A stretch of 64,000 nt of DNA. Origin: Thalia democratica (Eukaryota). The stretch covers positions 19,902,001-19,966,000 of the forward strand of contig OZ241827.1 in assembly GCA_965202585.1 (NCBI GenBank), given 5' to 3'. A model generated the notes under the pieces. The model was given only the letters and a program-made list of their open reading frames with translations. It was not told where the DNA came from and ran no database searches. Of the stretch, positions 1-64,000 are shown piece after piece (position 1 is the stretch's first letter; every line of letters begins with the position of its first letter). A program made the position numbers and the translations under genes.

Positions 1-14200: not shown

Positions 14201-17200
14201 GCTTTTAATGTTGTACTCTATATAAACTTTATTAACAGTTAATTGTATAGTTTGTTCTGTAAAGTTGTTATACAATCTAGTAAATGATAAGCTATTAATT
14301 ATTCAAAATTTTCAGCTTACTAACCAACGTTACAGTCTGAGTGGCAAGAAACTCCTTCCAGTAACAAACTCTTCTTGCAATAAACTTCACCATTTTCTGG
14401 TGCAGCAGGAGCTTTACACAGAGCTGTTTGAATAAAAATAAAGTTGTTTTCCCTATGTAAATAGTTTTTTAAAACCTGAAAATATAAAAGTTATCATTCA
14501 ATAAAGACCTGTATATAAGGAGGTGTTCATTTCAAAAACGCTTATTGTAATTCACAATAAACTTTTTTTTTTGTCAAACAATACATCTTTTATTTGTATA
14601 TTTTTTTTATATTACTTAACTAACGTTGACAAACAGGTGGTGGATTATTAAATGTTGGATGATCAGCACCAGATGAAAGTTCACAAGTTGATTTGATTAT
14701 TCCATCCAAGTGGTAACCTGCACAATTATTTTTTATAAAAATGTATTTGTTCTTGTTTTACCATCGCAAATATGATAAAAGCCAATTTAAGTATAAATAA
14801 AATTCGTATTTTTATCGAATTCGGGTTTGATTTAAAATCACACTTGATTTAAGAGACAAAAGAAATATTTTAAAGTTGATCAACTATCCTACCACACAAA
14901 AGTTAATATTTTCAAACCTTCATTACAGCTAGATATGCATGATACACCTTCCAACAGCAAATTGCTTTCGCAAACAATGTTTCCGTTCTCAGGGGCAATT
15001 AGCGCATCGCATAGTGCTACATATGAAAAAGTTAGTTAAGTAAAAGTTAATAGTGTAAATATTTTAGATCTTTAACAACTTTTCAATAATTAGTATCAAA
15101 TGTCATCCATCGATAATTAATATCTCGAAAGATTAATTACACACAACAATGGCAAATAAAAATTATTGGTTCTCAAAGACATTTTTTAATAATAATTTTA
15201 TTTTATTATGGCCTAAGTCCATAATAGTTGTTATTCTGTTTTTTAAAATTTAAGTAAACAACAAATGTTAATACTAACGTCTACAAATTGGTGGCGGGTT
15301 GTTAAAAGCTGGAAGATCAGAATTTTCATCAGCATTCTCAGGAAATTCACAAGTTGTTATTTCAGGTCCGTCTAAGTAGAATCCTGAAAAATCAATTTAT
15401 GTATTATACAATTTATACCTATATCATTAATTTTCTATATGTAAGAAAAAAGTTGCTTCTAAATAATTAGTTGAGTTGTAAATTTAAAAAGAAAAGTTTT
15501 GTTTTTGTTTAAAAGCCATTATTGTTTAACACTAAAACACAGTTTAGTTTTACGGTAAAGTACATACATAAAATATTCCTAGCTGGCGTAAACATAGTTT
15601 TATTTTATGCTTAAAATAAACTTCATTTGAACTTACGGTCGTTGCAAGTAGATTGACAGTTGACTCCAACGAGCAACAAATTGCTTTCACATTTCACATT
15701 TCCGTTAACTGGCGCATTTGGAGCATTACACAATGCTGTAAGAATATAATTAATATGAAAAAGTTTGTAAAAAAACATTAAAACTACGCCTATAATTAAT
15801 AAAACTAGTAATCAAACTATCTAAATTTCATGTTTTTCTAGCTATTCAACATAAATGTTTTATAGTAGAAATTATTCTCCACTATTTTACAACACGAGTC
15901 TCTTCCAATTTTTTTTTTATTAGAACTTTTTCAGGTTTTGCTACACAAAGACCTTGCTAAATGTTTTAAATAACTTAAATCAGCCTTAATATGCAATCGT
16001 AAATACTAACGCTTGCAAGTAGGAGGTGGGTTGTTGAAAGTTGGATCAGCAGCTCCATTGTAAAAATCACAAGTTGCTTTGATGGCCCCTTCTAAATGGT
16101 ATCCTGTAGAAGTAGAGATATTAATTGGTTGGTATAACTATTCCTAGTTCAAAGTTATAGGTATCATAAATAACTTCACTGTTTAACAAATCATATTCTT
16201 GATTTTATAAAAAAAAATTACCTTCATTGCAGCCAGAATAACAAGAAACTCCTCTTTTCAAATCAGCTTGCTCACAAGATACATATCCGTTAAGTGGCGC
16301 CTTAGGGGCGTCGCATCTTTCTGTAAAATTAATTATTTTATTGCCTGTTTACAAGAAATTTTGTATAAATATTTTTCTCTTGGTTAGATATTCACTTATA
16401 TACAAGCTTTAAAAATACTTAATAAGATAGATACATTCAAGTTTGTTTCGCTTAAGTATTTGATCAGTCTTAAAAAATAAAGACATATAACTATTTCCTT
16501 ACTTTCTTTGCAGTAAGGAAAGTTGAATTTAGTTCCGAGATTTTCAGCAGTACAGATGTTGATGTTGTTGCCAATTAAATCGTATTCTGTGTTTGAAAAT
16601 CTTATTATTCTACTGAATTATATAAATAACACATGGTAAACATTAAACTTACGTTCTCTGCAGCTGTAGTAACAAGTTACTTTTGTCTCCGTCGTCTCAC
16701 AAAACACGAATCCGTTGAGAAGTTTTTCGGGAAGACCGCAGTTTTCAGGGGTTAAAGGATCTATTGAGGCATAATAATATTTAATAACTAAAAAAGTTTT
16801 GATTTTCGAGTTTAGTATAGTTTTATATCTTTTAATTTCACTAGATTGTTCTTTAATTTAAAAAACAGCTCTGGTTTTAAGTTATCAACAACATACTCAC
16901 TAAAGTACTTAATGTTTCGTTCTTTAATCTATCTTTTATTTAGCAATACTTCTCTAAAATTGAAAATAGCAACTGCATTGGAACTACTACTATCGTTTCA
17001 AGACTAAAAGCGGTACTATTAATGTCAATAATATAACTAAACTACATTCAGAGCTTTTACATAAGTTCAGTTTGTTATAATTTAAAAAAACTAATAATAA
17101 GCAGTCTTACCGTACTCCACGTTACAAGCGGTAGATTGATCCGCATTGCAGCCATCGAAATTGCAGCAGCACCTGCAAACAGATCCTCCTTTCTTGTTAC

Positions 17201-20200
17201 ACTGAGTTGGATCCCAAGCTGGGCGGGGATTCTGTAGTATAAGTGAACATTTAAAAATATTTGTATAAATAAAATTATACTAATGAATAAATTGACTTGC
17301 TCAATTTTTAGTAGTGATGTACCGGACCCACAATTTCGGGTCCGGCCGGACCCGGATCCGGACTTTTTTTTCAAACTAGAATCCGGCCGGAGCCGGACCC
17401 GGACTTTTTTTTCAAATTATAATCCGGCCGGAACCGGACCCGGACTTTTTTTTCAAACTAGAATCCGGCCGGAACCGGATCCGGACTTTTTTTTCAAATT
17501 AGAGTCCGGCCGGATCCGGATATCAGACAAAAATGGCAATATCCGGCCGGACCCGGATAGTGAGTCCGGTACATTACTAAAATAAACTAGCCTGAGTCAG
17601 AATGAGGTTTTTAAAAACTGAAAAAAATAACTTTAATCTAATAATAAGTAGAACAGCTAGCCACAAGGTTTACAAATTTAGATGTTATTTACAATTAAAA
17701 ATCTGAAATCAAGTTCATGAACACAATACACTAGAAAATTACAAAATATTGAAAACTGGATCAGCTCAAACTCATTCAAAATCTAAAAGAAAACTAGCCT
17801 GAGTTTTTACAAAAAAAAAATAAACTAGCCTGAGGCAGTCAAAGATTTTCTAAAATTCCCAAAAATTTTCAAACTAGCAGGGTTGCCACTGTTTAAGTCA
17901 ATAAAACTAGCTAGAGTGAGTATAAACAAGCCTGAGTCAGAATGAGGTTTTTAAAAACTGAAAAATTACTTTAATCTAATAATCAGTAGAACAGCTAGCA
18001 AAGGTTGACAATTTATTAGTAAAGTTGTGGACTGATTGTGGTACACTTAACTTATTAGTACTACCCATCATAATTAAATCCTACCTTATTTAATTAATAT
18101 CTAACAAATACTAAATTCTAACTGAGACTACTTTCTATAATCAGACACGACAGTTTTGAGTGATGAATCTTTTATATAAAACACAACAAGAAAAACTAGC
18201 ATATGCAAAATTATTAACACTTTAAAAACTGGAAGCTATTTAAATCTATATCAAAACACTTAAAACAAAAAATTAAATAAAACTTTTAGTAAACAAGAAA
18301 CTGTAAAATTTTTAATAAACTATTAAACTATAAACCTGGCTTAAATATTTAAACAATTAAACACCTGTTGAAATATTCACTTTTAAGACAAAACACCACT
18401 ACTTACAATAAGCATTCACAAAAACGTTCAAGATATTTTGTTGCTTCAAGCTACACACCAAACTAACTAACTGCTTACATATAAACTGCCTGTCATGTTC
18501 TGATGTTTTGTTGCATCAGTATTTAGTTTGAAACATTTCGTCATATGATTCTCATTGGCTCGTACATTCAACCGTATTAACTCTAAATATTCTCTTAGCT
18601 CGACTTTAAACAATAAATAATGCAAGTATTCATTCCAAAGTTTTCAATTTTACAACATATGTAAAGAATTGCATTTCATGAAATGTGTATTTATAGTTTA
18701 AATGTAAACAAGTTTAAATTAGTCACGTGTACAAAATGAGCCAATCACGGTAGGTGTTTAATTTTAACTGGCGAAAATGAATCTTATTAATTTTCACAGG
18801 GTTTTTTTTTGAAAAGATACTTTTCAGTATGCTCTTTTTTACTAACTAGATCCGGGTCCGGCCGGATCTCTGTTAGGATCCGGCCGGACCCGGATCCGGA
18901 CTTTATTTTCAAATTAGAATCCGGCCGGAACCGGACCCGGACTTTTTTTTCAAATTAGAATCCGGCCGGAACCGGATCCGGACTTTTTTTTCAAATTAGA
19001 GTCCGGCCGGATCCGGATATCAGACAAAAATGGCAATATCCGGCCGGACCCGGACCCGGATAGTGAGTCCGGTACATCACTAATTTTTAGTTGAAACTTT
19101 TAAATGGAAACGATGACTATTTTTATTACAAGTGAGTAATTTTTAGAAAAAACTTATTTATTATAAATAGCTACAAGAAAAAACAATTTCTTCAACTACT
19201 GTAAAATTTGAATAAAAATATTTAAACTTGTATAACACCTCAATTGTAGATTTTAAAATAAATCAAAATATAGTGTTATCTAATTAATTTAAATATTTTT
19301 GTCAATAAAAAAATAATAAGTTTATGAATTAAAACTATAGCTTACTTTTTTCACATAAACTCTTTAAAAACTTCTTTTATGTAAGATAAATTAAATTTAT
19401 ACCTGTACTTCGTTATTGAAACAAGCCAAATCTTGCTTGCACCTTCTAGTGATTGATTTTCTTCCGCCGTCGTACAAACGAGTTTCAGAAAAACAACTTT
19501 CCTGGTAAAAGACATGTTATTAGTTGAAACCCGGAATTTTTTTATGTAAATAGTAATATATGTAATCAAAACTAGTACAAGTACAACGCAATTTATCTTA
19601 GCTAGCACGATATAGACAATTACGAGTTTAAAACTGTTGTTAGCTTAATAAAATAGAAACCGTCAGTGTTTTTAAAATTGTCCTTTTTTCTCTTACATTT
19701 AAGTAGTTCTGTTTCATTCATAAAGTCTAATGTTTTTTTATTATTTGCAAGTATTACCTCGTTTGAGCTACATTTTTCTAATTTTCCTTTCAATTGACAA
19801 TCTATATCACTTTCAGCATTTTGACACGTCCAACAGTGTAAAGCTGCTCATTTAAAATATTGTTTATATGCTTGCAAAACTTTTCAAGTCTAGTATACAA
19901 TTCTATTTTCTATACAATTTATAGAAAAAGGTTTTTTTTAAGTCCTTACCCTAAGCTACTTGTTAGCAAATATAGAGCAGTGTTTTAAACTTTTTAAATA
20001 AGTGTAAAGCTGTCTGTTTTCACTACATTTTATTAAAACTTACAGACCATTTTAAATTAATAGAATATAAATTTAAGCTAGATATAAATAAGTCAAACAT
20101 TTTTAATATTCAACAGTTTTTAGCTTAAAAAAACTTTTTATTTATCATCAGGCTTAAAAAAAGAGAACTAAAGTTGTTCAAAAAGTACGTGGTGTTTTTA

Positions 20201-20301
20201 ATTTCATTTCGAAAATTAATTTAAAACTGCTCAAAAAACTTACCCTGGATAAATGGAACAGCCACGGCAAAAATAACAACTGTTAGTTGTAATAACTTCA
20301 T
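11275..20301 (-). CDS. Secreted Ly6/uPAR-like + 6x Sushi/CCP + VWA domain protein, 19 exons, 701 aa
   Basis: Exons: 20301-20244 (MKLLQLTVVIFAVAVPFIQG, signal peptide); 19843-19758, 19501-19403, 17231-17111 (LHCWTC...CKQDLAC...CRCCCNFDGCN); 16760-16653, 16586-16503, 16320-16222, 16103-16011, 15735-15637, 15383-15279, 15016-14918, 14717-14625, 14423-14325, 13870-13778, 13524-13339 (CCP1-6); 12977-12866 (DLFIVLDSSSSI, MIDAS), 12555-12407, 11995-11835 (GTKTGKAL...LLITDG), 11436-11275 (VFAIGIG...SCN*). All junctions GT-AG with consistent phases; 2106 nt. Confidence 0.93.
11462..11818. repeat. Tandem repeat, ~120-bp unit x3, in the last intron of the VWA gene
   Basis: TTAGTCAAAGTTTGTT...TTACCTTCAAGTATT starts at 11471, 11590 and 11710. 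Confidence 0.9.
17312..19082 (-). mobile_element. Composite hAT MITE, copy B, 1771 bp, inverted relative to copy A; intronic in the VWA gene
   Basis: Same TIRs as copy A. Perfect 8-bp TSD ATTTTTAG (17304-17311 and 19083-19090). Internal sequence is the reverse complement of copy A, with more CCGG subterminal units. Confidence 0.93.
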
Positions 20302-21698
20302 TTTGTAAAATAATACTTTGTAGTTGTAATATTATACCTTAAAAATTATTGAAAATTTATTTGTGCATAAAAAACCAGTTAAAATTTCAAAAGCGTTTAT
20401 TTATTCTATAGGAGTAGTATTTAGAATTAAAAATATTATACCAATTTAAAAGTTTAAGTTGATTATAAGTTATCAACGCTAACACTATTCTAATTAGAAA
20501 TGTTTAATTCGTTTAATTTTTTTTTAGCTAACTAGCTTTCATTGTAGCTAAGCAGCACACTGTTGTAGTTCAAAAAGTTCCGATATATATACTATTGCAA
20601 ATCTATTATTAGAACAATTAACTTAATTTGTCTTATGATTACGTCTGGATTCAATGATCTGTAATTAACAATTAAAATGCTATTTTAATCGTTAACCTCG
20701 TGTTAGAAAGTTTTATATAGATGATATATGTTATTAATAACAAGCAAATTAATTGTAGCAAAACGTTTTCTGGTAACGTTGCTAAGCGACAACACGTTCT
20801 ATATACCGCAATTTCGCATGTTAAAGATGAAAGCTATCAACTAACTTTGAAATAAAACTATGTCCAATTTTAAAGAAATTTACGTTAAACGTATTTTATT
20901 AGTTTATTTAAAAAAATGGTTAATTCTTAAAAAACATTAATGTAAAATATTTATCTTGACTGTTATAATTCGTTCGAATTTAATTCGCGCTTTTTAAATT
21001 GAACCTGGTAAAATTGTTTTTATTTATTTTCTCTCTTTGGTTATATACGAATTAGTTTTAACAGTTTTAAACATAAAAGCTTATAAGGTTTCAAATATAG
21101 TAAAAAAGTTCAAATTGTATAAGTTGTTCATGTTAATATTTGTTAACAGTAAAGTATTTTAATGTTATAAAACTTATTGTCTTTATAGTAAACAAAATTA
21201 AAATTACTTCAATTGTCCGCTCGGGGGGCCTGGCAGCCCCGACGGAACAGATACTGCCTATGAGTCACTTGAGATCATCTTAAAATACTCTTACTTACAA
21301 GATAAGAAGTTTAGAATATTAGACAATATTAGAATATCAGAGTATCAAATAATAGAATATGAATATAGGGAATATGAATACCATTAATGGATATCAATTA
21401 CAATAACAAATACTAATAATAATATGAATGCTTAACAGAATTTAATAATTCTAAATAATTATATATAAATACAGAAAACTTAAACTACCACTAATATACT
21501 AATTAAATGACTGATACATTATAAACATCTATGAAAATACTAAATTTTATTATTAAACAAATTAGAAATGTAAACCTGCAAATAAGGAAAATCAAAAGAG
21601 AATAACACATTTATAAGTTGTTTTTAAAAGCAGTTCATAACAGTTCATACACCAAGTTCTCTGAAGCTCTAATCATTTTACTCTACCAACATAAAACC

Positions 21699-22816
21699 AC
21701 GAGCGTGAATTTGGCTTGAATGGCATTTTTTTTTAACTTTTTTTTTAAACTAAACTTTAAAACCAATTATTTTCAAATTCTTTTATGCTAACTTAAAACT
21801 TTTTTTTTATTCTAAAGAAAGTTCTTTGCTTTGCTTTTCACAATAATTTCCATCGAATCGGGGTTTGACACTTGTAGTGAATTTGGGGCATCTTCAAAAG
21901 TTTTGAGATTTTTTCTATATTTTTAGTTTTACAAGTTTTTCTCCAAAAATAATAATTTTTTTTAATTTCTTATAATTAAATACTTATTAAACTAAATTTA
22001 AACTTGTTATTTTTTTTTCGAATTTATTTATTTTATACCATAAGCCTAAATAATTTTTTCAGAAAAATCCCAATTTTGCACGTTTTTCGATTTTTAGGTT
22101 TACAGACTTTTATGCAAATAGATTTTTTTTTTAGGTTTTGTTTTTAACAGACTTGTATAGTTAAGTTTCATGATCTAATTACTTTTTTTTTTCCCCAATT
22201 AATTATTGTTTTAAGATTATATGATCAATACAAGTTTTACTTAAACTCTTAGCACTTGAGCAAGAAATCCCTCAAATAGCTTTGCTAAGAATTTAGGTAA
22301 AACTTAAATGGGTCATATATTTAAAAACAAATAATTAATTGGGAAAAAATATAATTACATCATGATATTTAACTTAACAAGTCTGTTAAAAATAAAAGTT
22401 ATAAAAAAAAAATTTTGCATAAAAGTCTGTAAACCTAAAAATCGAAAAACGTGCAAAATTGGAACTTTTCTGAAAAATTTATTTGGGCTTATGGTATAAA
22501 AAAAATTTAAGTGGAAAAAAGATAAACTTCAAGTTAAAACTCAGTTTAATAAGCATGCTAAATAAAAAAATTATTACTTTTGGAAGAAACTTGTAAAACT
22601 AAAAACATAGAAAAATCTCAAAATTTTTAAAAGGGTCCCACTACAAAAGTCAAACCCCGATTTGATGGAAATTATTGTGAAAATCAAAGCAAAGAACGTT
22701 CTTTAGAATAAAAAAAGTTTCAAGTTAGCATAAAATAATTTGAAAATAATTAATTTTAAAGTTTGGTTTAAAATAAAAATTATAAAAAAAGCCATTCAAG
22801 CCAAGTTCATGCTCGT
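21699..22816. mobile_element. Foldback/Mutator-like (MULE) non-autonomous element with ~500-bp TIRs
   Basis: Arms ~21699-22228 and ~22313-22816 are diverged reverse complements (ACGAGCGTGAATTTGGCTTGAATGGC / GCCATTCAAGCCAAGTTCATGCTCGT). Perfect 9-bp TSD CATAAAACC (21690-21698 and 22817-22825). Confidence 0.85.
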
Positions 22817-24381
22817 CATAAAACCTGTCTTCAAAATCACTAAATTCTATCTATTATTACGTCACATGTTTTGATTTTAGCGTTCTTAGAAATATATAAC
22901 TATTTTGTAGTTTTTCGAATTTGAATTCCTATACAACGTTACACAATAATTGATTCATTAATTGAATATTAAAACACCTTTGAATAAAAGTTATTTTTAA
23001 GTATTTGAAAATTAGAATGTACCAATTTCAATAATTTTAAATACCATTTTTTCCGCTCAAAAGCTTGTTGTGACGTTTTGTTAGTTTTGTAAGTTTTGAC
23101 TAAATTTTCATAGTTTTAAGACTTATTTGCAACAAAAACAATCATTAAATACTACTTTTACTTACAGCAATTGTAATCGCCATTAAAATTAATAAATACA
23201 AGGGTGTGTTCAAAACAGATTTTGCAGTAACATAAAAAAAAGTTTTAAACGTTTTTCTTTAACTTTGATGTTTTTAAATAATTTTAAAATGTAGTTAAAC
23301 GTAACTCAATGACTGAATAACAACAGTAGCTTATCCTATCATAATGTTTTAAAGTTTATTAACCAACTTTTAAATAATATCTAGATTTTTCCAATTAGAC
23401 AGACGAAAATTAAATGATGTTCTTTGATATTTTTTTGATAATATCTAAACTAGTTTTATTCTAGCATCATTTGTTTTACAATACTTTAATAAAAAAATCT
23501 TTAAGATACCGTTTTTTATCAAAACTGAATAGATAGTAAAAGTTATTTTAAAGATATACAAGAATAATAAAATATCGTATTTTAGTGGAAATTTTTGAAT
23601 TTTTGAATTCATATAACTTCTCGATGTACTTTCTTTAGAGATTTATTTAACCTGACAAGTAAATAATAATTCAATTTTTTTCTTTTAAAGGTTTTTTTTT
23701 AAAGTGTATAGCTTATTGGTTAACTATTGTGAGACATTGTAGCTTTGTTTATAAGTCATCATAAGTTCGCTAAAGATATCAAACAGAGTAGTAGTGAAAT
23801 CTACATTAAAATTGATTTTCCAATCTAAAAAACAATAAAAATTTTAGGTAAGACATGCAAATTGATATAAAATTGTTTGTTATAAGTTTACATACAAAAC
23901 TTGATTTTGAAAAAGTATGTATTTTAAACGTTTGTTGAAACAATCTAGCTATATAGGCTTTGTCTTGAATTAACGTTTTAAATTTCACGTTATATTTTTA
24001 TAAGTTTTCAAACTCTTCTAAGTTGCTCGATAGTAAGTGGTTTAAATTGACACTTCATGACGTTTTTCAGCTGAAATAAAACGTTATAAACTTTATACCT
24101 TTTAAAGAATAGGATTTAAACTAATATTAATCAGCATTTAAAACGTTTAGATTTTTTATGAACATTTTAAAGTACGAACTAAAAGTTAATAACTTATTTA
24201 CTGTTATTACCTTAAGCCTTTTGGACATACTTAATAAAAGTCTGTTTAAATTGCTTTTGATTTATGTCGCTCACACAGTTTAAGAATACAACTAAGAATA
24301 CCACAGTATTAAAACTAATAACTTAAAATAAATAGTTAAACGCAAGAAAAAAAGATAACTTTGTTTTAAAAGTTTACTTAC

Positions 24382-25217
24382 TTTTTCTAGAAAAGATCTT
24401 TTTTGTTCATTTCTAAGTTGATCTGTAAAAGAATTTTTTAAAGAGGTTTAATTTGTTTTAAATACTTTGTTTTTTCTTTGATATATTTTCTATTAACAAT
24501 TTTTTAAACTGAAAAAACTAAATGTATGTAGTCAAATAAAAAATATTTAGTTGAGATTTACCAAAAAGTTTTAAGAAATATACAAGTATGTAAAACTATT
24601 TAAGTCTTTAAATTTTTACTGCAAAATCGTTTTAGACTAATATAAGCATGCTAAAACTTATCCACTACAAAAACTAAAAATCTTTGTAATATAGTCATAA
24701 CAAATAAGCAAAAAAAATATGAATTTGTTTTACCAGAGTAGCTCAGAGGTGTATATCCAACTTTATCTTCTACAAAGTTATTTTTTTCGTTTACAGAATT
24801 ATTTGTCTCATCTGAAACGTTTTTACCTTCATGTACAAAACTATTTTTTTCTGCTATGAAACTATTTGGTTCTTTTACAACGTTTTCATTTTCTTGTAAA
24901 GAATTATTTTTTTCTTCTACAGAAAAATTTGTCTTTTCTTCATCGTTTTTATCTTCTTGTAAAAAATCATTTTTTTCTTCTACAGAACTATTTGTTTCTT
25001 CTACAACGTTTTTATTTTCTTCAACAGAATTATTTGGTTCTTCTACAACGTTTTTATTTTCTTCAACAGAATTATTTGGTTCTTCTACAACGTTTTCATT
25101 TTCTTGAACAAAATTATTTTTTTCTTCTATAGAATTACTTGTGTCTTCTTCAACGCTTTTATTTTCTTGTAAAAAATTATTTTTTTCTTCTACAACAATA
25201 TCATTCTGTTCCGTCAT
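24382..25217 (-). CDS. Glu/Asn-rich tandem-repeat protein; partial model, 3' end unresolved
   Basis: Exon 25217-24734 (ATG after an AAG acceptor; VEEKNNFLQENKNVVEEPNNS-type 21- and 14-aa repeats; donor GTAAAA) joins in phase 1 to exon 24422-24382 (DQLRNEQKRSFLEK, donor GTAAGT). Possible terminal exon from ~24071 (LKNVMKCQFKPLTIEQLRRV*). Possible 5'UTR exon with a donor near 25675. Confidence 0.55.
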
Positions 25218-26870
25218 ACTTATATGGGTACAATTACATACAAAAGTCTTTAAAATTTAATAAAATATAATTAAATTTTCCAAAAAAAATTTCAAATTGA
25301 TGTTGTAGTGTTGCTTAGTAACTAAAACAAATTTGTTGCAAAAATTTAATCAAAAATACAAGCTTGTTTTTCAACTAATTGCGGAGCTTTAATTCTTAAT
25401 CAATGTTATTCGATGATAATTAGTCATACAAAAAATTAATTTTCAAAAGATATTGAAAATTTGAATTAGTTAAGCGTTTAATTACAATCTTATGATTTAC
25501 AAAACTTTCTTGAACCATATTCACATCATCACACTTACAAAATATAAAATTAGAACTTATAGTTTACAAAAACAAAATAAATATTTTCTAAAAATGCAAA
25601 CTTTAGTTAGCATTGTTGCTAAGTAACGTAATGTATCGATGAAAAACATCAGGGTCAGCAAACTACCGTTTACCTTGAAAACTTTTGGCTCTCGTATTAC
25701 AGCACTACTAAATTCGTAAACGCAATAACAGCAAAGGTAATAAAAAAAGGTAGATAAAACCGAATTTAGAAACTATAAGAAAATTCCTTAAAAATGAAAT
25801 TGAAACTATTTAGTAGAAAACTTCAAAGTGTTTAACAACAACACTAAAATATTAAGTACTATAGTATTAACAGCTCATGAATATTCTATAAAGTGAACTC
25901 TATAAAAATGTATGTTTAAAATTTAAAAGTATTTTAAAATATTTGATGCACAACAAGACTTTTATTTATAGGAAAAACATAAAAGAAACTAGAATAGAAT
26001 TGAGTAAAGGGGGCTAAAAAGCGCACAATACTCATATTTCTACGTCTCTATGAGCTTCATCAGTCTTTCGAGCATAGCATTGAAATTAAAAAAACTGTCC
26101 TTTCAGTATTCAGAACTTTTTTTAGAGCTCTGGCAACTTTGGTAAGCGGTCAATGACTTTATTGGTGGATATGAAATTAAACGAAGTGCTATATACAATT
26201 GAACCTCTTGTTTTGCTTACTTTGCTACAAGTATTGTAGAAGCAAAGTGGAGACGCAGTGACTAATCTTTTTCTTAAAAATATATTTAGTGTAGGCCTTT
26301 TAAGTACAGTTTAAATATTTTTAGCCATAATGAGTTTATACAATTTTCTGGGTAAGTAACCTATTTATGAACAATTTCGTGTTTATTTTTTTAAATATAT
26401 TTAATGTTCAAAAATTTTAACAATCTTAAAAAGTAATCTTTTTACTTTTGAATTATAAATTATATAAAGTTATGTAATAAAATACATTAATGTAGGTTAT
26501 ATTCAGACAATTTACAGTATAATAAGTAGTTTGACAGCATTACTAAGTAAAAAATTTTGGTTAAGAAATGATAAAAGTTTAAAGTTTATTGATTAAAAAA
26601 GTTTTGTAAGAAGTTTTTATGTTAAAATGCATCAAAGTTATAATTGAAAAATAGCATAAGAATAACCTTGTAATACTCATGTACAATTGATAAGATTAAA
26701 TTTAAATTTTGAATACAAATGTCTTTAATAGAAAAGAAACATATAAACGAGTTAAAATTTTAGCCGTTTAAAAAATTGTTTCAAAAAGATATGAAATACT
26801 ATTTTTTATTTTTTACTATTAACATTTTCCATTTTGGCAAGTATACTTTAAAACAGCGGTTCTTAACCTT

Positions 26871-26892
26871 ATATATATATATATATATATAT
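26871..26892. repeat. (TA)n microsatellite; others at ~43321-43345, 44458-44482, 44827-44842 and 53608-53622
   Basis: Direct reading of dinucleotide runs. Confidence 0.9.
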
Positions 26893-28808
26893 GTATGGAA
26901 AGTAGTTACCAAATTTTCCCTCGGTATACAAGGTAGTGTTAATTTTAAAGAAACAAAGAAACGAAAGTTTTTAAAAGAAAGTAACAAAAAATTTTTGTAG
27001 AGGTTTGTAAATTGAATTAAGCAAATTACTATAAAAGCATCTTAAAAATTTTAATATTGTATTTAAGATTTACTTATGCATTTTTTTAAATTGGTAGAAA
27101 AATTACCCAATGATAAGAATCGGTGTTTAGATGCATTACTTATTTGATATCAAACACATTTATAAATCGCAAAACCACACGATTTACAAAAACTTGTCTG
27201 ATTATTTTAAGAAGTTTGCCGTAAAGCTGCAACAAGTAGTTGAAAATTTAAAAAATGTTCTGTACCAACCTTGTGCAGCTGTTAATAAACTTTTCTTTTT
27301 GTAAAACTATGTGGATGCTGTATAAAAATATTATTTTAAAATATTTTGTCAATATTTTTACATGGCTTATTGTACCGCAAACTTCAAAAACATGAAAAAT
27401 TAAACGAAACATGGTAGATCTAAAAATAGCCAATCAACATACAGTTTGAAAAAAATACCTTGTTTTTGTAAAGTACTTGTTCCGATTTAATTTAATTTTT
27501 TGTCCTTCATGTTTGATACCAGTTTAAATTTAAAGTAAGCAAAGTTAGTAATGCTATTGTTCTACGAATGTTAAAGGTTGAATAAATAATTTGGCTTAAA
27601 CAAGTTATAAGACACAATATAGTTTAACAGTTTAACATAATTTTTACTAAAACAATCTCTATTAGTTATATATGACACTGCTAAATAATACCAAAGTTTA
27701 AGTTAAATGAAACTTAATAAATTTTTCTAAAAATTTAAAATTGTAATTTATATTTAGTTACAGCTATAGCTTAAACACAAATGTGTGACTAATAAATAAT
27801 CTAAACTAATGAATCGGCTGTATTTCTTTTTGCAAAAGTTACAACTAAATTATTGAAGAAAACACTTTTTTATAGTTTAGATTTATTTTATGATAAAAAA
27901 GTAATTATTTGGAAGTTTCACTGCTTTAAAGCTAAGAATAATATGGTAAGAATGATTTCCGAAATTTAAATCTAACATCGTTTTTAGAATTGAGGCAGTT
28001 CTAAACAAAAACAACTGAAATTTTTTGTTATGATAAGTTTTCCTAAGTTATAAGCTATTATTTAAATAACATTCTTATAAATTAAACAAAAGCACTTCAT
28101 ATTCACGATTTTTTGTTGAAAAAAACACAACAACACTCGATCAAATAAATCATAAATTACAAATCAGCTTATTTATACTTTATGGTTAGTTAAAATTTTT
28201 AAATAATAATTCACTATAATTTTCCACAAACTTTAATTTCTATGGAAAATACTTGACTCCTCAATTACTGTTAAAGTTTTTTTAGTCTTTTTTTTAAGGT
28301 CCAACTATGTTTTAAAGATTATCTTAATCAATTGAACGTTTGATCTTTGGAACAATATTCCTTATTTCTTGTAAATACTTCCGAAGTTTTTGTTAATTTT
28401 CAAAGAAAGTACACAATCATACAGTTCTTTAAATGTTTTAATGTTAAAATACAGAATTTTGAAAATTTTGTTTGTTTAATTTTTAACAAAAATTTAAATC
28501 TTTTACAAGTTAAAAGATTTGCCAAACACTCGAAATACTCAGGACACTCAGGATAACTTAGGATGTTTTGAAACTTTTAAAAATCTCAGGATAATTCAAA
28601 ACAACTCAGGATATTTTAGATTTGTTTTTTCAAACTCAAATCTTTCAAGATAGTTTTTTTTGATAAAAAAGTTTAAGACTTCTAAGAATCTCAATCGCAA
28701 TTTGCAATATTTTAAATGAGATTTAGTTGATTTGATTTCCATACTTGGTTCTCTTATAACCAATTTTGTTAAAAAATTTTATTTCTATTGATTCAAACAA
28801 AAATTTAA

Positions 28809-28916
28809 AAGGAAAAAAACGATTAATAAGAATGTAAATTACAACAAATTTAATTAAACTATAATAATTTAATTTAATTTGTTGTAATTCACATTCTTAT
28901 TAACTGTTTTTTTCCT
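28809..28916. repeat. Small AT-rich imperfect inverted repeat (~110 bp)
   Basis: GGAAAAAAACGATTAATAAGAATGTAAATTACAACAAATT pairs with AATTTGTTGTAATTCACATTCTTATTAACTGTTTTTTTCC. Confidence 0.7.
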
Positions 28917-29437
28917 CTTATCAATTTTTTATCTTGGAAACGGCCAAGGCAAATTATAGTGTAATATACATCATTTTGTTTTGGGGCCAAATCGTAAAAG
29001 ATATTAACATTATTTATAAAATAACTATTTAAGAGTTTAAATAACATGCAAACTAAGGGAAATCAAAAAAAAAATATTAAAAAAAAAAAATTATTTTTGG
29101 TTATAATGCAATTTGAATGAAAAAAAGAAAAAAAACCCTTTATTTTTGGAGGGACCCCATGAAATAATTCAAACCCTAAACCAAATTTTTTTTTTCTTAA
29201 ATTAAAGACAAAGGTGCGTTCTCTAAGATAAAAAAAAAATTTTTAGATAGCTTTTAAGATAAGGAAAATAATTGACATTAAAGTTTTATGTTTTTTGAAA
29301 AATTTATAAATTTGTCTATAAAATTAACTTTATGCTCGTTATAACTGTATAACTTATAAGTTAGTATAAAAAAAGCTAATCTTCAGGGTCATAATGTAAA
29401 ATGTATATAATACTACCTTTTTAGCTCTTGTTATAAA

Positions 29438-30108
29438 TAGTGATGTACCGGACTCACTATCCGGGTCCGGGTCCGGCCGGATATTGCCATTTTAGTCTGA
29501 TGTTCGGATCCGGCCGGATTTTAATTTGAAAAAAAAGTCCGGATCCAGGTCCGGCCGGATCCTAACAGAGATCCGGCCGGACCCGGACCTAGTTAGTAAA
29601 AAAGAGCATACTGAAAAGTATTTTTTTTAAATCAAACCCTGTGTAAATTAATAAGAGTCATTTTCGTCAGTTAAAACTAAACACCTACCGTGATCGGCTC
29701 ATTTTGTACACGTGACTAATTAACATTTGTTTACATTTAAACTATGAAATAAACATTTCAGAAATGCAACTTTTTACATATGTAATAAAATTGAAAACTT
29801 TGGAATGAATACTTGCATTATTTATTGTTTAAAGTTGAGCTCAGAGAATATTTAGAGTTAATACGGTTGAATGTACGAGCCAATGAGAATCATATGACGA
29901 AATGTTTCAAACTAAACACTGATGCAACAAAACATCAGAACATGACAGGCAGTTTATATGTAAGCAGATAGTTAGTTTGGTGTGCAGCTTGATGCAACAA
30001 AATATCTTGAATTTTTTTGTGAATGGTTATTGTAAGTTTTGTTTTGTTTTAATAGTGAATATTTCAACTGGTGTTTAATTGTTTAAATATTTAAGCCAGG
30101 TTTATAGT
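29438..30108 (+). mobile_element. Composite hAT MITE, copy C, truncated (left ~670 bp only)
   Basis: Starts TAGTGATGTACCGGACTCACTATCCGGG after GTTATAAA. Colinear with copy A until ...CCAGGTTTATAGTT. No matching right TIR or TSD found. Confidence 0.88.
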
Positions 30109-30236
30109 TATCAGAATAAAAAATATTTCTTTACTTAAAAAAAATTAGTTCATAATTCATTTGATAACATAAAATTACTACACTATCTTTTTCAAAAGTG
30201 TTATAACAATTTACAAACAGTATTAGATAAATAAAA

Positions 30237-30899
30237 ATGTCAAGCCTTGTCAATGCATTGGAAATCAGAAGGGGTACTAAAAACAGTGCTTGGTGGTTTT
30301 TACAAATCAAGTACTATACTGACAGTGGATTGGAGAACTTAAGCTTGCTAAATAACTCAAACAGAAATGAAGATGAAGCTTTGTCGGAACTATCAGACAG
30401 TTTTGCAACAGTAAACGACTCGGAATGCATAAGAAATTTAATCGTCGAGGGATTCAAAGAGTTGTAGCAAAAAAGCAAAGCCGGCCGTAAAACTGAATGC
30501 ATGAGTGTTTCCCTTCCTAGACATCAGTCATGCAAGTTCATAAATCCTTTTTACTCCTTCCTCGGAACGCTGGAGGAAGACCAAAGTTATCAGACTTCCT
30601 CTGAAATAAGGCATCAGTTGGAAAAACTGAACAAAAGTTGCGGCGCCATTAAGTTTTTTGAAAAGAACGAGTGTTCAGTGTGCCTCACGAATTACAATGA
30701 GATATTCGGTGACAACTTGCACGTTGTCGTTCCATATTGTGGACATCCGTTGTGCTGCCACTGTGCCGACAAAATTCTCATAGGTGAAAATGAAAAGTGT
30801 CCGCGTTGCCAAAAGAATGTTTCTATTAACTCTTTCAAGCTTATGAAGTTTAATTCTGAGTTAAAATTGGATAACAATGATGGCAAAGTTTACTTGTAA
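30237..30899 (+). pseudogene. Intronless RING-HC (C3HC4) E3-ligase-like frame with one in-frame TAG; pseudogene or readthrough gene
   Basis: ORFs 30237-30467 and 30501-30899 are in the same frame, separated only by TAG 30465-30467 and 11 sense codons. RING: CSVC-x18-CGHPLCCHC-x11-CPRC. AATAAA near 31027. Confidence 0.75.
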
Positions 30900-32169
30900 A
30901 TTTGTAAATTAGTGTTTTATATGTACATTAAATTTGTATTTTATTTGTATGTACATTAAAGCGATCTTGATTGTATTATGAACATACCTTATAGTTTACA
31001 AAATTAAATGATTGTGTTTTTTTATGAATAAAATTAGACTTAAAGAGATTAAAATACCAGTATGTATTGGATAATTTTTAAATTATAAAAACTTTTTAAG
31101 AAAATAAATATTTTTTTCATTAGACGTTTACATAGAAATAAGTATAATTTTTACAGATTGTTGATTAAAATAACTAAAATAACTATGTTAACAATGTTTA
31201 AGAGTAGGCTCACTATTAATAAACATTCCTGATATTTTTTTTTTATTTAAAGAAAAAATATTCGTATCTGGCTTAATCCTAATGTTATGGATAAGGTATA
31301 TCACTGCAAGGTGCTTTTAAAAAGGATGTAGGCATATTTGAGAGAAGTTTTTTTAATTTACATTATATACTACGAGAAAATTTTGAAAGTTATACTAAAC
31401 ACTTCGGAAAAACTTTAAAACTTACACTAGATTTTACGGGAAAAATTTGACTTACACTAGATATTCTTGAGTTGGTGACAAATAGAGAATAAAAAAAAAG
31501 TCTTATGGTAGTTTTTTGAGAAATTTTATTAAAGGGGACTATTGATTTTTTAATTTATTTAAAGGGGCCCTTTTAAAAAATAATTTGGGATACCCTGTAC
31601 TAGATATTAAGTTTTAGAACTTCATAGGATCCGTGTGGATCCTGATTTTAAAATAAAATTCGGATTTGAGTTTTAAAACAAGATCCAGATCTTGCCGGAT
31701 ACCAACTTATGAATCTGTTAGATCACTATAAAAAAGTTTTCTTACTTACACTTATTCAAAAAGTTTATAATTTGTATCGTTAATAGTTATTAGTACGTTT
31801 TAAGAGTGTATTAATAAATCATACTTTTTTCATTAAACTATTTATTAAGCAGTGCTATCAAATTTTTACTATTTTTCTTTAATATGCAAAACAAATACTA
31901 ATAGACTAATTAATGAAACAAAGTACTAATAAACTTAGGAAACAATCAGTATAAAACTAATCAATTAATAATAAAAACTTAAAAAGATAATTAGAACAAA
32001 AAAAACTATTTTTAAACGTTAAGTGTAATTTTATCTTCTTTGTCAGTTCCTAGTTGATAAGTTTTTGTTTGATTTTTTCAATCATAATTGCCTCTACTGC
32101 TAATAACGTACTTTAACTTTTACAAATTTTACTTACATAAAAACAATAAAAATATTATTGTAGTTTTGA

Positions 32170-32420
32170 CAAAATGTACATTGCTCAATATGTGAAAATA
32201 CTCTACTGCTTGTGGGCCTTCTTTAACTCTGACAAACAATTGTTGCTCCGTTTTTCTAATATATTGGGTATACAGGTCACCTGGACATTGAAACAACTTG
32301 TAAACGATTCAACTCTTGTAAAATTTGTCGATCCGATCTATCAATGAGAAATAGTTTCGAACTTTAGCCGTTCTGAAATACCTCTTTGTTTAAATTTAAC
32401 AGATAAAACCAAAGTCATGT
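32170..32420 (-). mobile_element. Degenerate Penelope-like GIY-YIG endonuclease fragment
   Basis: Frameshifted translation QCPGDLYTQYIRKTEQQLFVRVKEGPQAVEYFHILSNVHF resembles the PLE motif C-P-x-C...YIGKT-x-R-x-L-x-x-R-x-x-EH. Recognised by eye only. Confidence 0.45.
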
Positions 32421-33332
32421 AATATTTTATAAAATAAACAACCTAGTTAAAAAAATACTAGTTGTTTTGTAATGGGAAATTACCAGTCCCATGCTTGTGA
32501 AAAGCCTTTGTTTACCTCAGATTTAAATTATTATTTAAAAGATACAAAGGTTTTTACGCTTCAGTGCTTAATTTTAGTAATAATTATTAGCATTTTGAAA
32601 ACTTTGAATTGGTACCTTTCTTTAAAAAACTTATTCATATGCTTAACAATTAAATCTAAAACTACAACCTATTTAGAATTTAGGACTATACTTGATTTGA
32701 CTTTTGATTGAAAAACATTTTACACTATTAGGTTTTACATTCTGAGAATTTACTTCTAGCTCTCTAAACTACAACTGATTCTTTTGAACGGCTTATGCTA
32801 ATGTACAATTTTATTTTTAGAAAAATCATGATCCTAACTAATTCTAATTAATAAATGGTTGAAATATTTCTAATGATACTTTACACTTTTATAATAGTTT
32901 TTATCTCACCTTATTAAAATTGCAGTTCTTTGAATCAAAAAGGACTGACTGAGTCAGCCTATGCTACTGGCATCCAGTATTAAAAATTTACATTTTCAGT
33001 CAGTCAAGTTTAATAAAAAAGTTAGACTTATGAAAACAAATAATCAACATTATGGCTGTTTAGAATTGGTTATAAAATCAAGCATTCAGTAATACAGATA
33101 TTAATTTTTACTTAACTAAACACAACACAAAAAATAATTATAAATATCAAGTTTAATCAGCATCCGGGCAATAGATGATTTAGAATTTTTAAAAAAAGAG
33201 TTTTCTTTAATTCTAAATAAAAATTTTGATAAAGTCAACCATTAAATTTTCAACAGTTTACTTTTATTCAAAGTCAAATCCAACACATAATAACAATTAT
33301 CAAAATCATTGCAATTATCAAAATCAATCGGA

Positions 33333-36300
33333 TCAGCATTCTGGCAGCTGATGATATAGTTCGTTGTTGACCAGCTCGCTCGAAGTCGACATCATGATCG
33401 GTCTCCTGCTTCCATCGCTCGATGACGTCACAATCTGCCTCCTGTCGCTCTGTGACGTCACAACTCTCGAGTCCCTCGATGACGTCATGTGTCTCTTAAG
33501 TTCATTGATTTCAAGTCTTTACTTAGCCATTTGTAAAATTATATGCATTAAAACAGCGAATAAATTTAGACTCAAGTTCTAGATTAGTTGAACAGTTTTT
33601 GTTACATATTAAGTAAACTGACTTTCCTGACACTCAACATAATTCTGATAGTATTGTTTTTCAAAGCCTCCATCTTTTTGTGAACTAGTAGTTGCCAGTT
33701 GATTAGTCGAACTTTCAGGAACTTCTACTGGGCTGTGGGGTTGCTCTTCTACATAAAAAAACATTTTATTTTATTTTTTTTTGTTTTTACTGTTGTTGTT
33801 TATTGAGCAACTTTGGACTCGGGCACCGACCCCTGAGCCAATTAAATACAATAGACAAAAAAATCAAAGAGAGACTAATTCTAATTACCAAAACTAGTAG
33901 GTATTAAGAAATTAAAAATCTGAAACCTTTAAACTGTTTGTTTAAAAAGTCAAACTTGTCCTTGTTTTGCAGTCTACCACGGCGTACCACAGCATCATTC
34001 TCAACGACGAGGCGTTTATTGATATTTTCGGCGGCCACTGCTTGGACACCTCTACGTTACCCTCGGGACACAACCCGTTCACCCTGTTTCTACCTGACTC
34101 GTTCTTCAGGTAGATGCCGCACCAGGGCAGCTTGCCGTTTCTGTATTCTGGAGTGACGGTGCCGTGCGGGAGAAGTTCACCTAAAAGCTGCTTGTTTAGT
34201 TTAAAGTGTTTTTTACAAGTAAAGTAGTAAATTCTGCATATTATTTATACTGTTTCTGTTTGTACTGATAGTATTATTCTGTTTGTATATGTTTTGCTTT
34301 ACTTTTTGGTATTCTACAAAGACCAATTGTATTACCTATTTCAAACTGAAGTTGCTAACAGTTAAAAATTTGTTATAACATGTGTAGCTTAGAATTTAGG
34401 TTTAATTATTTTATTGAACTTATCTTTTAACTAACAAAATTATTCTAGCTTACGTCAAAAAGCCTTGCATTTAATTTCAAATCAAATTAACCTGAAGGCA
34501 TGGTGATAGCACCCCACTGTTTCACGTAAAGTTCGATGGAATAAATCCTTACTATGACGAACGCGTTGCTGCCTCTACTGGCCGTTCTCAGCACAGTAGT
34601 GCAGTTCACCCAATCCAAACCTTTTACTTTGTGAAAAATACTTCCGCTGTCAGGCAGTATTTCTATTGTTTGAAACTCCTCGCACGTGTGCGTTCCCACT
34701 AGTCCTTATGAATTCATTTTGCAAATAATTTGTTAGTGATTTTAAAAAATGTATAATTTTTATTTTTATAAATTTTTAAATTAATTAGTTTGTTTTTTAT
34801 ATGACTTTTCGGTAAACATATATGTTTAATAATAGAATAAACCTCTACTAAATATTTCTAAATATAACTTAAAACAGTTTTTTTAATTTTACATACTCAA
34901 CAACAGGGTTTCCCAAACTTTTTTGCGAATGGCCTCCTTTAAAGAAAACAAAAAAGCCATGGCCCCTTTTACAAGATTACTCATAAACTACCATTACAAC
35001 CATCTAAGACTTTTTTTTTGTTAGTCATATGCAACTCAAGAATATCTAGTGTAGTTTCAAATTATATCCTCATGGCCCCCTCTTACATCCTTGCTCCTCG
35101 TGGACCCCTGACTTTCTGAATTCCCAAGGGAGCCTATTTGCCCACTTTGGAAACCCTGCTCTAAAAGCTTATTAGTTTAATAAAATTACTCAAGGCTTGT
35201 CGTTGTTTAATGTTTTTTGCGTTATTTTCAGGTACTTTTGTATTATAATTAAATAAAACTTTAAACTATTTCATAATCAAAATATAGCTAATTAAGTCAA
35301 AAATAAATATAAAGTTGATATAATTTAACCAGCTGAAAAATAAACTAACCACTTGAAAAACAAAAGAAAACAAAAGTTTGCAGAGCTATAAATTTAAATT
35401 TCATCAGTGATCGCTGAGTGTTACACAACATCGTGTATCAAATGCTCATGTGAGCAAGTTCAAAAGTTAAAATACATTTTACTTTTCATTCGCTTTCAAT
35501 TACGTTCAATTCACACGTGTGCTCAGCATCCGGTGACTTATTTTGTTTCGGTCTCACAACTTGTTATGCTTTTAAATTTAAAATTTGTTCAGCTCTCACT
35601 ATAAAAAGTTAAGTGTGTAGATTTAAAACAGAAAGAATTACAAAACCGATATTTTTATAAATAGTTTTTCTCAAAACTTTTATTGACATATACAGCTTTA
35701 GCTTGAAAAAGTATTAGCCAAATTGTAATATAATTTTAGTAAAACCTATGCATACAGTAAAAGTTAAAAATTTTCGATCATAATCAAGTATCAAGAAAGT
35801 TAAATATGTTAAAAGCACTTTAACTTTTTATTTATTATTTAAACGGTTTAATATTTTATTCTACTACTATTAAAACTGTTGCATAGTAAGAAGCGCTTAC
35901 AAATCAGTAAAACATGTAACGTTTACAAATTTTAAACAAGAAATATAAAACTATACTAGTAAATTTCGAGTTAAAAGGCATTTTATCTATTTGCAGTGTT
36001 TTAAATAATATAAGGTTAATTAAAGTATAAATTACGAATATAATTATTTTCTACTTTATTGAAAATTACATTGTTAGCAGATTGTTGTTTTTGAAAATGT
36101 TTTGACACTGTTTAGTATATTCAAAAATTAAGCAATATATTAATTATTTTATATCACAGCTACAATCTTGTCGACAAAACTAATTACTTAATACTTAAAA
36201 AGATACAGATACACAACACTTAATATATATTATTATCTATACACTAGCTTTGAGGAGTCCTTTGATGATAAAAGAGATATTCAGCATTTCGTAGGTGTCT

Positions 36301-36744
36301 AAAAAAATTTAAGTACCATAAAGCAACATTTTACCTTGAATAGCTGTTTTAGCGTTTAATACGCGTTCTTCAGCAAGTATTTATTCATAAAAGTATATAT
36401 ACCTATAAGTTCGATAGAGAGTTATAGAACACTTTAAGAAAATAAAAACAAAAGTGTAATAGTTAAGTTAGATCAAATAAAATCTTTTTTTTTAAACATT
36501 GAAGGTAACCGTTGTAAAATATTAATAAGAAATGGAGTTAATACAGTAAAAGAAAATAACAACAGTTTTAATATTAAGACTAGTTTTAGAAAGCATGGTT
36601 TGTTAATAAACCTTTGTTTATCACTTTGCTAAAATATACTAATTTTTTTTTTATTGCACTAAACTACTCGTTAAACTTTGACTTAAAATAAACAGAAAAT
36701 GACTTACAAACCATTATTGAAAAAAAAATGTACTCATAAGTCAT
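33333..36744 (-). CDS. Putative secreted protein with a divergent CUB-like module and an S/T/R-rich tail; last junction unresolved
   Basis: Exons 36744-36708 (MTYEYIFFSIMV, donor GTAAGT), 34698-34492 (LGTHTCEEF...DWVNCTTVLR...), 34180-33956 (ELLPHG...LPWCGIY...GLCPEG...VVDCKTRT) and 33748-33623 join in phase 1. A GC-rich open frame at ~33515-33333 (NELKRHMTSSRDSRVVTSQ...HQLPEC*) looks like the terminal exon, but I found no clean in-phase acceptor. Confidence 0.6.
34904..35158. mobile_element. Charlie-type hAT MITE (255 bp), intronic
   Basis: TIRs CAGGGTTTCCCAAA...TTTGGAAACCCTG. Flanks CTCAACAA / CTCTAAAA (6/8). A similar right end lies near 53380-53390. Confidence 0.7.
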
Positions 36745-38834
36745 AAGCGCTTAAATTTGACTTCGTTTTCCGGAACGACTTAACTAAATTTGAAACAGAA
36801 CTAATCTTATTCTGATACGTTTTAGCAACAATAGAATAGTTATATAATTCTATTCTAACTAGTTCATACACTACCACGTTTTTGACTTAATTTAAATTAT
36901 TTTCTTAAGATTCTTATTTTCAATTAAAAAAATTACACAACACAGTTTTTTGTAAAAATTTTAGGCTAAAAGTTTTGTGAAAAACTTTAAAAAGTATACT
37001 TGTAAGTTTCAAAATGCTATAAGTCTAGTAAAAAAAAGTTTTAGTACTTTCTCTGTCTGCAAAAAGCGATCGTCATAAAATGTCACTTTACTTGAATAGA
37101 ATAACATAATTTGCAATAAGATATCATTTAGTCAGCACTACTTAGTATTGAAACTTAAATTAAGTACAAAATTTAAATATTTTGTCACAAAATAGCTCAT
37201 TTTATTTGTTTTACACAAGTATTTTTTAGGTAAAACATACTTTGCGGACTAGATAACTCTGTTTGTTAGCCGTTTGTTACCCTACCATATTCTACTGTTT
37301 AGACTTGTTAACTTCATTATGGTTGGTCAACTTAAAAATTCCCTATCTTAAAACTCTGAATATAACTTAAACCATGTAGCAAAATTACTTTCATAACAAC
37401 TTTAAAGCTAAGTTGAAACTTGTATTAATGTTAAAAACTGCAATTCAAAGTATTTTGAGAACATCTCAAAAAACAAATAAAACAAGCTTAAAGTCGTTTT
37501 CAGTTTATCAAAATAAAGTGATGGCAGGTATTTTTAATTATTGATATTTAAATAGATAAACTACTATTTACACTAAAAGTCTCTACTTTATTCAAGTTGT
37601 TAAGCTTTATAAACTTGTTTTCAGAATGCCATTGAAATGAAGTTTTTTGTTAAAAAGTTTTAGGGTGAAAAAAGACGCTTAAAATATTTGGTCTTAGGAC
37701 CTGGTGCACGAAGAACCTATTGTGAATTCATTTGTGTTTGATTTTTTCTCACAAAACTAACTGTATTTTATAAACTAGTTGAAATTTTGTAATATGTGAA
37801 TATGTTTTATAGTAAGTACTTGAGCTTTTAGTACTTGGTTTTAGTTTTTTATTTGTAAAACAATTAGTTTTGGCCCCCTTATGGCCTGAACATGAAAACC
37901 TCACTAGCTCTAAAATCTACTTCAAAGTTATACATAACTTTTTTTTTCTTTTTTTTTTTTATGGTAAAAAAACATCAGTCTCAAACTCAACCTATTGCAA
38001 CAATCAACGTTTTCTGGGGACTATTTACCTTATTATACCTTATTATTACTATTATATTATGCCTTGTTATTATACCTTATTATTACTTTAAAGATTTAGT
38101 AATTTAAGATAACTATTTTTTTATAATCTATTATAAAGTTTTATTAAGTTTCTTAAATAAAGCTATTATTTTCTTTAGTTTTTATATACTGAAATGAAGT
38201 ATGTTAAAATATAAGTTATTGAATATTTTGATTAAATTTTCTCAGTCTTAAATCAGTTTTATATTAACCATTTCCTGTTAACTTTTTTAATTTGTACACT
38301 TCACCTAACTACAATATATATTTTAAAATTTTGGCTGATTTAGTCTAGTATTATATTGATTTAAAAATAAAGTAATTTGATAACATTCCAAAAAATAATG
38401 TAAATGCATTGAGGTTCAGCTATAATTAGCTTGTAAGATTTTTTTAACTTTTTTTTTGAATTTATTGACCTTTTTACAAGAAGAATGCAATTAACTAGTT
38501 ATAAAAATGTAAACCCCAACCATAAAAAAACTATTGCAGTTATTTTAACTTTTCTATTTAATGTTTCATTTAAAGTTTGTTAAGTAAAATAATATTTTAT
38601 GTAAAATAAAATTAGTTTAAAACTTATCTTCTGATTTACTGAGATATTAACTTTCAGTACCTAACATATAAAATTTTAAAAGCTTATATTAATTTCAGGT
38701 TATTTATAAGTTTGAATAGTTTAAAAGGTAATGATTGATGTAAGAAGTTTAACTAATATTTTGGCAGTTTTTTACATATTTTTAACTACCATATATGTCT
38801 TAAGTCGTTTTAATTATACTTAGTTTTTTAACAG

Positions 38835-41800
38835 ATTCTAAAGATGATAGTCAAGTTGACAAGTTTCTATCAGGTAAGTTTTTGGTTAAGTTGTTTAATT
38901 TTACTGCAGTTTAACAAATGTTAATTTTTATTTATGCAATTTATATTGTTTGTTTTTTCAAGTAAAAACATAGGAAAAACAATATAGGCTTATTTTGTTA
39001 TAAACCTACAATTTAAAAGTCTACAGTTTTATTTTAATTTTAAGTATATAACTGAACATGTGATTTGTTCTTAAAGTTAAGTATCTTTAACTTTTAAGTT
39101 TCATTATGTTAAAACCTCATTATGTTAAAATGCTAAAAACATAGTTTTTGAGTTTAAACTAAAAAGTAAAAAAAAAACATTAATTACATTGTGCAACTAT
39201 TTTCTAGTTTGTTTTTTATATTGTTTTATGTTTTTTACTAAAAGATTGTAGTTGTTTTACTATATAAAACGTGTCATGTTTCTTAGAGCTTAGTGAAAGG
39301 AAAATTATAGTAGTTGTTAGTTGTTTTTTCAATTTAAAGCTATATTTATGTACAAGGTGGCAACAAAACCTGGAATCATTGAAAAACGTGGAAAAATCTG
39401 AAATTTCAAACAATTTTTACATGTAAAGTAGTAAAAATTTAATTTGATACAATAATCTGTCATATAGAAACTTTTTTCGTCATCATAAAAATTGAAAAAA
39501 AAAACATATAAAGTAGCTTGAAAGTATTTTTCAATGTTGTAATACTACTTAACACTGTTTTTAACCTTTAACTTAATTTATACTAAAAGTAGACCAAAAA
39601 CCTATACTTTCAAAAACCTGGAAGAAATTTCTCAAAAACCAAAGGATACTCTGTATACATTTATTTTACTTGCTTTTACTGTCAGTGTTTAACACTCAAG
39701 TGCTACACTTTATTTTCTAGCTTTTATGAATAATGTATAAAAATTAATATTTTTTCTTTACAAAAGTGTAATTTATAATAAAAACAGTTATTATTTAGTT
39801 ATTTATTTAAAGACCTCAATTTAAAATTGTTTTAGACTTCTTCGGTTAAACAAATAATTTTTTGTTTACTTTTTTAAAATGTGAAAAATTTTAATTATAA
39901 TTTAATGATCATTAACTTTTAATAAATTTTATGTAAACCGTTTGAAAGTTTGACCAAGTTTTCTGAAATACCTATACTGTAGTTACTAGAAGTGTATCTA
40001 AAATATTCTAATAAAGTAAAGTATCAGTCAATATTTTTTACTTAAGGAACATGAAAGTTTAAAGTTTTAGACTTTACTATCTGTTTATTAAAACTTAACT
40101 CTAACAAGGTACAATTTTGCAGGTATCTGTAATTTAGCTGCTTAGAAGTTTGTACTAGTTTAATTAATAGTAAATCTATTAAAATTTATCTGTTAAAAAG
40201 TATACTTTTATTTTACAGACGTCTTTCAACTGTGTATGAAGGACGTAGTGCAGTATTCAAGAGATAGGTCGAACCCGGTCATCAAGTTCAAGACTCCAGA
40301 ACAGCTCCTAGAAACAATTGACTATTCACTGTCAAAAGAAGGAACTGACAATGAAAAGTTGCTGGAATTGTGTGAGAAGGTTGTTGAGCACAGTCAAAAA
40401 ACTGGTAAGTTATTGATAATTACATATTGTTAATGTTATAATTCCATACTTTTAAATATAGTACTCGTAAATTTAAGTACTACTTAAATTCTTTAATGAT
40501 AGTTGTAAAATTAAGTACTTAATTTTTAATAATGCACAATTAGTAAGCATATTTACAATTCATTAAAAAATAAATTTTAACAAATAAGTTTATACTTTTT
40601 AAAAGACTAAAAAAATAGTACTCATTTGTTAAAATTTATTTTTTAATGAATTGTAAATATGCTTACTAATTGTGCATTATTAAAAATTAAGTACTTAATT
40701 TTACAACTATCATTAAAGAATTTAAGTAGTACTTAAATTTACGAGTACTATATTTAAAAGTATGGAATTATAACATTAACAATATTTTTTGAATTTCACA
40801 ACAAATAAAACGTATTAGGAAGCAAAAATGTATTCAAAAAAGCTGTTTTAAGTCCTTCCTTTTAAGTTTATACTTTTTAAAAGACTAAAAAAATAGTACT
40901 CAGTAGAAATTGATGATTACACAAAAAAGACTAGCAAATATTAGTAGATGATATATTACTACAAAAAACTATTCTAGCTATATTTTGACTGTGTATATGA
41001 CGGTTACTACAACCTTACACTGACTTATAGGCATGATAAATTTTCATTACTAATTTTAAAGTTTTTGATTGTCTTATTACCCTTCCTTTAATTTCATAAC
41101 TTTTATACTTGTTAGGACACCCATACTTCTTTAACCAAATGTATGGTGGAACAGACCCTTACGGGTTAGCTGGAAATATTATAGTGGACTCATTGAACAC
41201 AAATGGGTTTGTTTATAGTTTAAATATACAACTCAATCATTAAAATTCTGAATTTAGTATCACCTGTTCCATAATCTTTTAAAGTAGTTTACTAAAGTAA
41301 ATTAGCTGTCAAAGTGTAGATATAAATATTTTATTGTTTGAAAATGTTTAGTGGTTTATTTAGGTCCATTGTTTTGTTTAGTTACCTTGCTAATGAGTAA
41401 GCGCAGTCTTTTGCTAATAACTTATTTTCTCAAGGAATCATCATTCTCATTTTCTAATCTTGTCTTATTTAATTAAACTACATAAAATATTCCAAATAGC
41501 TCCTGCAAACAGTCATTGAAAAAATAATAATATAATAAAATATAACAGACACACATTTCAAGTGTCTCCAACATTCAGTGTTGCTAAAAAAAAAAATATA
41601 TTTTATAATAAAATATAACAGACACACATTTGAAGTGTCCCCAGCGTTTAGTGTTGCTGAAAATAAAAATAATTTATAAATACAACAGACACACATTTTA
41701 AGTGTCACCAGCGTTTAGTGTTGCTGAAAATTAAATAATTTATAATAAAATAAAACAGACACACGTTTGAAGTGTCTCCAGCGTTTAGTGTTGCTGAAAA

Positions 41801-44454
41801 GGTGCTTGTGGATCATTTGAAAAGTTTCCTCAACTATCAGGGTGATGGCACGTTCTGTCCAGGTTTAATTTTGTAATTATATTTTTTTAAAACTCATAGT
41901 TCATTAGTTTTTCAGTTATTTTTAAGTTTGATAATTGCAAACACCGTCTGTTTTTCTTGTATTCACTTTTTATTGTTTTTATTCATCCCAAGATTTTAAT
42001 AAATTTTACTCAGGTTTGTTTTATGATATTGCATTTCAAATTAAAACTAAAAATGGTTTGTCTAAATCATGGAACTCAATTTTTGTTATTTCTATTTTTT
42101 AAATCATTAATATTAATAAGTAACGTTTTTTCTTATAATGTAAGGAACATTTCCTAAAAATTTGAACACGATTGATTAAAAAATGAAGAAGAAGATAGAT
42201 TTTTAGTGATTTTTTAAATTACCGAGAAAATTGATCCCAAAAAATTTGCTGTCAATACATTTGAATTGCAAAATTTTTACAAAAAAAAACATCTCAAAAG
42301 TTAAATGATATTTTTGAATTCTATAAAGACTGGCTTGTAGTTTGTACTTAAAGTTTTCATATAAATACTGAAGTCATTTTTTGTAAAAAAAGTGTTGGAC
42401 CCCCTCTATGGCCTTAAGATAACAACCTTGAAATAATTTTTTTCTAATTGCTGTAGACTAGTAAACGTAGTTTTTACTAAGAACCCTCTGTAAATTTTTG
42501 AATTAAATATTAAATACAGTTATATTATAAATAACTTGTACCAAATAAATATTAATAGCTTGCTTGAAAAACTATTTTAAGTATAGTTCATGACTAATGT
42601 TGACTGTTACAACTTTTTATAACTCTTTCGGTCCAAACTTTGCAGTTCTTTTTTACACTTCATAATTTTAAAAAATTTAATCAAAAAAAATACCAAGTAA
42701 TAAAAAGTAAAGTTTTGGAATTAACCAGATACTTAACTATTGATTTATGAAAGTAAGAGAAAAAATATTCCACCATCAACAGGCGGATCTTACTGCGGTC
42801 TCCTCGCTATGGCCTCGGCCAGAACCGCCAAGTTCCCGGGCATCAGGCAGAAAGGAGCTTCGAACTTGCCCACTATGAAAGTGTTCTGCAGTGACCAGGT
42901 TACTATGAAAATTACTTGTTTATACTTTGTACATTGTGTTTGTAAAATTAATAAATCAACCTAGATATTTCGTCACTAACTTATTTGTAAAGTATATAGA
43001 AAAAATTAATATAACTACTTGTCTTAACAACAAAACATTGCTCAATTTACTGTAAAGTAACAAGCTTGTATAAATGATATCTAAATATTTTACTTATGTA
43101 GTAAAAACAAAAAAATAAAACTTTGATTAACTTTTGTAATTATTTTTTTAGTAGTTTTTAATTACCAGGCGCACTACTCGGCGCAGAAGAACAGCATGGT
43201 GCTGGGTATCGGATTGGACAATTGCGTGAGTGTGAAGTCGGATGACAAGGGGAAGATGATTGTTAGTGAACTACAGAAGGCCGTGGAAGAAGCTAAGAAT
43301 GATGTGAGTAAATGTATAACATATATATATATATATATATATATAATAGAATTAAGTTATTTAACTTAATAAATTAAATTTTTCACACTGAGCCCACCTT
43401 GAGGGCTTTATTAATAAAAAGGTTTATTTAAAGATGCAAAACTCAAAGAACTCGAGTTTCGTGATTACTCACTCATCAGCTTCAAAACAAGTTTAAAATA
43501 AAGCACAAAACAAAATCACTAATGAAGGTAAAAAATTTTTTGCATAAATAGATTATGACGTAATTTTGAAACTATCAAAAATCGTGCAAAACGGCTTGTG
43601 CAAAAACCAATCTAACAACAGACAATAAACTAGCAAAAATTCATATAACTTCAGTGAGTAACTACATATTAGGACAGATAATTGGAAGAGATAAAGATAA
43701 AATTAAGATGCAAATTGAAATTTAGGTTATTTTAAGATGAAATTAAAACTTGTTAAACTTTAAAAGCGACTTTTTTATATGTCTACAAGACGATACAAAC
43801 TCGCTTCTTTTGTTTAAACATCTTTTGTCTTTCAGTGCATATACAACGGCTGATGCTTCTTTGAGACACAGCCTACATATCGGGCTATTGCCGTCGGCTA
43901 TAGGCTGTGCTCTTTTTATAACTTCCCAGGATATTTCGTAGTCGATGCCGCTGCGCTTTAAGCCACAAACATATAAGCCGACGGCAATAGCCCGATATGT
44001 AGGCTGTGTCTCAAAGAAGCATCAGCCGTTGTATATGCACTGAAAGACAAAAGATGTTTAAACAAAAGAAGCGAGTTTGTATCGTCTTGTAGACATATAA
44101 AAAAGTCGCTTTTAAAGTTTAACAAGTTTTAATTTCATCTTAAAATAACCTAAATTTCAATTTGCATCTTAATTTTATCTTTATCTCTTCCAATTATCTG
44201 TCCTAATATGTAGTTACTCACTGAAGTTATATGAATTTTTGCTAGTTTATTGTCTGTTGGTAGATTGGTTTTTGCACAAGCCGTTTTGCACGATTTTTGA
44301 TAGTTTCAAAATTACGTCATAATCTATTTATGCAAAAAATTTTTTACCTTCATTAGTGATTTTGTTTTGTGCTTTATTTTAAACTTGTTTTGAAGCTGAT
44401 GAGTGAGTAATCACGAAACTCGAGTTCTTTGAGTTTTGCATCTTTAAATAAACC

Positions 44455-44485
<31 letters not shown>

Positions 44486-47400
44486 TTAAGTTATTTAACC
44501 TAATAAATTAAATTTTTCACACTGAGCCCACCTTGAGGGCTTTATTAATAAAAAATATATAGTAAAAATATACTAATATATAGTTACTCACTGAAATTAT
44601 ATGAATTTTTGCTAGTTTATTGTCTGTTGGTAGATTAATTTTTGCACAAGCCGTTTTGCATGGTTTTTGATAGTTTCAAAATTACGTCATAATCTATTTA
44701 TGCAAAAAATTTTTTACTTTCATTAGTGATTTTGTTTTGTGCTTTATTTTAAACTTGTTTTGAAGCTGATGAGTGAATAGTCACGAAACTCGAGTCCTTT
44801 GAGTTTTGCATCTTTAAATAAACTTTTATATATATATATATAAATTTACTATTAATGTGAGCTTGACTGTTTTTTAATGATGTGAGTTTGACTTTTAAAA
44901 ATTAGTTGTTCGAGTTTTTATTTTTATTAAGTGATGTGAGTTTGAACTTAGTTGAAAGTAATGTGAGTGTGAATTTTTTGTTTGGTTTTACTCAAAGTTA
45001 GTTTTATAAAACTATAAAATGATACTGTTCTGTCAAAAAATGTTTTATTTGCTGATAATGCTAAGAATAATGTGAGTTTGAATTTGGTTAAAAAAGTTAT
45101 GAGTTTTGAATAATTTAAGTTTGAATTTGGTTTGAAATAATTTGAGATTGACTGTAATTTGATTAAATTTAAGTTTTAAATTTTTTTGAAATGTTTTGAG
45201 TTTGATTTTGATTTCAAATAATTTGAGTTTAAACTTGGTTTGAAAAATGTTTAGTTTGAACTTGATTTGAAATAGTTTGAGTTTGAACATGGTTTGAATA
45301 GTTTGAACTTGGACTTGATTTAAAAAAAGTATGAATTTAAACTTTATTTGAAATAATTTTTGTTTGAACTTAATTTAAAATAATTTGAGTTTGAACTTGT
45401 TCTAAAAAACTTTTTGTTTGAACTTTAAAGATAAGCAAAATGTGAAAAGTTTAATGTGAAAAGTAAATGCTATACTAACTAATATTTGTATTTAGTTTAT
45501 CTTTTAAGATAAATTTCATAATAGTTTTATTGCTTTTAGATTAATTATTACTTGAAAACCTAGAGGCTACTTTAAAGTTAGATTTTTGATTTGAATGGAT
45601 AATGTTTATAATTTTAGCCATATGTTTATCATGAATAAACTTTTAGTTACTTAGTTAACTGGTGTTTTTTGGTTGTTTTACAGTACATTTACATGTTATA
45701 AATTTTGTTTTCACTGTTGAGAAAAACCTGGAACTTGACAAATTAGGCTGAAAAAAGCCTGGAGTTTTAAACAAATTTTACATTTGAAGTAATGAAATTT
45801 TGATTTGACATAAAAATCTATCATATAGTTGAATTTTGTTTGTCATCATTAATAACTTTTTTTTTTATTGAAAACACATTTAAATAAGCTTCACAGTATC
45901 TTTTTAGTGCTGTTGTACCATATAAGACAATTTTTAACTTCAAACTTAATTTTGTACTAGAATAAACCCACAAACTTGTACTTTCGAAAACCAGGAAGAA
46001 ATTTCTCAAAAACCTTTGGCAATCCTGCTGCAGAATTATTTAAAATTTAATCTTTAATGTTTGAAAATATTTTTGACTGAATTTGCCGTGGTGAAACTTT
46101 AAAAACGTGAATAATGGCGAGTAGTTGTTGAGATCAATGTTCTGCAAGATGAAGATTTCTGTCTACAGTTGAAAATGAATTCTGTTTTGAAATATCTTGT
46201 TTGATGAAGAGTGGTTGACTTATGTCTTCAAGATGGTTCCTAGAATTTCGAGATGAAGAATTTTGACAAGAGATGCTTGTTTCAAAGAACTGTTGTTTCG
46301 GAATGTATAATTGGAGATTGGTCGCTTTGGAATCGTTGAATATTTTGGTTGTGAAAGTTTGAGTTTTTTTAGTTTGTGCCTTGTATGAGTTTTATGTTTG
46401 TTTTAAGGTTGTAATTTGTTTTTTTTTTTTATGTTAGTGTCTTTCAGTTTAAGTGGCTTAGGTTTTAATGCCTAGGTCCTTCGTTTGACAATAAACTTCA
46501 AAAAAATGAAAATAATAACACTTACACGCTATTAATATTATTCTAATAATTTTTCTTTTATTTTTCGTATCAACTATTTTGATAAGGTCTTCAAGAACCA
46601 AAGTTTTTTTAGGTCTTCAACAACATTATCATCTTAATTCTTTTTTTTAATTTAAGTTTTTTATGTTTTGGTTAGTTTTTAAATAGTTTTAACAAAAAGT
46701 TGAGTTTTACTTTTAATGTAAACACTAGGTATAACTTTTTGTTTTGTGATTCAATAAGTTTGTTTTGTGACAACTGAAAAACAATCATTGCAACAATAAA
46801 ATGATTTTAGTGTTGTTATTGTTTTAGTGCTAATTTGAATTTCAATAGATTTGTGAAACTGGGTGTTACACAATTGCCTAAATATTTATTAAAATTTTAT
46901 ACAGTAATTTAATATAACTTAAAATCATTTTAAATTGTATGTAAAATTAATTTGTCGAAAACTTAATTTTTATGCTGTGTTCTTTATATGTGTTATGTAA
47001 AAGATAAAATTTTGTTTGTGAACCTTGAAGTTTTCATTTTTGTTTGTATAACGTTATGTGCTAAAAGTTAATAAATGACTAAACTTAACTTTGCTTTAAA
47101 TTTAGTGAGTAAATAAAATTTAATACTGCTATCTTTGTTTTAATTGATCTTTAGTATTCATTTTTCATTATTATTTTGTGCAAAATAATTTTAATAAATT
47201 TACTTATTTAACTATACAATTACTCTTATTTGAAATAAATACAGCTGCCTACTTAATGTTAAAACACAAAATTTAGCTTAATATGATATTAAACATAATA
47301 TTATTCTATCTTTTACTAGTATATCAGACAACTAAGTTTACTACAAAAGTCGTATTGCTTTAAAAGTTTCCAAAATGAGTAAAATTGTTGTTTATATACA

Positions 47401-50400
47401 GCTTACTTAAGCAATAATTTAGCTAAATTCTTATTTCTTTACTGATAATTAAACATTTAATTATTGCCTCAACAAAACAATTTATCCTGGGTATTTTCAC
47501 CTGTATATGTTTTTTATTTCATTTTTACACAATTGCTACAAATTTACTTCTACATATATATAACAGAGAACTAACTTCAAAATACTTTGCCAGTAGTTGA
47601 ACAGTTAGTTCTTGTCATAGCTAGATAGTTTATAGTTTGTTTAGCACCATTTGTACACTTAAAATATTGATAACAGGGGTGTGTTCTGGTCCCACTCACC
47701 TTATACACAATATTTTATCATGTACAAGTTTTGAAATTTATTACACTATTTACATTTGTAACAGGGGTGTGTACCACTGATGGTGATTGCAACCGCAGGC
47801 ACTACCGTGCTGGGAGCTTTCGACGATTTCAATGAAGTGTCGCAGATTTGCAAGAGCAACCAGATGTGGATGCACGTAGATGTATGTTTGAAGTTTTGCA
47901 TTTTATTACTAGTTGTTGTTTTTTTTTTCGAAATTTGAAAAATTCCGTTACCTTTATACCTGGCGGCAAAGTTTGAATTAAGAAATGGTCATGATTTGAC
48001 TCCTTTGCTTAAAATAAATAAAAACACACATTTTCCATGTAAGCTCGAAGAAGGAATCTACTTACAATAAAGAAAGTGAAAGAATTCAATTTTTATATAA
48101 AACTGTGATAGAAGTTGCATAAATTTAAAATATTTAAGTTCAAATGTTTATGTTGTTTTGCAAATAGCTTACTGCTAAGCACATTTACAATGTTAGAAGT
48201 ACTTAAGACTGCTTGAAATTGTAACAAAAAAATTCATCATTTCTTAATATGGCAGCAGGAGTAAATGTACAAATAACTAAGCTCGCCCAGTTGCTAACTA
48301 TTTATAAAAGTTATTTATAACCACCTTTACTAGTAATTAAAACTAATAAAAACTAATAAATAATTAATACTTAAAGGGGGCATGGGGTGGAAGCGCGCTT
48401 GTTTCGAATAAATATCGCCACCTACTGGATGGTTGTGAGAAGTTTGTTTTGTTTTAGTTATAAATGTACTTATAAATAAAAATTAAAGTTAAACAAAATA
48501 GAATTCACTTGAACTGAAACTGTAGCTACTTCTCAACTACTGAGCGGTTGTGAATTTTTTTCTTCATATTTTTATTGGAAATTGCAGATATAATAATTTT
48601 CTTGAAGTTAGTGGAGAAAATTGAACAGCTTAAACTATATTTTTATAATTTACCTTATTAATAATGTTTTTTTTGTTTATTTTTTTTGTATTTTATCAAT
48701 AAATAATAAGACTGCTTTTTATTTAATTTAGACTAAAAAGTATTTGTTTATAAAGTTCTAACTTTATATCAAATCATCTAAGTACAGTAAATGAATTTTG
48801 AATGCATATAAGAAATTAAATAAAGTAAGAATTTTTTTTTTAATGTTACATATTTTTTATAAATAAAGTATAAAGTAGTGTTTGTCAAAGTTATTTTTAA
48901 TTTTCAGAGCAGATTCGTTCGCTTGGAACCCACACAAACTATTAGGAGCCCCAATACAATCATCAGTACTCCTTTTCAGAGAGAAGGTAAATAGTTGATT
49001 CATTATAAAGTAAAAATAAAACACATAGTCTTTAAAAATGAGAAAACGTAGTTTGATTAGTTAAATAAAGTATGATGTATTTTAAACTGTCTAAATAACT
49101 TAAAAAGCAGTTTTAATACTGCAACTTACTACTAATAATTATCTCACTGAGTCTTCTATGTAACATTCGTGATGTCATATAAATTTATATTTTGATATTC
49201 GTTTGCTTTTAATATCTTTATAAATCAAATAATATCAAGCATCAATTATCGGGTTTAAAAGCGTATAATACAGAAAAATATTAAGATATTTTACATGTTA
49301 TGTTATAAGTATAAGATATATCTGAGGTAATATTTATCTTTTCAAGTTTGTAATTATTTCACATATGAATAGAAAAAGTATCAACTAAGTTAAACTTCAA
49401 GTTTTATAAGAACTTTAAAAAATTTGAATTTCAAACATAAACAGATTTGTCATCATTATATACTGTTAAAATTTTTGAAAAAAAAGTGGTACTGAAGACT
49501 CGAACTTTGTATAACCTGGTGTAGTTAACTTTGCAAAGTTGTATTTGGAAATATCTAATGTTAAAATTGAAATAACAATAGGTATTTCATTTATTTTATC
49601 AACAGGACATGCTACGAAAGAGTCAGTCTACAGAAGTGAAGTACTTGTTTCAAAACGACAAGCCTTACGATATGCAGTATGACCTCGGTAGAAACTTGCT
49701 GCAGTGTGGAAGATCTGTTAGTTATACAGGAAATTATTTAATAAGTGTTTGTATTCTTTTTTGTAAAAGCTTACTTTTATTCAGCATTGTAATTAAGTGT
49801 TTTTTTTAAATCAAAGTTTTGTTTTCTGTTACTTATGTACTTTTTAAAACCATCATTCTAAGTTTAAAAAAAAATATGAAAGAAGTAAACTAATATAATA
49901 TGCCAAAACACCCATTTTTAAATTACCCATAATTTTTTGGTTTTGACAATAACTCCAATATATATATATTTGATTTTTATTTCCCATTTTTTAAAAATAT
50001 TACAAAATAAGTCAATCGGTACGAAATACTAAAAATACAAATCATTACGAAGCGTCCAAAAACATGAAAAAAGTTAAATAAATACCCTGTCAAAAACTAT
50101 TACAAAATAAAATCGCTTTTTTTAGTGTTTTTTCTTGAAAACTACCAAACACTCCCTTTTTGAAATCCCCCTCGTTATATTTCAGACACAAAATCCAAAA
50201 GTTGTTTCAAAATGACAAACTCTTTTTTAGTGCGACACGTTCAAAATTATAACAACAAAAAACCCAAAGTTACAAAATCTCAAAGCTACACTGCCAAAAA
50301 ATGATTAAAAAACAAAAAACAATAAACTAAACACAAAAAAAAACATTCTAAATTTATGAATAATAGTTATCCCCCGTTATAATAGTGCGTTTTTGAAAAA

Positions 50401-51982
50401 TGCCAAAATCTCCCTTTTTAAAATTCCCCCTCATTTTCAGTGCGACGCGTTCAAGCTGTGGCTGATGTGGAAGGCGTGGGGAAACACCGGAATGGAGAGT
50501 CGGGTAGACAACGCGTGGTGCAACGCCGAGTTCTTATTGGCTGAAATTAAGAAGAGGGGAGACAGGTTCAAGCTGGTCATGGACGAGGTTTGAGTATTTG
50601 ATTATTATTAAATTGTTAAACATAACAAGTACTTGATTTATACTATTGTTCAGTGAATTAACGTGAGTTTGAAATATTTTTTTATGTTATGAGAAATATA
50701 CAAATTGGCAAACACTTGGAATTAAAATGTTTTTAAAACTTTCTACATTTGTTTTCGGAATGTTTTTAAAAACCAAAAATTTTAAAATCAAACTCAGTAT
50801 GTATAAACATTATAAATTGCATAATTTAAGTTAAAATGTTTTAATCGGAATAATAATATAGATTTGAAGCTATTTGATAATTTTGTTTAGCATTAAAACT
50901 GCTATATAACCTCTACAAATCAATCGAAAACATACTAAAACGTTTTTTAGAGTAGGTTTTTTAAATATGTATAAAACATAATGCAACCATAAATGACAGT
51001 AATTTAAATTTTGTAAACAAGATTTCGCGAGCCTGTCTAAGTCTTATTTTTAACATCAGATCGAGGGGCCGAACGTGTGTTTCTGGTGGGTTCCTGAAAA
51101 CCTGAGAAACTCCGAAGACACTCCTGAGTTGAGGCAGAAACTCGCTGAGATCGTGCCTCAGATAAAAGTCAAGTCGGTTTTTGTTTTAGTTGTTAATTGT
51201 TAATTTACATGTATGTAAGGTTCTTCATGAAAAAAGAAGCCTATTTATTGGCATAGGGTCGTATTATGTAAATTATCAATTATACGTTGAATCTGAAATT
51301 AAATTGAAATAAAACTAATTGCACATTAAATTTTCTGTGTTTTAGTTTTTTTTGTGTGTTCTACAGAATATTTTAATATAAATGTGTTTGGTATTAGTAA
51401 GAATATTATTAAACGAAAACAAAAAATAAAGATGCTTAGAAAAATTTGATTTATGTTTAATATAATGATTTAATTGTTGAGTATTTATGTTAATGCTATT
51501 GTTGTTACTAAATGTAAACTACTCCTACTACTACCACTACAACCAAACGTATACTAATGTATGTGCTTGGAAAACAAGTAAAAAAAAACTTTAGATTATG
51601 TTAACACTATTAAAAGTTATTTTAATCTATATTTAAAACAAAACGCCGAATATTTTTGAACAAGTTTAAATGTTAGAAAAAAAATTTAAAGATGAGAATA
51701 ACTATAAACCTTGATCAAAACAACAACCACTTTATTTTTTTACTGAACAACTTTAATAACATAAACACGTTTGACGAATCATAGCATAAAAATCAACAGT
51801 TTTACTCACCAAACTGTTCGCGCAGGTTGCAGAAATCGGGGGAGATAATGGTGGGTTACTCCCCGGCGGGGGATTACCCGACATTCTTCAGGATGGTGCT
51901 GGTCAACACGAACGTGGTCAACGGCGACATGAGCCACCTGCTCGACAGGATCGAACAAGTCGGAGGGGACGTCACCAAGTAA
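38835..51982 (+). CDS. PLP-dependent acidic amino-acid decarboxylase, CSAD/GADL1-like (group II decarboxylase); start exon uncertain
   Basis: Exons 38835-38873, 40219-40404, 41116-41206 (GHPYFFNQMYGG), 41759-41862 (HTFEVSPAF...GDGTFCP), 42783-42898 (GGSYC), 43169-43303 (AHYS...GIG), 47765-47881 (ATAGTTVLGAFD...WMHVD), 48377-48441 (GAWGG), 48908-48986 (SFAWNPHK, PLP lysine), 49606-49716 (YLFQNDK...QCGRS), 50441-50587 (CDAFKLWLMWKAWG), 51060-51172, 51826-51982 (MVGY...FFRMV...*). All phases consistent. Candidate start ATGTTTTATA|GTAAGT near 37802-37811 would give ~489 aa. Confidence 0.95.
39353..39653. mobile_element. Old hAT-like MITE remnant (AAAACCTGGAA family); a related remnant lies at ~45700-46027
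   Basis: CAAGGTGGCAAC left end. Block TACTTT(C)AAAAACC(T/A)GGAAGAAATTTCTCAAAAACC is shared with ~45978-46012. No TSD. Confidence 0.4.
40424..40785. repeat. Perfect inverted duplication: 162-bp arms, 38-bp spacer
   Basis: 40424-40585 is the exact reverse complement of 40624-40785. The spacer (40586-40623) is repeated directly at 40864-40901. Confidence 0.92.
41530..41800 (+). repeat. Tandem ~70-bp repeat x4 made of a 3' splice site plus the first ~40 nt of a decarboxylase exon
   Basis: AACAG|ACACAC(A/G)TTT...AGTGT..CCA...AGTGTTGCT with post-acceptor starts at 41549, 41622, 41689 and 41759. Only the fourth copy continues as the coding exon. Confidence 0.92.
43442..43486 (-). ncRNA. Type I hammerhead ribozyme motif, copy 1 (antisense to host gene)
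   Basis: Exact reverse complement of 44389-44433. Confidence 0.8.
43743..43973 (-). mobile_element. 5'-truncated PLE GIY-YIG endonuclease C-terminal coding fragment (76 aa, no internal stops)
   Basis: YVCGLKRSGIDYEISWEVIKRAQPIADGNSPICRLCLKEASAVVYALKDKRCLNKRSEFVSSCRHIKKSLLKFNKF* matches the PLE tail pattern Y-x-I-x-W...C-x-LCL-x-E...LNKR-x-E...CRH. Absent from the ORF track because it lacks a start codon. Confidence 0.8.
44389..44433 (+). ncRNA. Type I hammerhead ribozyme motif, copy 2 (GUU cleavage triplet)
   Basis: UUUGAAG-CUGAUGA-GUGA(GUAA)UCAC-GAAA-CUCGAG-UU-CUUUGAG. Complete core, 4-bp helix II, palindromic ACUCGAGU helix III, 7-bp helix I with G-U pairs. Predicted cut after 44426. Confidence 0.82.
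44573..44827 (+). mobile_element. Additional PLE 3' end (pLTR-like) copy, about 96% identical to 44203-44457, followed by (TA)n
   Basis: Colinear with the distal right arm at a constant 370-nt offset, with about 10 substitutions counted by eye. Confidence 0.88.
44759..44803 (+). ncRNA. Type I hammerhead ribozyme motif, copy 3 (canonical GUC triplet)
   Basis: UUUGAAG-CUGAUGA-GUGA(AUAG)UCAC-GAAA-CUCGAG-UC-CUUUGAG. Core and helices match copy 2; only loop II and position 17 differ. Predicted cut after 44796. Confidence 0.87.
44850..45430. repeat. Degenerate short-period satellite (TTTGAGTTTGAACTTG-type, ~27-bp higher-order unit)
   Basis: Repeated (A)TGTGAGTTTGA and TTTGAGTTTGAACTT motifs; explains spurious ORF 45045-45290. 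Confidence 0.75.
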
Positions 51983-54900
51983 ATAACCAGTATAAAGTTT
52001 TTATATATCTTTAATTATGACCTTCCGACTAAGCTTTAAGTTCGCCAATGTTTTTTACTGTTTTTTAAGTAGATAGATTTAAATACCCAGATGCTAGATT
52101 ATTAATTATGTGTTATATAGTAATTTAAACAGTTGTTGCTTTTGATTGGTATTAAAATGTCAAGTAGATGTTTATATCCAGTAAATTTTTTAAACAACGC
52201 CTCAATGTTTTTGTGTATTCTAAAATGTTTAGTAGGTATGAAAATTCTAATTGACAAAAGTATAGTTTTCGATAATGTTGTAGGTATCGGTAAAAAAATG
52301 CTTTCATATTTTTAACTAATCATTTTAAACTTCTAAAGACTGTGTAGAAATTGTTAAGCTTATTTTTGTTTTTAATGTGCTAATCATCTAAAAGCCTCAT
52401 TTTAATTAATGTTTCATATAAAATTTATAAATTTTTGTAATTGATTTTTAGTTTAATTACTGCTATTGAACAGTTTTTCATTCTTTACTTATACATACTA
52501 CTTTTTTCTATATATAACAAACAATTATTGTGTTCAAAATACGATTTTTAATTTTACTCAATTTACAGTGCTATTTTAAAAGTGCTTTGTAGCTGTAACA
52601 TAAAACAATTTTTAAATGACTGCCTTTCAAAAGTAATCATGTTAAACTTTAATCGTTTTATTTTTGAAGGTATTTACAAGTTCAGTTAGAAATTTAATGA
52701 TTTTGTTGAAAGTGTTAACAGCTGTACTTTGAACTTTATTTACTGCAACTTTAATTTAATTTGTTAAGCTTAAAACTTGAATGATATATATTATTAAACT
52801 GTTGCTTATATGTGTTTAAATAAATTTAAAAATAAGTTAGACAACTGTCTGTTATTCTATCTTTTGTATTTAATTTATTTTATTTTACCCTACTTTTATA
52901 AATGTATTTAACATTTTTGTTTTATTAAGTATTGAATTTGTTAAAACTAAGTTTAATTTTAATTTTTTAAATGCTAAAACAGTTCGTTTTCAGATTTATT
53001 TGTGTATTAAGATATAGTAGATTAACTAAAACAATATTCCTTAGATTATCAAAAAAAAAAATTGTTAAACGAAGTATTAGAAATACAGCTTGCAACTATT
53101 CTTAAACTCCAAATTTTTTAGCTAATAGAAAAGGAAACAAAACTTTCAATTATAAAACCAAGAGTCGGTTATGTTTTATGATAAACAAAAAAAGTAAAAA
53201 AAATATGGAAACAAACTAGATTGGAAGTTTGTATTAAGACTTGTCCTAAATAGATTTTCAGAATAGTCCTTATTACAGAGTTTATAAAATTAAACCCCCA
53301 TTTTTCGCATCTTTACTTGTTATTGCATCCCGACTTACTACAATCGCCCAATAGAGGTAGGTATTGTTGCCCCCCTTTTGGAAACCCTGGTTTAAAGATA
53401 AACTAAATACTGAAAAACATAATTTATATTTTATTCATTTTCTAAATCCTTTGATAGAAATTTCTGTTGAATTAATCTGGAAACAAAAACAAGAATTTAA
53501 TGACACCTTCGAATAAGTTGAAACAATTTAAGGTACTAACTTTAACATAACTATGTAAATAACTTTGCTAAACAAATCTTAAAAAATAATTAAATGCGCA
53601 TATATGTATATATATATATATATCTGATTACTGTTACAGTTTGGTAGATAATGTTTTTTAATAACCAAAATAATTATTTGAAATACTCAACATCTAATAA
53701 TATTTACCAATAAAAACCTTTTCACTAGTTTTTATCAAATGACTAACTACCTTAGTATATGAAACACGACAAAAAATCAAGACATAACACGTTTACTTTG
53801 CTATAGACAGTGTTAGTCCCTTAAAAAGTCAAAACATTGTCCTGGAAAAGTTGTAAGATCAGTATATGAGGAATATGTAGTAAAAATTCTTCGATGACTA
53901 TTGCAACATATTTAAAGTGAAAAACTAACTTTGTATTTTCTAAAATCAAAAAATGATAGTGTGAAAGAATTAAAACAAACTGTAAAGTATGTTTATATTC
54001 CTTTAATTTTTTTTCAAAATGCATTAGTGACCTTAAAATTTTGCTAAGCCTAATAATTTTTTTGTTAATACTACTTTTTTATAGCAAATTTTGTTTGAAA
54101 AATAATTTATTTTTGTTTATATAGTCAAGTGTTTTTTTTTTATTATGTTAAAGGTCTGATTTTTTAAGTATCGTAAACAAAAAAAAATTTTTTTTTAACA
54201 TATAAGCCTTTAATGAAGTTAACAAAAATGTTTAAACTTGATTGTCAAATCCGTACTGAAAGTAAAAATACTACAGTTTAGAATTTTGATTAAGAAGAAA
54301 GTTATGATAACTTATTTTTATCTAAAGTTGCTTAAAACAATTAATGCCGAACAGTATACTAATAAAAAGAGATAGAATAAAAAAAAATATCTTTAAATTG
54401 TTTTTTAATTGTCGAAGCTTATAGTTTACTTAACTTTGGACGAACTTTTAAGTTTTTCATTTTTTTGTGTTTATTAAAACTTGAAGTTTTTAATTAATGC
54501 ACTAATTTTTGTTTTTAGACACACTCTGTTCTATTAAGTTGTAGTAATTTAGTTATTAAAAAATTGTAGTAACTAAAATATTTTACACTTTTGTTGTATA
54601 GTAAATATCTAAGCATAGTTTGTGTTGCACTTAATAAAAATACTTTTAAAATTACCTTTCTTAACTAAATTTTATGTTTATTTTAAGGTAAGTTTAGTTT
54701 TGATACCTAAACTGTAACTAATGGTAAGAAAGTATCAGTTTTTGCTATGCCTAAATGCTCTTTAATTGTTACCGTTTTTATATTAATAATCTATTTTTAT
54801 AACTAATTGATTAAAGTCCCACTTCAAATTGTTAAAATTTTTGTTCATAAATAAATTAACAACTAAGGTAAAGTTTCTAATGTTTTTTAATAATTCAACA

Positions 54901-57143
54901 ACGTTAAAAATTTCGCATAAAGCTTAAAAACATTTTAAAATTTAAGTTATTGAATAAAAACAGTGAGACATATTAAAAAAAATACTTAAAAATTTAAGGG
55001 TTAAACAAAAAAAATTAATAAAGATTAGTTACTAATTTTAAATTTAACTTTGAAAAACAACTTGTCCTTTGTAAGTAAAGTCAATGATTTTTTTTTTCAC
55101 CATAACAGCAACTTAGTTAATAAATTTAGTTAATGTAATTAATTCCAAGTTTGATTATTTAAGTTAAGAAACTTTGTAAGGTTTGATGTCCTCGACAAGA
55201 GGTTATAAGGTATCTAAGTTGTGTGCGTCTTGATAACCGAAAGGTTTTTTCGTGCACCAGGTCCTAGGACCAAATATATTAAGCGTGTTTTAAGTTGTTC
55301 TCAATTAATAATTATTTTTAACTTAAAGCCTTGAGTTTTTTTGAAACAAAAGGACATTTTCTTACAGAGAAAATACAACAAGCTTTTTGCATTAATAGAT
55401 AGCAGTAGTATATGTTTAATAGAGTATAAAAAGCATATAATCTAAAGTAAAGAAAATTTAAACTTTCACATTAAATTTTATTTTAGTAGTTCTATACTTT
55501 TTAGTAATTTTATATTCTTATTATATATTTAGTAGTTTTATATTAAAAGTAACACTAAAGTTAGTTTTTTCTCAAAGTCCAAAAAATAAATTAAGTATGT
55601 GTTATTTTGCTAGAAATTAACTTTATAAACTAGTCGGACTTGTACAATAGCAATTTGTAAAAACTTACTTTTAAAATAACTGATAAATTAAAATAAGATT
55701 GTTAGATTAACAACAAAAAGTTAACAACATTGTCAACAACCAAGAAAACCCTTACTAAGCATCAGAAAACACTTTATTAGTTTAAACAACTCCTTTGGTT
55801 TTACATATTTGCAAAAGTAAAAACATCAAAGTTAGGTCATTATACAATAATGCAATTTAAAATATGCTGAAAATAAGCAAGCTCTTTACCTTCTTTTTAA
55901 AATAAACATTATTTTTCATGTTTATTAAAGTTTTGTAGAAACAAAACAATTTAAAACATTAAGCCTAACTACCCTAGATAAATTTACAGCATATTTAATT
56001 ATAACATTGTTTTAAGGTTACACTTGTTATTAATTTTTTACACTGTTGAAACATCTATATTCTATACAAATATTATCAACTTCTTAATATATATGCTGTC
56101 ATCAATCAGTGTATCGCAGTTATTCATGCATTAAAATTTGAGTAATTAGGTTATTAAGCTAGTTACATTTCAAAAAGTTATCTAAGTTATAAAATTTTGA
56201 TTATTCAGCTTCAATACTATGTAATGCTGTAATACTGTATCTAGAACAGTTTTTAGGTCACTAAACGTTAAATTATTAAAAAAACTTAATATTTTTTTTT
56301 TGTTTATCTTAATGCCTGTGTTTCAATAGTTTCAAACATTTATACTAGTAACAGTAATTAGAAATAATGTTAAATATTTTTAATTTTTATTTTTTTAACA
56401 TGTGTTTTATTTAAAAAATAACTTAAAAGCTTGTACAATTTCAGCATATTTTAAATTGCATTATTGTATAATGACCTAAAATTGATGTTTTTACTTTTGC
56501 AAATATGTAAAACCAAAGGAGATGTTTAAATGAGTTATGTAATTATTATATATTTTTATACTTTGTTTGTTATTTTCTTAAAATTATATGCTTTTAATAA
56601 GATAAGTATTATAAAGCTTTATATTGACTTTAAATTTTTTAAGTAAATCAATTGTTAAAAGTAAGGCTAAATGTTCTTATTAAGTATATACTCATATAAT
56701 CATTCTTAAGGAAAAATTTTGTAAAACCAACAACAACAAAAAACATACCACATTTATTTTTTAAATATCGTTTAAACTTCAGTTTAAATAGCTAAAAATT
56801 GATCTAGTTCTAAAAAATTTGCTAAAAATGTAAACGTTATTTAAAGTTCTTTAAATTTTGAATAAAAACAATATATTAAATCTTAAACAATAGGAATTGT
56901 AAATTTATAATAAAAAGTGGTAGTCGAAATACTCTGCTTAATTTTTTTTAAAGATATTTTTGAATATAATAAGCTAATTTAGCAACAGTATTTAAAAGAC
57001 AATAATAAATAAATAAGTTCACAAACGAAACTAAACTTTTCAACTAAACTTGTTATAATTTTTAATCAACAGCTAAACATTTCACCATAAATTTCTTTAA
57101 AAACAACACCTCCTCTCTGTTTTCAGAAACTTCTATTGATTGC

Positions 57144-58400
57144 CTACATTATTTCTAACTCATCTAAATTTACAACTTTCAGCGAATCGCGGTTGAGATG
57201 GTCTTCACAAAACCTGATTACGATTTTTGGACATTCTTTGTTAACTTCATCAGCTAAAACAAAATCAGGAAGTTCTTTTTCATACCTACAACAGTAAAAT
57301 TTATTGTAATATTCGTTCGTTAAATGTAATTTTTTTAAATATTTTAGTTATTAACGTAAATGTTTTTACTAGAGGTGTTGAAGTTTATATTTATAGTGTC
57401 CTATGAAAACCTAATGCCTAGCTAGATAGTTACAACTTTTATAAACTATTATTTTTAATTTAAATGAGCAGTGAAAATAAAAAAATTCAGAACGAAACTA
57501 AAGTTCGTTTAGCTAAGTTTAACAGTTACGATTTACAAATAATTACTTAAGTATAAAAACTTAATATAACTTTACAGAATTATTGTATCCGTTTAGTAAG
57601 TTTATACATCACGTTTTTAATATTTAAGCACATAAAAAAATTAATAGAAAACGAACATATAAAATAAAAAGTGAAAAATTTAGTAGAACAATTTAAACAA
57701 CTGTTTAATCTGAACTAAAATCATTAAAATTTTTAAATATATTTTATTAATAAGTCTTTATATCAAACACACTTTATTATTTAATTAAAACAAATTTATC
57801 TTTTAAAAACTATGTGTAATTTTCTAATAATATATAATATTTGAAATAAATACCATTTTATGAGGTAAACAAGTTTATTTTCTCTTGTTGTAGCACCCAG
57901 AATTCGTTCAGCATGCAAATATTTCTTGAAAAGTCCCTCCTTTATACTTTCAAAATGATTTGTATACTTTTTGTGTTTTCTTTTACGGGAATTATCGGGT
58001 TGAAATACTTTTATTGGCGATGAATAATTAATTTCTTTTAAAAACTGTTGAATCAGCTCATCGCAGTCTAAGTTTTCCTCGGGTTCCCACGAATTGTTAC
58101 TGCTGCAATTTTTTATTTAATTAATACACGTTAGTAAAGGTTTTCAATTATAATTTTAAACTTTTTTTCGAGGTTAAACATCTAGTTTATACTATAGTAG
58201 CCATTACGAATATTTTTAGTTTAATTTAAAAACAATGATTTGTATTTAAATATAAATTTCTGAAAGTATGTTAATAAAAAAACTAACTGGTCAAAGCCTT
58301 TGTACTTAAGAAAGTAATACATTTTCCCATTGATCAATAACCGTGATACTATTTTCTCAACTTCAAATACTTCTGGTGTTACTTTACTACTTGCTGACAT
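57144..58400 (-). CDS. HP1/chromobox-like protein (chromodomain + chromo shadow domain), 3 coding exons, 167 aa
   Basis: Exons 58400-58288 (MSASSKVTPEVFEVEKIVSRLLINGKMYYFLKYKGFD), 58102-57854 (HSNNSWEPEENLDCDELIQQF...RKRKHKK...AERILGATTRENKLVYLIKW) and 57285-57144 (YEKELPDFVLADEVNKECPKIVIRFCEDHL...EIM*). GT-AG junctions, phases 2/2, 504 nt. Confidence 0.92.
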
Positions 58401-61400
58401 TGAAAACTTAAAATCTATTGCAACTGCAATGAAATGAATACATTTTTTTACATTTTTCTTTTACTTGTTTGTTTATTTTTAAACGTAAAATATTGATGTA
58501 TATAAAAAAATTAAATTTACCACTTATAAATTAAAAAATCTCTTTGCTTTGAATAGTTTTCTCATTACTCAAATTTTACTTTTGATAGATTTTAGCTTTA
58601 AGTCTATTTTAATTTACTGCTATTTTAATTATTCTATTAGTATGTACATTATGCATAGTAATTTAGTTCTAGCATCGATTAAAAAATAATCTCACTTATA
58701 AAAAGTGTTTTATATGAGATATAAAATATAAAGTCTTAAGGTTTTGTGTTAGAGCACTTTTTTAAGAATAAAATAAGATTTCAATAGTATAATAGTTTAG
58801 CCGTAAGTAAGAAGCAATAGTTGTGAAAAATAAAATGAGCGTAATATTTTTTTTATCTCACAAGTTATTTTTTTTAGCAACAACGAAAATACGTTGAAAA
58901 TTTAGGTCATTTTAGGGTAATAGTCGAAAAATAACATTTCGATTAAAAAATAAGTTGATCACGTATTGAATAGGTTTAGTTGATTTTCAATTTCCTTAAA
59001 ATATTTCACCAACTTTTGTTTCAACGTACTTCCTGCAGCCTTTTGTTGTACAAACTAATGAGAAAAGACTTTACAACTGTGGAAGTAGTAGGAACTTTAA
59101 CAGTTTATTTTTCCTTATTTTTTTAACAAAAGTTTTTGTTTTAATATTGTACATTTGGAATCATGCGTAGATTAAACAATTAATTAAAAACTTGTATAGT
59201 AAAATAAATGTAAAATTTCAAAAAACATGATTAGGTTAATAAGTAATTTAAAAACATTTTATTTTAATACTTTTAGTTAATTTAAAGTTAAACTGTCTCA
59301 AAAAAAAAACTTTAAGTTAAACATTTACAAGAAAAAGAAAATAAAAAAAATTCTTTGTTTTGTTTACAGATGATTTTTGTTACTTTTTAACGTATCTGTT
59401 TCTCTTCTTTGTCTTTCTTTGTAATTTTTGCTTGTGACAGTTATTCAAACAATTAAAAAAATATTTTTCTAATTTGAAAATAATAAATAAATTAAATGTA
59501 TAATATTTATATGTTGAATAAACAAAAAAGTTAACCTTTTATAACTTTTACGTTTAAAAATAATTTTAAAATACTTTTGTTTCCTAGTTATAAAAAAAAA
59601 ACTACTTATCAACAGCTGAAACAACAGCTAAAACCTAAAAAGTTAACTAAATTTTAAAATTTTTTATTCTATTAAAAGTCTTTTACATTATAACCTTGAG
59701 CAATCAATAATACCAAACCTTTCTAAGTACTCAAAACTAGCTATAACAATTGTTAGTATGTTTAACAATTTTTGATGAAATCTAACTTAGTTAATCATAC
59801 TTTAATCCGCTGCTATCAAAATAGTTGCTCTAATTTTTGAAAAAAACTTACTAAAAATAATTATGTTGTACTAAATGAAGCTTTACTTATACAATAAATA
59901 TTCCAAAACTGCTTTAATAAAGTGATACATAGATTTTTTAGTTGTCTACCGCTATATAGTTAAACTTATTATTGCAGTTACAAGCTTCGTTGCTTGCACA
60001 ACTCTGAGTAAGCACATCTAATGTGCTATCTCGCGCTAATACCACTAAGTAGTGACCACTCAAAACACTTCTTTTAGCGCTAGTAACTGCACGCGTTCCT
60101 TTTTTCAACTTAAAATTTTACTCTTATCTTTTACTGGTACGCAAGTGGCTTAAAGATATTTTTTGTTTTCTTAGCTAAGTACCTAATTTTCTCAATTAAG
60201 TCATTGTGCTATACGCGTTTGTGTAAGACTACCTTTTAATTTATGCTTATTGTTTTTTTATTTTAAACTAATTATATAAAAAACTTTCAACGGTATAGTT
60301 AACAATAAAAATATTTGCATGAAAAAAAGTTTGTTTAAAAGTGTTAATTTAACTAAAATAAAACTTAAACGATATAACTTAACTTGTTTGATAAAGTAAT
60401 AAAGAATACTTTTATAAAAAACAAAAAAAAAAAACCACAAAAACATAAACTTAAATTAACATCATTAAACTTTAAGCATACGAACAAAGTAGATTAAAAA
60501 AGTTTTATGTTATTGAACACAAAAACTGTCAAGTTACAGCTTATAAATATTTATTAAATTAGTGATTTCATTCAAATTAGAAAATATATTAAAAAAATCA
60601 AAAATTAAATTAAAACGCTACTGAAGGCATTAATAGTTTTCTAAATAAATCAAGTAATTCAAGGACTCAGAAATGTATAAAAACAACGAAAAAACTAATT
60701 AAATAAATGTAAAATTTTACTTTTAACTAAAAATAAAAACTTTTCAAATTGCTTAGAGTATAATTCTTTTACTGAAATGCATTAAGCGTCTTACACTTTT
60801 TAATTTTATATAAAACGTATGCACAACTTTTTTTTTAATGAAATGAAAACATTTTATCTATACTTATATAATTTTTTCTGTTTAATTTTGTGTTCTTGAG
60901 TTGTTTTTATTAACTTAAGAAATTGTTAAAAAACCTAAGACAGTTAAAACTACAGAAACTAAAAAATTGCAGAACTTTTAAGCTAAGCAAGTATTTAAAA
61001 CAAGCATTTTACTACAATGAATTGATTTTGTGCAAAAGAGACATTATGCTTGCGTTTTCCCAGTGATTCATCTTATTAATTATTAAAGAATTTGGTAGGT
61101 GTTGACTTTCAACTCATACATAAACATGTTTTCAATATGTTGCTTAGGACAATGACTTGAATGAAACTTTCTATTTTCTGAAATGCTTAACAACTGCTTA
61201 TTGTTTTTTTTTTACGCTTTTAAAGATAAAACACAATTGATTAAAACACTACAAATTTTTATTATGGATGACATATTCGGCTTCCATTTTGAAACTACAT
61301 TTTCTCCAGTACACACGGAATAAACTATTATACTAAAATAATACACAAACCTTTTGACATTTATATTCTGCGTAATAAAATAGCATTTCAAAATTTTATT

Positions 61401-64000
61401 TATGTTTTAAAAAAAGGAGAATTAGTTTTGTGTTTCTGAAAGATAATGTGACACTTTTACAAAAAGTATTAGTTTTAAGCAATATAATATAAGCTGTTGT
61501 ATTTCTGAACTTTAGACACAAAACTGTATAGACTAGTTAAGTATTTTTTGTTTGTAAATAAATCTTGTTAATAATAAAATTATTTTAAATTTCACTAGTT
61601 TACATATACTAAATACTTTGAAAAATACACTTGAAGAATAAAAACTAGTTTAGTAATTATCAACTTTAGCAAACTAATGAACTCGAAAGTTAGTCTTGAC
61701 TGTTAAATTATTTTGAAATGAGCTTACACAATAAAGTTTATATTTGTTGACTAAGGTAAAAATAAATTAAACATTGAATTTTAACGTTTTATAAAATAAA
61801 ATAAAAATCCTTTTTTTTTGTTTTTAATTAAACTAATTATAATTTTGTAAAAAATATATATGACTAGATGCAAATAACTTTTTCATGATAATGTACAAAC
61901 TAGAAGGGTAAGCTTTTATAACGTCATAATTTCTCGAATACGATTATGTTATGTCAGAAAAAACGATAGCACTATTGTATTTTTTATAAAAAGTTTTAAA
62001 CAAAGTTTTTATTCGACAAAACTCTAATAAACACCTGTACAATAAGCTTATAAATTTTAACTCAAAATGATATAAATACAGTTATAAAATCAATGAGATA
62101 ATTAAGAACACTACTGATAAATCTTGAGAAACCTGTACATCAGCTTAAAAGAAAAGCAGAAAGCAAAACGTAGCAAATTTTCTTAAAGAATTTACTGTTT
62201 TGAATATAAATATTTACTTAGATTATAACACTTTATGAACTTTAAGAACATAAACTTTTTATACAGTATAAAATTTGAATGGTTAAAACAAGCCATTAGA
62301 ATATAAACACAAAACTTACTAAAAACTTGTAAATTTGTATTAGGGGTATATATTTAGAAACACATATTTTTTTCAAATTAACTATTATGTCAAAAAACGT
62401 TTGTACCTTGTATATCATTTATTAGAAATTGTTTAAAGTGTGTTTTTCTTTAATTAAACTATTGTATTAAATATCAAACGTAATATACTTACTTTAATTT
62501 TGTTATACCTTAATTTACTAAAACATTTACCTTGTTATATCAATGAGTAAGAATAAACAAAACTTTACTATAAGAAAAATAGATGACTAACATTAATTAT
62601 ATTAAAAATTTCTTTTCTTTTAACAAGTGTTTGATTCAAAAACAACAAATAGTTTTAAAAATTATCAGCTTTTTTTTACTTCGAAGCAAGGTAGGTTTTA
62701 CCATTGCTGTAACATCTTTGCTAACTTAAATTTTCTTTTAATGTTATGGTATAAGATTACTGTCTTTTAAACTCCTTGAAATCAATCAACACAATCACTT
62801 TTTCACAAACTTACTATATATGTTTTAAACCGTTAAGCTTTAAATATGAAGTATTGGTTATAACTTTTCTAAATAAAAGTTAATAAGCTGTGTCAGAGTT
62901 ATTTTTGCAAATTATGTATAACTATCAAAACAAATCAATATTCATCTTCACGTAAAAGACATAACACAACAAACGTATAAAAAAAAATATTTATCTTATC
63001 TATCATATTTTCAATCTACAACACAACTCAACTATAAATAACCAAACTCTTACAAAACATCTAAACTAAACAAAATTTTTGTTAGTGTATTTGAATTTAG
63101 TATTTATAACATTACTAGTATCTCATACAAAATTTAAAAAAGGTTTTTTTGATAATTTATAATTTTCTATCTAGTGAGTAAACATTGGGTTTTAACATAA
63201 CTAAACTTTGTTTAAAACAAACACATATGCACAAACTTTTTTGTAAAAACAAGCGCTTAAAAATAAAATACTTTCAATGTATTAAGTCCTAATGCAAAAC
63301 TCAATAGATTCATATTGTCAGCAGTTCGGTCTTTTGTACTACAAACCACTACAAACAAAGAAAAAGGCAAATGCAGTCTGTTACAACTGTGTGTGCAGTG
63401 CGCATTATAAATGTGTCAGTGTGAAATTCTACTGACAGCAGCAACACTTGCTGCAGTAATGTTTACTGTAATGAGCTTTTATCTAGTTTAGCTGACAGTT
63501 ATCAATTAAAAAGTTCTAATTGTTGCACTTTTAAACAGAACATTTAATTTTATCTTTCAACCACTAGTTTAATAAGCTTCGTAATTTATGTTCGATGACA
63601 GCTAATTTTATATTTACAGTAAGTTACTGTATATTTTTTGTTACTTAAAATAATAACAAAAATCTTAGTATTTTCAAAACTAAACTAATTGATCAAATTA
63701 CCAGCTGTAAAGGCAATTTATATTTCTTGACTGTTAAACATAATTTTATTATCATTAAACTAAAGTCTAATAGGTTTTTATCATCTAAAACTTTCATTTT
63801 CTAGCAGAAAAAAACTCAAAATTTAAAAAACTTGTAATTTTGTGCTTTAAGTGCTAATTCTTAAAATGTTAAATTTTAATGTTATTAGTATTTTTTTCAA
63901 CTATTACGATAATTAAAAAACTTGTGTTTTTCAAGTAAATCATAAAAAAAAAAATTCGTATGAAAGTCGCAGTCTATCGACCTTTGATTTAAGTAGTCTG

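Follow-up and report, generated by a model that had tools for sequence, protein, structure and literature searches.

Copies of Penelope-like elements (PLEs) are typically 5′-truncated and form partial tandems with an adjacent inverted copy (PMC8557442), carry a tail extension of 30-40 bp on one side and favour microsatellites (Craig et al. 2021, PMC8557442). The same insertion architecture appears in Evgen'ev and Arkhipova 2005, to the extent that PMC8557442 cites that work. PLE terminal repeats (pLTRs) carry minimal hammerheads, often as close pairs on opposite strands (PMC4209133), for which cleavage went undetected with a single motif and was poor with dimers (Cervera and de la Pena 2014, PMC4209133). 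A retrozyme is taken here to be a tandem array, dimer or longer, of a non-coding 150-450-bp monomer, each unit with a hammerhead.

We analysed a composite locus within a 64-kb window (the whole stretch of DNA under study) and read it, with a probability of about 85%, as three 5′-truncated PLE 3′ ends in the (TA)n of a decarboxylase intron, with a pair of host-sense hammerheads as a by-product. The locus combines hammerhead motifs, an ORF remnant of PLE identity, inverted and tandem anatomy, (TA)n junctions, high copy number and one rare junction, that of module X with the second plus-strand copy. On this reading it is an ordinary PLE arrangement with no dedicated circular-RNA cassette.

The host gene, on the plus strand, encodes a pyridoxal-dependent decarboxylase (GAD/CSAD-like). 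Its exon at 43169-43303 matches positions 154-194 of the Pfam Pyridoxal_deC profile (E 1e-4) and is directly followed by a GTGAGT donor site at 43304, as read from the sequence. In the next exon (47762-47881) the match continues without a gap, at profile positions 195-234 (E 3.8e-13). These flanking matches bear out the intronic location proposed by an earlier, sequence-only reading of this DNA. The intron (43304-47761, plus strand; next exon start at ~47762-47765) contains the entire composite, which begins 17 nt inside it at an (AT)12 microsatellite (43321-43345; TRF and sequence) that forms the left border.

Next to this microsatellite lies the first copy of module X (43346-43420, minus strand), a 75-nt direct repeat that is read as the 3′-terminal extension of the adjoining copy, M1, and has a GC hairpin and an AATAAA inside. 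M1 (43421-43975, minus strand) is a 5′-truncated PLE 3′ end detected through an inverted repeat of 491 nt at 99%. It is composed of a 28-nt tail (43421-43448), a hammerhead (43442-43486), a 3′ UTR and an ORF remnant of 81 codons (43745-43988, minus strand, stop at 43742-43744) derived from the C terminus of the PLE GIY-YIG endonuclease. In a 76-nt spacer the reading frame is open on the minus strand only; the inner foldback junction (43899-43976) is known from the assembly alone. Repeat comparison and alignment place a second 5′-truncated PLE 3′ end, P1, at 43976-44456 on the plus strand, with an ORF remnant of 51 codons (43977-44129), a stop codon (44130-44132) and a 3′ UTR. M1 and P1 stand head-to-head and differ at 2 positions in 486 nt (arms 99.6% identical), and in both the hammerhead starts ~257 nt after the stop codon.

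A (TA)13 microsatellite (44457-44482, called by TRF) separates this pair from a second insertion unit. There, module X recurs on the minus strand (44480-44554) with one difference from its first copy, and is followed not by the usual inverted tail but by an 18-nt AT-rich filler (44555-44572), which alignment and a drop in depth mark as locus-specific. The filler leads into P2 (44573-44824, plus strand), a shorter 5′-truncated PLE 3′ end that comprises 3′ UTR only. P2 is more diverged than P1, from which it differs at 11 positions in 252 nt, all 11 of them transitions. A (TA)n tract (44825-44845), seen in the sequence, forms the right border, and family depth is zero past 44844. Unit 1 would thus be a head-to-head pair, consisting of a longer main minus-strand copy ending in X and an inverted plus-strand copy without X, while unit 2 would consist of the second X module, the filler and the shorter, more diverged plus-strand copy.

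Two complete type I hammerheads on the host-sense strand had been the starting point of the sequence-only reading, and both are present as described. HHR1 (44389-44433, GUU triplet, identified by sequence and pattern scan) and HHR2 (44759-44803, GUC triplet, likewise identified by sequence and pattern scan) have predicted cuts after 44426 and 44796, spaced 370 nt apart. Each starts with the 5′ strand of helix I, TTTGAAG (44389-44395 and 44759-44765), continues through CTGATGA, helix II (GTGA/TCAC), GAAA and the palindromic ACTCGAGT, and ends with the 3′ strand of helix I, CTTTGAG (44427-44433 and 44797-44803). Loop II is GTAA in HHR1 and ATAG in HHR2, residue 17 is T or C, respectively, and alignment finds no other motif differences than these two loop II positions and residue 17. 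A third motif, identical to HHR1, lies antisense to the host gene (43442-43486, minus strand; pattern match at 43450-43479); it had escaped the sequence-only reading.

The core of CUGAUGA, GAAA and a GUU or GUC triplet is intact in all three copies, with three helices arranged around it and helix I open, as in type I hammerheads. Three of the seven pairs in helix I are G-U, and helix II is 4 bp long. In the monomer, helix III consists of 2 bp and a 4-nt loop; in a dimer it would become an 8-bp palindrome. Dimeric cleavage of minimal PLE hammerheads is reportedly the finding of Lunse et al. 2017. Across the family, contigs of runs X1 and X2 hold no core variant at a frequency of at least 10%. 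Outside the core, A>C at 44776 and T>G at 44781 each stand at ~50% in both runs; together they replace the A-U pair that closes helix II by C-G. The pattern CTGATGA-N(8-30)-GAAAC-N(2-8)-GT has three matches in the window against 0.03 expected, which count as one independent occurrence since all three are copies of one repeat.

In the hammerhead scan that the sequence-only reading had proposed, Rfam Hammerhead_1 (RF00163) aligns over its full length to HHR1 (20.2 bits) and HHR2 (24.3 bits, E 0.004), but both scores lie under the gathering cut-off of 34 bits, at which a scan of the whole window returned zero matches. Low Rfam scores would be expected of minimal PLE hammerhead variants. In energy calculations the isolated monomer prefers a competing hairpin (-9.6 kcal/mol) over the hammerhead fold (-1.4 kcal/mol), and its z-score against shuffles is about -0.3. 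HHR1 and HHR2 are genuine motifs of the PLE-type minimal type I hammerhead, with predicted cut sites.

The identity of the surrounding element follows from the ORF remnant, which carries the motifs CRLC...LNKRSE...CRH. Its 81-aa tail has 1163 homologues at E<=1e-3, and most of the matches listed reach the C-terminal end of the hit; in the 710-aa protein P0154 it aligns to residues 628-699. An alignment of ten relatives of ~700 aa reveals shared FDVxxFYPSI, YRDDGL and SNHP motifs and a CNC..CP..C finger, together with IYKA..YIG, CRLC, LNKRxE and CRH, a set that by its sequence reads as an RT with a C-terminal GIY-YIG domain. Pfam GIY-YIG gives weak matches in these relatives, just upstream of the part aligned to the remnant, and atlas neighbours carry RVT_1 and GIY-YIG. 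Because Pfam returned no match for the 81-aa tail and no RVT_1 match in the ~700-aa relatives, the RT assignment rests on the alignment motifs and the atlas neighbours. A PDB sequence search with two longer relatives yielded nothing useful. At the locus itself the PLE ORF is limited to its last 51-81 codons, and no RT coding sequence occurs in the 64-kb window, so the assignment to PLEs is based on the 81-aa tail together with relatives of 35-80% identity. A full-length copy of this exact family did not appear in the analysis, nor is there one at the locus.

Related elements have a comparable 3′ organisation. The contigs of the closest tail homologues, P0001 and P0003, end before the 3′ UTR. 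Two Tara scaffolds, L004 and L005, consist of units of 2932 and 2666 nt repeated head to tail. Every unit contains a single minimal hammerhead, located 327-635 nt past the stop codon, with helices I and II that are unlike those of the locus in sequence but keep their pairing. A related marine contig, L002, also has a head-to-head layout. In JGI metagenome contigs the hammerhead pattern had a single match, L001, which we set aside as an unrelated bacterial chance match.

Family-wide behaviour of the junctions was assessed in runs X1 and X2, each of unrecorded type (DNA or RNA), with ~2,200-2,500 contigs apiece. Module X has a very high copy number (summed word depth of 5-6e5), and in most contigs the sequence next to it is, as at M1, the inverted form of the 28-nt tail that follows the hammerhead; loose ends at 44554/44555 and the X25 contig display this order. 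We infer from this that X serves as a 3′ extension of the PLE copy. The junction of X with P2 has a depth of ~1e4 at 44565-44595, or ~4% of neighbouring bins, and is rare genome-wide, while each of its components occurs in thousands of copies. We also considered whether (TA)n plus X, directly repeated over 99 nt (43322-43420 and 44457-44554), could be a long target-site duplication of the inverted pair, and rejected this because X is present in very high copy and normally precedes the inverted tail across the genome.

These junctions bear directly on the proposal that the interval between the two cuts is a retrozyme-like cassette, in which host transcription drives both sense hammerheads, the pair dimerises in cis and a 370-nt circularised RNA becomes mobilisable by the PLE RT. 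Consistent with such a cassette, both sense motifs are intact and have permitted triplets, and their 8-nt palindrome might support a helix III between molecules. Animal retrozymes, too, are known at 170-400 nt (PMC7229834), with a relationship to the terminal repeats of PLEs (bioRxiv 10.64898/2026.07.22.740005). We nevertheless regard it as improbable. The 370-nt interval does not hold up as a monomer: its hammerheads belong to two different truncated copies that differ in age, with unequal divergence (2/486 versus 11/252), and P1 and P2 form a direct repeat of only 276 nt at 95%, with the (TA)13, the 75-nt X and the filler lying between them. TRF called no 370-nt array at the locus, X normally continues into the inverted tail rather than into P2, and the upstream copy holds an ORF remnant where a non-coding cassette had been envisaged. 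Nor does the window encode the RT invoked for mobilisation. Cleavage by minimal PLE hammerheads is poor even in dimers (PMC4209133), and the 8 kcal/mol deficit of the monomer fold relative to its competing hairpin points the same way. Two metatranscriptome runs yielded 1-2 contigs at a depth of 3-10, none of them back-joined and none a linear or circular RNA of unit length, which weighs weakly against a circle as contigs so few and shallow cannot show absence. One of these RNA contigs runs on into a longer PLE copy.

The predicted fold of a transcript of 43400-44830 (-898 kcal/mol) has M1 and P1 fully paired and places HHR1 inside their ~490-bp perfect duplex, which speaks against the two sense copies dimerising in cis. 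In host transcripts HHR1 would be sequestered in this long hairpin, and HHR2, left alone, would be essentially inactive. Minimal PLE hammerheads whose helix III has 2 bp require a partner, and even with one their cleavage is poor. The same duplex raises the idea of an exapted hairpin-RNA locus, in which the 491-bp inverted repeat yields dsRNA that is diced into small RNAs against the PLE family or acts as an antisense switch gating the hammerheads; the hammerheads themselves would then be incidental. The fold energy and the near-identity of the arms, in an intron on the transcribed strand, are as such a locus would have them, and silencing would be useful against so abundant a family. A single recent insertion accounts for the near-identity of the arms, however, and PLE insertion yields head-to-head pairs by default (PMC8557442), with such pairs common in this family and present in L002, so that no selection is needed to explain the pair; we therefore think exaptation unlikely. 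Similarly small is the chance that host transcription through the composite has a functional RNA outcome of either kind, a 370-nt circle or an antisense lock by the inverted copy on intron self-cleavage. For the circle, cis pairing of HHR1 with HHR2 would have to precede closure of the hairpin, and the released RNA would be circularised; the lock would couple the fate of the decarboxylase pre-mRNA to unwinding or editing of the hairpin.

Tandem and inverted PLE structures are known to trouble assemblies (PMC8557442), and no contig spans the stretch; the foldback could accordingly be an artefact of a chimeric or fold-back long read, with only one or two tandem copies real. Three observations make this very improbable. 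In both runs X most often leads into the inverted tail, the spacer prolongs the ORF of one arm, which is what two copies with different truncation points should give, and the related contig L002 has the same head-to-head layout. The left junction, X then inverted tail, was also found in an RNA contig.

The preferred reading, a composite of truncated PLE copies, accounts for the hammerhead pair by the insertion process. Each copy would bring the family's own minimal type I hammerhead, as is normal for PLE terminal repeats, and because each truncated copy carries its own, the 370-nt spacing is read as a by-product of two neighbouring insertion units rather than as a unit under selection for a small RNA product. 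Head-to-head pairs probably form through priming of reverse transcription from both nicked strands of the target. One priming event would start at the RNA 3′ end and include X, while the other would start on an AU-rich stretch just past the 28-nt tail and leave X out. If this reading is true, the locus is a matter of routine repeat annotation, and in another animal genome minimal hammerheads simply mark the 3′ ends of an abundant Penelope-like family. Two sense hammerheads spaced by a few hundred nucleotides would then be insufficient alone to define a retrozyme. As a clean example of PLE insertion, with a head-to-head pair, an extension at one end and (TA)n targets, the locus could aid models of integration. 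Judging by the modelled fold, a near-perfect ~490-bp hairpin in the intron of an expressed gene may also be a reasonable spot for small RNAs against the PLE family.

Compared with animal non-LTR retrozymes, the locus shares type I hammerheads on the same strand a few hundred nucleotides apart (Cervera and de la Pena 2020, PMC7229834) and AT-rich non-coding sequence related to PLE terminal repeats (Li et al. 2026, 10.64898/2026.07.22.740005). It differs in having no tandem array of a homogeneous monomer, in the ORF remnant of its upstream copy and in its hammerheads, which are of the minimal PLE type without loop-loop contacts. The likeness to the hammerheads of PLE pLTRs extends to the full catalytic core, the 2-bp helix III with a palindromic loop for an extended intermolecular helix, and the occurrence of close opposite-strand pairs and dispersed truncated copies in massive numbers. 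Helices II and I measure 4 and 7 bp here, compared with 7-8 and 4-5 bp in the Cercyon-type minimal hammerheads of S. mansoni (PMC4209133). PLE hammerheads lie in a terminal repeat or 3′ non-coding region, and both at the locus and, in the same layout, in L004 and L005 the motif sits in non-coding sequence 3′ of the ORF of an RT/GIY-YIG element. In its insertion architecture, the locus departs from described PLEs by an extension of 75 nt rather than 30-40 bp, by two units side by side and by the lack of a full-length copy, but otherwise has every feature of that architecture: 5′ truncation, an inverted beside a direct copy, a partial tandem, a one-sided extension and a microsatellite target, here (TA)n.

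The plus strand carries two minimal type I hammerhead motifs between 44389 and 44803, both of them complete: HHR1 (44389-44433) and HHR2 (44759-44803). In order, each comprises the first strand of helix I (TTTGAAG, 7 nt), CTGATGA, a 4-bp helix II (GTGA/TCAC) whose loop II is GTAA or ATAG, then GAAA and the palindrome ACTCGAGT, a T or C as residue 17, and finally CTTTGAG, which pairs back to form helix I. Predicted cut sites fall after 44426 and after 44796, a spacing of 370 nt. The sequence-only reading had placed both motifs on the host sense strand with differences only in loop II and residue 17; reading the sequence confirms the motifs, and the copy alignment confines their differences to two loop II positions and residue 17. 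Three matches to a degenerate hammerhead pattern occur in the window, where shuffles predict 0.03, and the third match (43450-43479, minus strand), absent from the earlier list, is identical to HHR1. The 23-mer CCAATGAGAATCATATGACGAAA, identical at 18536-18558 (minus) and 29880-29902 (plus), 11 kb apart, was rejected as a hammerhead because its core is mutated; the pair is probably another dispersed or inverted repeat.

An Rfam scan returned no match at the gathering threshold. Narrow scans with Hammerhead_1 align over the full length of the model, and the scores of 24.3 bits (HHR2) and 20.2 bits (HHR1) do not reach the cut-off of 34. Folded alone, each 51-nt motif prefers a competing hairpin of AAACUCGA with UUGAGUUU (-9.6 kcal/mol versus -1.4 for the hammerhead fold), and its z-score against shuffles is about -0.3. 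The motif is therefore real as a sequence pattern but, as modeled, thermodynamically unremarkable as a monomer. Hammerheads of Penelope-like elements (PLEs) have been described as one class with a helix III of 1-2 bp and a palindromic loop, to which the window motifs belong; when such minimal motifs were tested, single copies gave no detectable cleavage and dimers cleaved at a low level (PMC4209133).

We ordered the surrounding parts by repeat finding and BLAST against the window. The composite opens with (AT)12 (43321-43345) and a 75-nt module, X (43346-43420), followed by two 5'-truncated PLE 3' ends, M1 (43421-43975, minus) and P1 (43976-44456, plus). Next come (TA)13 (44457-44482), a second X (44480-44554), an 18-nt filler (44555-44572), a shorter PLE copy, P2 (44573-44824, plus), and (TA)n from 44825. 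M1 and P1 form 491-nt inverted arms (43409-43899 and 43976-44466) that are 99.6% identical (2 differences in 486 nt), enclose a 76-nt loop and lie in an intron on the transcribed strand. Since the frame of this spacer is open on the minus strand only, it belongs to M1, which is truncated slightly further 5' than P1. P2 and P1 are separated by 11 differences over 252 nt, every one a transition (Fisher p = 2.4e-4 versus the M1/P1 rate). Between P1 (44203-44454) and P2 (44573-44824), eight of these 11 run from GC to AT toward P2, which fits AT-biased decay of the older copy; editing or deamination could also account for it.

In its inner part, each arm carries the last codons of an ORF, 81 of them in M1 and 51 in P1, and the hammerhead follows 257 nt after the stop. 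For the 81-aa remnant, a library of 1.84 billion proteins yields 1163 homologues at E<=1e-3; among the matches listed, most extend to the C-terminal end of the homologue, and in a 710-aa protein the remnant aligns with residues 628-699. Ten aligned relatives of ~700 aa share FDVxxFYPSI, YRDDGL, SNHP, a CNC..CP..C finger, IYKA..YIG, CRLC, LNKRxE and CRH, motifs that identify them, by sequence, as a putative reverse transcriptase (RT) with a C-terminal GIY-YIG endonuclease. Penelope-like elements of the EN+ type are defined by this architecture. On the relatives, the GIY-YIG matches from Pfam are only weak and lie just upstream of the aligned part, and atlas neighbours carry RVT_1 and GIY-YIG. 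No RT remnant was found anywhere in the window, so the PLE RT invoked by the sequence-only reading must act in trans from elsewhere. The sole ORF in the window longer than 150 aa (24651-25217, minus) encodes a 188-aa low-complexity protein with VEEKNNF/VEEPNNS-like repeats. Two Tara Oceans scaffolds, L004 and L005, contain related PLEs as head-to-tail tandems with units of 2932 and 2666 nt, respectively, each unit bearing a single minimal hammerhead at 327-635 nt past the stop, whose helices I and II are unlike those of the window in sequence yet still paired. Another marine (Tara/ENA) metagenome contig, L002, holds a head-to-head pair of ORF tails (33-201 and 559-803) with ~75% DNA identity to the window PLE family.

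Contigs from four public runs were placed on 43976-44900, including 2476 from run X1 and 2232 from run X2, which have two organism labels and an unrecorded DNA or RNA type. Summed word depths are around 1e5, and the family of the window copies has thousands of copies. Module X is the deepest part (5-6e5) and is followed in most contigs by GGTTTATTTAAAGATG.AAAACT.AAAG, which is the 28-nt post-hammerhead tail in reverse complement, an arrangement also present at the left junction (43420/43421). These two properties make X part of the element, a terminal extension of the minus-strand copy and not host DNA, and rule out the 99-nt direct repeat of (TA)n and X as a target-site duplication. At 44565-44595 the depth is down to about 1e4, which marks the junction that creates the 370-nt "monomer", X-filler-P2, as rare or private. 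Beyond 44844 depth is zero, and hence the family ends at the tail and (TA)n. Within the hammerhead, the only variable parts are loop II and the positions 44776 (A>C) and 44781 (T>G), these two each at about 50% in both runs. Jointly they would turn the helix II closing pair from A-U into C-G, consistent with a compensatory change; the frequencies were taken site by site.

Pyridoxal_deC profile positions 154-194 match an exon that ends at 43303, and positions 195-234 match one whose start is at about 47762. These matches place the composite in an intron of ~4.46 kb within a decarboxylase gene on the plus strand, with HHR1 and HHR2 in host sense, which bears out the placement proposed earlier. 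Only 17 nt separate the donor site from the composite. Just downstream in the same intron, at 45050-45425, a 27-nt unit, GTTTTGAATAATTTGAGTTTGAACTTG, is repeated in tandem about 12 times and shows higher-order periods of 54 and 81 nt; this array lies outside the contig-covered stretch, which ended at 44900. The preceding intron region (41517-41800) has four tandem copies of a ~73-nt unit with a short hairpin-like core, ACAGACACACATTTGAAGTGTCTCC.

The predicted fold of a 43400-44830 transcript (-898 kcal/mol) is a ~490-bp perfect M1/P1 duplex that includes HHR1 and would leave HHR2 as a lone minimal motif beside it. Such a 491-bp inverted repeat hairpin could plausibly give rise to dsRNA or to small RNAs directed against the PLE family. 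The release of a 370-nt monomer, as proposed earlier, is not upheld: HHR1 belongs to one insertion unit and HHR2 to another, which means that the sequence between them is no family unit, and it spans the rare or private junction. One 765-nt metatranscriptome contig continues past P1-like sequence for another 468 nt of a longer PLE copy, and a 203-nt contig carries X, then the inverted tail and hammerhead. No back-joined contig occurs among the few metatranscriptome contigs; as these thin RNA data are contigs, which cannot prove absence, we leave a released 370-nt RNA a very slim chance.

Retrozymes are recognized by homogeneous short tandem repeats and unit-length linear/circular RNA molecules (Cervera and de la Pena 2020, PMC7229834), and by this standard the locus does not qualify as a retrozyme cassette. 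A 2026 preprint makes the case that terminal regions of PLEs, of exactly this kind, gave rise to retrozymes (10.64898/2026.07.22.740005). The hammerheads at the locus are those of PLE 3' ends, in an insertion that is nested or adjacent; the original observation was correct, and its object is ordinary. We propose two insertion units side by side within one (TA)n tract: Unit 1 (X, M1 and P1) and Unit 2 (X, filler and P2), the latter being older or from another source copy. A simple model would account for the asymmetry: priming by one nicked strand at the 3' end of the RNA would retain X, and priming by the other on the AU-rich stretch directly after the 28-nt tail would lose it. This two-unit history matches published PLE insertions, which are strongly 5'-truncated, form partial tandems, have a truncated copy next to them in inverted orientation, are extended at only one end and favour microsatellites (PMC8557442).
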